From a virus (lineage: Duplodnaviria > Caudoviricetes): a stretch of 63,939 nucleotides of DNA. The notes below the pieces were generated by a model. That model was given only the letters and a program-made list of their open reading frames with translations, had not been told where the DNA came from and did no database searches. This document shows, one piece after another, positions 1 through 63,939 of the stretch. The stretch spans positions 1-63,939 of IMG/VR virus record IMGVR_UViG_3300025018_000162; one strand, written 5' to 3'. Every line of letters begins with the position of its first letter. Within the stretch, counting starts at the first letter, position 1. The translations under genes and the position numbers were made by a program.

Positions 1-8428: not shown

Positions 8429-9088
8429 ATGGACTTAACAAAACAAGAAGCACTAAAAAAGATTGAGGAACTAAAATTATACATTGCCAAGGAAGACAAC
8501 AAGGGAACCAAAAAAGTGGTGATTGAAATTAAAAATCGTTTTACTGGTGAGGTACAATTTACAAGCGAGAAAACAACAATTAAGGAAGCTGTGGTAGACA
8601 ATAAGTCTAACTTGTCTGAAGCTAAACTGTCTAAAGCTAACCTGTCTGGAGCTAACCTGTATAGAGCCAACCTGTCTGGAGCTAACCTGTCTAAAGCTAA
8701 CCTGTCTGGAGCTAACCTGTATAGAGCCAACCTGTCTGGAGCTAACCTGTCTGGAGCTAACCTGTCTGGAGCTGACCTGTCTAAATCTAACCTGTCTGGA
8801 ACTAACCTGTCTGGAGCTGACCTGTCTAAATCTAACCTGTCTGGAACTAACCTGTCTGGAGCTGACCTGTCTGGAGCTGACATATATGGAGCTGACCTGT
8901 CTAGAGCTAACCTGTCTAGAGCTAACCTGTCTAGGGCTAACCTGTCTGGAGCTGACCTACATGGAGCTAACATGTGTGGAGCTGACCTATATGAAACTAA
9001 ACTGTCTGGAAGGGGAGACGAAACTAAAATTAATAAATCTCAAATTAACGATTTTTTAACTGCGTTAGGAGTAATTGTTGTTGAATAA
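8429..9088 (+). CDS. pentapeptide-repeat protein
   Basis: long run of A(N/D)LSG pentapeptides. Confidence 0.95.
   Translation: MDLTKQEALKKIEELKLYIAKEDNKGTKKVVIEIKNRFTGEVQFTSEKTTIKEAVVDNKSNLSEAKLSKANLSGANLYRANLSGANLSKANLSGANLYRANLSGANLSGANLSGADLSKSNLSGTNLSGADLSKSNLSGTNLSGADLSGADIYGADLSRANLSRANLSRANLSGADLHGANMCGADLYETKLSGRGDETKINKSQINDFLTALGVIVVE
8606..9010 (+). repeat. 15-bp coding tandem repeat (GCTAACCTGTCTGGA consensus)
   Basis: about 27 units encoding the pentapeptide repeats. Confidence 0.9.
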
Positions 9089-9159
9089 AACTATGAAAAC
9101 AATCCCCCAAATTTTAGAGGAGAACTCCAAGAGCATATTAAAAAACTAAATGGCGATAT

Positions 9160-9348
9160 ATGAAAAAGAAAAGTGACACTTGCTTGCGGTGCGGTTACGA
9201 CCCAAAGACCAGGGAGAGAGTTATCGGGTGCTACCACTGGGGAGTGAAAATAGCTAATAGGCACTTATACACCTATGATACGGAAGATAACGACGGTGAT
9301 TTCTTGCAGGTGTTTAATAGAGTAGATAAAAAACAACCTCCAGCCTAG
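9160..9348 (+). CDS. hypothetical protein
   Basis: 62 aa with CxxC. Confidence 0.45.
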   Translation: MKKKSDTCLRCGYDPKTRERVIGCYHWGVKIANRHLYTYDTEDNDGDFLQVFNRVDKKQPPA

Positions 9349-9647
9349 TGGCGAGTATCTCAAGGGCTCTATTGGTTAAGGTTGAGCGTAGCTACATCAA
9401 ACTAATGAGCTTGTAAAATCCCTTTTGAATAACCCTTGCCGCCACCAGATTGCGGGTTATGTTCTCTGTTCGGTTGTCGGTGCAGCTTAATAGATAAATA
9501 GTCACCTTGCGGTAGAACTGTCTAACTACCAAACCGATTGGTTTTTGCCAATCCTAATCACCGCTATCACCACTCCTGTTTTAAATAACAAGCTATTGTG
9601 TAGACGACTTGGCGGAGTGGTGGTAGGATATATTAATTATAAAAAAA

Positions 9648-10190
9648 ATGAAGATTTGGCTAACAACTGACACCCATTTTAACCACGACAAAATGACAGA
9701 GTATTGTGGAAGACCAGATAACTTTGAGGATATAATTAAGGCAGAGCTGTCTAACGTAGTAACACGAGACGATATTCTAATCCACCTCGGAGATATTTGT
9801 ATTGGCAGAGATAAAGAAAAGAACACATGGTTCGGGACACTTCCCTGTCACAAAATATTGGTAAGAGGAAACCACGACAAAAAGAGTAACAGATGGTATT
9901 TAGTGCATGGATGGGATTTTGTCTGTGAAGCATTTAGCGATAGACTATACGATAAAAACATCCTATTTAGTCATCATCCTAAGAATGTTGACGGTTATGA
10001 TTTGAATATTCATGGTCACTTTCACAACTCATTGCCAAGATTGTTGCGTGGAGAGTTCGTTGTAGATGGGGAGGAGGAGTGCAACAGGCAAGACCTACAC
10101 AGACTAACAGAAGACAAACACAAACTCATAGCGCTAGAGAATACGGATTATAGGCCAGTTGACCTGGAGAAGCTATTAACTAAATTGTAA
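9648..10190 (+). CDS. calcineurin-like metallophosphoesterase
   Basis: DTH, GD, GNHD, HGHFH motifs. Confidence 0.9.
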   Translation: MKIWLTTDTHFNHDKMTEYCGRPDNFEDIIKAELSNVVTRDDILIHLGDICIGRDKEKNTWFGTLPCHKILVRGNHDKKSNRWYLVHGWDFVCEAFSDRLYDKNILFSHHPKNVDGYDLNIHGHFHNSLPRLLRGEFVVDGEEECNRQDLHRLTEDKHKLIALENTDYRPVDLEKLLTKL

Positions 10191-10382
10191 TTATGAAAAA
10201 AAAAGAACGTATCGTAATAGAATATTTACTAGACGACCAGGCAGAGATTAATCTTATTAAAGATTGTTTAAACTATTGTTGGCATCGAGCAACAAAACAC
10301 AACACGCCAATGTCTGGGAAGGGGCAAAAAATTAATGACCTGAGAAGACAGCTTGGTATTATTAAATAACAATCGTGAATAC

Positions 10383-10494
10383 TTATCCACAGGTAAAAAT
10401 TAAAAAAAATAACAAATAAAAAATAGGTTATAAATAACTGTGTTTAGTGGCTAATATTAGTATACTTGACAAAGGTACTTCGGGATGCTATACT
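10383..10494 (+). promoter_or_regulatory. DnaA-box-like site plus sigma70 promoter
   Basis: TTATCCACA 10383-10391; TTGACA 10466, 17 nt spacer, TATACT 10489 with extended TG. Confidence 0.75.
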
Positions 10495-10545
10495 ATATAT
10501 ATAGGTATAAACATTTGAAGTTAAACGATTCTTTATAAAAACGCC

Positions 10546-10992
10546 ATGGCTAAAAAAAAAGAAGAGCTGACACCAATGACAAGAGCTGAGTCAGATGAGA
10601 AGATCTTACAATATATAAATGACAGGAGCAATAAAGACGCTCAGGTTATAGGGCTGTTAGCTAAGGCTAAAAAGGTAGTCTTTGAAAATAACGTACAGCT
10701 TAATAGATTCTACCGCCGTCATTTAAGAGCAGCCAAAGAGTTAGATTGCTATTCCAACGAAAAGATAATTAGGGTTATGAAGTATTTAATAGATAACGCT
10801 AATTACAAGTGGGAGTTGTCTACTGTTATAAAGCACATAGACGAAGACTTTAATCAACTAGAGGGCAAGGAGCCTATAATAAACTTATCAGATGGAGAAC
10901 AAGTATACTCTTCGGAGCGCATCAAACAACTCGAGCGAGAAGGTCGAGTCTACTATGTCGGAAGTAAGTGGAAAGAAATCGTGGAAGGATAA
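10546..10992 (+). CDS. hypothetical protein (possible replication/regulatory)
   Basis: first gene after the promoter; no recognised motif. Confidence 0.6.
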   Translation: MAKKKEELTPMTRAESDEKILQYINDRSNKDAQVIGLLAKAKKVVFENNVQLNRFYRRHLRAAKELDCYSNEKIIRVMKYLIDNANYKWELSTVIKHIDEDFNQLEGKEPIINLSDGEQVYSSERIKQLEREGRVYYVGSKWKEIVEG

Positions 10993-11344
10993 AATAGAGG
11001 AAGGACGTGCATGGAAGAAAGATTTATTAGCTAAGGGTTATCAGGAAACACCTGACGGATTACTTCCGATGTCTGAGGTCAATAAAGCAGGATATGTGCT
11101 GAAAGACAACCAATGGTTTATTCCTAAGGAAGAGTATATCGCAGATGGAAATTATGATAGAAAGGCTGGGGAAAAATACATTGGTGCTAGTCAACAATAT
11201 CTACATTGGAGACAACAAAGACAAATAGCAGATTCAAATAGGATTAGCAATCCACAAGACAAGCAATTAAAAATGATAAAAGAAGTGGTAAAGAGTCCAC
11301 CAATCTTAAATGATGAGATTGATATCTCGAAGATCCCCTTCTAA
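10892..11344 (+). CDS. hypothetical protein with SSB-like C-terminal tail (probable start 10955)
   Basis: ends DEIDISKIPF. Confidence 0.6.
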   Translation: MENKYTLRSASNNSSEKVESTMSEVSGKKSWKDKIEEGRAWKKDLLAKGYQETPDGLLPMSEVNKAGYVLKDNQWFIPKEEYIADGNYDRKAGEKYIGASQQYLHWRQQRQIADSNRISNPQDKQLKMIKEVVKSPPILNDEIDISKIPF

Positions 11345-11352
11345 AAAAAACA

Positions 11353-12135
11353 ATGAGTAATGAGAAAACATTTATCCCAGAAATCACGGTGAACAACACA
11401 AAAGAAGAGCGTGAAGTAACAATCGACGGAGTGGAGCAAAAAGTAGAGGTCCCAGCACAACAAGGATTTAATATCAAAACAAAAAGCCTTGAGGGAGATT
11501 ATCAAAAAGGATTCTTCGTTAAAGACTTAGAGGCTGTGATTCTATTTGACAGATATCAAATACAGTCCAAATACAACGTTAAGCCGATGTTCATGTCAAA
11601 TGAATTCGAGTTTAGTGGTTCGAGGAATAACGTAAGGGTATACTGCCCAGAGAAGAAGGAAGTGTTATATGAAGGTCCGTATTCTGGAGCCAAAGATTTC
11701 TTTGCCACTGGGCAAATAACATCCGCTGGTACACCAGAGAAATCGTTCGATACATTTTCAATTTTGTATCTATTAATAGACGGAGAAGTTTTTAGATTCA
11801 GATGGAAAATGAATCAGAATAATACGTGGTTCAGCTATAAAGATGGCGCAGAAGACGAGAGAGGAGACAGAGGGTACAGAGGAATTAAAACAAAGTTTGC
11901 ACTAGAGAAAAAGAAGTTCGGGTCTAACGAGTTCTGGGCTTGTCATTTGGAGAATGTAGGTAAGGTAGACAGAACAGAGGCAGATGAGATTGGAGATAAG
12001 TTAGAAGATGACATGGATGAAGAAGTATCTAAGTTTAAAAAAGGCGCGAATGGAGATAGCCCACAAACAGTAATGGATCTGGAGCAAATACCAATGGACC
12101 AAGATACTGTCGATGTGGACTCAATCCCGTTCTAG
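11353..12135 (+). CDS. putative single-stranded DNA-binding protein
   Basis: beta-rich aromatic body, acidic tail ending DVDSIPF. Confidence 0.6.
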   Translation: MSNEKTFIPEITVNNTKEEREVTIDGVEQKVEVPAQQGFNIKTKSLEGDYQKGFFVKDLEAVILFDRYQIQSKYNVKPMFMSNEFEFSGSRNNVRVYCPEKKEVLYEGPYSGAKDFFATGQITSAGTPEKSFDTFSILYLLIDGEVFRFRWKMNQNNTWFSYKDGAEDERGDRGYRGIKTKFALEKKKFGSNEFWACHLENVGKVDRTEADEIGDKLEDDMDEEVSKFKKGANGDSPQTVMDLEQIPMDQDTVDVDSIPF

Positions 12136-12156
12136 GCCACATAAGTCACAATAAAA

Positions 12157-12555
12157 ATGAGTAAAAAAGTAGAAAAAATATCAACCGCGATTAAAGCAAC
12201 CATAAACACTGGGAACTATGAAAATATTGTTTACTCAGTTGGTATTGATATAGCTGGGTTCGATAGTGAATCCGCAAAAGAAGTCCAAGATGCAATCAAT
12301 TTTGGCAGAGAACTATGCTTAGAGAATGTAATGAGTTATTACAACGAGGTTAAACAAAGTCCACGAACAGGAGAAACACTTGTTAAGACTACTGATAAGA
12401 AGTACCTGCTATTAGAAGAAAGAATCAACAAATCAGAAAATGAAGAGCAACTCCGTACACTCGCAGGGAAAGTTGAAGAAATAAAAGATGTAGAAATGCA
12501 TAAAGTTATGCAACAGAAGTTTAATCTAAAGTTAATATCCTTAAAGAATGAGTAG
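12157..12555 (+). CDS. hypothetical protein
   Basis: TINTGNYENI motif; in recombination cluster. Confidence 0.6.
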   Translation: MSKKVEKISTAIKATINTGNYENIVYSVGIDIAGFDSESAKEVQDAINFGRELCLENVMSYYNEVKQSPRTGETLVKTTDKKYLLLEERINKSENEEQLRTLAGKVEEIKDVEMHKVMQQKFNLKLISLKNE

Positions 12556-13216
12556 TATAAGCGCGACTAGATATGGTGTTTTCACGGCGTGTCCTAGGAG
12601 ATATCAATATCAGTATCAGTATAGATTATTGCAAACGAAAGGGACGCCACTTCTAGTCGGTTCTCTCTACCATGAAATGCTCGAACTTTATCACACAGAT
12701 AATGAGCTCGCGGCTAGGCGAATCATTGATGATAACAAGGAGCACTCGGATATTCTGGCACACCTATTTACTAAGTACTTGGCACAACCAGTACTCGGTA
12801 ACGTGCTAGAAACCGAGTACGAGTTCAAAGAATATATTCCAGGGATAGAGTATCCATTGTACGGATTTATAGACAGGATAGATGAGGACAAAGGTGTAGA
12901 GTACAAAACTACTTCGAAGAAATGGAACGACAAAGATGTAGACACTATACAGACAGATATATATATGTATATATTGTATAAAAGGTTTGGAGAACCATTC
13001 CCACTTGTCTACTCTATAAATAATAAGAAGACTAACACGTTGCCGCAGATTATACGTGTTGAGAAAACAGAGAAAGAAATACTCAGTGTTGAAGATAAAA
13101 TAAGAAAGTATATCGAAGACGTCAAGAGTTCAGATTTCACACCTACTCCAAGCGGAGACTGCTACTTATGTCCGTGGGGCTCTATTGGAGACAGGACGTG
13201 CGAATATTCAAAATAG
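12548..13216 (+). CDS. PD-(D/E)xK RecB/Cas4-like exonuclease
   Basis: CPRRY, GSLYHEMLE, GFIDRID..EYKT, C-terminal CYLCPW...C. Confidence 0.85.
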   Translation: MSSISATRYGVFTACPRRYQYQYQYRLLQTKGTPLLVGSLYHEMLELYHTDNELAARRIIDDNKEHSDILAHLFTKYLAQPVLGNVLETEYEFKEYIPGIEYPLYGFIDRIDEDKGVEYKTTSKKWNDKDVDTIQTDIYMYILYKRFGEPFPLVYSINNKKTNTLPQIIRVEKTEKEILSVEDKIRKYIEDVKSSDFTPTPSGDCYLCPWGSIGDRTCEYSK

Positions 13217-13221
13217 CTTTG

Positions 13222-13867
13222 ATGAGGAACAATAAGTGCAAGCATTGCAAAAAAAACAATTGTTAGAGATGATTTAGATTCATGGAAGTACAATAATCTA
13301 AAATTTTGTGATGCCAGGTGCTTGAAGTTATACCGAGAAAATAAGAAAAATAGTCGAGATTCGAAAGAATGTTTGTGGTGTGGCAAACTGATTGTGAGAC
13401 CAGAGCTAGACGCGTGGCACTACAACCAGCTTAAGTTTTGTGATTTGAAGTGCTTAGGGAAATGGAATGGAGACAGGATGACGATGGACAAAAACAACCC
13501 GACAAGACTGTCTAATATCGGTAGGACAAGGAGTGACGAGGTGAGAAATAAAATAGCTGAATCCAAGCGTGGTTCCAAGAGTCATTTTTGGGAAGGAGGT
13601 AAATCTTATGAAAAATACACCGCCTCGTGGACAAATGCCCTAAGGTCAAGGGTGAGGAAAAGAGATAATAACAGGTGTGCTGTTTGCAACAAAAAACAGA
13701 AGAAAAGATTATTCCACATACATCACATAGATTATAACAAAAAAAATTGTACCGAGGGAAACCTTATCACTTTGTGCGCAAGCTGCCACGGGAAAACAAA
13801 CTCTAATAGAAGCTCTTGGATTGCATATTTTAATAAAGGCGACAAGACATGTTTAGATAGTAAATAG
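13222..13867 (+). CDS. HNH homing endonuclease with Zn-finger repeats and NUMOD3-like motif (5' part frameshifted)
   Basis: RDNNRCAVC...HHIDYNKKN...NLITLCASCH; upstream in another frame is a duplicate Zn-finger unit. Confidence 0.8.
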
Positions 13868-14013
13868 GATGAATAATTATATAAAAGATAAAGTTGAAGA
13901 AATAAAGGCATGCGTTAGTGCTAATAATGGCGTGCTAGACAGTGATGAGATATCACAAATACTCAACACAATCTATGACGACGGGTACAGCGACGCCTAC
14001 GAAAATAAATAGC

Positions 14014-14487
14014 ATGAATTTTGAAGAAATAAAGCTACGGTTTGACGAGGATATGTCCAAAGAAGAGGGGCATAAAATAATGTTAAAGGTATCTGAGATT
14101 ATAAACGATGTTGGCTCTAACTTCTTAACAATGAACGGAGGAGAACTCGCAGAGGCACAGTCAAAGTTGGCTGGGTATAAATTCTACCTAGCAGACTTCA
14201 TGGGAGAAATTAATAGGATGTTCGAATCGTTAAAGCTCGGGATAAAGCACGTGAGAGCTACCGAGTGGGATAGAATAACAGAGGAAGTTAAGGCTAAAGA
14301 AGGGAAAGTCAAGAACAAGGAGCAGATTGAAAATGTAATAAATAAGATGACGTTTGAAGACCAGGCACGCTGTATGTTATATGAAACAACATACAATAAA
14401 TATCGGCTAAAGATATCGTCGATAGACAGTATCCTAACAGCCATAGCACAGCGTGTGGCAGAAATTAAACGACAGATGACACAATAA
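14014..14487 (+). CDS. coiled-coil hypothetical protein (possibly recombination-mediator-like)
   Basis: probable start MNFEEIK; helical heptads. Confidence 0.55.
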   Translation: MNFEEIKLRFDEDMSKEEGHKIMLKVSEIINDVGSNFLTMNGGELAEAQSKLAGYKFYLADFMGEINRMFESLKLGIKHVRATEWDRITEEVKAKEGKVKNKEQIENVINKMTFEDQARCMLYETTYNKYRLKISSIDSILTAIAQRVAEIKRQMTQ

Positions 14488-14813
14488 TGAAGAGTACAGA
14501 TTTTAACGAGTTAGTAGAATATATAACAGAAAGAGTAAAAAGTGTTTTAATAACAAAGGCTGGTGAATACGCATCGGATGAGGATAGGCTTCATAACTTC
14601 GCTGGAGGGGCCAGGATGAGGAAGACAACTAGGGCTAAGGCTCTAGACGGGATGAAGTTAAAACATGATATGTCCATACTAGACTTGATTGAGTGGAACG
14701 ATACTGCCCCAGAGAGAGTCACTAACGAATTGATAGAGGAGAAGCTCACAGATGCTATTAATTATACGATATTACTTTGGGCTATTTTAAAAGAAGATTT
14801 AGAAAAAAATTGA
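14487..14813 (+). CDS. nucleotide-modification-associated (DUF1599-like) helical protein
   Basis: KAGEYASDEDRLHNF...KH...EEKLTDAINY. Confidence 0.55.
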   Translation: MKSTDFNELVEYITERVKSVLITKAGEYASDEDRLHNFAGGARMRKTTRAKALDGMKLKHDMSILDLIEWNDTAPERVTNELIEEKLTDAINYTILLWAILKEDLEKN

Positions 14814-14876
14814 GGAACGCGACGATATATACAATAATGTTTTTTTTGTTTGTTATGTTGTTGTTGATATAAAAGT

Positions 14877-15773
14877 ATGGGCTTCAAAAAATATAACAAA
14901 ATACACAGACTCGGCAAAGACGAAACCAACGGGATTTTAGATGGGGTTTGTTTCATACAAGAAAAACTCGATGGAGCTAACACATCTATCTGGGTAGACG
15001 ACGGAGAAATACAAATGGGGAGCAGGAACCAACAACTTAAAGGAGGTTTCAACGGCTTCTGTGATTATGTTAATGCTCATGAAGGTATAAAATCTCTACT
15101 ATCTATTATGCCTGATTTTAGACTGTACGGAGAATGGCTAGTCCGTCACACAATATCCTACAGTGAGACTGCATACAAACGCTTTTACCTATTCGATATT
15201 ATGGTAGATGATAAGTACTTACCGATACCAGACGTATACACTATTGCTAACCAGTTTAATATAGACGCACCTTATTTGTTGGGTGTATTTAAAAACCCAA
15301 CAGACGCTGATATTAAAGCTCTTGTTGGGAAAAGTATGTTAGGGGACGTTGGAGAGGGTATTGTTATTAAAAATCCTGAGTTCATAAATGAATTCGGGGA
15401 CCAAGCCCATGCAAAGGTTGTAACAGAAAAGTTTAAGGAAGATAACGGGATAGTGTTTGGTGGTAATAATAAATACTCAGAGTCCTATTGGGAAATGTGG
15501 GTCGTAAATAAATACATTACACTAGAGCGTGTACAGAAAATACTCCACAAGATAGAGCCAACAATTGACGGCAAGTTAGACATGGAGCACATCCCAAGGA
15601 TAGTGAATACTGTATACAACGACATGTTAACGGAAGAAATCTGGGTCATACAAAAGAAGGTCCCGTCATTAAAATTTAGAACACTTAAAAGATTAGTAAT
15701 GAAGAAGGCCAAGCAGATATTTGTGGATATACTTAATAACGACATATCTGTTGCTGATAAAATAGATGAATAA
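14877..15773 (+). CDS. RNA ligase (Rnl2-like)
   Basis: QEKLDGAN motif I, GSRN, YGEW, FDI, GEGIVIK. Confidence 0.85.
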   Translation: MGFKKYNKIHRLGKDETNGILDGVCFIQEKLDGANTSIWVDDGEIQMGSRNQQLKGGFNGFCDYVNAHEGIKSLLSIMPDFRLYGEWLVRHTISYSETAYKRFYLFDIMVDDKYLPIPDVYTIANQFNIDAPYLLGVFKNPTDADIKALVGKSMLGDVGEGIVIKNPEFINEFGDQAHAKVVTEKFKEDNGIVFGGNNKYSESYWEMWVVNKYITLERVQKILHKIEPTIDGKLDMEHIPRIVNTVYNDMLTEEIWVIQKKVPSLKFRTLKRLVMKKAKQIFVDILNNDISVADKIDE

Positions 15774-16185
15774 AGTATTGATACTGCGTGGACTACCTGC
15801 ATCTGGAAAAACGACACATGCGATGGAGCTTGTTAAAAGAGGGTATAAAAGAGTTAACAAGGACGACCTTAGAGCGATGATTGATGGTGGGAGGTATAGT
15901 GGGAAAAACGAGAAGTTAATATTAGAAATGAGAGACATGATAATAGATTTGGCGCTCATCCACGGCTACGATGTTGTGGTAGACGATACTAACTTTGCGC
16001 AAAAACACTTCGACCAAATCGCAAGTATAGCTGAAATAAACGGGGCAGAGCTTGAGGTCAAAGTATTTGACACTCCACTCAAAGATTGCATACGCAGAGA
16101 TGCTAGAAGGAAAAATAAAGTGGGCGAACGCGTTATCAGGGAGATGCATGACCGCTATATAGCTGATTATGAAGAACAATTTTAG
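15766..16185 (+). CDS. polynucleotide kinase-like P-loop kinase
   Basis: RGLPASGKTT, NKDDLR, VVDDTN, CIRRDARR. Confidence 0.85.
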   Translation: MNKVLILRGLPASGKTTHAMELVKRGYKRVNKDDLRAMIDGGRYSGKNEKLILEMRDMIIDLALIHGYDVVVDDTNFAQKHFDQIASIAEINGAELEVKVFDTPLKDCIRRDARRKNKVGERVIREMHDRYIADYEEQF

Positions 16186-16619
16186 TGAAGATGAAAAGAA
16201 TAAAAATAAAGAATAGGTACTGTCGTTTCGATAAAATCAACAGCTTAGAAATATTGGGGAAGAATTGGCGGTTGACGTGGAATGGATATGCCGTTAACGA
16301 AAAAATGGTCAATTATAAAAAAACAAGAATGTTAATGCATCACCTAGTCCTAGGGAAAAAAGACGGATATGAGATAGACCATATTAATGGGAACAAACTA
16401 GATAATCGTCTATGTAACTTGAGGCACGTTACCCGCTCACAAAATAACATGAACAAAAAAAATGTTAAGGGATACATCAAGACAAAAGAGGGTAACTATC
16501 AGGCTAATATAGGCAAGGATGGTAAAAAAATATGCCTAGGAACATATAAAACAATAGCAGAGGCAAAAGCTTCGAGAAGAATTGGAGAGATTAAATACTT
16601 TGGGGAATATGCAAGATAG
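16185..16619 (+). CDS. HNH endonuclease with AP2-like C-terminal domain
   Basis: MHHLV..IDHINGNKLDNRLCNL; LGTYKTIAEA..R..GEIKYFGEYA. Confidence 0.85.
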   Translation: MKMKRIKIKNRYCRFDKINSLEILGKNWRLTWNGYAVNEKMVNYKKTRMLMHHLVLGKKDGYEIDHINGNKLDNRLCNLRHVTRSQNNMNKKNVKGYIKTKEGNYQANIGKDGKKICLGTYKTIAEAKASRRIGEIKYFGEYAR

Positions 16620-16938
16620 TTATTCTCCTAAAAAATATATAAAAGAGTTTTTAGAAACTAACGGTTACGTGTACTGTGAGCTTTGTGGATTATCTAACAG
16701 TTTAGGATTCAGCGTACATCATATAATTTTTAGGAGTGAGCTAGGTAAAAAACAAGACATGCACAATAAGTTAAACCTAATATTGTTATGTTATGACTGT
16801 CACAACAACTTCCACACACACAAACAACTACGTAACAGATTAGTAGAAAAGCGTAAGTTAAACGAACTATTTGGACGTAATTTTATAAATAATAACAAAA
16901 AGTATTATGAAGAAGTATGTAGCACCAGAAGTTTTTGA
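16609..16938 (+). CDS. HNH endonuclease
   Basis: CELCG..HHIIFRS..NLILLCYDCHNNFH; probable start MQDSY. Confidence 0.8.
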   Translation: MQDSYSPKKYIKEFLETNGYVYCELCGLSNSLGFSVHHIIFRSELGKKQDMHNKLNLILLCYDCHNNFHTHKQLRNRLVEKRKLNELFGRNFINNNKKYYEEVCSTRSF

Positions 16939-17122
16939 ATATGATGACGGAGTTGTCTCGTTTGAAACTACTGATAAAAGATTTGCTGTTTTAGCATTCG
17001 AGTATGTAAGGGATAATATCCACGAAAGCTTTGAAAAATATAAAACAGAAATGTTAAGTGGATTCAAGGCTGATATCGAAAGATTGACAGCAGAAATAGA
17101 AGCAGAGGATGATGCTAAATAG
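16907..17122 (+). CDS. hypothetical protein
   Basis: 71 aa ORF. Confidence 0.5.
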   Translation: MKKYVAPEVFEYDDGVVSFETTDKRFAVLAFEYVRDNIHESFEKYKTEMLSGFKADIERLTAEIEAEDDAK

Positions 17123-17861
17123 TATTATCAATGCAGATTGTATAAGCGTGATGAAAGATATGGAGGATGGATATATCGATTTATGCCTAACGGACCCTCC
17201 ATATGGGATAAACTTAAAGCCTAACAGAGAAGGCTCTAAGTTCCATAAGACACTGATAGAAAACGATAATGACTTGTCGTGGGTGAGAGAGTTCTACTCA
17301 GAACTCTTCCGCGTTACTAAAAATGTCTCGTATATATTTTGTGGGTGGTCTACAGTAGACACATTCATGATTAAAGCCAGAGAGGCTGGGTTCATACACA
17401 AGAATACAATCGTTTGGGATAAAATGCACTTTGGGATGGGCTGGAACTTCCGACCGCAACATGAATTTATACTCGTTCTTTGCAAGGATAAATTTATGAC
17501 CAAAGACCATAATGTCCCGAACCTATTGCATGTAAAACGGATGCACCACACAAAAATGGTCCACGTAGCAGAAAAACCCGTGGAGCTTCTGAGTACACTA
17601 ATAGAACAAGCATCGGATGAGGGGGATATTATATTCGATCCATTCTCTGGAAGCGGTTCGACATTAGTAGCTGCCAGTAAACTAAACAGAAACTACATCG
17701 GAGTTGAGCTAGATAAAACACATTTCGAGCTAGCCCGAGATAGATTAAAAGAACAAGAATGCCTACTAAAAAGGGAACAAAAAATCCAAACATGTCCAGA
17801 CCAGGAGATAAAAATGGTCGGTGGAAAAACGGAAAAAGTAGCGACTACAGAAGAAGGATAA
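17109..17861 (+). CDS. site-specific DNA methyltransferase (N6-A/N4-C, beta class)
   Basis: TDPPY motif IV N-terminal; HVAEKP; DPFSGSGST motif I C-terminal. Confidence 0.9.
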   Translation: MMLNSIINADCISVMKDMEDGYIDLCLTDPPYGINLKPNREGSKFHKTLIENDNDLSWVREFYSELFRVTKNVSYIFCGWSTVDTFMIKAREAGFIHKNTIVWDKMHFGMGWNFRPQHEFILVLCKDKFMTKDHNVPNLLHVKRMHHTKMVHVAEKPVELLSTLIEQASDEGDIIFDPFSGSGSTLVAASKLNRNYIGVELDKTHFELARDRLKEQECLLKREQKIQTCPDQEIKMVGGKTEKVATTEEG

Positions 17862-18004
17862 CAAATGCAAAGGCTGGTGAGTTAGTCCACCACAAAGATA
17901 AGAATAAAGCTAACAATGCAAAAAGCAATTTCGCTAAAGTAAAAGGGATTGGGGAGCATAATAAGCTTCACCCAGAAAAAGGACGGAAAAACGGCAACAA
18001 ATAA
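17759..18004 (+). CDS. small HNH-like protein
   Basis: NGRWKNG..VHHKDKNKANN..N...EHNKLH. Confidence 0.6.
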   Translation: MPTKKGTKNPNMSRPGDKNGRWKNGKSSDYRRRITNAKAGELVHHKDKNKANNAKSNFAKVKGIGEHNKLHPEKGRKNGNK

Positions 18005-18006
18005 AA

Positions 18007-18279
18007 ATGGGAGATTATACAGACAGTGGCTGTATCGATATAGTCGGTGCAGCCTTCAAAAAGGGACTTAAAAAGACAAGCAAGATAGAGGAAATTAAAA
18101 CGAACCTGCAGTTTGTTGAGGATAGCGTCATCTTCCGCCTTTGGTGCATCGTCACTGAACAGAACGAGGAGAGGTTAAAGAACTTAACAAAGATTAGGAA
18201 TCACAGCTTTATTAAAGAGATAAGAAATGGAGAATGTCGTAACAGTACCCCTATTCGTCCTTTTGCCACGGAAAACTAA
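18007..18279 (+). CDS. hypothetical protein
   Basis: 90 aa ORF. Confidence 0.45.
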   Translation: MGDYTDSGCIDIVGAAFKKGLKKTSKIEEIKTNLQFVEDSVIFRLWCIVTEQNEERLKNLTKIRNHSFIKEIRNGECRNSTPIRPFATEN

Positions 18280-18619
18280 ACCAGCTAAGAAGATGATTTT
18301 AAACCTGAATCAATATCGTAACTGGCACTACATAAATAGCAACAACGCAAAAAGGGCTTACAAGGAATCGCTTAAACCGCAACTAGAGAACTTGAAATTT
18401 GATAAACCTATCACGTTACACTTCAAGTTGTTTAAGGGCTCAAAAAGGAGAATAGACAGAGCTAATGTTCTGTCTATACATGAGAAATTTTTTTGTGATG
18501 CAATGACAGAATACGGATGCATCCCAGACGACAACGATGAGTTTATTAAAGAAACAAAATATACAAGTGGTAGCATTGACAAAGATAATCCAAGGGTTGA
18601 AATAACGATAGCCACATAA
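18227..18619 (+). CDS. rusA: RusA-like Holliday junction resolvase
   Basis: RRIDRAN..KFFCDAM..GCIPDDN..NPRVEITI. Confidence 0.7.
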   Translation: MENVVTVPLFVLLPRKTKPAKKMILNLNQYRNWHYINSNNAKRAYKESLKPQLENLKFDKPITLHFKLFKGSKRRIDRANVLSIHEKFFCDAMTEYGCIPDDNDEFIKETKYTSGSIDKDNPRVEITIAT

Positions 18620-18630
18620 GTCGCAATATA

Positions 18631-21315
18631 ATGGATACAAAAAAAATAATAAACGAATACATAGACGGCTCAGATTGGAGAATAAAGGAGAACTCCAACA
18701 TGGCATATAGCCTGCAAGGACTCAATAATCATGTCGTCTCACATGCAATATCGGATTACTGGCTTAAAGAAATATATCCGACAAAGATAGGCGAGGCTCA
18801 TCTTAATGGAGATTATCACATACACGACCTGTCCAGTCTCGGATCGTATTGCGGAGGTTGGGATTTGAAAGACATCTTGATACACGGGTTCAATGGTGTC
18901 AGCGGAAAGGTTGAGTCTAGCCCTCCCAAGCATTTAAGGAGTGCGCTTGGGCAGTTGGTTAACTTTATGTATACTCTACAGGGGGAAATGGCAGGAGCGC
19001 AAGCTGTCTCGTCATTTGACACATTGTTAGCACCATATGTGAGGTACGACGGTTTAGATTACACAGCCGTTAAACAGGCAATACAGGAGTTTGTCTTCAA
19101 CATGAACGTTCCAACACGGGTCGGATTTCAATGTTTATCTGAGGATACAGAAATCCTAACTAGCAATGGGTGGGCCACACATAACGAGGTTGGGGTTGGA
19201 GAGCAAATCCTCACATACAATCTAGATAACGAAACAATAGAAAAGAAAAATGTTAAAGAATTCTTTAGAAGGGACTATTCTGGTGAAATGTATCATTTAA
19301 AAAATAGGGATACAGACCAACTAATCTCACCAGAGCATAGAGTTGTGAGAAGAAAATCGAACGGAGGAGAGGTCGAACTAATTAAAATAGAAGACTTACT
19401 TGAACTCAAAGGACCATATAATATCCCAGTTAAAACAAATGGGTACGATAGTGGAGACAATATTAATAGGTATAAAATGCTCTTGGCAGCTTGGATAATC
19501 TCAGAAGGCACAGTAGACAGACATGGGCGTGGTGTTGGAAGAATTTCTATCGCGCAGAAAAAGGGAACTAGCGGATACGAAAGAATACAGTATATCTTGA
19601 ACAAATTAGATTTTTACCCATACGAGAGAACAAGCACCAGCGAGTGGGGTGAGTGTACACAAATCAGACTTTCTGCTGAAGACAGCAAAATAATGTATGA
19701 GTTCTTTAACAGCGACAAGCAAACTGGGCTAAAGTTTATCCCAGATGTCATAAAGAATTCAAGCAAACAAAATATAATCGATTTCATAAACGAGTACATA
19801 AAGGGGGACGGGAACAAAGAGGATTTCACAACATCTACTATTTTCCCACAGCTCGTGGACGATTTTGGGGAGATGGCGGTGAAAGCTGGGTACCTAATGA
19901 ACGTTTGCGTCAAGAAGCCTGGTAGAAATAGCAAAAGAGATTTATACTCGCTTAACTTCAGGAGTGTGTCTAACGCGTATATCCAAAAAGAAGATGTTAA
20001 AAAGGTAAACTATTCTGGGATTATTTGGTGCCCGACGACAGATAATGGAACAATCATCGCAAGAAGAAACGGTAAAATATTCCTAACTGGAAACTCGGTT
20101 TTCAGCAACATCACGATGGATATTGTTCCAGATAAGGACACTGGTAATGAGAATGTTGTTGTAGATGGTAAGATAATGAAGGAGAAATATAAAGACTTCG
20201 ATAAAGAACGAGACACGATAAACATTGCCTTCGCCGATGTGATGATGGAAGGAGATGCCAAGGGGAGGATTTTCACATTCCCTATACCGACATACAATAT
20301 AACAAAGGAGTTCAAGTGGGGCTCACCAGTAGCGAACAAGGTGTTCGAAATGACTGGTAAGTATGGGATTCCATACTTCAGTAATTTTATTAATTCGGAT
20401 ATGGACCCAAGTGACGTCAGATCGATGTGTTGTCGTTTGCGTATCGACAACAGGACGCTCAAAAAAAGAGGAGGCGGTCTGTTCGGTGCCAATCCCTTGA
20501 CTGGTAGCATCGGTATAGTGACAATCAATTTACCAAGAATCGGATACTTGTCGAAAACAAACGATGAGTTCTTCGGGAGAATAAGTGAACTAATGGATTT
20601 AGCAAAAGAAAGCTTGGTCATTAAAAGAAAGGTTATCGAAGAGAAAACAGCCCGCGGCATGTATCCATACTCAGCGCATTATTTGAAGTTGGTTCACGAA
20701 AGGTTCGGTGAGTATTGGAAGAACCACTTTTCAACAATAGGTCTTATAGGGATGAACGAGGCAAGCCTTAATTTGCATGGATGTACAATCGCAACAAAAG
20801 AAGGCAAGGAATTCGCAGAAGAGACACTAATCTTTATGAGAGATAAGCTGATAGCGTATCAAGAAGAAACTGGAGATGTTTGGAATCTAGAGGCAACACC
20901 AGCAGAGGGAACGACAAGAAGATTGGCTGCGTTCGACAAGAAAAAGTACCCAGACATAATTGTTGCGAATGAAGATTCATTCAACAAAACAGGAGCAGCT
21001 CCATACTACACAAATTCATCGCATCTACCAGTCGACTATACGAGCGACGCCTTCGAATCTTTAGACCACCAAGATAGCTTACAGGCCCTATACACTGGCG
21101 GTACAGTAAGTCATATGTACCTAGGTGAGTCAATAAAAGATTATAGGTCTGTGGAAAAGTTAGTTAAAACAATTGCAGAAAAATATACTCTGCCATACTT
21201 TACAATAACACCAACATTCTCGGTATGTCCAGTTCATGGATTCTTGTCTGGTGAACATCAGTATTGTCCGAAGTGTGATGCAGAGTTAAAAGAACAACAC
21301 AATGAAGAAAACTAA
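18631..21315 (+). CDS. nrdD: anaerobic (class III) ribonucleotide reductase, intein-containing, lacking the glycyl-radical C-terminus
   Basis: DWRIKENSN, HIHDL, YCGGW, SMCCRL, EATPAEG, YTGGTV, CPVHG...CPKC. Confidence 0.95.
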   Translation: MDTKKIINEYIDGSDWRIKENSNMAYSLQGLNNHVVSHAISDYWLKEIYPTKIGEAHLNGDYHIHDLSSLGSYCGGWDLKDILIHGFNGVSGKVESSPPKHLRSALGQLVNFMYTLQGEMAGAQAVSSFDTLLAPYVRYDGLDYTAVKQAIQEFVFNMNVPTRVGFQCLSEDTEILTSNGWATHNEVGVGEQILTYNLDNETIEKKNVKEFFRRDYSGEMYHLKNRDTDQLISPEHRVVRRKSNGGEVELIKIEDLLELKGPYNIPVKTNGYDSGDNINRYKMLLAAWIISEGTVDRHGRGVGRISIAQKKGTSGYERIQYILNKLDFYPYERTSTSEWGECTQIRLSAEDSKIMYEFFNSDKQTGLKFIPDVIKNSSKQNIIDFINEYIKGDGNKEDFTTSTIFPQLVDDFGEMAVKAGYLMNVCVKKPGRNSKRDLYSLNFRSVSNAYIQKEDVKKVNYSGIIWCPTTDNGTIIARRNGKIFLTGNSVFSNITMDIVPDKDTGNENVVVDGKIMKEKYKDFDKERDTINIAFADVMMEGDAKGRIFTFPIPTYNITKEFKWGSPVANKVFEMTGKYGIPYFSNFINSDMDPSDVRSMCCRLRIDNRTLKKRGGGLFGANPLTGSIGIVTINLPRIGYLSKTNDEFFGRISELMDLAKESLVIKRKVIEEKTARGMYPYSAHYLKLVHERFGEYWKNHFSTIGLIGMNEASLNLHGCTIATKEGKEFAEETLIFMRDKLIAYQEETGDVWNLEATPAEGTTRRLAAFDKKKYPDIIVANEDSFNKTGAAPYYTNSSHLPVDYTSDAFESLDHQDSLQALYTGGTVSHMYLGESIKDYRSVEKLVKTIAEKYTLPYFTITPTFSVCPVHGFLSGEHQYCPKCDAELKEQHNEEN
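19132..20094 (+). mobile_element. intein with LAGLIDADG endonuclease in NrdD (321 aa)
   Basis: GFQ|CLSEDTEIL...SPEHR...AWIISEG...YIKGDG...FLTGN|SVFSN. Confidence 0.9.
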
Positions 21316-21451
21316 ATGTGAAGTCTTCAGTCGCGTTAATGGTTATCTAAGACCAGTAGGCGCATGGAACGATGCTAAACAGGCAGAGTTTAAAGACAGA
21401 GTAATGTATAAAACAGATGGAATTAACAAGAGAACAAAGACGAGAGATTAA
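21302..21451 (+). CDS. stand-alone NrdD glycyl-radical domain (49 aa, not in ORF track)
   Basis: MKKTKCEVFSRVNGYLRPVGAWNDAKQAEFKDR; RxxGY motif; overlaps the nrdD stop. Confidence 0.85.
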   Translation: MKKTKCEVFSRVNGYLRPVGAWNDAKQAEFKDRVMYKTDGINKRTKTRD

Positions 21452-21680
21452 AGCTTTTTCTAGGGAGGTAGCCCCATATTATAAACTCTTCAATTGGAGG
21501 TGGGGACAGGAACAGTTAATCCCGACAGCGAGAGAAATAGAAGAGTTAGTGTATAATCACATGGACTATATAAACAATAACCACGCGGACAATGTATCCA
21601 GTGGTGGTATCTCAGTAGAAAAAAACGAAGAAGGCCAACACGAGGTTTCGTGGTCTATCACGAATAGCATCTGGATTTAA
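21417..21680 (+). CDS. hypothetical protein
   Basis: 87 aa ORF. Confidence 0.55.
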   Translation: MELTREQRREIKAFSREVAPYYKLFNWRWGQEQLIPTAREIEELVYNHMDYINNNHADNVSSGGISVEKNEEGQHEVSWSITNSIWI

Positions 21681-21692
21681 TTCCAGGCTAGC

Positions 21693-21764
21693 AGGGGTAT
21701 GTTTCAAGGTTGACGACATTGTCTCCAAAACAACGTGCGGTAAGTTCGATTCTTACCCATCGTG
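21693..21764 (+). pseudogene. degenerate tRNA-Trp(CCA)
   Basis: TTGT-CTCCAAA-ACAA and GTAAG-TTCGATT-CTTAC arms intact; acceptor stem pairs poorly. Confidence 0.55.
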
Positions 21765-21787
21765 CTTATACTTAATATAAAAATACA

Positions 21788-22402
21788 ATGAGAAGAGCAG
21801 AAGGAACCGAGAGTCTGCCTCCACGGACAGACAACAGAGAATTTAGCGGTGGTTATGTGGATAATAGTGCCTGGGGCACATTTACGAGAATGGAACCAGA
21901 AGGCGAAAGCTTAGAGCCACCACTACAGATAAGTGATAGCGCTAGAGATGCATTGCGTTCATATGCGAGCTCTGTATATCAGGACATGGCGGCCTCCGTG
22001 TTCCAACCAGAATATTCGATGGATTATGAAAGAAGGGGAGGCGACGATAGACACATAGTCAACCGTTATAGATTAGCAGATAGTCCGTCAACAAGGATAG
22101 AATTCAGCGATGGGTCATCCGAGACTATTCTAGAAGAGTATTCGCGGAGGCAGGGGAGCACTGATGTCATGGCAGAATCGGTCGATGCATTCACATGGTT
22201 ATGTAATAAATATAGGGAGAGTGGTCCGCCAATATATACCTCACCAGACTACCTTCTTATGGAGTTTTTCACCCTGTATGGACTTGAAGACAAGACATTA
22301 AAGGAGAGGGAAACGCACGTTAAAAAAACAAATAACGACGCCGACTATTTTAATTCGTTGTGTTTAAGAATTATGGAAGTAATAGAAAAAGTAAATGAAT
22401 GA
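21788..22402 (+). CDS. hypothetical protein with near-C-terminal tag
   Basis: NDADYFNSLCL near the end. Confidence 0.55.
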   Translation: MRRAEGTESLPPRTDNREFSGGYVDNSAWGTFTRMEPEGESLEPPLQISDSARDALRSYASSVYQDMAASVFQPEYSMDYERRGGDDRHIVNRYRLADSPSTRIEFSDGSSETILEEYSRRQGSTDVMAESVDAFTWLCNKYRESGPPIYTSPDYLLMEFFTLYGLEDKTLKERETHVKKTNNDADYFNSLCLRIMEVIEKVNE

Positions 22403-22592
22403 TTATAAAATATCTGCAATAATGCTATCTAAAATAAAGCCTAAGATGTTTAACAAGGACTGGATGGACGCCAACAAGCTGCTTGGAGAGTTCCAGAAAA
22501 AGGCGTATAAAAAAGATGAGCTAAAAGAAAAGCATTTCGTTTATCTAGTTAACAAAATTTTCGAAGAGGAAGAAAAGAATGAAAATAGATAA
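22395..22592 (+). CDS. hypothetical protein
   Basis: 65 aa, coupled to neighbours. Confidence 0.5.
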   Translation: MNDYKISAIMLSKIKPKMFNKDWMDANKLLGEFQKKAYKKDELKEKHFVYLVNKIFEEEEKNENR

Positions 22593-22830
22593 TGAACATA
22601 TTTTAAAAGGGGACTGGCTAATGTATAAAAAGCCATATAAGATTAAGGACATGAGGCATAATTCCCCTTTAATAGATAAAGGGATATATGATGCATTTCA
22701 CGTAGCGTTTAATGGGATAGCTGTTAAGTTGACAAATGGGAAGAAATATGTTTCAACAAAAGGGATATTCGATAAAGACAAAAAGGAAATAGATGGGATG
22801 TACTATATAGACTCCTGGAAAATATTCTAA
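22579..22830 (+). CDS. hypothetical protein
   Basis: 83 aa, last gene of + arm. Confidence 0.5.
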   Translation: MKIDNEHILKGDWLMYKKPYKIKDMRHNSPLIDKGIYDAFHVAFNGIAVKLTNGKKYVSTKGIFDKDKKEIDGMYYIDSWKIF

Positions 22831-22840
22831 AATAAACGAC

Positions 22841-22872
22841 AAAAAGAGCCACCGTAATTGGTGGCTTTCTTT
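22841..22872. terminator. bidirectional intrinsic terminator
   Basis: AAAAA-GAGCCACC-GTAATT-GGTGGCTT-TCTTT between convergent arms. Confidence 0.75.
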
Positions 22873-22957
22873 GTATCTAAGGGGTGTTATAGTGCTAAAT
22901 TACCGTATAGAACACCCCGTATTGAGATATAAATGTAAAAGATGGTGTATGGTACCT

Positions 22958-25900
22958 TTATTTGGTTAACTCCTTGTTATCGGCTATATATGAGCCTACA
23001 ATGCCAGCTTCTGTTTGGTATTCTTTTATTGCTTCGTCATATTCTTCCTTGTTAAGAAGGTCTACAACTCTAAAGATTGCATTAGGTATCTTTGTTGGTA
23101 TAACTACATCCTCGTTGCTGTTAATCTTTCTTAACTTTCTTAACTGTTTCTCTACGCCAGAGTATGTTTTTTTAACACGAGACGCTCTCTCTATGTCTGG
23201 TCCAACTCTAGACTCCTTAGCTTTCTTATAGTCTGATTCTGCCTTTGTTAATCCATCGTAGAATTCAGAATAGCCAGCCCCAGTAAACAAATATGTTTCA
23301 TTTTTAACAATCCTTGTGAATGTTTCACCAAGTCCTTTTAATGGACCAGACAATACTCCTTCATCTATGTACTTGGTTAGGGCATCTGTTCCTCTACCAG
23401 CAGTCGCCTTGATATAGTGTTCTATTTGTATAGGAGAAAGTCCCTGAGTTTTCATTAAATCTGTTTGACCTAGCATAATTGCCAAATCACTAGTCCAGGG
23501 ATAATACCTCTCTTCGCTAGGTTTCTTCCTCATATACTCAGATTCTAGTTCTTTGTATTCTGGGAACGTTTTAGCGTTCATAGCTATCTCTACCATCGGC
23601 TTGATAATTTGTGGAATCCAACTTGTTGCTGCCTCTTTCCATTTGGTTACATCATACTGATTTGGTGTGTATATATTTTTTATACTTACAGCATAATCCT
23701 TCCAACTATACTTCTTATCAAGGAAGGCCTCTGCCATAGCCATGTTGAGCATCAATCCGACTTCGTTGTAATTACCAGCTATTCTAACTTTTGTCAGCTC
23801 TTTCAAATCCCCATGCATTGTATATATGTGGTTCTCTAATCCATAGGCATTTTGGTTAAGGTAGTCGTTCATCAAGGATTGAGCTTGTTCCTTTTCTTCT
23901 CCTGTTCCGTTTTCTACAGCGTTGTTGTATTGATTCAACATATAAAGGAAACCAGCTGCACTCATCCCACCTGCTATTAATCGGACCGTGAGCGCTTTTT
24001 TGCGTGTGTCCTTATCTCTCACCGCCTTAAGGGCAGAGTATATGTATTGTTTAGTTGAATTTGCGTAAACGATTGAGTCTTCCCATGCACGTAAATGTTT
24101 ACCAAGCATCTTCCCTCTGTGGCTGAATGCTCCCGTAACCCTGTTGGCTTCTTCTAGCGCGACTGCGTGTATCTTGCCAGCCTCTATTCCTTTAACATAC
24201 TCTGCGAATCTGTTCATCGTCTCTGTCCTTTCTCCTACATAGGCCATAGCGTTTCCAATTTTGTCTCCTGTCCACCCTATATAATCTACTAATCCGTCCT
24301 TAACAATCTTCGCGCTTCTAAGTGTTTTATATGGGTCATCTTCGTATTGTCTTACAAGGGTGTTCCCTAGACCAGACGCTACCTTATATTGTTCCCACAG
24401 CTCTCTGTATTTTTTCATATTTGGGGACATTTCTGATATCTTGGTGTTCTTACCCAAGCCAGCCATTGACATGTATCTAACGCCATCAACTATAGGGATG
24501 ATAAAGTTCTTCGATTGCGCTGCTGCTGGAACCCAGTCAATAGCTACGTTTGTTATTGCAAAAGCTGGGTACATTATTCCAGTCGTTGCCTTGACAAATA
24601 CGTTAGAAAATGCTTTAATTACTCTATGGGTTCTATCGGTTTCTCTCATTGCCTTGCCAGTATCGAAAACGTCTTTTAATTGGTTGCTGATTTGCATATC
24701 AACCCACTCATCTTTATATCTGAACTGGACCATGTTACCATTAATAGTTGGGAAAAATGTAACTTCATCCTCTCCTATCGCCCGTCTACCGACAATTTCT
24801 ATCTCTCCTTTAGGGTCAAGCTCGTATAGTTTCTCTAGGGTTGTTTGCAACATAACCTTAGCCCCTATATATGACTGGGCTTTGGCGGTTGTAACAAATG
24901 GGTCTATGAGTGCTTTTTCTGAACCCTTGAATTTGCGCATAGTACTAGGGGTTGTGTCTTTCCTTCCAGAAGTGAACACTCCGTCTACTGCACCACCCTC
25001 AACTTCGTCTATAACACTTCTTGCGAAAGTTGCGTATCCTTTTTTGTTTATAAGGTAGTTACCGTAGTCCTTGCTAATCAATCCTGAATCCATTAACAGT
25101 CTAACTGGCTCATTTGCCATCGCATCGAATTGTTTATTGAAATCAGCGAATGCTTCAGCGTTATCCTCCACTATCATTTTAATGTTCTCCATGTCTGGGT
25201 TAGACCTCTCTAAAATAGACTTTTCTTGGGACAAGACGTCTTGTTCAAATTCTGTCAATATATCTTTGTCCTCAAGTCTTTTTACGTTTTCTGCTACCTC
25301 GTACAAACGTCTAGACCCTAGGTATGCTGAGTAATCTTGGTATGCGCCAGTATTAGACACATCTGTGCCGAGTGTGTACCAGTTATATTCGAACTTCTTG
25401 ATAGGCGTTCCTATTTTGTCTGTAATATAGTAGCCGTCTGGTCTTGTCATATTGCTTATGGCAATTCTTGGCACGGTGTCTATCAATCTGTAAAAGACAG
25501 ATGGGTCAGATGCTGTCCCGTCTAGCCCGTTAGCCTTTGCTAAAGCCTCCATTGGTCTAACGTAATCGACAGCGTGTTTTATAGCATAGTCTTCTAATGT
25601 ATAAATTGATTTTCCACTAGCTTCTCTTTTGTTAAAGACCATCTTAGCCTTCTCCTGCTCGAGCGCGGTTAATGAAAGGTACTTTGCAATAACTTGGTTA
25701 ACCTCGCCGATCGCTTCGCCTACTAGTTTGTCATAATATTTACCAGTAGATTTTATAAAAGATTCAACTAAAAATGGATAATCTTTTGCTATTTGTTCTG
25801 GTATTAATGCGTTCATTTCTATCAACGTCGCGTATCCTTCTCGTAGTATATCTTTAGAGCTAAGCGTTTTGTTTGGATTATAATATTCTGTATATATTTT

Positions 25901-28537
25901 GCCTAGGTCTCTGATAGCTTTAGCATCATTGTTAGCTACAACCTTGTCTATTATCCCAAGCTTGAAATCTAAACTATGCGCGACTTCGTGTGTTGTGACC
26001 TGCACGTTGTTCATTGACTTCACGCCAATATTCCCACTCTTGGGTCTGTATACACCAGCCCTGCCTCTCCCTACTTTCTTTTCAGATGCAAGGTTAGCAT
26101 ATTTGCTTATAAGTTTGCCCATCTCATTGTAGAGTTTGAACTCTTTCTTTTTAGAAAAAAGGCTTTTAAGTTTAGATGTTGTTGGTGTTTTAATCTCTCT
26201 GCCTTCTGGCTTAACTTGTCTTGCTGCCTTTTGTGAATAAAGTCTTTCTGCATCGCTAGCCATGTTCTCGTTTATGAAATCATCTATCGCTATTGATTCG
26301 TCTGTTTTAGTCTTTCCTTCAAGGAAGTCAAGATACTTCTGTCTGCTCATTTCTGCAAATTGTCCTATGTCTGTGCCAGCTCGTTTCATTTCTGCTAGTT
26401 TACCAGATATAGTTGTCTTAGGTTTAGATATTCTAGCAGCAGATACTGGGGCTTGTTTCGGTGCTGTCTTAACAATAGATTCTCTTGTTCTGCCACCAAG
26501 CACTCTCTCTACAGCACTAGATGTTTTTGGTTTATCTTTAACTCTGGCTGCTGCAACTAACTCTTTGTATGATTTCGGTTTAGTTGTTTTTACTGTGGCT
26601 GTTTTCGGAGTTGTCGGCTTGCTTGTTTGTTTTAAAATTTGTGTTTCTTTTTTAGGCTCTAGAGCTTCTGCGATAGCTTTTTGCCCAGCCGTATCTTTAA
26701 CACTGGATATTGTTTCAGAGATTGCTGACGCTGGCTGTTGGATGGCTCTCGTTGCCTGTGGCGCTTGTGTTCCTATAATTGTTGGTCTGACTGGTTCAGT
26801 CTCTCTTAACGGACCAGTTGTCCTGGTTGCGGCCATTTGCCCTTGTTGTAATTTGTTTTGTGCGGATTCGATTAGGTCTTGTATTTTAGCAACAGCTATT
26901 TTGGTTTCTTCGCCACCTCTTCCAGCGTCTATCACTGCTTGTTTTTTGTTCTTTAGTTCTGTAAGCTTGTTGCTCAAATCTATTATCCTTTTTTGTTGAG
27001 TTGGGTCTACCATTTGGAAAGCAGCTTGTGGTGTATCAACTGGGGCTACATAGAACGGTGCCCCCGCACTCCCTGCTGCGAGTTGGCTTTCTGGTTGGAA
27101 TCTTGCTAGTCTCTCCTCCATTGGAATTGCTGTCCTACTTATTGCTCTTGAGACAGCGTTGTCCATTTGGTATTTAGCTTCTACTGTTGGGTCATATGGC
27201 CTTTCAGTCGCAGCCTTGCGCTCCATATAAGTATTTGTTTCTTGATATGGGTTATACTTATTCTCTCCTCGCATCAAGTTGTTGTATGCTGCAGTTTGTC
27301 CTTTTGTTGCTTTGCCTTCTTTGACAAGGCTCTCATATTTCAGTGAAACCTCTCTTCTGCTGTCACCCCACTTAAGTCCCAAAGCACGAAGGTTGTCTAT
27401 ATGCTCTTGGTTCTGTGGGGTTGTTCTTTTGGTTACGTCTTTTATCTTTGGATTGTAGTTCTTCTTAAGCCACTCGTTGGCCTCTGTCACCTTCTTAAAT
27501 GCAGCTGAATCCCCACCAGTTTTGTCTGGGTGGACTTCTTGTGCTTTCTTGTAGTAGGCGCTCCTGATTTGAGACTTAGATGCCCCTGGTGCCAGGTCAA
27601 GGCGGTTAAGCATCGCGATGGTTTTACCTGCAGCCTCTGTTTGTTCTAGAAGCGTTAGGTCTTTACCCTTGAACTGGTTTTTTAAAGCCCCCTTCATTAT
27701 GGACATGCCGAAAAAAGCGTCTATACCAGTCGCCGTGAGCGCGGATGACCAAGCTTTGGCTATTTCCCATGGGTCGGTATTATCTTTGTCTCCTTCTAAA
27801 TTACCTGTTGTTAGTTGGTTTTTGACCTGCTTCTTTGTCAGTGGGACTCCAGGTTCAAGACCGAACAGTCCACCCATTTTGCTGACATCTGTATTGTAGA
27901 CCTTTTGGAACTCGTCTGCCGTATAATCTATAAGGTCATCCTCTTTCCCAGAGATTGTATTAATACCAGCTTCGCTGACATCTAGAAATCTGTCTGCTAA
28001 GTGTAGAGGAAACTCCGCGATTCCACCAGTAACACCACCGACTATATCTCCTCCGAATTTTGCTGTCTCTTTGGCTGATTGTGCTGCTCTTTTTAAATCT
28101 CCTCCAGATGCTATAAGGCCAGTAAGGAATCCAGTTCCACCACCAAGGATTCCACCAGCTATTTTACCAGGTAACGCACCTACCTTACCAGCGACTTCTG
28201 CTGCTGCTTCTGGTAGTTGTCTGATTGTTCCTTGATATAGCTTCGCTTTGTCTGTTATTCCCCTGGCTACATCTCCGAGTGTTCTTTTTGGTTGCTCTCT
28301 AATACTTGGCGCAGCTTGCTGTGGTTCCTGTGGCTGCTCGACGGTTTGTTGTACTGGTTGTACTCTTTTCGGTACATTGCTTGCAGAGTCTGCATAGCTG
28401 GTACTTCTCCCAGTGTATGGATTCTCTATAAGTGGAGCGGTTCTTGTGTCTGTCTTAGGCTTAATACCAAGTTTCTTTTCGGCATAAAGCTTGAGCGCTC
28501 TTTGCCTAACTTTTTCTTTGGCTGTTTGTATTGACAT
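22958..28537 (-). CDS. giant internal virion/ejection (polyvalent-type) protein with J-domain and HExxH motif
   Basis: 1859 aa, last gene of virion arm; AYYKKAQEVHPDKTGGDSAAFKKVTEA; THEVAH; LPD38-like C-terminus (SPIQIEHYIK). Confidence 0.7.
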   Translation of the reverse strand: MSIQTAKEKVRQRALKLYAEKKLGIKPKTDTRTAPLIENPYTGRSTSYADSASNVPKRVQPVQQTVEQPQEPQQAAPSIREQPKRTLGDVARGITDKAKLYQGTIRQLPEAAAEVAGKVGALPGKIAGGILGGGTGFLTGLIASGGDLKRAAQSAKETAKFGGDIVGGVTGGIAEFPLHLADRFLDVSEAGINTISGKEDDLIDYTADEFQKVYNTDVSKMGGLFGLEPGVPLTKKQVKNQLTTGNLEGDKDNTDPWEIAKAWSSALTATGIDAFFGMSIMKGALKNQFKGKDLTLLEQTEAAGKTIAMLNRLDLAPGASKSQIRSAYYKKAQEVHPDKTGGDSAAFKKVTEANEWLKKNYNPKIKDVTKRTTPQNQEHIDNLRALGLKWGDSRREVSLKYESLVKEGKATKGQTAAYNNLMRGENKYNPYQETNTYMERKAATERPYDPTVEAKYQMDNAVSRAISRTAIPMEERLARFQPESQLAAGSAGAPFYVAPVDTPQAAFQMVDPTQQKRIIDLSNKLTELKNKKQAVIDAGRGGEETKIAVAKIQDLIESAQNKLQQGQMAATRTTGPLRETEPVRPTIIGTQAPQATRAIQQPASAISETISSVKDTAGQKAIAEALEPKKETQILKQTSKPTTPKTATVKTTKPKSYKELVAAARVKDKPKTSSAVERVLGGRTRESIVKTAPKQAPVSAARISKPKTTISGKLAEMKRAGTDIGQFAEMSRQKYLDFLEGKTKTDESIAIDDFINENMASDAERLYSQKAARQVKPEGREIKTPTTSKLKSLFSKKKEFKLYNEMGKLISKYANLASEKKVGRGRAGVYRPKSGNIGVKSMNNVQVTTHEVAHSLDFKLGIIDKVVANNDAKAIRDLGKIYTEYYNPNKTLSSKDILREGYATLIEMNALIPEQIAKDYPFLVESFIKSTGKYYDKLVGEAIGEVNQVIAKYLSLTALEQEKAKMVFNKREASGKSIYTLEDYAIKHAVDYVRPMEALAKANGLDGTASDPSVFYRLIDTVPRIAISNMTRPDGYYITDKIGTPIKKFEYNWYTLGTDVSNTGAYQDYSAYLGSRRLYEVAENVKRLEDKDILTEFEQDVLSQEKSILERSNPDMENIKMIVEDNAEAFADFNKQFDAMANEPVRLLMDSGLISKDYGNYLINKKGYATFARSVIDEVEGGAVDGVFTSGRKDTTPSTMRKFKGSEKALIDPFVTTAKAQSYIGAKVMLQTTLEKLYELDPKGEIEIVGRRAIGEDEVTFFPTINGNMVQFRYKDEWVDMQISNQLKDVFDTGKAMRETDRTHRVIKAFSNVFVKATTGIMYPAFAITNVAIDWVPAAAQSKNFIIPIVDGVRYMSMAGLGKNTKISEMSPNMKKYRELWEQYKVASGLGNTLVRQYEDDPYKTLRSAKIVKDGLVDYIGWTGDKIGNAMAYVGERTETMNRFAEYVKGIEAGKIHAVALEEANRVTGAFSHRGKMLGKHLRAWEDSIVYANSTKQYIYSALKAVRDKDTRKKALTVRLIAGGMSAAGFLYMLNQYNNAVENGTGEEKEQAQSLMNDYLNQNAYGLENHIYTMHGDLKELTKVRIAGNYNEVGLMLNMAMAEAFLDKKYSWKDYAVSIKNIYTPNQYDVTKWKEAATSWIPQIIKPMVEIAMNAKTFPEYKELESEYMRKKPSEERYYPWTSDLAIMLGQTDLMKTQGLSPIQIEHYIKATAGRGTDALTKYIDEGVLSGPLKGLGETFTRIVKNETYLFTGAGYSEFYDGLTKAESDYKKAKESRVGPDIERASRVKKTYSGVEKQLRKLRKINSNEDVVIPTKIPNAIFRVVDLLNKEEYDEAIKEYQTEAGIVGSYIADNKELTK

Positions 28538-28545
28538 AGTGTTTT

Positions 28546-29892
28546 TTATTCTACTTTCCAGTAATAATCTCCACTATCATATGTCATATAATCCGATAGT
28601 GCATATTTAAGAGCATCGTCTGATAATGCCCAAGAATATTCTGTTTTAAGTCTATTAACTAGTTTATTCGGGTCCTCCTTCTTTATCTTGGCCGCGGATA
28701 GCTCGTCTTGAACTTCCAAGATTGCACCATCTCTTCCTATCTCAACAAGAGCAGTCCAATCGTCGTGGGTTGTTATCCCCAAGTCTTTGGCATCTTTCTC
28801 GGTAAATCCAGATGATTTTAATATAGCTTGCTTTTGAGCGTCGGTTAGTTTTATCGGTTCTTCCTCTGCTGCTGGCTCTCCCATTACTCTCCCAAGCGAT
28901 CTCATTACTTTGTCAACATGACCTGGAGTATCATATTTAACACCGAATGAATTTGTTCCCCTATGGTTTTCAGCATAAGCGTTTGGTCTCCCCTCGCCTG
29001 CGTTCCACATTGAAACAATTTGTTGTGGTGTGTACCCACCGTCAAGCCATTTTTGTATCTTATGGACCGTGACTGCGTCTTGATTTTCTTTTGTCATGGG
29101 AAGCAACTCTGAACGTCCGAGTACTTCTTCAGCATATTCTTTAGAATATCGTGCCCACGTTCCTGGAGTATATTGATATGCACCAGATTCGTTAGACCCA
29201 CCTTTGGCGTCGTAGTTACCACCGCTCTCGACACCCTTCATCGCCATAGCGATTTGTTCTGCAGTCGCTGACGTGTAGTCTCTGGCAATATTACCTTCTT
29301 GGTCTGTAGTATAGCCAGTGCCTTTTAAGTCTAGATAATCATTAATGTTGGCGCTCCTACCAAGTCTTGCTTCTTGGGCTTGTCTTAATGCAAGATCTTT
29401 GTCTGCCATCTCCGCTTCGCTTGCCCTTGTGACAGAATCTATTGTGTCACTTAATCTGCCCTCTCTGTATGCCTCTTCTTCTCCTAGGCCCTTTAATGAT
29501 GCATTAGCTGTCGCATATCTAGCTTCTCTTATTTGTTGTTGTTCGCTTGGGGAAAGGAGTCTGAGACGTTCATCCGAGAACGTCATTGGGTTGTTTAATT
29601 GAGACCTGAATGTTGTTTTGGCACCCTGGATATCTTTGTTATACCCTTGCTTCCTTTTAATTCCCTCTTTTATAATATCTATTAGTTTGTTGTTACCCTT
29701 ATATGTCCCGAGTCCGCTTGTTGTTTCTCCAGTTCTAACTGGCGCGGTTGGTGTTGTTGGGGTAGCCGTTTGCTCAGTGTAGCCTGAACCACGTCCGAAC
29801 TCTGTCGGCCCTATATAGCGGTCTGTGCCGACCTCTTTGAAAACTTCTTTCCCAGTTTCTGGGTCTTTAGCTCTATAAAAATTCGTAGCCAT
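28546..29892 (-). CDS. ejection protein with lytic transglycosylase/lysozyme-like domain
   Basis: ESGGNYDAKGGSNESGAYQYTPGTW...NQD..WNAG. Confidence 0.75.
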   Translation of the reverse strand: MATNFYRAKDPETGKEVFKEVGTDRYIGPTEFGRGSGYTEQTATPTTPTAPVRTGETTSGLGTYKGNNKLIDIIKEGIKRKQGYNKDIQGAKTTFRSQLNNPMTFSDERLRLLSPSEQQQIREARYATANASLKGLGEEEAYREGRLSDTIDSVTRASEAEMADKDLALRQAQEARLGRSANINDYLDLKGTGYTTDQEGNIARDYTSATAEQIAMAMKGVESGGNYDAKGGSNESGAYQYTPGTWARYSKEYAEEVLGRSELLPMTKENQDAVTVHKIQKWLDGGYTPQQIVSMWNAGEGRPNAYAENHRGTNSFGVKYDTPGHVDKVMRSLGRVMGEPAAEEEPIKLTDAQKQAILKSSGFTEKDAKDLGITTHDDWTALVEIGRDGAILEVQDELSAAKIKKEDPNKLVNRLKTEYSWALSDDALKYALSDYMTYDSGDYYWKVE

Positions 29893-29893
29893 T

Positions 29894-31156
29894 TTAGTAT
29901 CTTGTATAAGTTTTTAATCTATCTTCTTTACGAAGTTGTGCCTCTTTCTCTTTTTCTCTTGCTATATCGGATTGTGTTGAGCTGACGTATCTGTCTTGGC
30001 TCGGGTCTTTCTTCGGGTTGTATAATGCAGCAGTTCTGCCTTGGCTGTAATCGAGTCCTCCTCCGTATGGGTCTGGAAGTCCTTCTGGGTTTAGGTAGTC
30101 TCTGCTCTGATATAACTCATCACTTCCGTATTTCCTTTCAGCTGCTGTTCCTATATCTCTTGCGCTTTCTTGCCACCCAGCTCGTTTGTCTTCCCAATCG
30201 TATCTACGTTGTTGTGGCACACTTCCTTCAACTCCCTTGTCTTCAAGCGCTCCCTCTTTGCCCAACGTTGCCCTAGATGAACCAGAGAATGTCAAGCCTC
30301 TAGCACGTAGGGACTGTTTAGTTTGTGCTAGTGTATCTGCATAGCTTTTACCTTCTTGTTGTTGATATCTAGTAGCTTCATTCCTAATATCTGCATATGT
30401 ATTTCGGACATCTTCTAAGTCCCTTTGTTTTAAATCTGCATAATATGGCTCTAGTTCTGCTCTAGCTTTTTCTAGCTCTTGTTTAGCTAGGTTGTTCCAC
30501 TCTTCATCTGTATATATTTCTTGACCAGTACTTGTATCGGTGTTGTTTATTGCACCTTCTGCTATTGCTCTTCTGTCTCCAGTCAAGCCGAGCTCATCTA
30601 AATATGCCTGTGTGCTATTGAAAGCCTCCATTTCAGCTGGTGTTCTTTTTCTGCCAAGGTTTTGGTCGAAGTCTCCTCTGCTTTTAAGGGCTTCTGCTAA
30701 CTCGGCTTCACTCTTCCCAGACCAGTATGTATTAAAATTAGGGTCATTCGCGAAATCACCTGCTGTGAACCCCAGTTTTTGTGCAACCTTCATTGGGTCT
30801 ATCCCTGTTCTGTTAGTGGTGGTACTAGTCGCATTTTTCGATAACAAAGCCTCAACCTCTGTTGGCGCCTTAGTCATCAAGTTATATACGTTCGCCCAGT
30901 CTTCATCATTGACTGGATTTCTACCAACGTATTTATTAAAGTTTGCAACAACATCTGCTCTAGATGTTTTTGTATCAGCCCTGCTTGGTGGTGTTGGCGC
31001 TTTACTAGTCTGCGCTGATTGCTGTGTTGTTGGTCGCTGAGCTGTTGGCTGTGCTACTTGCCCACCTGGTGTGTATGTGTCTAAAAGCACAAAGCCAGAT
31101 GGTGGTTTGTTTGCCGATACCATTTTACCAGTGCTTGGATTAATATAAAGTGCCAT
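29894..31156 (-). CDS. putative ejection/internal virion protein
   Basis: position; Q/T-rich N-terminus and coiled coil with RARGLTFSG. Confidence 0.55.
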   Translation of the reverse strand: MALYINPSTGKMVSANKPPSGFVLLDTYTPGGQVAQPTAQRPTTQQSAQTSKAPTPPSRADTKTSRADVVANFNKYVGRNPVNDEDWANVYNLMTKAPTEVEALLSKNATSTTTNRTGIDPMKVAQKLGFTAGDFANDPNFNTYWSGKSEAELAEALKSRGDFDQNLGRKRTPAEMEAFNSTQAYLDELGLTGDRRAIAEGAINNTDTSTGQEIYTDEEWNNLAKQELEKARAELEPYYADLKQRDLEDVRNTYADIRNEATRYQQQEGKSYADTLAQTKQSLRARGLTFSGSSRATLGKEGALEDKGVEGSVPQQRRYDWEDKRAGWQESARDIGTAAERKYGSDELYQSRDYLNPEGLPDPYGGGLDYSQGRTAALYNPKKDPSQDRYVSSTQSDIAREKEKEAQLRKEDRLKTYTRY

Positions 31157-31227
31157 ATTTGTTATTATTTAATAAGTTTAGTCCTCTTGCTAGAAATAGA
31201 ATGATTAGATATGCCCAGCTTTATCCG

Positions 31228-31386
31228 TTATTTTTTAATTTGTTTTAAAATTGACTCTAGAATTCCAACGAATTCAAGTGTCCCTGCCACTTCTGCTTTG
31301 ATTACTTTGAAGTTGTTCCCGTCTGTTTCAATTAAGATTTGTCTAGGCTTAGGTAGTTTTTCTGCTTCTTCTGTTTTGTTGCTCAT
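31228..31386 (-). CDS. hypothetical protein (start near MSNKTEE, approximate)
   Basis: RQILIETDG; within late operon. Confidence 0.4.
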   Translation of the reverse strand: MSNKTEEAEKLPKPRQILIETDGNNFKVIKAEVAGTLEFVGILESILKQIKK

Positions 31387-31390
31387 AATG

Positions 31391-31675
31391 TTATTGGTCT
31401 GTTGGCTCGACGAACGAGTCAAGTTGTTTTAAATTATTATATGCTTCTGAGTATATTCTATCTAGGTCATCTTCACACTCTGTCACGCTAGCCCCACGAT
31501 ATAACAGTTCTCCTCCTTTTTCTTTATATACCTCATATTCTATTTTCTTCATGAACTTTGGAACATCCGTTCCAGCCATCCCGTGTCTGGGTGTATATTG
31601 GACATCCACAACTTTTGTGTAAGTGTCGATTGGTTCTTCTTTTGTGTTGTATACTTTTTTAGATTTTATTCCCAT
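31391..31675 (-). CDS. hypothetical protein (tail-associated)
   Basis: coupled to upstream tail gene. Confidence 0.55.
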   Translation of the reverse strand: MGIKSKKVYNTKEEPIDTYTKVVDVQYTPRHGMAGTDVPKFMKKIEYEVYKEKGGELLYRGASVTECEDDLDRIYSEAYNNLKQLDSFVEPTDQ

Positions 31676-31676
31676 A

Positions 31677-32603
31677 TTAATATCTATTACTATTTATATC
31701 TCCGTTAGAAATTCTAACTTGTGTGCCGCTATAATTTATAAACATTAGGGCGTGGCTATTAAAGCCCGACTCTGTCCATATGTGACCAGGTGTATGTCCA
31801 GTAGAGCCAACTCCATCACCAGTCGGGATCCAGGAGTCCAAGATATCACCGTTATGTGTTCTGCGTTTATTACCGCTGCTATCTATATATTCAAGATACG
31901 TGACGGATGAGCTCGATGGGACCCAGATTGCTCCAGTAGCTGATATCCCAGTGTCGTATACAACCCCGTCGTGTTTTATTATATGCTCCCACCCATAAGT
32001 CGAAATGAAATTTATGTTAGCTCCCTCTACCCATATCATGCCAGGAGTTCTAAGTGTATGTTTGCTTGTATTCACGCTGAACACTGCAAGAGTTTTTACA
32101 ACAAGTTGTGTCGCTCCACCGTTTTCATAAATTCTAAACTGACACTCATATTCGTCCCCTGCTGTATAGGCGTCTTGATAAATTTCTTTCACATCTCCAG
32201 GGAGGCTGTCTGGCTTGTAACCTATGGCAAAGAAATCTGTGTACCAGCCTCCTGCTGATATGGCTGGTGGGCTCCATTGGTACTCTCCTATTAAATAAGG
32301 GAGGTTCCCTTGTACCCAACGGATGTATGCTCTTGTGCCAGTCGCTGGTGGAGTATACGGCCCAAGGACTGTCATGTTACCCAATGAAACCTCTGTCCCT
32401 GGGTATAGTGGCGCCATATTAACAGAGGTCATTTCGTCTTCTGCCGTTGGTCTTTGTGCCCCGTATGTTGCGATAGAAAGAACTCCATTATAGTCTGGGG
32501 GATTAAAACTGTGTCCGTACCACTCTAAAGGTATCCCTGTCACCTGGTCGTAGTCTGGGTAACGCCTTACTCCCTTAGCGATAAAAGCTTCTATAGATGC
32601 CAT
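31677..32603 (-). CDS. putative tail fibre/receptor-binding protein
   Basis: beta-rich with repeated PG.IW motifs; position in tail module. Confidence 0.5.
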   Translation of the reverse strand: MASIEAFIAKGVRRYPDYDQVTGIPLEWYGHSFNPPDYNGVLSIATYGAQRPTAEDEMTSVNMAPLYPGTEVSLGNMTVLGPYTPPATGTRAYIRWVQGNLPYLIGEYQWSPPAISAGGWYTDFFAIGYKPDSLPGDVKEIYQDAYTAGDEYECQFRIYENGGATQLVVKTLAVFSVNTSKHTLRTPGMIWVEGANINFISTYGWEHIIKHDGVVYDTGISATGAIWVPSSSSVTYLEYIDSSGNKRRTHNGDILDSWIPTGDGVGSTGHTPGHIWTESGFNSHALMFINYSGTQVRISNGDINSNRY

Positions 32604-32604
32604 A

Positions 32605-33762
32605 TTAGTAAAGATTACTTCCTACTGGTAATTTAAGTTTGCTTGCATAAAACGTGTGGTTGCAGTCGATAGATGTCCCGTCTGCTGACATTTGAATATA
32701 TTTCTCAGAATATCCGCTCCTGTCGAAATAGTACGTTGTGGCGTACATTGTTGAGAAAGGATAGCTTGCCACACCAACACTCCCTGTATATGCTGGTATT
32801 GGCTGTATGTTCTCCTGCGTCACGAGGTTTCCAGTCATAGAAATACCGTCACAGTAGACATCTCCCCAGTAGTTGCTGCTACCACCAATGTTTTGACTTG
32901 CGTTTCCAGGAATTAGATTTCCAGACAAAGTCCCGAGCGCCAAATCCCCATGAATAACCACATTACATGGTTGTGTTGCTAGCCCAAATCTAACTCGGTC
33001 GCTATCGTTGCCACTGTCTGGAAGGATATTTAAGTCGCCAGCTGTCCATCCACCACCACCGTATGCTGTATAAAACACGCCCCAGCCCTTGTTAGTTGTC
33101 CCGTCTGTATTAAACCCTAGTACTGGGAATGCGTCTGTTGTGTTGTTTGAATAAAGATCTATATCGTTCCCAGTTATAACAGTTCTAACTCCACTAACAG
33201 CTGTTTGTAGTGTTCCACCAGTAATTGTTGGAGACTCAATTGATGTTGATGTAATTTTTGTTGATGTTATATATGATGCTGTCGCGCTTTCTGGTATATT
33301 TGTAAGGTCAACAGCCCAATCTGCTCCAAGTGTTGCGTTGTCCTCTGGCTTAGCACCGTTATCATCTATAACCTCAGACCAATTAGCCTCTGTTGTATCT
33401 ATGACCCACGCAGTGCCATTCCAGACATATCTTTTATTGCCATCGTTTGTGTCATACCATATGTCTCCAATATTTAGGTCTTCTGTCGGGGCATCATCTT
33501 GCGAGTATACCTTAACAAATGCTTTAGATGCAAGACTTTGGAATTCTGCTGTCCCGTCGCCTCTTATAATCCAACCAGTTTGTCCCCCTACAAAATTAGA
33601 AGACCGAAGAGTCTGTTTCCCAGAAATTACGTTAAGAGATGATTGCTGGTAACCGATTGCTCCAGCCTCAACTATAGCGTCTACATTAGCATCTGTGATA
33701 TTTATTTCACTGTCACTTGTTCTAGACAATCTTGAATTGTACCCGAGGTCTAAATAACTCAT
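32605..33762 (-). CDS. tail fibre/spike-like protein
   Basis: SSNFVGGQTGWIIRGDGTAEF, GDIWYDTNDGNKRYVWNGTAW, ITGGTLQTA. Confidence 0.65.
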   Translation of the reverse strand: MSYLDLGYNSRLSRTSDSEINITDANVDAIVEAGAIGYQQSSLNVISGKQTLRSSNFVGGQTGWIIRGDGTAEFQSLASKAFVKVYSQDDAPTEDLNIGDIWYDTNDGNKRYVWNGTAWVIDTTEANWSEVIDDNGAKPEDNATLGADWAVDLTNIPESATASYITSTKITSTSIESPTITGGTLQTAVSGVRTVITGNDIDLYSNNTTDAFPVLGFNTDGTTNKGWGVFYTAYGGGGWTAGDLNILPDSGNDSDRVRFGLATQPCNVVIHGDLALGTLSGNLIPGNASQNIGGSSNYWGDVYCDGISMTGNLVTQENIQPIPAYTGSVGVASYPFSTMYATTYYFDRSGYSEKYIQMSADGTSIDCNHTFYASKLKLPVGSNLY

Positions 33763-35252
33763 AGTTCGTGTTCTTTTATCTTTGTAGCGATTGTGAATCC
33801 TTCGAACTCGAAAGATTTATTGTCGCTCTTTTCGTAAAATTTATAACTGTATCTGTTCCCAGATGAAGTTATGTCTGCGTGTCCTATATTTTTGTCAAGT
33901 TGTGCTATGTTCGTTTCGTTGAATGATCTGTTTTTGTTGACGTCTATCGCGCATTTGAGCCCTTCTGCGTGTGTGGCAAAAGTTGTCATATGGTTAACGA
34001 ACTTGACATCTTCAGGTACACCATAGTCGTACGCTTGTGTAACGAAGAATGAATCTATCTCGTTCCCGTCATCTGCGAACAATTTGTCAACCTTTGTTGC
34101 AAAGTTGTATACATATCCGGCGTTGTCCCCGAAGTATGCTCTTACCTTGGAACCTTGCTTAAACTCTGCTGCTGACTTAACTTCATTAAAAGTACATCTA
34201 ATATAGCAAGTCTCTCGTCTTGTATCCCAACAGAACCATGCGTTCTGATATGTGTATCCGTCTACCGTTACGTCTCCGATAAATGCTCTGTATTCGAAGC
34301 CATTGTATTTTGTTGCTACTACCTCATTAAGTTTAGCTTGGTCTATTGCGTCTATGTAACTTTGTGCTTTAGCTGATATTAATTCTGGTTCAGCCCCACG
34401 CCATCTCCAAAATCCGAATCTATTAAACCAATAAAGGATGTTGTTAACCTTGATTATTGATTTGTAGCTGTCACATCCAAAGTCTGCTATCTTCTTTCTT
34501 TCGGATTCATCATACTTCCACATAGACCTCTCTTTGAAAACAATTAGTCTATCTAGTGCTTCTGCCATCCCAGTTATTTCGTCCCCGTCATCGTAGCCGA
34601 ACTCAACAAATTGTGTTAATGTGTTTTTCCACCCTATTTCTCTATCTGTTGGTTCATCTGAATAATAAACCCGAGATGGGTATACGTCTGCGCCAACTTT
34701 CGTGTGTCCGACATAGAGTAAATCTCTATACCTAACAACATATTTAGCTTGTGGCATATCCGTTAAGCTTGTATCCGTTGTACTAAATGTCGTTCCTTTA
34801 ACGGTCGCTGATGGCAAGTAGGTCGTTCCTGTTTTATGGCCAACAACAAATGTTCTGCCTAAATAATTCTCCATATCTACATTGCTCCCAGCATATGTAT
34901 CCCAAGAAGTTAAAATGCTGCCTACAGTTGTCCAGACTGTTATAGGAGATGTTGCATCTGGTGCGATGTAGCGTAATGTTAAATTACTCCCAGTGTCTGA
35001 TACTGCGAACAAATAGTCCGTTTTGGATGTTGTATCAAAGTACCAATGGAGATAATCCACATCTTCACTCGAAACAACAACTGTTGCTGCTGCCTTTTGA
35101 TAACCTGGAACCTTTTCAAGTCTACCAAGTGTGTATGTCCATACATTCTTAACGGCCTTAAGTTCATCTTGCCCCATCAGGAAGTCCGATGTGTCGGAAT
35201 TCAAAAGTCCGTCGAAGTTAGTGTATCGGATTGATGTTAGTTCATTTGCCAT
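33759..35252 (-). CDS. tail nozzle/stabilisation protein (P22 gp10/T7 tubular B-like)
   Basis: YPSRVYYSD, DGDEITGM..LIVFKERS beta-propeller-like motifs. Confidence 0.65.
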   Translation of the reverse strand: MANELTSIRYTNFDGLLNSDTSDFLMGQDELKAVKNVWTYTLGRLEKVPGYQKAAATVVVSSEDVDYLHWYFDTTSKTDYLFAVSDTGSNLTLRYIAPDATSPITVWTTVGSILTSWDTYAGSNVDMENYLGRTFVVGHKTGTTYLPSATVKGTTFSTTDTSLTDMPQAKYVVRYRDLLYVGHTKVGADVYPSRVYYSDEPTDREIGWKNTLTQFVEFGYDDGDEITGMAEALDRLIVFKERSMWKYDESERKKIADFGCDSYKSIIKVNNILYWFNRFGFWRWRGAEPELISAKAQSYIDAIDQAKLNEVVATKYNGFEYRAFIGDVTVDGYTYQNAWFCWDTRRETCYIRCTFNEVKSAAEFKQGSKVRAYFGDNAGYVYNFATKVDKLFADDGNEIDSFFVTQAYDYGVPEDVKFVNHMTTFATHAEGLKCAIDVNKNRSFNETNIAQLDKNIGHADITSSGNRYSYKFYEKSDNKSFEFEGFTIATKIKEHEL

Positions 35253-35254
35253 AG

Positions 35255-36421
35255 TTATACTGCTAAGCCTGCGAATGTTTCGTCGTCAAGCGTGCTTGTT
35301 CTTTCTATATACTCTGCAATCCCGTCCTGCGCTGGACCACTGTATTCTTCTACTTGCTCTTCTAATAGTCTAACATACATTTGGTATAAGCTGTCTCCTT
35401 TTTTGTCGTTTCCTCTAATGTATGCGAACTGACTTCCGCAATAATAAATTAAAACTGGTACCAATGGTATCGCTATCTCTGTAGACATATTGCTGATAAC
35501 ATCTGGAACTTTGTAGTATGTGAACTCTACATCATACGCTGCCATCGGTGTTGGGTATAGATAATATTTATTACCAAATATAGCGAAGTGAGAAGGTTGT
35601 CCAGTTGAGTTTACACCTTCTGTGTATCTGTTGTAGTCATGTTGTGTAAATAAGTCCAGTTGATATCCGTCAACTTTAATTCTAACTAGTTGTGTTAAAT
35701 CTGTCGGGGATGTGATATAATTCTGGTCTGCCACTGTTTGTGTGCCTGTTGCTATCTCATACCAGAATGGCCATCTCTTTTTTCTTGCCCCAATCTCATC
35801 TAGTCCGTCTTGCAATATCTCCAATGCTATATCCCAGCTAAGTCTTGAGTTCTGGTTTTCATCTATTGTTGTTAGTGCTTTTCTTGCAGCAGATTTGATT
35901 ATGCGTTCTGTTGAACGTCTAGTGAAACTTGTGCTGCCTATTGTTTCTGAATAACCAGAAAGCTCGTCTGTGGCAGATTTGTAATAAGCTGTTGCAAAGT
36001 AACTATAGGTTGTTCCAGTATAAACATACTCAGTAAATTGTTTCGTTGGGTCTATGTCTATCGTGTCTATTAATGTGTATACTGTTGCATCTGCGCCAGT
36101 AAGACCAAAGACCTGTACCTGGTTGTATCTTATAACCGTTACTGGGTCTGATGCTTCGTGGGAGCTAGTTGTCGCCGCTATGGTCAATGTTTTTCCAGAT
36201 GTAGCGGAAGCGTCTATCAGCTTTATTTCAGCCTTCTCGTCTCCATAGACTCCAAGCAGAACATAGAAGTCATCGCTCGTTGTTCCTGGGAACCCAGAAA
36301 TAGATGCAACTGGGATTGTTGTTTCCCCAACAGCTATATCTTGCGTTAGATACGTTTTTGCGCTATCTTCTATCGGAGGGTTGGCGACTTTGATTGAATT
36401 ATTATTAGGTTGTGTTGCCAT
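35255..36421 (-). CDS. head-tail adaptor/tail tubular A-like protein
   Basis: C-terminal GQPSHF...YLYPTP...Y..P motif. Confidence 0.6.
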   Translation of the reverse strand: MATQPNNNSIKVANPPIEDSAKTYLTQDIAVGETTIPVASISGFPGTTSDDFYVLLGVYGDEKAEIKLIDASATSGKTLTIAATTSSHEASDPVTVIRYNQVQVFGLTGADATVYTLIDTIDIDPTKQFTEYVYTGTTYSYFATAYYKSATDELSGYSETIGSTSFTRRSTERIIKSAARKALTTIDENQNSRLSWDIALEILQDGLDEIGARKKRWPFWYEIATGTQTVADQNYITSPTDLTQLVRIKVDGYQLDLFTQHDYNRYTEGVNSTGQPSHFAIFGNKYYLYPTPMAAYDVEFTYYKVPDVISNMSTEIAIPLVPVLIYYCGSQFAYIRGNDKKGDSLYQMYVRLLEEQVEEYSGPAQDGIAEYIERTSTLDDETFAGLAV

Positions 36422-38440
36422 TTATTTAAATATTTTAGGTGTTAGCTTATCCTTTAATCTAGTTATCTTTGGGAGTGTGGCTTCTTTAAATTTGATTATT
36501 TTTGGTTTGAGTGTTTCAAATGTTATAGCAGTTATAAGGTCCACCAAGTTTCCAGTCAATGCGAATACTCCTTTAACTATAGTCAGCGTATACATCTTGG
36601 CGAGAATTGTGTTTATACCAGTAAGTATATACGCTCCGTTATCTGCAATCAAGTTCCTTCCTCTAGCCAAACCAACGGCAAGACCAGTGGACACGAATAT
36701 CTCATTTGCCAATGATATAACTTTATTTTGAGCCAACACTATTGTGTTGGCCGTCAGCGCAAAACTATCTTTAGCCATTAAAATTATATATGTGAAGTCT
36801 CCACTATATGCTAGCGCTACGACGTAACCTACGGATTCGAATGTTCCCCTTGCAATCTGCACCACACGATTGAAGGCTGTTATTATCGCGTTCCCAGTAA
36901 GTACGAATGCTCCTTTTACGGCTGCTAAGACTCTGTTAAATGCGGCTACTATCGCCTTGCCAGTAAGTGAGAATGTCCCGTTATCTGCTAGGAGTTCATA
37001 TGTGTCCCCCTCGGTATAGGTTATTTCTAGGTAGGGGTCATTAGCGGATTCTATATTACTAAATCCAACATATTGATTATCATCAGTTGGAGCTGAATTG
37101 GCTACATCTTTTAAGACTTCTCTAATACATAATTTTGTATTACCCGTTTTGTTTATTCCAGCTAAACCTGTAGCATTTAATGTCCAAGTGTTAATACCAG
37201 AACCAGAGAAGGCTGACTGTGTTATTGCCGTTGCCCAAGCGGTAGAACCACATAAATCAAAATCACTTGCTTGTACAGTATCAGAATGATTAGAATCGTA
37301 TATGTTATATGACCTTGAACCTGTGCCAGTTTTGTTTATACCTAACACTACGTAACTTGCACCTAATATTGAAGCTCCAGCGGTTAATCCGCTTGTATTT
37401 ATTGTAGAAAAATATCTTTCGCAATAATAACTTACAGTACTTTTGAAAGTAAACACATAAGAACTAGTCCCAGTTCTTACTGTAGCTGTTGTAGCATCTC
37501 TTGTTGAACTCCAAGACGATGCAGATGACGTTAAAGATTCGTCACTACCTGGGTAAAAGCTCGTCACCGTATCCGCCCTAACAGGATAAACCGCATTTTT
37601 CAAAAACTGGGTTGGCAGTACTTTGGCTTGAAAAAGTTTACCGTTATGTTGCTTCCAAAAAACTTTGATGTTCTCTTGGGTTGGTGTTTCCGCTCCGTCA
37701 TCAATGATGTAGGCTGGTTGGATAAAAGATTGGGAAGCCTCGTTAGTTTCTTCTTGTATTCTAAAGCCACCTGTTTCTTCAAAGTAATTACCGCTTGTCC
37801 ATTGTCTTAGTTTATCGTTAGCTTTTACTTTTAAGCCTGTGCCTGAATATTCAAATAAAGTCACTAGCTTATGGTTGGAAGTCGGCGGTAATTCTAGTTT
37901 GTTTTTAGCTTCAATAACAATTTCTTTTTTGAAGCCTGAACTAAGCAAAGTTATTTTAAAGTGCAGTCCATTGCCAAAAGCGTTATCGTATCTGATTACA
38001 TTCCCCTCGTCAGTGATATAGCCCTGGACTGATTGCTGGTTTCTAAATACGGAAAAATCTGATAGGTCGGTTTTGTTTACCCAGGCCAACATTCTAGGTT
38101 CGTAAATTATTTCGTGATTGGCTCCCCTATATCTGTTTTGAAATTTAATCAGTTTATTAGCTCCAAAGTCTTTGGCGATAAAGATTTTGTAAGAAGCCTT
38201 GACCATTTGCCAGTAGGCGCCTTTGTCTTCTAGGGTGAAGTCAACGTCTTTTAGAACGTTATCTGTTCCGCTGTAGTGGATATGGCCTGTGTGGGGAATG
38301 GTAACATAAACCTGTTTCCCGTTATCCAAAACAGGAACAACCTCCCCGTTCTCATCGAGTATCGGGTTGCCATTTTCGTCAAGCTCTATCTTTTTGAAAG
38401 TCTTGGCGTTGTAACTACGTTTGTTTATTAATTCGATCAT
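36422..38440 (-). CDS. virion structural/tail appendage protein
   Basis: 672 aa; C-terminal repeats of G.F.LTG. Confidence 0.55.
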   Translation of the reverse strand: MIELINKRSYNAKTFKKIELDENGNPILDENGEVVPVLDNGKQVYVTIPHTGHIHYSGTDNVLKDVDFTLEDKGAYWQMVKASYKIFIAKDFGANKLIKFQNRYRGANHEIIYEPRMLAWVNKTDLSDFSVFRNQQSVQGYITDEGNVIRYDNAFGNGLHFKITLLSSGFKKEIVIEAKNKLELPPTSNHKLVTLFEYSGTGLKVKANDKLRQWTSGNYFEETGGFRIQEETNEASQSFIQPAYIIDDGAETPTQENIKVFWKQHNGKLFQAKVLPTQFLKNAVYPVRADTVTSFYPGSDESLTSSASSWSSTRDATTATVRTGTSSYVFTFKSTVSYYCERYFSTINTSGLTAGASILGASYVVLGINKTGTGSRSYNIYDSNHSDTVQASDFDLCGSTAWATAITQSAFSGSGINTWTLNATGLAGINKTGNTKLCIREVLKDVANSAPTDDNQYVGFSNIESANDPYLEITYTEGDTYELLADNGTFSLTGKAIVAAFNRVLAAVKGAFVLTGNAIITAFNRVVQIARGTFESVGYVVALAYSGDFTYIILMAKDSFALTANTIVLAQNKVISLANEIFVSTGLAVGLARGRNLIADNGAYILTGINTILAKMYTLTIVKGVFALTGNLVDLITAITFETLKPKIIKFKEATLPKITRLKDKLTPKIFK

Positions 38441-38442
38441 GT

Positions 38443-38874
38443 TTAAGCTATAGTTAGTAATCCGTTTGCGTCATCGAAGTCTAGTTTAAATGTTTCTGTG
38501 GCTGCCATTGTTACTGCTGAACCGTAGTCGAAGACTGCAATTAGTTCATCGTTAGTGGCTGTGTCATTATATATGTATACATATCTAAATGTTGCTACTG
38601 CTCCGCTTGCAGTCAGGATTAAGTCTGATAGAGTTAGTTTGTATGTTCCAGCTGTTTGTGCGGATGTACTTGTTATTATATTTCTCGAAGAAAGATTTGT
38701 GTAAGCTATTTGTGTTACGTTAGCTAGAACTCCGTTACCGTCTGCTGTTGGGTCGCTTGTTTCACTGCCAGGGGCGGTGTTAGACAAGGCTACTGCTAGT
38801 TGGTCTGTGCCAAGGTTGTGTTTGCCTTCTGCTACAGCCTCAACGAAGTCATGAATTTTTGTGAATGTGGCCAT
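38443..38874 (-). CDS. virion structural protein
   Basis: ATFTK..FVE..HNL..FRYVYIYND..LIAVFDYGS pattern. Confidence 0.6.
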   Translation of the reverse strand: MATFTKIHDFVEAVAEGKHNLGTDQLAVALSNTAPGSETSDPTADGNGVLANVTQIAYTNLSSRNIITSTSAQTAGTYKLTLSDLILTASGAVATFRYVYIYNDTATNDELIAVFDYGSAVTMAATETFKLDFDDANGLLTIA

Positions 38875-39039
38875 TTGTGTTATTTATTATTTTGATTAAT
38901 TATGAGACACGGTGGGTTGCCCCGTTCCTGTCTTTGATTGTAAAGCTAATATTTTTCTTAAGGTACTTATTAACAAATCTTATTATAATCTGTCTACGCT
39001 TGATGCGTTTCTCTGTCCTTTTATCCATTTTATTTATTC

Positions 39040-40011
39040 TTAAAATTTCTCTTGAGGTAATGCATCCCATTCCTCGTCTGTTATCCCACGACCATTCTTC
39101 CTTACTGCGTCATCTAGGAGCATTAGTGTTCCTCTGTCTTCTGACTCCACGATCTTCAGTTTCCCCTGCATTATTCGTCCGAACTGACCAGTCTTCTCGT
39201 TTCTTATAAAGAGTAGGTCGTTTATTTTGACAAAATCTTCTACGTTTATCATATTTATTTTTTCTTCTAATGTAAACTTAAATCCATATGAGCCATATTT
39301 ATAGCTCAGGACTAGCGACTTAATAAATGGGTCGTAGTGGTCAAATATTTGTTTTGTTACGCTTCTCAGTCTCAGTGTGGCGTGATTTATTTTTTCACTA
39401 GGGTTATAATATAATCCATTGTTATCTTTATACCAAGCATTAACAAATACCTGTATTGGTGCATATTTCAAAGCTTCGTCTATGTTGGTCATCTTGACAG
39501 CCTCGAACGCTACGTTGAATCTTTCTTTAAACTCTAGCCCAAGGTCTTTCATATCTTGCGGTGGGTCCTGGTAGTATTCGTCTTCTCCCATGTTGGGGCC
39601 GAAGGGATACAGCGATTCTGGTACTAGTCCGTTCTTATGGATTGAATTAGCAACGACACTCGCACTATTCCCAATCCCAACCTTTGTCCCAGCCATAGCT
39701 CCAGTGAACCTATCGCTGAAGTTTATTTCACCATCTACTATGTAGCCCTTCTCCTGAAGCCACAGGAGCCCCCTGGTGCTGATTTTATGCTCAGTAAGTA
39801 GATACTTACCATATACCTCTAAAGCGTTGTTAGCGCTGAAAGCTACACAATTCCAGGTGTCGAAAAGCGAATTAAATTGCTTCTCATTCACTGTCTTATA
39901 CATCGTCCAAATTCCATCTTCTCTTACGACTACATTATCGTGTTTCGTATCTGACCCTAAGAATATCCAGTCGGTGATGTCCTTTTCGATTATTAGTCCA
40001 GTGTTTCTCAT
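39040..40011 (-). CDS. papain-like (C1-type) cysteine peptidase, possible lysin
   Basis: EKQ...WNCVAFSA catalytic Cys, NFSDRF, INHA catalytic His, FDHY. Confidence 0.65.
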   Translation of the reverse strand: MRNTGLIIEKDITDWIFLGSDTKHDNVVVREDGIWTMYKTVNEKQFNSLFDTWNCVAFSANNALEVYGKYLLTEHKISTRGLLWLQEKGYIVDGEINFSDRFTGAMAGTKVGIGNSASVVANSIHKNGLVPESLYPFGPNMGEDEYYQDPPQDMKDLGLEFKERFNVAFEAVKMTNIDEALKYAPIQVFVNAWYKDNNGLYYNPSEKINHATLRLRSVTKQIFDHYDPFIKSLVLSYKYGSYGFKFTLEEKINMINVEDFVKINDLLFIRNEKTGQFGRIMQGKLKIVESEDRGTLMLLDDAVRKNGRGITDEEWDALPQEKF

Positions 40012-40069
40012 ATATAAATTGTAATGTTATAAATTTGGGAGATTTCTCTCCCACCTCTTGTTGAGGATT

Positions 40070-40393
40070 TTATTTTTTGATTCTCTTTGTAAGACAATCT
40101 TGGCAATAGCCATGTGTCTCTGTTTTCGGGTCGTGCTTTGTTTTTCTAACTAGGCAATGGTTGTACTCGCTACAAATTGTAACGTAACCGCTACTGTCTG
40201 AAAAAATACACACCCTGTCGTCTTCCCCGAGCTTGCATCCGTAGACACACTCGTCTTTATGCTCGGTCCCTTTTGATTCTACGCAAACGATACAAACCCT
40301 GACAAAGAACTCTTCCTTTTTCTTCTCACATGGATATGGTGCTTTATTTTTTAGCATCATCTCGATTATAAGTGCATCCATCATTTTGAACAC
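40070..40393 (-). CDS. Cys-rich hypothetical protein
   Basis: multiple Cys; THGYCQDC. Confidence 0.5.
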   Translation of the reverse strand: MFKMMDALIIEMMLKNKAPYPCEKKKEEFFVRVCIVCVESKGTEHKDECVYGCKLGEDDRVCIFSDSSGYVTICSEYNHCLVRKTKHDPKTETHGYCQDCLTKRIKK

Positions 40394-40737
40394 TCCTTGC
40401 AGACTCTAGCGCCTGCTGGTTCGATTGAACATCCAGTAAAAAACATTCCGTCTGAACACTTCTTAGCTTTGTGCTCCATAAGGAAGCAGGTACTACAGAA
40501 CTCCTCTTTCCCAAGCTCATTGTAGCAGAAGTGTTGCTTGCATATACTGCAAAAGAACTTTTTGTACTTAAGGTGAGCGACTGCTCTTTTATCTGCCTCC
40601 CCAATCTTCATCATGATTTCTGCGAACTGCTTAGCGATATCGTCTATCGGCTTGTACTTTTTCGGTGTATTCTCTGTGTTTCTTTCTTTATGCTTCTTCT
40701 CTCTCCGTTTCTTTTTCCTCTTGTCGTGTTTGTTCAT
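40381..40737 (-). CDS. basic Cys-rich hypothetical protein
   Basis: K/R-rich start, CxxC pairs. Confidence 0.5.
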   Translation of the reverse strand: MNKHDKRKKKRREKKHKERNTENTPKKYKPIDDIAKQFAEIMMKIGEADKRAVAHLKYKKFFCSICKQHFCYNELGKEEFCSTCFLMEHKAKKCSDGMFFTGCSIEPAGARVCKECSK

Positions 40738-40823
40738 CTAGACTCCTCCTCTGTAAATGATGCTTTTGTTTAAAGAACAACCCTTTTAATTGGGAGGAGC
40801 TCTTGCGCCCCCCCCGCTATCGA

Positions 40824-40967
40824 TTACTTTTTATTTTTATTTTGTATATTAAATGTTTTCCTATCGGAAAATTCTGCTCTTTTAGCGTCGTTCCAGCTCG
40901 TCACTGGTCTCATGTATCCATTGACCCTGCTGAACACCTCACATTGTTGTCTTCTTAGTTGATTCAT
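40824..40967 (-). CDS. second stand-alone NrdD-type glycyl-radical peptide (47 aa, not in ORF track)
   Basis: MNQLRRQQCEVFSRVNGYMRPVTSWNDAKRAEFSDRKTFNIQNKNKK. Confidence 0.8.
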   Translation of the reverse strand: MNQLRRQQCEVFSRVNGYMRPVTSWNDAKRAEFSDRKTFNIQNKNKK

Positions 40968-41703
40968 ACACCGTGTTGTTAAAAATAAACTTATTATTTA
41001 TAATCAAGATAGGGTATAAGTTGAAACTCCCATCAGGCATTATATAGACAACTCCAAATCCGTTTATCCACGCACTTGGTCTATTTTTCATGAAGTCTGG
41101 GGCCAAGTCACACAAGCAAGGCAATCCGTAGGCAGCGTGGAAATCGTTTGAATCCATTCGCTTTGTTTTAGATTGCATTTGCGGACTATGCATGTGGCCA
41201 TAACACACGCTCTCCTCGAAGGCACCAAGTGTCTTGTCGGCGTGGTATTTGTTATGATAATAGCCATGTATTATATTAAGCTTCCCCAATTTATATATTT
41301 TATTATAACGAACAATTTCATATCCCCTATCTTCTAATCCTAAGCAAATCTCTGGTTCTATGATTCCTTCAAGTTCTGGATTCTTATCAATATACTGCTC
41401 TGCCCAATCTTCGTGATTTCCGTTTAGCCAGACAAACTTTGTTTTTTTGCCTACTAACTTTTCTATTGGTTCAAGTATATCTTTGTTGAATCCTATATAA
41501 TCTTGCTTAAGTCTTTTCAGTTCTATCTTACGTTTTTTGTCTTTATTCCAGTGTGAAATTACCCCCATATCTAAGTTATCGCCTGTATAAATAACCTCGT
41601 CTGGGTTGAAGTCCTTGATGAACTTCTTAACTAAATCTATTGACCCTGGAGCGTGCTCTGGGTAATGAATATCTGGTAGTAATACCGCTTTCCTAATTTT
41701 CAT
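40939..41703 (-). CDS. metallophosphoesterase
   Basis: PDIH, GDNLD, GNHE, HG, GHMH. Confidence 0.85.
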   Translation of the reverse strand: MKIRKAVLLPDIHYPEHAPGSIDLVKKFIKDFNPDEVIYTGDNLDMGVISHWNKDKKRKIELKRLKQDYIGFNKDILEPIEKLVGKKTKFVWLNGNHEDWAEQYIDKNPELEGIIEPEICLGLEDRGYEIVRYNKIYKLGKLNIIHGYYHNKYHADKTLGAFEESVCYGHMHSPQMQSKTKRMDSNDFHAAYGLPCLCDLAPDFMKNRPSAWINGFGVVYIMPDGSFNLYPILIINNKFIFNNTVYESTKKTTM

Positions 41704-41737
41704 ACATCTTCTATATTAAGTTTTTAAAATTATTATC

Positions 41738-42049
41738 CTAGATAACCACAAGAGCTACTATCCCTCCAAAAACCGCGCTAAGGATAATCCCCACAATGCC
41801 GAACACAATCTTTTGTGTGAGCTTTGTCGCATACTTCTTGTCGGCTTCAATCATAACATGTTCGTGTATCTGATACGGCATCCTCGCCACTATCTCCTTT
41901 AGCTCTATTTTGAAATCGCCGAAATCTTTACCAAGGTCTTTTATGTCAGCCTTGAGTTCTTTAATTTCGTTCATAATTGGTTTTATGTTTGTTTTGTAGC
42001 AATCGCCCTGTGACCGTTCTAATGCTTCTCTTGTAATCGGCGTATCCAT
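41738..42049 (-). CDS. coiled-coil membrane protein (holin-like)
   Basis: coiled coil plus C-terminal TM helix. Confidence 0.5.
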   Translation of the reverse strand: MDTPITREALERSQGDCYKTNIKPIMNEIKELKADIKDLGKDFGDFKIELKEIVARMPYQIHEHVMIEADKKYATKLTQKIVFGIVGIILSAVFGGIVALVVI

Positions 42050-42050
42050 T

Positions 42051-42338
42051 TTAGTTTCCTTTTAAATATTCTTTTATTACGTTAATTAAAAATGGAACCA
42101 TAAAAGCTACTAATGCGGCCACGTTTGTATTGGTAAAATCTACTCCACCTAAGTAGTCTAGCCCGTATAGTGCAGCGGCGCCAGTACCTGCAATTAATGC
42201 ACCCTTCGTAATCTTAACAAGTGTCGAACTGTCGAAACTATTTTTTGTTTGCTCTCCCATCCCTAGCTGAATAAATTTGTCGTATATTTTCATAGTTTTA
42301 TTAATTGTCCTCATACCACAATTCGAATGTGGCCCCAC
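42051..42338 (-). CDS. putative holin (true start likely downstream of track start)
   Basis: two TM segments; ends INVIKEYLKG. Confidence 0.5.
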   Translation of the reverse strand: MGPHSNCGMRTINKTMKIYDKFIQLGMGEQTKNSFDSSTLVKITKGALIAGTGAAALYGLDYLGGVDFTNTNVAALVAFMVPFLINVIKEYLKGN

Positions 42339-43707
42339 CGCTTGTTGTCCCAGCGGAAGTTGGTGTATTAAATCTTGTCTCTATGTCTGTTTTTTCTGAT
42401 ATTTTTATTGGAACTTGGAATCGAAATTGTTCGCTTCCACTAAACAAATAGGACCTATTCCTTATCCTCCATGGATAGAGAATTCCACCGTCAAGTTGTC
42501 TTGTGAACAGAGATATTCTTGCTCCCTTATTAGAATTAGTCGATGCCTCCATCCCTATAATGTAAGCATCTTTACCAGCCGGAACAGTCCAGGTTGTCAT
42601 TAAGGTTTGTGAATCACCAATCGTAATCACCAGTTGTGTTGTTGTCCCTGCATTATTTGTAACCGTAATCAACCCTTCGTTGGCGTAAGTCGTCCCGCAT
42701 GTCGTCCCATATGCTCGATAGATTCTAAGATAGCTGTTGGCAGTTGTCACTATAGTTAGGCCAGCCATGTTCACAGTCTCAGAGATTCTGTTTAGGTTGG
42801 CGTCCAGTCCCTCCAGTGTTAATGTCCTTATACCAGTGCCTCCTACAGTGTCGTTTGCAGACGTGCTAGATATCTTCAACTGTTGTGCGGTGTCCATATA
42901 GATATATCTATCTGTTGGCCCCTCCCAAACTGTGCTCTGTATCGCCGCTAAAATTGCTGTTCTTGTGCCGAATTTCAATAAAGAGTCATGTCCAGCAATT
43001 GCCCCTTTCGCGATTGAGTATGTATACGGAGGAGCATTAACTCTAAGCAGTTTATCGAAATCTGTCTTTACATTCTGGAAAACCCCATTGTCGTCTTCTC
43101 CTGTTATGGTTGCCTTAACCAACTCTGCATCGTCTTCGCCAACAATGGCATCACTCGTTCTATGAGAACTTGGTTTGACGTAACAGCGTCTTAGAAGAGA
43201 TGTCAAATTGAATCTCGTTTGTGCTATCGGACCGTTAGTATAAACTATACGATAGTATCTTTCTGCTGGTCCGAATGTAAAGGTTTTTGTCGCATCTGCG
43301 AGTATCGTGAATTTATCATACTCGCATGCGGTTATCCCATCGTTACTCCATTGAACCTCTAGCCCGTCTGTTGCGCTTGCCTGGTCTGCCGATACGTTAA
43401 CACTAAGCACTCCATAGTCTAGAGTGTCTTGCCACCCACTGCCAGTGAAAACCTCGTCTGCCCCTAAAAGAGTCGTAGCAGTGTTTTGCAAACACTGGTG
43501 TCCTTCAAGATTAACAAGAAGCTCGTTGTTTGTTGTGTTGATGTTATATTTAACAGCGACAACGTTACCAGTTCCATTAACTATTTGTGTTTTTTGGGTG
43601 CCGTTTGTTTGATTAGAAATAACAGCGTCTTGTTTATCTTCTGTTGACGGGTTAATCTGGTTCCCTATTTCGTTTGTTAGTCCTATTTGTGAGCTTGTTC
43701 GTGTCAT
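42301..43707 (-). CDS. virion structural protein
   Basis: T/G-rich beta protein in head-tail region. Confidence 0.55.
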   Translation of the reverse strand: MTRTSSQIGLTNEIGNQINPSTEDKQDAVISNQTNGTQKTQIVNGTGNVVAVKYNINTTNNELLVNLEGHQCLQNTATTLLGADEVFTGSGWQDTLDYGVLSVNVSADQASATDGLEVQWSNDGITACEYDKFTILADATKTFTFGPAERYYRIVYTNGPIAQTRFNLTSLLRRCYVKPSSHRTSDAIVGEDDAELVKATITGEDDNGVFQNVKTDFDKLLRVNAPPYTYSIAKGAIAGHDSLLKFGTRTAILAAIQSTVWEGPTDRYIYMDTAQQLKISSTSANDTVGGTGIRTLTLEGLDANLNRISETVNMAGLTIVTTANSYLRIYRAYGTTCGTTYANEGLITVTNNAGTTTQLVITIGDSQTLMTTWTVPAGKDAYIIGMEASTNSNKGARISLFTRQLDGGILYPWRIRNRSYLFSGSEQFRFQVPIKISEKTDIETRFNTPTSAGTTSGGATFELWYEDN

Positions 43708-44717
43708 TCTTTTATATCTATTTTAGGCATAGTTATCCCAGCGTCATCATACAGTCCTTTAATGTGGTTATAGAGCAAACCTAGATCCTTTTTGCCTTTA
43801 ATGATTGAGAATTTTTGTGACCTGACTTCGTTAAGGTCTTTCTGTGCTATCGCGTGTTGTTTGCGAAGGTGCTCTAGCTCTTTTGAGTATTTATCTTTGC
43901 TTTTCTCTTGTTCTAAAGTAAGTATTGTAAGTCTGTCTTTCGCCTCGGCTGCTTCGTCTAACGCCACAACTGCTTCCTTCCTCGCTTTGGCAATAACTGC
44001 GGTTAACTCTTCAAGTCTTGCGGATTCTTCTTTAAGCATCTCTTGGGCGTATTTGTAAGCCCCAAGCGCGTCCAACTCTGCTGCTTTAATCTTTTTTGTT
44101 TTAACAGCTATTGCCACCTCTAGGGTCTCTTCGAGCATTTCTATTTCATACAGCAATTGTCCTTTTCTATCCTCTAGCTTATTAAGTTCTCCCTCTTTTG
44201 CTGTCTTTTCTTTAGCTAGTGCAATCACCTTTTCTTCTAGTGTTATCGCTTCCATTTGCTTGGAAGAAATTTCTTCTTCTATATCGAGTCTGAATTCATT
44301 TGCTGCTGCCTGCATTGCGGCTATAACTTCCTGTTTATTATTTTCTGAAGTCCTAATAAAGCTGTCTCTGTTTTTCTTAGCTGTTGCAAGTTCCTTTATT
44401 ACGCCGAGTAACTCTCCAGTCTTATTGTCAATCGCGGCGTCTAGTTTCTCCTGCTTTTCTATCATATCTAATACGCGCTGATTTTCTGCCTCATATTGTG
44501 CTTCTGCATCGCTGAGTTTTTCAAAGATGTCGTTACATTCGTATGCTTTCTGTTCTGTAATTCTTGTTACATCCTTGAGTGTTTTGTTCTCTTCTTTTAT
44601 TTCTTTTTTTATTTTAGATAGTTCTGCTTTAAAGCTACTTATTGTTGCTAAAAGCTCCAATGATTCTGTTCCGTTCTTTGTTTGTTTAACAGGGAATCTT
44701 CTTACTTGTTTAGCCAT
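43704..44717 (-). CDS. long coiled-coil protein
   Basis: E/K/A heptads throughout. Confidence 0.6.
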   Translation of the reverse strand: MAKQVRRFPVKQTKNGTESLELLATISSFKAELSKIKKEIKEENKTLKDVTRITEQKAYECNDIFEKLSDAEAQYEAENQRVLDMIEKQEKLDAAIDNKTGELLGVIKELATAKKNRDSFIRTSENNKQEVIAAMQAAANEFRLDIEEEISSKQMEAITLEEKVIALAKEKTAKEGELNKLEDRKGQLLYEIEMLEETLEVAIAVKTKKIKAAELDALGAYKYAQEMLKEESARLEELTAVIAKARKEAVVALDEAAEAKDRLTILTLEQEKSKDKYSKELEHLRKQHAIAQKDLNEVRSQKFSIIKGKKDLGLLYNHIKGLYDDAGITMPKIDIKE

Positions 44718-44727
44718 AAAAGTTTCT

Positions 44728-45126
44728 TTATTCGAATGATGATGCTACAACTGTGAGCTCACCAGCTGTGTAAGCTAAAATACTCACGGTTAGGAATGTT
44801 AATCCCTCTGTGTTAACCTCAAATATTTTATATGCGTCTGCTCCTACAACAGCGAACCCAACGTTTCCGTCTTTCAGGTCACCGTTGTATGTGTCTATTG
44901 TCTCTACATAAGCCCACATGTTGCTAGCAGATTGAGCTGCACTAAAGTCTGGGGGTGTAATTGAAATAGCTCCCTGAACCAAGGCTGTAAGTGCTGCATT
45001 TCCTCCTCCGTCTGTTGCGAAGCTAAGCATAACTGTGTCGTAATCCCTAACGTCTATCGTTGTTCCAGTAGTAGTCTCGCTAGCTGCGCTTAACAGTACA
45101 TGAGTTTGATATAATCTTTGTCCCAT
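44728..45126 (-). CDS. putative virion structural protein
   Basis: beta-rich, downstream of capsid. Confidence 0.5.
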   Translation of the reverse strand: MGQRLYQTHVLLSAASETTTGTTIDVRDYDTVMLSFATDGGGNAALTALVQGAISITPPDFSAAQSASNMWAYVETIDTYNGDLKDGNVGFAVVGADAYKIFEVNTEGLTFLTVSILAYTAGELTVVASSFE

Positions 45127-45132
45127 TTTTTT

Positions 45133-45444
45133 TTAATTAATGAAGGTAGAGCCACCGCTTATCATAAATTCCGCTAGGTCTTCATGCATGTTCCGTGGGT
45201 CTTTCCTATTTCTTATCGCCCAATTCTTTCTCATGGCGTTCCCAACAAGGTCGTGCCTTGTGGTGTCCATGCTGATTAGGCGTTTAAGAACCCATTTGGC
45301 GCTCCCAACACGTTGGTTCTTAATAGTAAAGAGAACGTGTGTCTTCTGGGCGTCAAACGGACTCTTTCTTAATATGTCTACCGAACCATCTAGGTTCTTT
45401 TTAAATGTGAGCAACTTATCGTATTGCTTTAATACTTTTTCCAT
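45133..45444 (-). CDS. hypothetical protein
   Basis: 103 aa in late operon. Confidence 0.55.
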   Translation of the reverse strand: MEKVLKQYDKLLTFKKNLDGSVDILRKSPFDAQKTHVLFTIKNQRVGSAKWVLKRLISMDTTRHDLVGNAMRKNWAIRNRKDPRNMHEDLAEFMISGGSTFIN

Positions 45445-45449
45445 TTGAT

Positions 45450-45716
45450 TTATTTCTTTGCGGGTTTTTTAACTTCAGCCTTTACTTCTGTTTCAACTTG
45501 TTTTTCTTCAACAATCGTTTTGATTGGCTCTATTGGTTGGATGGCTCTTGTATCTGTTTGTCCTATTTTAATAACATTAAGACCCCAATCTCTTGCCTTT
45601 TTAAGAATATGAGTAGCGAATCCTTCGTTTGCGACATCCATTTCACCTTTAGGAACTGTCAAGTCTTTTGAATCATATCTAATTTCAAAGGCTTCCCCTT
45701 TATTTTCTATTTTCAT
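45450..45716 (-). CDS. hypothetical protein
   Basis: 88 aa, K/E-rich tail. Confidence 0.55.
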   Translation of the reverse strand: MKIENKGEAFEIRYDSKDLTVPKGEMDVANEGFATHILKKARDWGLNVIKIGQTDTRAIQPIEPIKTIVEEKQVETEVKAEVKKPAKK

Positions 45717-45755
45717 GTGTGTTTGCTTTAAGTATAACTAATTATACAATACTAT

Positions 45756-46139
45756 TTATAAAACTGTATAGTTGACAGATGCGATAAATGTTCCAGTCCC
45801 GACTTTTCCACCAGCGTTAGCTACTGTAAAGATAGTCCCTTTTGTTATGATATCTGTTGTTAGTTCTGCTCCGTCTATTGTTTTAACATATCCAATTGCT
45901 TTAGATAATTCAGAGGTAGTTGTTCCGAAGGTTGTTGCTGATGCAACGTTTCCGAAGTTGATTGCAACTCCAGCGTCTGCGGATGTAGCCTCATTGTAAA
46001 AAAGTGAAATACTGTTAATTCTGATATCACTCTTTGCGTTAAAAAGCATTATTTCAGATTCTGCAGCACCAGATAGGTCAAAAATTGTGTTAGACTTGAC
46101 TGACATTACATCACCATCTATGTTTCTTCCTTTAATCAT
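45756..46139 (-). CDS. putative capsid decoration protein
   Basis: beta-rich, directly after capsid gene. Confidence 0.5.
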   Translation of the reverse strand: MIKGRNIDGDVMSVKSNTIFDLSGAAESEIMLFNAKSDIRINSISLFYNEATSADAGVAINFGNVASATTFGTTTSELSKAIGYVKTIDGAELTTDIITKGTIFTVANAGGKVGTGTFIASVNYTVL

Positions 46140-46222
46140 TTTGTTTAAGCTGTTTAATTTTAATAGTCAATTAATAGTTTTCCCCCATCCAGCGTTATGG
46201 GATACTTGACTTTATGTTGGTC

Positions 46223-46248
46223 GGGGAGCATCCCGAAGGACACTCCCC
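46223..46248 (-). terminator. hairpin downstream of capsid gene
   Basis: GGGGAGTGTCC-TTCG-GGATGCTCCCC on - strand. Confidence 0.55.
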
Positions 46249-46265
46249 TAGCCTTAACCTAAAAT

Positions 46266-49091
46266 CTATTTAATGACATCGGCTAGTCTAGCATTTTTGT
46301 TCGGAGCCTTAATACAAAGGTTAGAATAATAACGTAGAGTTGCATTCCAAGCAGGAGTTGTTGCACTTCTGTCAAGGATTGAACCGTCCTCTTTCAAGAA
46401 AGAAATAGGAGCGATGTCTTCAATCGAAAGGGTTGAAGGGTCGATGAAGAAAGCTTCATCATATGGAGCGTCATAATCAGCTACCATAGGAATTCCGTTG
46501 AAGTCTACACCAGTGAATCCACCGTTAAGTTTCATATCACCGTTTGTGTAACGTCTGTCTGGAGTAAGTAGTTGACCGTATGCGCTTTGAACGTCCCAAG
46601 AAGTTAGAATGTACTTAGTATCACCTTTCTTCTGAGCTTGAATCCACGTATCGTGTAGTAAAGCATCTGTCAATGAACGTTGGGTTGTGTTGTCATTAAC
46701 ATAAGATTTCCACCAAATATATGTAGCTCTTGCTAGCCCTTGAAGAGAAGCTACGTTGGTTCCGTCATCGATAAGACCTTTAAGTCCCATGATTTCGTAA
46801 TCCTTGTTAGACTGTGTTGCAGATTGAGCGATATAAATTGCGTCATTATCTGCGATTGCTGCTACTGCTGCGTCAATTTCAAATGTATCACCATCTGTGA
46901 TTGAAGCTACTGTTGCGATTGTGCTAGCTGTTGCACCGAATCTGATAACGTTTCCAATTTCGATGTAATCTGTAGCGTCTTTTCCAACCATTGGGTTATC
47001 GAGTTCAATAGTTGTTCCAGTGGTAGGATCGCCGTTAACTTTAGCGATTTCACCAGTACCCAGTTTGTTATTATCTCACATGAGATATACTAATCATTTC
47101 TGTTAGTATCTCACAGTTGTTTTTCCTGTGAGGTCAGACTATCGCTTCCTATTTCTAGGTTATCACACTTAGTCGTTACAGCTGCACCATTGTCTAATTT
47201 ATTTCGGTATTTTGACTCTTTATAAACATGTTTTAATTCTCTGCATCTGAGATAAATCTTTTCTCTTATATTTATCTCATTCTCTGTCAGCGGCAATGCT
47301 TTGCCGTCTGCGTCTCTAAGAGTTTTTTGTAATCTATTTTGCAAATTTATAGCTAGAAGGGCTTGGTCTCTTTTATACTTTAGGAACGGGAGGACGTCCT
47401 TCAGGACAGCAGACGCTTTTTTATGCGTTATGTTCCACACATAGCAAGGATAATCTTTCTTGTCTTTCCATTGCACCGTACCTCCAAAGTTCCCAGTTAG
47501 CCAATCCATTATTGCACCGTCTCGTTGCGAAACGGTTAACAACACTGAATAGCTAACGCTTGTCCTTCTCCTTCCGTTCTTGTCTGTGCGTGGATTTCTT
47601 TTTGCTACCATTATACATCCCTCTCCGTCTATAAAGCCTGCTAAATATGCTAACTTTATTGCTTTTGTTTGTTTCATAATCCTAATGTTATAAAACCGAA
47701 ATAAATTGTAATGTGCTTGCTAGGGGTTGCCAATTTCAGGATTCCCCTTATCAGTGATAATTTTGTTTGTTTGTTTATAGGGCAAACGATGGAATCAGTA
47801 ACTTGGTGAAAAGCCTTTTAATACCATACCCTTGACGACTAAGTTGGCGTTGCATATCGTTCTTAGCTCCATCATATTCTGATTCAAGAACGTTTACCAA
47901 GAACTCTTTAGAACGTTTTGAACCTTGTAGAACAACGTCTGTAAGAGAGATTTGGTGAAAGTTGTATTTCATTGGGATGTTAGCTTGTACGTAAGCTTGT
48001 TGCCCAGCTGTTGGAAGGGTCAATGTTTCAGAACCAGCGGCTGATCCTGTGTTCAATATCTTATCTCTACGTTTCCGTAGAAGTTGAGACTATATCTTCA
48101 TCCAAGAATATCTTTAATCCTTTTAGGATTCGTCTTGGAGACTAACATGTAGTCGTTGAGAATTTTTCTAATGAAATTTATTTTAGCCATTTTCCTTTCT
48201 ATCCGTAATCTTATCTTTAATTTAATAAAGTCTAATGTGTCGAAAAATAGTCTATACGTATTTTTACTAGCTTTGATTTTTGTTGGACCCCAATTCTTGA
48301 GTTGCATCTTGTTGCATAGCCTAGAAATATTATTCATCATTATTTCAGACCCACTCAATCCTATTTGCCAATTTAATCCTCTACCAGTACCAGATACGTT
48401 AAAAACAGCCCAACCATCTCCATCTACCATTCCAGCAATAAATTCTTTTTTAATGCTTTCCTTACCATTCAAAATCCAAGTTGGTATCTTTGTTTTATTT
48501 TCTGTTTGTATTGTTAAATACTCGAACAATTCTTTTTCGTATATGCGAATTGTGAACATATTTTTCTTCCCGTATCCTGTCGGTTTACTTTCATAAACGG
48601 ATCCTGTTTTACCGATTAAATTATCTATACATTTATTTGTATAGTTTATATAATCCATGTCAATGGATGATAGTTTAAAAACATATCCTCTATTTTGCTT
48701 AAAACAGCTTCCGTCTGAAAGATACACCCCAGTTAAATACGCGAGATATTTGTTTTCTTTCATAGAAATCTTTTCTGCGGATTGTCCAATCCTTTGGGTT
48801 TTTACACTTTGGTACCAAAGGCTCTAAGGAGTTTCCCGCATTTAGTTAGTTTAATTGTCAAAGAAATTACTTTCTGCGGGTCGCAACATATTTACGACCA
48901 TAGTGGACGGTTATCATTTTACCACCACCACCAATTGCTGATTCGCCTGCTATGCTAACTGCACCTGTATCGTGTGCGACGTTTTTTAGAATATTCATGA
49001 ATAGAACATTCTTTGTAAATACTTGCTCGTGAACCACTTCGTCATAGACTCTAAGTGCTGCACCAGCCATATTTGTTACGGATTGTGACAT
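46266..49091 (-). CDS. major capsid protein, 3 exons (49091-48894, 48053-47820, 47060-46266; 408 aa spliced)
   Basis: exons join in frame: ...VHYGR|NTGSAAGSE...LPTAGQQ...QGYGI|GTGEIA...EIMGLKGLIDD...GGFTGVDFNGIPMVAD; follows scaffold. Confidence 0.85.
47061..47819 (-). mobile_element. group I intron 2 of capsid gene
   Basis: exon ends in U with P1 (UGGUAUU/GAUUCCA); P10 UUUCACCA/UGGUGAAA; R GUAACGACUA; S AAGCGAUAGUCU; terminal G. Confidence 0.85.
47111..47677 (-). CDS. intron-encoded LAGLIDADG endonuclease (single motif)
   Basis: YLAGFIDGEG; LPFLKYKRDQA. Confidence 0.9.
   Translation of the reverse strand: MKQTKAIKLAYLAGFIDGEGCIMVAKRNPRTDKNGRRRTSVSYSVLLTVSQRDGAIMDWLTGNFGGTVQWKDKKDYPCYVWNITHKKASAVLKDVLPFLKYKRDQALLAINLQNRLQKTLRDADGKALPLTENEINIREKIYLRCRELKHVYKESKYRNKLDNGAAVTTKCDNLEIGSDSLTSQEKQL
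48054..48893 (-). mobile_element. group I intron 1 of capsid gene
   Basis: P1 GGUCGU/GCGACC with U.G; P AAAUGCGGGAA; Q AAUCCGCAG; R UCAACGACUA; S AAGAUAUAGUCU; terminal G. Confidence 0.9.
48098..48763 (-). CDS. intron-encoded LAGLIDADG endonuclease (double motif)
   Basis: YLTGVYLSDG and FIAGMVDGDG. Confidence 0.9.
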   Translation of the reverse strand: MKENKYLAYLTGVYLSDGSCFKQNRGYVFKLSSIDMDYINYTNKCIDNLIGKTGSVYESKPTGYGKKNMFTIRIYEKELFEYLTIQTENKTKIPTWILNGKESIKKEFIAGMVDGDGWAVFNVSGTGRGLNWQIGLSGSEIMMNNISRLCNKMQLKNWGPTKIKASKNTYRLFFDTLDFIKLKIRLRIERKMAKINFIRKILNDYMLVSKTNPKRIKDILG

Positions 49092-49141
49092 TTATTTTTA
49101 TCCCTGCGAATCCGTACTTAATGAACGTGACTCGTAGAGTT

Positions 49142-49864
49142 TTAGTTTATATTTTCATCGGAACTTGCCGACATGGCTTCCAATATAGCACTCCGTAGGT
49201 CTTCTGTGTTCTTTGGTTTAACCGCCTGTGGTTCTCTCGATGGAGAGCCTCCTGGGGTTTCGACGTTCTGAACTTCTGGTTTCTTGTTTAATCTTTGCTT
49301 GATTTCATAGTCAATGATTTCTGCTCTACTCATTTCGTTAAAAGCCTCACCTGGTGATAAGTGTAACTTGTTGTTAGCTTCTTGCCAATCCAAGACCTTC
49401 TTATCGTCATATCTTGGCTTTCCTGCTTCACCGTTCCACTGTTCCTCAAGTGTTTTTACTTCTTGTTTTATTTTTTCAACTTGCGTTTGCTTTTGCTGTT
49501 CCTCTTGCCGTTGTTGCTCGCGCCTGTCTAGCATTTCTTCAACTTGTTCAGCTGTTAGATTAGAAACCTCTTGTACCTCGGGTTGCTTAGGGTTGAGAGC
49601 TTCTTTGAGTCTTTCCTGTGTTTCGAACGTTTGATTCAGTCTTGCTTCTAACTCTTTTTTAGATTCTCTCTCCTGTCTAAGTGCTTTGTTCAGATTATCA
49701 ATCTGTTCTTGCGTCTTAGAAAAGTCTACGTTGTTATTTTGCACTGGCTCTGGTTGTGCGTCCATTCTTACTTCTGGCGAAGTTACTACTTCTGCAGTTG
49801 GTGTAGCGGTAGGGTCTACGGCTGCTGCTGCAGCTTCTTGTACTACCTTGTTTTCATTTTCCAT
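49142..49864 (-). CDS. capsid scaffolding protein
   Basis: Q/E-rich coiled coil between portal and capsid. Confidence 0.7.
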   Translation of the reverse strand: MENENKVVQEAAAAAVDPTATPTAEVVTSPEVRMDAQPEPVQNNNVDFSKTQEQIDNLNKALRQERESKKELEARLNQTFETQERLKEALNPKQPEVQEVSNLTAEQVEEMLDRREQQRQEEQQKQTQVEKIKQEVKTLEEQWNGEAGKPRYDDKKVLDWQEANNKLHLSPGEAFNEMSRAEIIDYEIKQRLNKKPEVQNVETPGGSPSREPQAVKPKNTEDLRSAILEAMSASSDENIN

Positions 49865-49934
49865 TGTGATACTATTTGTTAGTTATTTAACGTTGGTTGG
49901 TAACGCAGCCCCAAACGCTCTGCGTATGTAAATT

Positions 49935-50168
49935 TTAAAGTCCTCTTTTCTTTTTTTCCTTTTTAACCTCGAATTTAAACTTGGTCACATTCTGAGGAGA
50001 TTGGGACATCCCTGCTTTCTCAAATCGTTTTGCAACAATTTTGTCAACGTTTCCACGAGACTTTCTATTGGTTTTCATTGTTTTAACAATATTACCAGTT
50101 GCCTCTTTTGCTCCAGAAACACCTTTTTTGATGTCTTTCATGAAGCCCTTAAAGTTAATCTTTGCCAT
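49935..50168 (-). CDS. small basic protein
   Basis: K-rich 77 aa after portal. Confidence 0.5.
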   Translation of the reverse strand: MAKINFKGFMKDIKKGVSGAKEATGNIVKTMKTNRKSRGNVDKIVAKRFEKAGMSQSPQNVTKFKFEVKKEKKKRGL

Positions 50169-50173
50169 GTTTG

Positions 50174-52039
50174 TTATTGTTGTTGTCCGCCATATTGCTC
50201 TTCTTGCATTATATGTTGGTCAAATAATTCTTTGTTAGGTTCATAGGCATCTCTGTTTTCAGAAATGAATGCCATATGAAGTTGTAAATGTTCTGGTGTC
50301 CACAACGCTTTAGGGGTTGCTGGCACTTGCTGACCTGCTGCCATTTGCATGTTCTCTTGGTCTGCCAAATCTGCTGTATCTTCTGGACCGTTTCCGTCTG
50401 TTCGATGACTCTCCCGTTGTTTCATCATATCTTCCTTGAACTTCTCATCTTTCATCTTCTGCATCCTCCCCATTATATCAGCGATGTTTGTGAACTTGAA
50501 TTGTTCCATTAAAGTTTCTGGGTCAATGAGTTGAGCCTCTGCTAATCTCATAATCCACTCCTTCTTATTCTCTTCGCTGTATGATATCTCTGGAACAATG
50601 GAGACTTTTACCTCGTCTTCGCCAGTAATAACAATAGCACCTTCTGGTCTGTTCTCTGCTGCTGAACCGATATATTTAATATCTGTTTTACCTTCTGAAA
50701 TTTCCTCTGTAGCGATGCCGTAGTCTGCTATTAGTTCTAGGATGAATGTCCCCATTTCTTGCAACATCAGCTCAAGGTTCTCTATTGGCTCTGCTACTGT
50801 TCCAGCGTCTGCTGATTGTAGAGCCTCAATCCCCTTACCAGATTGGAGTGAACCAGTTGCCTTACCTAGCGAAGCTTCTCTCACTCCACCAAGCTCTTCT
50901 ATCCATCCTTCTATGTTTCCCATGAACTGGAATGGTGTCCCTGGCAATGGCTGTAGGTCCATTTGTTTTGGTGCAACATTACCTTTATAGTAAATCTTTT
51001 CAGCACCTTTGTCTGTAATCATTGAAACTTCAACTCCTTGTTTGATAAGATATTTACCAGCAAGCATACGTTGTATATACGCTTCTATTTGTGATGCTGT
51101 CTTATCTAGCGACTTGTTGAGTGTAATCAAATCCTTAATCCATGGTTGGCTAAAGATTGATTCGTCATTTCTTTCTGGTGTATATAAGAAAATTGGGTAG
51201 CGTCTATATTTTGGCATATAAACTCTCAAAATATTATTCCCACAGAAAGTAATAACTTTAACTTTAACCTCATCGTCCTCCACCCACTTCATCCAGAGTT
51301 CTTTAACAACCGCTGTTTCTAGTTCTTTGTTACTCTTGTTGGCCTCTCTGTTATATTTCTCTAGCTCTAAGATGTTTTTATAATCTGCGGCGGCCTCTCT
51401 GTTGTCTGAGATATTCTCGTCTTCAACTTTGTAATCTTTGTTGCCCTTAATCGCCTCTACTGGTTTGACAAAGGTTTTAAAGATGTATCTACAGCCTTCT
51501 ATTGTTGGTGAGTATGGGTCTGGTAGGATATCGTATGAGCTGTTAACCCAAAAGTCAATCTGTTCTTTCCCGTCCTTTTTAATCATCCCACCTTCAATAA
51601 ATCCTGCCGAATACTTAAGGCCATTAACAATAACATCTGTGAGGTTTTGTTTTATTTGTCTTTTTCTATAGATGTTTTGTAGAATTTTATTCTTTGCTTC
51701 TGCCTCTTTATATGCCTCATCTTTAGCACTGTTTGGATGAACCTCCCACCTTGGTTGGCTTCTCTTAACAAAGTTTTTAATCCCACGGAGTTGCGAACGT
51801 ATTTTGTTTATTGTACGTCTGACTTCTCCCTTTGCTACTGGTATTGTTTGGATTCTATTTAATGTTTTATTAAAAACAATCCAATGGTCGCCTCTAACGA
51901 AGCGGTCTATAATATACCAATCTTTGTGTTGTTTTAAATACATGTCCGATGTAGACTTGTATAAGTTATCTAAGAAATGGATAGCCTCTGCATTTCTTCC
52001 AGTACCATCGTATGTTCTTAGACTTTTCAAATTAATCAT
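50174..52039 (-). CDS. portal protein
   Basis: 621 aa; TINKIR..P.WEV.P, ELGGVREASLG..SGKGIEALQ, C-terminal H..H..F..H. Confidence 0.8.
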   Translation of the reverse strand: MINLKSLRTYDGTGRNAEAIHFLDNLYKSTSDMYLKQHKDWYIIDRFVRGDHWIVFNKTLNRIQTIPVAKGEVRRTINKIRSQLRGIKNFVKRSQPRWEVHPNSAKDEAYKEAEAKNKILQNIYRKRQIKQNLTDVIVNGLKYSAGFIEGGMIKKDGKEQIDFWVNSSYDILPDPYSPTIEGCRYIFKTFVKPVEAIKGNKDYKVEDENISDNREAAADYKNILELEKYNREANKSNKELETAVVKELWMKWVEDDEVKVKVITFCGNNILRVYMPKYRRYPIFLYTPERNDESIFSQPWIKDLITLNKSLDKTASQIEAYIQRMLAGKYLIKQGVEVSMITDKGAEKIYYKGNVAPKQMDLQPLPGTPFQFMGNIEGWIEELGGVREASLGKATGSLQSGKGIEALQSADAGTVAEPIENLELMLQEMGTFILELIADYGIATEEISEGKTDIKYIGSAAENRPEGAIVITGEDEVKVSIVPEISYSEENKKEWIMRLAEAQLIDPETLMEQFKFTNIADIMGRMQKMKDEKFKEDMMKQRESHRTDGNGPEDTADLADQENMQMAAGQQVPATPKALWTPEHLQLHMAFISENRDAYEPNKELFDQHIMQEEQYGGQQQ

Positions 52040-52292
52040 TCTCTTTATATTTATCTGTAATTGCTTGCTCTAGCAAGTAATATAACTCTGCTGTCAGCGG
52101 ATAAAATACTGAAATTTTATTTTGTCCAGCTTCTTTGACCGGGAAAACTAATCGCAGACGCTCTGTTTCACCTAGCCTTGTAAACACCGCTATGTTTCCA
52201 ATATACAAGGAGTCATCAATAACACAAGACGCAAATGCAACTAATCCTTTATCTGGAGATACTTTTTTGATTTTAATTTTTGATAGTTTCAT
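52032..52292 (-). CDS. spoVG: SpoVG-family nucleic-acid-binding protein
   Basis: MKLSKIKIKKV..GLVAFASCVIDD..IGNIAV..LVFP..FYPL..LEQAI..Y. Confidence 0.75.
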   Translation of the reverse strand: MKLSKIKIKKVSPDKGLVAFASCVIDDSLYIGNIAVFTRLGETERLRLVFPVKEAGQNKISVFYPLTAELYYLLEQAITDKYKEND

Positions 52293-52545
52293 ATTCTTTG
52301 TTTAGTTGTCTAATCAGAAGTTTTTCGTCTGTTTCATTAACATCTTCTAACTCGTCTTGCTCTGGCTCCTCTTCCACCTCGTTATCTTCTGGTATTGTCT
52401 CAACATATTCTTCTAGTGTTTGTGCAGTTAACGCTTTGGTAATTTCCCTTACAAGCTCTTTTTGCTGCTTAGAATTTTGGGCCATTACGTATATAATGGT
52501 CCCGAATGCAGCAAGTATATTAATTATTAGTATTAGTTCTATCAT
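52273..52545 (-). CDS. membrane protein
   Basis: N-terminal TM, acidic tail. Confidence 0.55.
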   Translation of the reverse strand: MIELILIINILAAFGTIIYVMAQNSKQQKELVREITKALTAQTLEEYVETIPEDNEVEEEPEQDELEDVNETDEKLLIRQLNKEYETIKN

Positions 52546-54103
52546 TTGGTTTGATGGCTATTGCAACATTTGATGTAAGCATTGTGCTTGCGGCACCTAC
52601 TGCGTTAGCTAGTTCATTTTTAACACATCTCACTGGGTCAATCACGCCATCTTCGAATAGGTTTGTGTATTCGTTTGTAAGTGCGTTATACCCGTTTTCT
52701 CCACTTTGTATTTTCGCTATGATTGCATCTGCTGGTAAACCTGCATTAAGCAATATTTGTTTGCATGGCATAAGCATAGCACGTTTGATTATATTCCATC
52801 CTGCTACATGCTCTTCATTCTCGTTGTCTGGTGCTAGCATCAAGTCTGCTGCCCTAACGAGTGCTGTTCCTGCTCCTTCTACTATCCCGTCCTCTACTGC
52901 AGATTTTGTTGAATTCAAAGCGTCTTCGATCCTGTACTTAACTTCTGTTTGTTCTGTCTCAGATGCTCCACCGACACGAATGTTCGCAATAGATCCATTC
53001 AATCTTCCCATTCTTTTTTTTAATTGGTCGATAAGGAAGGCATCTTTGTATTTTTTGAGTAAGGCATTAACGCCAGCAATTCTTTCTGTGACATCTCCGT
53101 CTGCCCCTGTAAAGATTGTTGAGTCTTTACTAACAACAACGTGTGCGGATGTTCCTGTGTGTGCTAGTGTACAGTCACTTAGTCTAACTGACTCTTCTTC
53201 TCCGAGGACTGTTGCCCCTGTTGCTGCTGCTAGGTCGTAGAACAAATCTCTCTGGTAGTCGCCGAACGATGGCATGCTAACTGGAACACATGTGAACTTA
53301 CCAAGCATATGGTTTTGCGCCAAGAACGCTACTGCTGGTCCTTCAACAGACCCTGCTACCAAAATCATGTTTCTTTTTCCTTCTTTTAAAAGTGATTGGA
53401 GCATTTTAACCAACTGACTTTCCATGTTAATCTTATCTGTGGTAAGAATAATCGTTGGGTTCTCCATTTCAGCTGAAAGCATCTTACTGTTGTTTATAAA
53501 CATATGAGATGCATATCCTCTATCCAGCTTTGTTCCTTTAACATATTCTACTGTAGTATCTACAGAGTTAGAATTTGTTACAGTAACAATTCCATTAGTT
53601 CCTGTCTCTTCGATGACATCTGCGATCATTTGACCAATCTCTTTGTCGTTGTTTGCAGATATTGTTGCAATTTGCACCTTCTCATCTTTAGATGTTACTT
53701 CTTTCTTAGAACCGTCAACTATTCCTAGCGCTTGCACTAGTGCTGCGTCCATCCCTCTCTTTAGAAGGATTGGGTTCATTCCTGCTGTTATATATTTGTG
53801 ACCTTCGTTCGCAATGGCTCTTAGAAGGACTACTGTTGATGTTGTTCCGTCTCCAGCCTCTCTATTTGTGTTCTCTGCTGCCTCTCGTGTCATCATTACC
53901 CCCATGCTTTCGAACTTGTCTTCCAGCATTACCTGTTGTGCAACTGTAACACCATCCTTGGTTACTGTTGGATATATTGATTCCTCAAATATCACATTTT
54001 GTCCACGTGGACCGAGTGTTGTTGCTACCGCGTCTGCTACAATGTTAACTCCTTTTATAATTTTGATTCTGGCATCTCCGCCAAAAAGAATTTCTTTATA
54101 CAT
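52520..54103 (-). CDS. groEL: chaperonin GroEL
   Basis: TTLGPRGQNV, KDGVTVA, AGDGTTST, ISANND, RIEDAL, GVIDP. Confidence 0.95.
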   Translation of the reverse strand: MYKEILFGGDARIKIIKGVNIVADAVATTLGPRGQNVIFEESIYPTVTKDGVTVAQQVMLEDKFESMGVMMTREAAENTNREAGDGTTSTVVLLRAIANEGHKYITAGMNPILLKRGMDAALVQALGIVDGSKKEVTSKDEKVQIATISANNDKEIGQMIADVIEETGTNGIVTVTNSNSVDTTVEYVKGTKLDRGYASHMFINNSKMLSAEMENPTIILTTDKINMESQLVKMLQSLLKEGKRNMILVAGSVEGPAVAFLAQNHMLGKFTCVPVSMPSFGDYQRDLFYDLAAATGATVLGEEESVRLSDCTLAHTGTSAHVVVSKDSTIFTGADGDVTERIAGVNALLKKYKDAFLIDQLKKRMGRLNGSIANIRVGGASETEQTEVKYRIEDALNSTKSAVEDGIVEGAGTALVRAADLMLAPDNENEEHVAGWNIIKRAMLMPCKQILLNAGLPADAIIAKIQSGENGYNALTNEYTNLFEDGVIDPVRCVKNELANAVGAASTMLTSNVAIAIKPNDRTNTNN

Positions 54104-54126
54104 TTTTATACTAGTTAATTGTTTTA

Positions 54127-54390
54127 TTATTCTCTGTACGTTGTGACACCTATTACATCATCTGTATCTAGGATATGGTAGTCTTCCCCTTGTAGAATAA
54201 GTGTTAAAACAGCATATTTTCCGAAGATCACTGTTTCTCCCTTTTTGAAAGTATCGCTTGAGCTTTCAATTACTTCTCCTGTAATTAGGTTCTTATCCTC
54301 ATCACTGTCTTCTACGGCCATGTCTACTGCGAACCGTGTATTCTTGTGCTTCCTAATAAGCAACAAATTGTCCTTAAGCTTTATCTCCAT
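54127..54390 (-). CDS. groES: co-chaperonin GroES
   Basis: GEVI..KKGETVIFGKYA..GEDYHIL..DVIG; upstream of groEL. Confidence 0.8.
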   Translation of the reverse strand: MEIKLKDNLLLIRKHKNTRFAVDMAVEDSDEDKNLITGEVIESSSDTFKKGETVIFGKYAVLTLILQGEDYHILDTDDVIGVTTYRE

Positions 54391-54589
54391 CTTTTTCTTC
54401 TTTACTGGCTTCTTCTTGAGCCTTTTTTAATTCTTCTTCCGTAGCTTCATGCTTGTCTACCATTTTAAGTACTGGGAGTACTTCACCGTTCGGCATACAG
54501 ACATTAGCTGCATAAATTTCTATTTCGAACTTTGCCATAGAATCGATTAATTCTTTTTCAAGTTCTTCTTTTCTTTCTTCAAATTTCAT
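54374..54589 (-). CDS. hypothetical protein
   Basis: 71 aa ORF. Confidence 0.5.
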   Translation of the reverse strand: MKFEERKEELEKELIDSMAKFEIEIYAANVCMPNGEVLPVLKMVDKHEATEEELKKAQEEASKEEKDGDKA

Positions 54590-54594
54590 ACTTT

Positions 54595-55581
54595 TTATTC
54601 GAGATCGAAGTTGTCCATTAAGTCATACATCTTCGGTCTCATTAGGTTATTAATGTCCTTCTGGATTCTTGTTGGTTTTTGTGTAACCACATCTGGTGAA
54701 CTAGGTCTAGTCATCATAAGATATCTAAGTGCATCCATTCCGTGGTCATTCTTTTTAATTGGTTTTTCTGGTTCGTTGTTCTGTCTATCTGTTTTCTCTG
54801 TGTTCTCTCTATATCTATAGTGCCTCATCTCCCAACATAAGTTTGGGCACATATCTTCGAATATATAGAGATTAGAGTTACCAGCATTATCAATTCTAAG
54901 ATACTCTCTTATCCTCGTTATCCCTGCATCCCAATCATTGTGTGCTCTTTCGAACTCCCATCCATTATCTTCAAAGTCTTCTATAACAGAGTACGGGATT
55001 TCTTCCCCCTCTATTATCTTGGTTCTATTCTTATGGCCTGTAGAAGGATCGATGACCTTTATTTGAAAGGTGTTATCTGCCAACACTTTCTTCTGTCTTA
55101 TAGTCATGTTCGAGGAATAACCTGGCATTAGGTATCCGAACTTGTCAAACATTTCTCTACTCGCTACGCTCGGGATGGCTGGGTTGTAATATTCGTCTAT
55201 AATATAAACAACATTATTACGGTCGATTGCACCAACCAATGCGCAGTTAGGGTTCCTTTGCCCAAAGTCTACAGCTAGGAATAATTCCACATCTCCTAAC
55301 TCGAATGAGTTAATTGTATGGATGTCTGAGCTAAAGTCACAATACTCTGGTCCAAATACTAGTTTACCAGCCTTTGTAGTGAAGTCAATCTCATACTCCT
55401 TACACCAGACTGACTTCGGTGCACCAAGTCTCTCCTTCTCGTACCATTCCTTACCGTTTCTGTCTGGGTCTTTATCTGGGTCCGCGGAGTAATGAATCAT
55501 CATTACATGAAATCCATTGTTAGGATTCTGCCAGAACTTTACTCCCTTTATTATCTCTGGCTTTTTGATTTCTTCATACAT
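54595..55581 (-). CDS. terL: terminase large subunit, C-terminal nuclease gene
   Basis: IHYSADP, EYEIDF, AVDFGQRNP, IDEYY, NDHGMDALRY. Confidence 0.85.
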   Translation of the reverse strand: MYEEIKKPEIIKGVKFWQNPNNGFHVMMIHYSADPDKDPDRNGKEWYEKERLGAPKSVWCKEYEIDFTTKAGKLVFGPEYCDFSSDIHTINSFELGDVELFLAVDFGQRNPNCALVGAIDRNNVVYIIDEYYNPAIPSVASREMFDKFGYLMPGYSSNMTIRQKKVLADNTFQIKVIDPSTGHKNRTKIIEGEEIPYSVIEDFEDNGWEFERAHNDWDAGITRIREYLRIDNAGNSNLYIFEDMCPNLCWEMRHYRYRENTEKTDRQNNEPEKPIKKNDHGMDALRYLMMTRPSSPDVVTQKPTRIQKDINNLMRPKMYDLMDNFDLE

Positions 55582-55976
55582 ATTTTGGCTATTCTTTGTG
55601 TAAGGCGTTCTAATGCTTTAGTTGTAGCATCTTGTGTTGAGAACCTGTCTAACGCGTGTGTGTACAATTCGTGGGTTAATCCATGTATAAGCTCATGGTA
55701 TACAGATTCTCTTAGGTCATCTTCCCCAAGGTCTCTGTAGTCTCTCAACATCGCTGGCATCCATGAGATTGTTATTTTCTCGTACTCTTGGGTTACTGAA
55801 CTTAGGGCACTTGCAATAAATACTTGTCCAGAACCATCTTGATCTCCGTGTATCTTCCCATTAACGAACTCATTTATTATAGACCAGGAATTCATGTTGA
55901 GTCTTTCCTTTGCTTCATCTACCGTCTTTAGGACCAACCTTTCTTCTTTTTTAGTCCACTTATAATCTTTTGTCAT
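55551..55976 (-). CDS. HExxH zinc-metallopeptidase-like protein
   Basis: VYHELIHGL. Confidence 0.55.
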   Translation of the reverse strand: MTKDYKWTKKEERLVLKTVDEAKERLNMNSWSIINEFVNGKIHGDQDGSGQVFIASALSSVTQEYEKITISWMPAMLRDYRDLGEDDLRESVYHELIHGLTHELYTHALDRFSTQDATTKALERLTQRIAKICMKKSKSQR

Positions 55977-55994
55977 AATACATTTTTGCTAACA

Positions 55995-56529
55995 TCACAT
56001 TTCTAGCAACTCTTTTCGTTTCTTAAAAAAGCTTTTCCACTTATCTCTTTTAAAGTTGGTTTTTGCGTGGCAGCTTTTGCATAGAGCAGTTAAGTTGTCT
56101 GGGTTACAGTTTTGTTTATTATAATCGATGTGGTGCACATCGTGTGCAACGTCCCCCTGCTTTTCCCCGCACAGCTGGCAGGTATATTTATCTCTTTCTC
56201 TTATGCTTATTTTAAGCGTTTTTGTCCATTCTTGGGGATACTCTTCCAGAGATAAACCCCCTTGCCAATTGCTGGCATTTTCTCCAGTTTTCCCAGTGTG
56301 TACTTTAACTTGTTTTTTTCTGTACTCTTTGTTCTCCCAATTTTTTTTACTATTCTCGCTTATCTTCCTCTTGGTTTCTTCCGAATGTTTTCTTCCTTTA
56401 AAAGATGGTTTATTGTTTTTTCTCATTTTAGCTAGTGTTTCTTCGCTAAATTTTCTTCCAATAAGCTTTTGTCTTATTTTTTCTTTATGTTCTGTGGTTA
56501 ATGTTTTCCCACTATTTCCATGTGCCATA
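55995..56529 (-). CDS. NUMOD3-HNH homing endonuclease (start at MAHGNSG)
   Basis: GRKHSEETKRKIS repeats; RDKYTCQLCG..HHIDYNK..NLTALCKSCH. Confidence 0.85.
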
Positions 56530-56547
56530 TCTTTGCTAATATTAGCC

Positions 56548-58053
56548 TCACATTTCCAACCTGTCAAAACAAGCATCTTCGAACCAGGTATTATCTTCTG
56601 CGGTACTCACACAAGTAAGTTTTCCACCAGAACTGAGTGTTGGCTTTAGTGCAGTATATGCACTTGCCATTTCTGGTTGGAAAGCTGACTCATCCGAATT
56701 GTGGGATGCTATCCCCTCTGCAACGAATGTTCCTGTGGATGTTGTTAGTCCTATAACCTCTTGTTCTCCTATTGGCTCTTTCTTAATTAAGTTAATACCA
56801 TCTATCGCGTTCATTGCTCCCCATGTATCTATATTAAATTTTGCCAATAATCTTTCTGGCCTTGTTTGACCGATGATTTTTAATATATCGCTCTTGACTC
56901 CAGTCCTCAGGGCATGATGTGGAGTTGAATACTTGTCGTTGTTTATTATTCTTTCTATAAAAGGATATCCCAGTTTTTTATAAATATTCCTTGTCTTCTC
57001 TAGCATCGCGTTCTCATTCTGTGGGAATGTTAGTCTTATCCTGCTTGTAACTATGGCGTCGTCTTCTACAACCAGCGCTTGGTCTAGACTTCCCTCTCCG
57101 TCTAGTGCTCCAGCGAGATAACCAGTATCATAGTCGTTTTTGTCTTCCCAGCGTTCAAGGACTTTCCACACCTTAGAGCCAGCCCTGTCTCCATTTTGGC
57201 ACCGAAGGTCTTTCGTCTTAATCCACTTCGAATGTTGTCCGTGTCCAGCTAACCATCTGTGGTTCTCTGAGCTTACAACCTCTGTTCCATCTGAGAACGT
57301 TAATTTATAGCTTGGTTGTTTATTGACATGGACTGCCTTCACGACTGTATTTTTCCACCTTCTTGAATAATTGACACCATTTTTACCAGTTCCAGAGTCT
57401 CCAATGTTTTCGTCGAATCCTATTAAGTTGTCGCCCTCTTCTATTTCGTCTATTCTAACCCATTTTAGATCACTTGTTAAAACCTTGGTTTCTGGCCCTA
57501 GACACAGCATACCGCTTAAAGTATGCATACGCACGACATCCCCACCTTCTGGGATTCCTCTAATTTCAGACTTAATGTCTGGAAAGGCTAGAAGTGAATA
57601 TGTATGGTTCCCCTGGTTATGTGGGTTACATTTTAATTGGTGGAATTCACCATTTTTATAATAACGTTTAAGGAACTTAGGTTCTTGCTCCCAAATAGTG
57701 TAGGCTCTTTTAACTAAGTCGTTGGCATCGTCTGCTTTCTTACTTTGGAAAAAGGTTAATCTACCGAAATGGAACTGTGTGTCCCAAAGATATAGAGCTG
57801 CGAACACCCAACTCATCATCATTTGACGAGATTTGGGGAATAAGAGGATTTGGTGCTTTAACCACTTCTCCACAACAAGTCTCAAGTATTCCTTTTCGGG
57901 GAAGGTCTTCTGTGGATTCTCATCATCATGTACGTCTAATGTATATGCCCAGTTGGTTAACCAGTAATATGGGTCGTCATGACATTTAGCCCACTCCAAA
58001 TTCCTTAATTCAGGACTTTTAGCGAGCTTTTGTAAAAATTCTACATCTTTCAT
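56548..58053 (-). CDS. terL: terminase large subunit, N-terminal ATPase gene, intein-containing
   Basis: KSRQMMMSW Walker A; spliced Walker B SGMLSDE; VST coupling motif. Confidence 0.85.
   Translation of the reverse strand: MKDVEFLQKLAKSPELRNLEWAKCHDDPYYWLTNWAYTLDVHDDENPQKTFPEKEYLRLVVEKWLKHQILLFPKSRQMMMSWVFAALYLWDTQFHFGRLTFFQSKKADDANDLVKRAYTIWEQEPKFLKRYYKNGEFHQLKCNPHNQGNHTYSLLAFPDIKSEIRGIPEGGDVVRMHTLSGMLCLGPETKVLTSDLKWVRIDEIEEGDNLIGFDENIGDSGTGKNGVNYSRRWKNTVVKAVHVNKQPSYKLTFSDGTEVVSSENHRWLAGHGQHSKWIKTKDLRCQNGDRAGSKVWKVLERWEDKNDYDTGYLAGALDGEGSLDQALVVEDDAIVTSRIRLTFPQNENAMLEKTRNIYKKLGYPFIERIINNDKYSTPHHALRTGVKSDILKIIGQTRPERLLAKFNIDTWGAMNAIDGINLIKKEPIGEQEVIGLTTSTGTFVAEGIASHNSDESAFQPEMASAYTALKPTLSSGGKLTCVSTAEDNTWFEDACFDRLEM
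56698..57504 (-). mobile_element. intein with LAGLIDADG endonuclease in TerL (269 aa)
   Basis: GML|CLGPETKVL...SSENHRW...YLAGALDGEG...GIASHN|SDE. Confidence 0.9.
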
Positions 58054-58058
58054 TCGGT

Positions 58059-58514
58059 TTATAATTCATCTAGAAGGTCCTTTTCTAATTTTTTCTTATC
58101 TTCATCTGATAAGCTTGTTGGGTCAATACTAGATAAGTCTTGTTTGTTGCTAATCTCTATTTCTTTCTTCTCTGTGAAGTCACCAGTAAGTTTAGCAAAT
58201 AATGTTACAGCATCTTTTCTCGCTGTATAGTCTGGGACCTCTGTTCCGTCTTTTAATGTTTTGTTTGCAGACATCATTTCAAGTAATACTTGGACAACAG
58301 CCTTCTTGTCAATTCCTGCTAATTGGCCTAATACCCTGAAGCTTCCCTCTACCTGCTCTATTTCTTTAACGATCCGATTATCACGTAGCAGTTTATAGGC
58401 CTCAGAAGCGCAGACCTGCTTGTTTTCTTGCCCATAGGCTATCTGGTATGCTTTCGTTCCATTATAACCGCATTTAACGTATTCTTCTGCGAAAGCTTTC
58501 ATTTTGTTTGTCAT
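58059..58514 (-). CDS. terS: terminase small subunit
   Basis: FAEEYVKCGYNGTKAYQIAYG..ASEAYKLL HTH pattern. Confidence 0.85.
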   Translation of the reverse strand: MTNKMKAFAEEYVKCGYNGTKAYQIAYGQENKQVCASEAYKLLRDNRIVKEIEQVEGSFRVLGQLAGIDKKAVVQVLLEMMSANKTLKDGTEVPDYTARKDAVTLFAKLTGDFTEKKEIEISNKQDLSSIDPTSLSDEDKKKLEKDLLDEL

Positions 58515-58561
58515 ATTTTTGTTGCTAGGATACTTCTATAATCTTTTAATCCTATACTTTA

Positions 58562-58591
58562 ATTATAGCATCTTTGAGAGCTTTTTGTCAA
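58562..58591 (-). promoter_or_regulatory. sigma70-type promoter of late arm
   Basis: TTGACA-18 nt-TATAAT with extended TG on - strand. Confidence 0.8.
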
Positions 58592-59122
58592 GTCCCGATT
58601 CTTAGCTAACATTAAGCGTCCTTTGCGACAGAGGAAATGAAACTTTTCGTTTTTCTGGAGTTTGAAAGTTTGACAGCTAATTTTTATTAACAAATAATAT
58701 TGATTCGGCTAATATTAGTAGATTCATATAATTAACCCCCCATCCCCTATATTTTGGCTAATAATATGGTTTAGGATTCCCCGTGATTTTCCTCTTTTAG
58801 GGGTTTTTGTCTGTAATATTAGTATAGGCAAAATATAGTTTTATCGGGATTTAGTCTATTTTGGTCTATTTTAGCTCTTTTTGCCTGATTGTCCCCCCGC
58901 ATTTGGTCTTATGTTGCTCTTTTTTTGTCTCCCATCTTGGCTCTTGTATATATTATATATAAAAACACTACCCCTAAATACGTGTTCGGTTTCTGTTCAC
59001 CCCCAGGGTCTGTTTCAGGTGTGTAATATATATAAAGTACGGGTACAATCCTATATAAACATTGGCTTTCACTAGCTTATTAGTTTTGTGTTTCAGGGGG
59101 GGGGGGAGGTGGGTAGTTTATA

Positions 59123-59164
59123 TATAAAGCTTATAAAGCTTATAAAGCTTATAAAGCTTATAAA
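59123..59164. repeat. 9-bp tandem repeat (TATAAAGCT, about 4.7 copies) next to a poly-G tract
   Basis: direct reading; G-run starts at 59096. Confidence 0.9.
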
Positions 59165-59315
59165 ACTAATAGAATTAATAAAACTAGTGTATATAAAAAT
59201 TGTAAATACATAAACATTAAAACTATTTCTATATACAGAAAGGAAAACGCAAACAATAATTATATTTATATATAGCGAAATTATATAGTGTTTATATGGT
59301 TACAAGTTAAAACGC

Positions 59316-59344
59316 TTGCAATTATTTTAATTATATGCTATACT
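59316..59344 (+). promoter_or_regulatory. early promoter
   Basis: TTGCAA-17 nt-TATACT with extended TG. Confidence 0.65.
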
Positions 59345-59637
59345 GGTATTAGTTAAGTAACAAGCCAATTCAAATTATTAATAATATAGCGAAATTTAAC
59401 AATTAAATAGAATAATATGTATAGTAAAAAATATTTACTTGCACGCCTTGCACTGTTAGCTAGGTTATATGGGAGCACGCCTATAATAAAAGTATTAAAA
59501 ATACAAGCTAACAGAAAGGGACTCCTATAATTTATAGTTATAAGTTATACACAGTGTATAGCTTAAATAGTGTAAATTATAAAATATAATGAATATAGCG
59601 AAATTAAAACATACTGAAAGCCAATAAATACGGGCTA

Positions 59638-59666
59638 TTGCAATAATTTCAAAAGGATGGTATAGT
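59638..59666 (+). promoter_or_regulatory. early promoter
   Basis: TTGCAA-17 nt-TATAGT with extended TG. Confidence 0.6.
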
Positions 59667-59757
59667 GTAATTACTAAGGCAAGGAACATTTAAAAATTAA
59701 TAATACATAGTTATTGCAAGGGTACATTTAAACGCTTGCAAGGCTATTAAAAACAAT

Positions 59758-60126
59758 ATGAATAAACAACAACTAGAGGCTCGCGTAAATTTCGAGGACG
59801 TGCAAGCCTTCAAGATTGACGGAGTGGAAATCGCTCCAGAGGTTATCAAGAGTACATTTTTAGCTAGAATATGGAGGTCGGCGACTGTAGTTAAAAATAA
59901 GAGGACTGATAGAGGCGTCAAGGCAACTATCCTGCAGAGCCTAGAGCTTGGAACGATTGACCAGATGGAGGCGATAACACTACTCGCCGACTCAACAGGT
60001 AACAAGACAAGAATTGCCGAGCTGAAGGCATTGCTCCCTGTTGTAGACAAGGACGAGGAGCCGAGCGAGGACGATATTATCAAGGGGATTGAGCAGGTGC
60101 TAGCTAACAAAGGTCAAGCTAGCTAA
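59758..60126 (+). CDS. first early hypothetical protein
   Basis: 122 aa after promoters, followed by hairpin. Confidence 0.65.
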   Translation: MNKQQLEARVNFEDVQAFKIDGVEIAPEVIKSTFLARIWRSATVVKNKRTDRGVKATILQSLELGTIDQMEAITLLADSTGNKTRIAELKALLPVVDKDEEPSEDDIIKGIEQVLANKGQAS

Positions 60127-60132
60127 CTATTA

Positions 60133-60163
60133 AAGAGGACTAATTACTAGAGTTAGTCCTCTC
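60133..60163 (+). terminator. hairpin/terminator-like
   Basis: AGAGGACTAA...TTAGTCCTCT. Confidence 0.55.
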
Positions 60164-60192
60164 TATATAGTTATTATTAATATAAAAATAAT

Positions 60193-60474
60193 ATGATAAT
60201 CAATATCAAGGGCAAACGATTCAAATTGTCCACTGATATAGTAGAAAAATGGTCGGAGATAAAGACTGAGGTCTTTATTCAACAGGCGAGAGTCAAGGCG
60301 AAAAAAGTCAAGGCAATTGAGGCATTAAAGACTAACAGACAATACATAGACCAATATATAGACAAGACCGACGAGGAACTAGACCGAGAGTTACAGGACT
60401 TGAAAAAAGAAAATATCAGTTACGATAGATTCAAAATGAATGGAGTACACTTTCCTTTTCGAGTAACAATTTAA
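60193..60474 (+). CDS. hypothetical protein
   Basis: 93 aa ORF. Confidence 0.6.
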   Translation: MIINIKGKRFKLSTDIVEKWSEIKTEVFIQQARVKAKKVKAIEALKTNRQYIDQYIDKTDEELDRELQDLKKENISYDRFKMNGVHFPFRVTI

Positions 60475-60493
60475 AGCCTTCGGGCTTTTTTTT
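60473..60493 (+). terminator. intrinsic terminator
   Basis: AAGCC-TTCG-GGCTT followed by a T run. Confidence 0.75.
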
Positions 60494-60567
60494 GTTGTTA
60501 TAGGCGACGCCACTTAAGTCGCAAACATCAAGGCTCACAAATATTTTATTAATCTTTAAATAATTAT

Positions 60568-60774
60568 ATGCAATATCAAATTAAAAAAAACGAGTTGAAC
60601 TCTTGGCTTTTCGAGTCCGCTCGCGGTGTAAAGAATATAAGAGCGGCTGGATTATCAAGGCTGAAAGACTTGCCGACATGTTTTAATATAAACGGTGATT
60701 GGCATATCTTTGAGCTTGTCGACAATGGAACAAATTATCCTAATAAAAAATATATCTGTAAAATTAATATTTAG
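60568..60774 (+). CDS. hypothetical protein
   Basis: 68 aa ORF. Confidence 0.5.
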   Translation: MQYQIKKNELNSWLFESARGVKNIRAAGLSRLKDLPTCFNINGDWHIFELVDNGTNYPNKKYICKINI

Positions 60775-60783
60775 ACAGCCAAC

Positions 60784-60972
60784 ATGAAAAAAATATATAC
60801 AATAAATATCTACGAGGAAGTCTCTGGACAACTAGAAGTCGAGGCTGAATCACGTGAGGAGGCAGAAAAGATTGCTCTGGATAAGCTAGAGAAGGATGGG
60901 ATTACAGAAGAAATGTTCTTGAGTTCTGAGTTTACGGTTTGCAATCGTGACTTCGGGGCATTAGGAGACTAG
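60784..60972 (+). CDS. DpnD/PcfM-like small protein
   Basis: YTINIYEE...EVEAESREEAEKIA. Confidence 0.55.
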   Translation: MKKIYTINIYEEVSGQLEVEAESREEAEKIALDKLEKDGITEEMFLSSEFTVCNRDFGALGD

Positions 60973-60978
60973 GCTGAT

Positions 60979-61120
60979 GGTATCATATCAGCGTTTAGGT
61001 TATTGTCTGGGTGTTATATGCGTATAAAAATATCTGATAATATAGTGAAAATTTGTAGGCATAAAGTCATACAGACCACAAATTCCATTATAGCAATAAC
61101 TTAAACATTGATATGATATC
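60979..61120 (+). ncRNA. candidate structured ncRNA
   Basis: 28-bp outer stem 60979-61006/61093-61120 with 4 G.U pairs, enclosing further hairpins. Confidence 0.45.
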
Positions 61121-61818
61121 CGATTAGGATTGACATCATTGTTCTTTCGACAATATAGCCAAGTTCCATAAAGAGAAAGGATTAAAGGGTCTCAAAGATT
61201 CCTGTGGGGTCATAATATAACGCCGATGCAAGTCGGTCCTAGGTAACTGAGACTAGGTTAAAGCTCTCGCCATACTAAGCAAATCCCTCGACGTATATCA
61301 CTGCACGTATGATAAAACACGCTTCAAAAGGGTTGTGGTCTTAATATTAATAATGCGATTTTCCGTCCATTTGTATTAAGGCTATTGTTTTTTTGCCCGA
61401 CAATCGTTGGGCTAAGTCAAAGATGTTCAGCAAAACGAGTATCTCTAGTTCATAGTTCACGAAATGAGTATAATAGAAAGCTGTCGACAGTTAATGCATG
61501 GGGATATATGGCATTACTTCTTCATACTCAAGACGCGTCTTTGGCTTAGCTTAATGATTGTAAATGGAGGTTGAGGAATATCCGCCCTCAAATAAAAACG
61601 TCTAGCGATAGGGACGATTTCCATTATATATATAAATATATGATAAAGAAAAATTACATTGCCACTGCAATTTGCGATGGTGATACAAAACACTTTACAG
61701 TACATAACGTCAGCGAGGGGAGAGCCACTTCAGTCGCTAGGGGCATCGCTCAATCGTTGTTCTGTGCAACGTGTGTGTCTATTCTATCTTTAACTATAAT
61801 GAAGTAATCAAAAACTAT

Positions 61819-62151
61819 ATGATAATAAGTAATAATTCTAAATATTGTCCTCACTGTAACATGGAATTAAGAAAGCTAGAATATGAGGCAAGGTATTTCG
61901 AATCTAACTCTGGGCGCTCTTGGGGGGACTATAGCATAGCAGAGGAATATCATGAACTTTGTGATTCGGAAATTAACGATACCGATAGCTCAGATGAGGA
62001 GGATTACGTATATTCGTGTCCTGAATGTTCCCAAAGTCTAGAGATATCCGACCTGTTGGATGAACCGATAAAAGAAGAGGACGAAGAGGAAGACCAAGAA
62101 ATATTATTGGACACAGAAGATAATTTTAATCTTAGATATTTAAAACTATGA
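61819..62151 (+). CDS. acidic Zn-ribbon protein with C-terminal tag
   Basis: CPHC...CPEC; ends DTEDNFNLRYLKL. Confidence 0.6.
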   Translation: MIISNNSKYCPHCNMELRKLEYEARYFESNSGRSWGDYSIAEEYHELCDSEINDTDSSDEEDYVYSCPECSQSLEISDLLDEPIKEEDEEEDQEILLDTEDNFNLRYLKL

Positions 62152-62597
62152 GCAAAACTAAAGACTTAGTAATAGAAACGATGAACGAGAACAAAGCAAT
62201 TATTGTCGACATCGACGGGACGCTATCGGATATGTGTAATCGTTCACCGTATGAGTATCACAAGGCAGTCCACGATAATGTGCATGAACATATCGCTCAA
62301 ATGGTTAGGATTTATCGCAATGAGAATTATCGCATTATTTTATTATCGGGGAGAGATGAGGAATGTAAAGATGTCACTCTTGAATGGCTTGACAAAAACG
62401 ATATTCCATATGATGGTTTGTTTATGCGTGTCAACAAGGACAGACGAAAAGATAGTGTTGTCAAGTTAGAGCTATATAAAAGATATGTACAGGGCAATTA
62501 CGACGTCAAGTTTGTATTAGATGACAGAAACCAAGTCGTTGATATGTGGAGGTCGATAGGACTTCCTTGTTTACAAGTTGCCCCTGGAGATTTTTAA
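62148..62597 (+). CDS. HAD 3'-phosphatase (T4 PseT phosphatase-like)
   Basis: IVDIDGTL, LSGR, MR..DRRKDSVVK, DDRNQVVDMWRSIGLPCLQV. Confidence 0.9.
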   Translation: MSKTKDLVIETMNENKAIIVDIDGTLSDMCNRSPYEYHKAVHDNVHEHIAQMVRIYRNENYRIILLSGRDEECKDVTLEWLDKNDIPYDGLFMRVNKDRRKDSVVKLELYKRYVQGNYDVKFVLDDRNQVVDMWRSIGLPCLQVAPGDF

Positions 62598-62617
62598 TTA
62601 ATTTATTTATAAAAAAT

Positions 62618-63034
62618 ATGATTAGAGCATCAGACGGAGTAAGGTTCGCTCCAATAAAAAAAACATTTGTGCAAATAGAGCTAGAGAAAAAACAAGCTAA
62701 GTGGAAAACGGAGAGCTTGACATTGGCGGACGCTAGTGAAATAATTTCATATGATACAGAGGATTTATCTGGAGTGTTGGAAGATTATTCGACAACAAAG
62801 TTCACACAAGAAAGCGATGGAAAAATTATTAATGGTAAAAGATTTAGACTTTTTTCATCTTATGAGCAGATATGTATTCTTGTGATAAATGAATCTGTTT
62901 TTGTGCTATTGTGCCCGTATGAAATGTCTGCGTGCGATTGGACGTCTGGTAATACTGTCACAGCCGTTGGAAGCGACAGTTGCCTGACATTCGACGCATC
63001 GACAGAGTCTTTCCACTCGATGTTTATACGTTAA
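62618..63034 (+). CDS. hypothetical protein with degenerate C-terminal tag
   Basis: probable start MIRASDG; ends STESFHSMFIR. Confidence 0.5.
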   Translation: MIRASDGVRFAPIKKTFVQIELEKKQAKWKTESLTLADASEIISYDTEDLSGVLEDYSTTKFTQESDGKIINGKRFRLFSSYEQICILVINESVFVLLCPYEMSACDWTSGNTVTAVGSDSCLTFDASTESFHSMFIR

Positions 63035-63057
63035 TTAACTAACTAAAGTCGCAATAT

Positions 63058-63288
63058 ATGTTTAATCATGACGATATAGTAGTCGTGCTAAAAGAACACG
63101 ATGGATATTACTCTGCTATCGGGTTAGTTTGTAAGGTGATATATCTTGACGGTGAAGAAGCAGAGGTCGAGTTCCTAAGCGAAGATGCTATGAATGATAC
63201 GTGGTGGTATCCTAATAGTTCAGCTTATCTTAAAAATATCGACGACTATACTGCAGAAGAGTTCAATAAATTCTTTTTAATTAATTAA
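63058..63288 (+). CDS. SH3-like small protein with C-terminal tag
   Basis: MFNHDDIVVV..CKVI..VEF..WWYP; ends TAEEFNKFFLIN. Confidence 0.6.
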   Translation: MFNHDDIVVVLKEHDGYYSAIGLVCKVIYLDGEEAEVEFLSEDAMNDTWWYPNSSAYLKNIDDYTAEEFNKFFLIN

Positions 63289-63299
63289 TTAAAAATAAT

Positions 63300-63758
63300 A
63301 TGATGAAAAGAGATGTAGTAATCATGACTGTCTTTCTTGTCTCCTTCTGGTTGGGTTTTTCGAGGAGCCAAGAGATAAAAAATCAAGATGTAGTGGAAAA
63401 AATAGCGACAAGCACCCAACATACCATAATCGTAGAAAAACCGCAGGACGAGGCTCCTGTGGGCTTAGAAGGGGTCGCTAGTTACTATGACTATGTGTTA
63501 GATAGTGGTTGGTCTAGTGTCGGTCACTTCGTTTGTGCAACAAGAGACTTCGATAGGGGGTCTTGTATTGAGGCCACTAACGTCGCAAACAACCAATCGG
63601 TATATTGTAAGGTAACGGATTACGGTCCAGATGCAAGTGTTTTTCCAGAAAGGGTTATAGATTTATCAAGCACAGCGTTTTCTGCAATATCTGACACTAG
63701 GCTCGGAATCGCCAATGTTGTTGTTAGATATACAGAGAACATTAATTGCGAGAGGTAA
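63300..63758 (+). CDS. rlpA: RlpA-like double-psi beta-barrel lytic transglycosylase with N-terminal anchor
   Basis: GVASYY, VTDYGP, RVIDLSSTAF..LGIANV. Confidence 0.8.
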   Translation: MMKRDVVIMTVFLVSFWLGFSRSQEIKNQDVVEKIATSTQHTIIVEKPQDEAPVGLEGVASYYDYVLDSGWSSVGHFVCATRDFDRGSCIEATNVANNQSVYCKVTDYGPDASVFPERVIDLSSTAFSAISDTRLGIANVVVRYTENINCER

Positions 63759-63843
63759 ATGTCCCTTTCGGGATTTTACATATTATAAAGTAATGTGCAG
63801 TCTATGTATTCCTGAGTGTATATATAGTCGCCAAAACAAAAGT

Positions 63844-63939
63844 ATGCGTCAAGCAGAAAACCAAGTAGACACAATCGAAGTAGAAATCACAAGAATGGGT
63901 TCAGACCTAAGAACTGTAACCGTTCCAGAAGATTCAACT
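63844..63939 (+). CDS. probable ubiquitin-like (beta-grasp) protein, truncated by window end
   Basis: MRQAENQVDTIEVEITRMGSDLRTVTVPEDST: beta1-G turn-beta2-P-x-x-S-T pattern typical of Ubl N-termini. Confidence 0.55.
   Translation, partial: MRQAENQVDTIEVEITRMGSDLRTVTVPEDST

Follow-up and report, generated by a model that had tools for sequence, protein, structure and literature searches.

Two probable mobile group I introns with LAGLIDADG reading frames in the major capsid gene of an SU10-like tailed phage

In an SU10-like tailed phage, the gene for the major capsid protein is very probably interrupted by two group I introns that are mobile and independent of each other. The gene lies in a stretch of 63,939 nucleotides (the window, meaning the whole stretch of DNA that was analysed), where three capsid exons are interrupted by two inserts, each with a reading frame of its own. 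The region consists of the following features.

50174 to 52039, minus strand, portal protein gene (Pfam P22_portal, E 1.3e-18; PHROG 156 portal, E 2.5e-26)
49142 to 49864, minus strand, upstream neighbour of 240 aa, between the portal and capsid genes
48894 to 49091, minus strand, capsid exon 1 (198 nt, 66 codons, ATG at 49091, end ...HYGR)
48054 to 48893, minus strand, intron 1, putative group I (840 nt, terminal G at 48054)
48098 to 48763, minus strand, intron-1 reading frame (221 aa, two LAGLIDADG motifs, residues 10-18 and 109-117)
47820 to 48053, minus strand, capsid exon 2 (234 nt, 78 codons, NTGSAAG...RQGYGI)
47061 to 47819, minus strand, intron 2, putative group I by hand-built structure (759 nt, terminal G at 47061)
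47111 to 47677, minus strand, intron-2 reading frame (188 aa, single LAGLIDADG motif at residues 12-20, I-CreI/I-MsoI type)
46266 to 47060, minus strand, capsid exon 3 (795 nt, 264 codons and the stop)

Splicing, nuclease activity and homing, which we infer from these features, may proceed as follows. The capsid gene would be transcribed as a single pre-mRNA. Each intron is predicted to fold as a ribozyme that combines a P4-P6 domain with a P3/P7 pseudoknot and P9 extensions and whose P1 sets the 5' splice site by a U.G pair. It would then remove itself by two guanosine-initiated transesterifications to leave the mRNA for a 408-residue capsid protein. In addition each intron encodes a predicted LAGLIDADG nuclease, one with two motifs (monomer type) and the other with a single motif (I-CreI-like, homodimer type). 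During co-infection, the nucleases would find the conserved insertion sequence in the intron-less capsid allele of a relative and cut at it, and repair of the cut allele would copy the intron in (homing).

The three exons (49091-48894, 48053-47820 and 47060-46266, minus strand) join in frame, each with whole codons, to give 408 residues and a stop. The called capsid protein of the window (P0002) is a fragment of 241 residues, and the protein collection has capsid calls of 241, 265 and 315 aa instead of about 408 aa; the initial annotation had anticipated both the in-frame product and its fragmentation by gene callers. Over exon 3 the window capsid is 84% identical to an intron-free homolog of 407 aa (P0004), which matches the PHROG 14242 "major head protein" profile over its full length (residues 2-405, E 4.3e-57). 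For exon 3, tblastn retrieved proteins of Arthrobacter and Microbacterium phages that are annotated as major capsid proteins, with about 31% identity and E values as low as 1e-13. The Pfam SU10_MCP match to exon 3 scored 18.7 bits, under the cut-off of 24.1, and Pfam, searched up to E 0.01 with the full-length homologs P0004 and P0007, returned no family. Upstream of the capsid gene is the portal gene, and terminase genes are also nearby. From the major head protein profile and the position in this head module, the split gene is predicted to encode an HK97-type major capsid protein. The 240-residue neighbour has a single sub-threshold, coiled-coil-like Pfam match and no PHROG match; its position suggests a scaffolding protein.

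Intron-free homologs span both junctions, HYGR/NTG and YGI/GTG (the slash marks the joint), without a residue gained or lost, and P0004 reads VHYGR-NTGSAAG and RQGYGI-GTGE unbroken. The insertion sites fall at invariant residues, R65/N66 and I143/G144 in P0004 numbering. The joined junctions read GGTCGT/AACACA at site 1 and GGTATT/GGTACT at site 2. In an intron-less locus (L001) the ligated DNA at site 2 is identical to that of the window, and at site 1 the differences are synonymous only. Alignment to intron-less DNA is enough to set the boundary of intron 2. With intron 1 the same comparison leaves an ambiguity of 2 nt, since AA opens both the insert and exon 2, and the boundary given here was chosen by the U/terminal-G rule. 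At both inserts the preceding exon ends in U and the last letter of the insert is G; the other copies of the introns likewise end in G. Two introns of these lengths at these coordinates, each ending in G, and an unbroken alignment of intron-less homologs across both joints were what the initial annotation proposed, and all were borne out.

The hand-built structures of the two introns place the helices at the following positions.

Intron 1, minus strand: P1 48899-48894/48884-48879; P2 48875-48862; P3 48850-48845/48146-48141; P4 48840-48835/48781-48776
Intron 1, minus strand: P5/P5a within 48830-48785; P6 48766-48758/48176-48167; P7 48154-48150/48092-48088
Intron 1, minus strand: P8 48139-48133/48107-48101; P9 48083-48065
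Intron 2, minus strand: P1 47827-47820/47796-47789; P2 47787-47769; P3 47760-47754/47166-47160; P4 47747-47744/47726-47723
Intron 2, minus strand: P6/P6a 47722-47713/47187-47179; P6b (12 bp, enclosing the reading frame) 47707-47696/47207-47196; P7 47174-47170/47141-47137
Intron 2, minus strand: P8 47159-47148; P9 47132-47110; P9.1 47109-47087; P9.2 47086-47073

P1 pairs GGUCGU with GCGACC in intron 1, and AUGGUAUU with GAUUCCAU, with a single U.U mismatch, in intron 2. The U.G pair is present in 4/4 copies of each. In intron 1, 97.5% of 241 cells were paired and both sides had changed in 11 of 61 pairs, and in intron 2 the values were 97.0% of 331 cells and 14 of 74 pairs, the structures having been worked out by eye on the very sequences that were later scored (4 and 6 rows, some partial). 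None of 500 shuffles came as high for either intron, in a control that treats the sequences as unrelated. Slid controls gave 32-47% paired with 2-4 two-sided changes for intron 1 and 34-42% with 0-3 for intron 2, and are biased toward the drawn structures because these were drawn by eye from the same few sequences. The compensated pairs of intron 2 lie in P2, P6b, P8, P9, P9.1 and P9.2. The copies of intron 1 have three different P2 stems, and their P5a is GG/CC, CG/CG or AA/UU. In P1 of one related locus (L021) a change of the exon U to C is compensated by a change of the guide A to G. Across copies P7 does not vary in either intron, nor does P3 in intron 2, and these helices are therefore uninformative on covariation. 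A point against is the weak P10 of intron 2 in L013, with 2 pairs as judged by eye. The U.G in P1, the terminal G, the P3/P7 pseudoknot, P4-P6, P8 and P9, together with the covariation, point to group I introns; the U.G-ended P1 and group I core claimed at the outset thus reappear in both inserts.

The Rfam group I model RF00028 matched intron 1 at 48237-48065 (39.4 bits, E 7.8e-8) and at 48903-48688 (20.0 bits, E 0.052), in two halves because the reading frame of about 660 nt splits the model. Both half matches are below the gathering score of 50. For intron 2, RF00028 had no hit with an E limit of 10, also in a search confined to that intron. The check by group I models that had been put forward thus gave sub-threshold matches to both halves of intron 1 and none to intron 2. 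Neither intron reaches the gathering score, which is an operational test and not a defining property. Across the whole window, Rfam at the gathering threshold returned four tRNAs and nothing else, and relaxing the limit to E 0.05 added no more than the 3' half of intron 1. When six related loci were searched together a match was found in L026 only, despite near-identical intron-1 cores in three; the missed intron-1 cores are attributed to speed filters. In 50,697 phage records, blastn with the whole region as query matched only the P4-P6 core of intron 1 (about 70 nt), at 78-86% identity to stretches in 22 records. Three of these were inspected. Two matches lie within genes annotated as spliced, the AR9 large terminase and the KIL1 portal, and the third has no annotated feature beneath it. 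Two other classes of insert were rejected. An intein does not fit, as the frames that run on from the exons meet a stop after 8 and 14 codons of insert (open frames of 74 and 93 aa) and no Hint domain was found; nor does a group II intron, as no group II RNA family was found at E up to 10 and the reading frames are of LAGLIDADG and not reverse transcriptase type.

The inserts could instead be cassettes of nuclease genes that do not splice, the capsid being made as two or three assembling polypeptides. In phage Aeh1 the NrdA gene is reported to be split by mobE, with separate polypeptides that assemble (PMC7344957). We infer splicing from DNA: the sequencing runs that contain the stretch include no RNA run, and of the two runs with DNA contigs neither X1 (an aquifer metagenome by its label and perhaps the source of the window) nor X2 (a small share) showed joints or an intron-less form. 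This and the failure of Rfam to recognise intron 2 leave room for separate polypeptides, but such an arrangement is very improbable. Neither exon 2 nor exon 3 has its own start codon where it meets the preceding insert, except for a TTG that uses the last G of the intron. The 61 and 74 RNA pairs are kept by compensatory changes, including co-varying exon-intron P1 pairs, and the boundaries obey the U/terminal-G rule. Finally, HK97-type capsid pieces of 66 and 78 residues would be unlikely to fold alone. Splicing by group I introns is the preferred reading.

The reading frame of intron 1 matches Pfam LAGLIDADG_3 (E 7.3e-6, 26.6 bits, cut-off 22.5) and PHROG 4645 "endonuclease" (E 7e-10); it has no match in the PDB by sequence and none in phage records by tblastn. 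That of intron 2 matches Pfam LAGLIDADG_1 (E 1.9e-8, 35.6 bits, cut-off 23.1), and in the PDB its residues 7-121 match the I-MsoI fused dimer (E 2.8e-12), the I-MsoI monomer (4.7e-6) and I-CreI (about 1e-5), with monomer matches overall from 4.7e-6 to 1e-4. The PHROG label of its family, "HNH endonuclease", conflicts with the Pfam and PDB matches. With its single motif, it is expected to form a homodimer. The acidic motif residues are intact (...SDG and ...DGDG in the first frame, ...DGEG in the second) and both frames are full length in every copy seen. Judged by a motif with its acidic residue and a profile match above the cut-off, both products are predicted LAGLIDADG family proteins, one per intron, as the initial annotation had it. 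Its claim that their 3' ends overlap the ribozyme core also stands. The first frame starts inside the P6 5' strand, overlaps P6-3', P7-5', P3-3' and P8, and stops (48100-48098) immediately after the P8 3' strand. The second stops (47113-47111) within the P9 3' strand, its last 32 or so codons covering P6b-3' through P9.

Presence of the introns is patchy. Among 23 distinct loci found by the capsid query, 17 are empty at sites 1, 2 and 3. Two loci (L002 and L021) have intron 1 only, one (L006) has intron 2 only, and both occur at the same sites in two further contigs (L013/L018 and L014/L019), whose exons are 86-97% identical in protein to those of the window and free of stops. Either intron can thus occur without the other, at identical sites in related contigs. 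The same copies bear on whether the split gene might be an artefact of assembly, or belong to a defective genome as a dead gene. The window is a metagenome assembly and the sole run with the complete window may be its own source; against this, a single contig spans the whole stretch with zero differing letters at a word depth of about 16. Taken with the shared sites and the stop-free exons of the other two contigs, this leaves an artefact or a dead gene next to no probability, and a live gene with two introns is the reading retained.

Among intron-bearing relatives the nucleases are 64-87% identical and the capsid genes 50-58% over exon 3, and the higher identity of the nucleases suggests recent transfer. 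L021 shares 87% identity with the window in the nuclease but no more than 50-53% in capsid exons 1 and 3. LAGLIDADG maturases are established in organelle introns. The introns of the window might splice while their proteins now serve mainly as maturases or are inactive remnants, the elements being no longer mobile. The overlap of the frames with the ribozyme core, which couples protein and RNA evolution, would suit such a role, as would the term "intron-encoded endonuclease maturase" used for LAGLIDADG in a legend of PMC7886860. Yet loss of mobility seems improbable in view of the intact acidic residues, the full-length frames and the transfer suggested by the nuclease and capsid identities. 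Mobile introns are favoured.

The locus L026 encodes an exon-3 product 92% identical to that of the window, and its introns are entirely different, lying near codon 13/14 and in Tyr96 instead of at sites 1 and 2; the contig lacks the 5' part of the first of them. It is conceivable, if rather unlikely, that ongoing intron warfare has this capsid family as a hotspot, with at least four insertion sites and with nucleases that would cut the capsid gene of a co-infecting rival at a late stage of infection. If true, the overlap of nuclease frame and ribozyme core would tie translation of the nuclease to splicing. A precedent for a weapon against a co-infecting rival phage is the intron nuclease of phage PhiPA3 (PMC11620839).

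Two LAGLIDADG introns in a structural gene had been considered unusual, and this was overstated. The mycobacteriophage LittleE has a capsid-gene intron with an I-CreI-like LAGLIDADG frame, the same paper cites a capsid intron in the lactococcal phage Tuc2009 (PMC3706429), and one capsid gene of crAss-like phages is in five fragments (PMC7886860). The LittleE intron resembles those of the window in its length of about 0.8 kb, its place in the major capsid gene, the U at the exon end, the G at the intron end, the I-CreI-like frame and its absence from close relatives. As described there, LittleE has one intron with the frame on the opposite strand, whereas the window has two, with sense-strand frames that overlap the ribozyme core; LittleE splicing was shown by RT-PCR and N-terminal sequencing, whereas that of the window is deduced (PMC3706429). 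The Delta and Zeta groups of crAss-like phages, also metagenome-assembled genomes, likewise have several group I introns per capsid gene and fragmented calls. Their lineage and capsid family differ from those of the SU10-like window, and in the account of PMC7886860 their introns were recognised by protein domains, those of the window also by RNA structure and covariation. Group I introns are annotated in the large terminase gene of Bacillus phage AR9/PBS1 (a 5-piece join) and the portal gene of Pseudomonas phage KIL1 (a 2-piece join), and stretches there are about 81-82% identical to the P4-P6 core of intron 1 (48844-48772). The likeness covers about 70 nt only; the host genes, the remaining intron and the nuclease differ, and in KIL1 an HNH gene adjoins the portal gene. 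I-CreI and I-MsoI, from algal rRNA introns, have one LAGLIDADG motif, as do residues 7-121 of the intron-2 product. Unlike them the latter has about 60 additional C-terminal residues, the last 32 or so encoded by the ribozyme core, and its predicted target is protein-coding capsid sequence.

Capsid-gene introns, LAGLIDADG ones among them, and multi-intron capsid genes have all been published before, and current understanding is unchanged (PMC3706429, PMC7886860). In this phage and in its relatives, annotation has wrongly cut the capsid gene into fragments, to the harm of capsid-based classification of metagenomic phages. The window adds, from an uncultured phage lineage, a well-documented case of a late structural gene with LAGLIDADG group I introns. 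It offers natural intron-plus and intron-minus alleles, several alternative insertion sites, and co-variation of exon and guide following transfer into a divergent gene, and is thus useful for the study of homing and intron-mediated competition.

The major capsid gene of this phage is very probably interrupted by two mobile group I introns. Three capsid-like pieces lie on the minus strand, with ORFs of 221 and 188 amino acids (aa) between them in the ORF listing:

49091-48894, minus strand: capsid exon 1, 198 nt
48893-48054, minus strand: intron 1, 840 nt (site 1)
48763-48098, minus strand: intron-1 ORF, 221 aa; LAGLIDADG_3 match above cut-off
48053-47820, minus strand: capsid exon 2, 234 nt
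47819-47061, minus strand: intron 2, 759 nt (site 2)
47677-47111, minus strand: intron-2 ORF, 188 aa; LAGLIDADG_1 match, E 1.9e-8, one motif
47060-46266, minus strand: capsid exon 3, 795 nt

Each exon is a multiple of three nucleotides, and the three joined encode a 408-aa protein followed by a stop. The split but in-frame capsid gene of the initial annotation is borne out by these whole-codon exons and by homologs that run unbroken across both junctions. Exon 3 alone scores 18.7 bits against the Pfam family SU10_MCP, below the cut-off of 24.1. It matches proteins annotated as major capsid in 12 Arthrobacter and Microbacterium phage records at ~31% identity, with E down to 1e-13. In a large protein collection, 1238 candidates yielded 193 relatives of exon 3 at E <= 1e-3, many of them 395-418 aa long. 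One of these intron-free homologs, P0004 (407 aa, 84% identity over exon 3), is matched over residues 2-405 by PHROG 14242, "major head protein" (E 4.3e-57); P0004 and a second related protein, P0007, match no Pfam family at E up to 0.01. A portal gene lies upstream (P22_portal, E 1.3e-18; PHROG portal). The window also encodes an SU10-type adaptor, terminase genes and, between the terminase and portal genes, a GroEL-like chaperonin (52523-54103, minus strand; Cpn60 E 1e-58, PHROG 5725 E 2e-121).

The insert boundaries were fixed by comparison with intron-free relatives, whose sequence is continuous through ...VHYGR-NTGSAAG... and ...RQGYGI-GTGE.... In the related locus L001 (protein 89% identical) the three exons abut directly in the DNA. 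Its site 2 junction equals the ligated exons of the window, and at site 1 the differences are synonymous only. This comparison alone places the ends of intron 2, with an exon-final T and an insert-final G. Intron 1 and exon 2 both start with AA, which leaves the boundary of intron 1 ambiguous by 2 nt; the group I rule of exon-final U and intron-final G sets it at 48893/48054. An end at G 48065, where the Rfam local alignment stops, was rejected as it would place a stop in frame. The inserts are not inteins, since the exon frames hit stops 8 and 14 codons into them (ORFs of 74 and 93 aa).

The Rfam group I model matches both halves of intron 1, the 3' core at 48237-48065 (39.4 bits, E 7.8e-8) and the 5' part at 48903-48688 (20.0 bits, E 0.052), both below the gathering score of 50 and separated by an ORF of ~660 nt. 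The hand-drawn structure consists of P1 (GGUCGU/GCGACC), P2 (a hairpin with a GNRA loop), P3 (ACUAAC/GUUAGU), P4 (UGCGGG/UCCGCA), P5, P5a, P6 (a long-range helix around the ORF, whose AUG lies within it), P7 (GACUA/UAGUC), P8 and P9. Across four copies (the window and loci L013, L002 and L021; alignment A4), 97.5% of 241 cells are paired, and 11 of 61 pairs show two-sided changes. Neither value was attained in any of 500 shuffles, and sliding the pairing partners by 1-3 columns left 32-47% of cells paired and two-sided changes in 2-4 pairs. The capsid exons 1 and 3 of L021 are only 50-53% identical to those of the window; there, the exon U of P1 becomes C, matched by guide A to G, and CU/AG of P3 becomes UC/GG. 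P2 takes three unrelated stems among the copies, and P5a pairs are GG/CC, CG/CG or AA/UU. A P10 helix between the start of exon 2 and the bases immediately 5' of the guide is visible by eye: UGUU/AACA in the window, UAUU/AAUA in L021 and two pairs only in L002.

Intron 2 has no group I match in Rfam, even when 47040-47840 is searched alone at E up to 10; it is therefore assigned by a hand-built structure. The model search proposed in the initial annotation thus favored intron 1, at sub-threshold scores, and not intron 2. The structure has P1 (AUGGUAUU/GAUUCCAU, which has a single U.U mismatch and places U.G at the splice site), P2, P3 (UUAUCAC/GUGAUAA), P4 (GGGG/CCCC, with A-rich joiners), P6, P6a, P6b (a 12-bp helix closing off the ORF), P7 (GACUA/UAGUC), P8 (a hairpin with a GAAA loop), P9, P9.1, P9.2 and, by eye, P10 (GGUA/UACU). 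The U.G-ended P1 and terminal G that had been claimed are present in both introns. The order of elements is common to intron 2, intron 1 and an intron of locus L026, and the intron 2 motifs ...ACGACUA... and ...AAGCGAUAGUC... also agree when compared with ...AAGAUAUAGUC... In six rows (the window, L013, L006, L030 and partial L028 and L017; alignment A3), 97.0% of 331 cells are paired and 14 of 74 pairs show two-sided changes, against 34-42% and 0-3 pairs in the slid controls, a comparison biased in favor of the structure, as it was derived from these same few, related sequences. None of 500 shuffles was as high on either count, and 90 of 500 were for further pair types. P1, P3, P4, P5 and P7 are invariant and hence uninformative on pairing either way.

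Pfam matches and stop positions agree that each intron carries a LAGLIDADG ORF with its 3' end over the core. ORF 1 stops directly after P8 and ORF 2 inside the 3' strand of P9, so that ~30 codons of each are doubly constrained. The two motifs of the intron-1 ORF (residues 10-18 and 109-117) predict a monomer-type enzyme; no relative was found by sequence in the PDB or in phage records. The intron-2 ORF, with its one motif and residues 7-121 aligning with I-MsoI and I-CreI, is predicted to be an enzyme of the homodimer type, extended at its C terminus. Among cultured phages, the closest relatives of this ORF show ~31% identity (11 records; Caulobacter, Streptomyces and Gordonia phages). The PHROG label of its family, "HNH endonuclease", is taken to be a mislabel because the Pfam and PDB matches are LAGLIDADG. 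A relative with 46% identity (L016:2501-3004) has no capsid exons within 2.5 kb; this nuclease family therefore also occurs in another gene or free-standing.

Occupancy was scored in 23 distinct capsid loci found by the capsid query alone, after removal of duplicates with identical exon-3 DNA and of L011, L012 and L045 (identity below 45%). Site 1 is occupied in 1 of 19 judgeable loci (L002), site 2 in 1 of 20 (L006), and a third site, inside exon 2, in 1 of 20 (L026). In L028/L030 the 3' part of the site 2 intron and its nuclease (70-77% identical) precede exon 3, exon 2 being off the contig. Nuclease queries, which bias the set towards introns, added two contigs with both introns (L013/L018 and L014/L019), L021 with intron 1 and L017 with intron 2. 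Identity of the intron-1 nuclease stays at 87-91% among hosts with exon 3 identities of 53-86%. Each insertion site lies at residues invariant in a 14-sequence capsid alignment (R65|N66, K94|Y95 and I143|G144, P0004 numbering); such conserved sequence is the usual target of homing nucleases. No RNA sequencing run was found to contain the stretch, no joints were seen in DNA contigs covering it, and we infer splicing and homing from anatomy and comparison, not from observation.

The exon 3 of L026 is 92% identical to that of the window. Both window introns are absent from L026 and two others are present:

L026 498-1215: 718-nt group I-like insert that splits the Tyr codon in PMK-Y-NFHQ, residue 96 of the window capsid protein
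L026 591-1175: 194-aa LAGLIDADG-like ORF in that insert (PHROG 5046, E 4.6e-11), 3' end overlapping the core
L026 1-246: a further group I intron, 3' end only; Rfam match at 90-239 (25.5 bits, E 7.7e-4)
L026 2-184: partial ORF in the latter, of a different kind

At the 718-nt insert, the exon end ...GAAGU pairs with GCUUC; the last base of the insert is G, and its Rfam group I scores are sub-threshold (17.7 and 15.2 bits). The other intron, cut upstream by the contig end, stops immediately ahead of ...RVYD, close to capsid codon 13/14; its partial ORF has no match in PHROGs and may resemble Vsr/DUF559-type nucleases. With the two sites of the window, the capsid family therefore uses at least four insertion sites.

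Stretches in 22 phage records share 78-86% identity with the ~70-nt P4-P6 core of intron 1. In the three records inspected, the match falls in the large terminase gene of AR9 (annotated as a join of 5 pieces), in the portal gene of KIL1 (a join of 2 pieces) and, in an Acinetobacter phage, in unannotated DNA with an HNH gene on one side and the terminase gene on the other. The capsid-gene intron of mycobacteriophage LittleE, with splicing proven by RT-PCR, carries an I-CreI-like LAGLIDADG ORF (PMC3706429, which also refers to one in the capsid gene of lactococcal phage Tuc2009). Group I introns of crAss-like phages are typically in core genes, the capsid gene included, and one capsid gene is in five fragments (PMC7886860). 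The premise that most phage introns lie in DNA-metabolism genes and encode HNH or GIY-YIG nucleases goes back to older literature. Phage CB7 has spliced HNH-bearing introns in terminase and replication genes (PMC7344957); PMC6669764 adds nothing on capsid introns. A limited literature search found no paper on this phage lineage or these two introns.

Elsewhere in the window, the large terminase gene (54598-58053, minus strand) also looks split, judging by its domain matches:

58053-56551, minus strand: terminase ATPase part, matched only over residues 20-138
56576-55998, minus strand: HNH/NUMOD3 endonuclease
55581-54598, minus strand: terminase nuclease domain

The split could reflect another intron or the insertion of a free-standing nuclease; 55400-56800 has no Rfam group I match. 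The anaerobic ribonucleotide reductase NrdD (18631-21312, plus strand, 894 aa, E 1e-169) is weakly matched by an intein splicing domain over residues 190-368 and may contain an intein. The early/replication region encodes a further three HNH endonucleases (13322-13864, 16185-16616 and 16582-16935, plus strand), making the genome rich in selfish nuclease genes. Four tRNA genes are found within 5537-7837 (plus strand; Rfam, 52-61 bits).

The core observation of the initial annotation was correct and carefully made. Most notable is what the capsid family shows as a whole: insertion at four or more alternative sites, different sets of introns in near-identical capsid genes, and co-variation of exon and guide after transfer.
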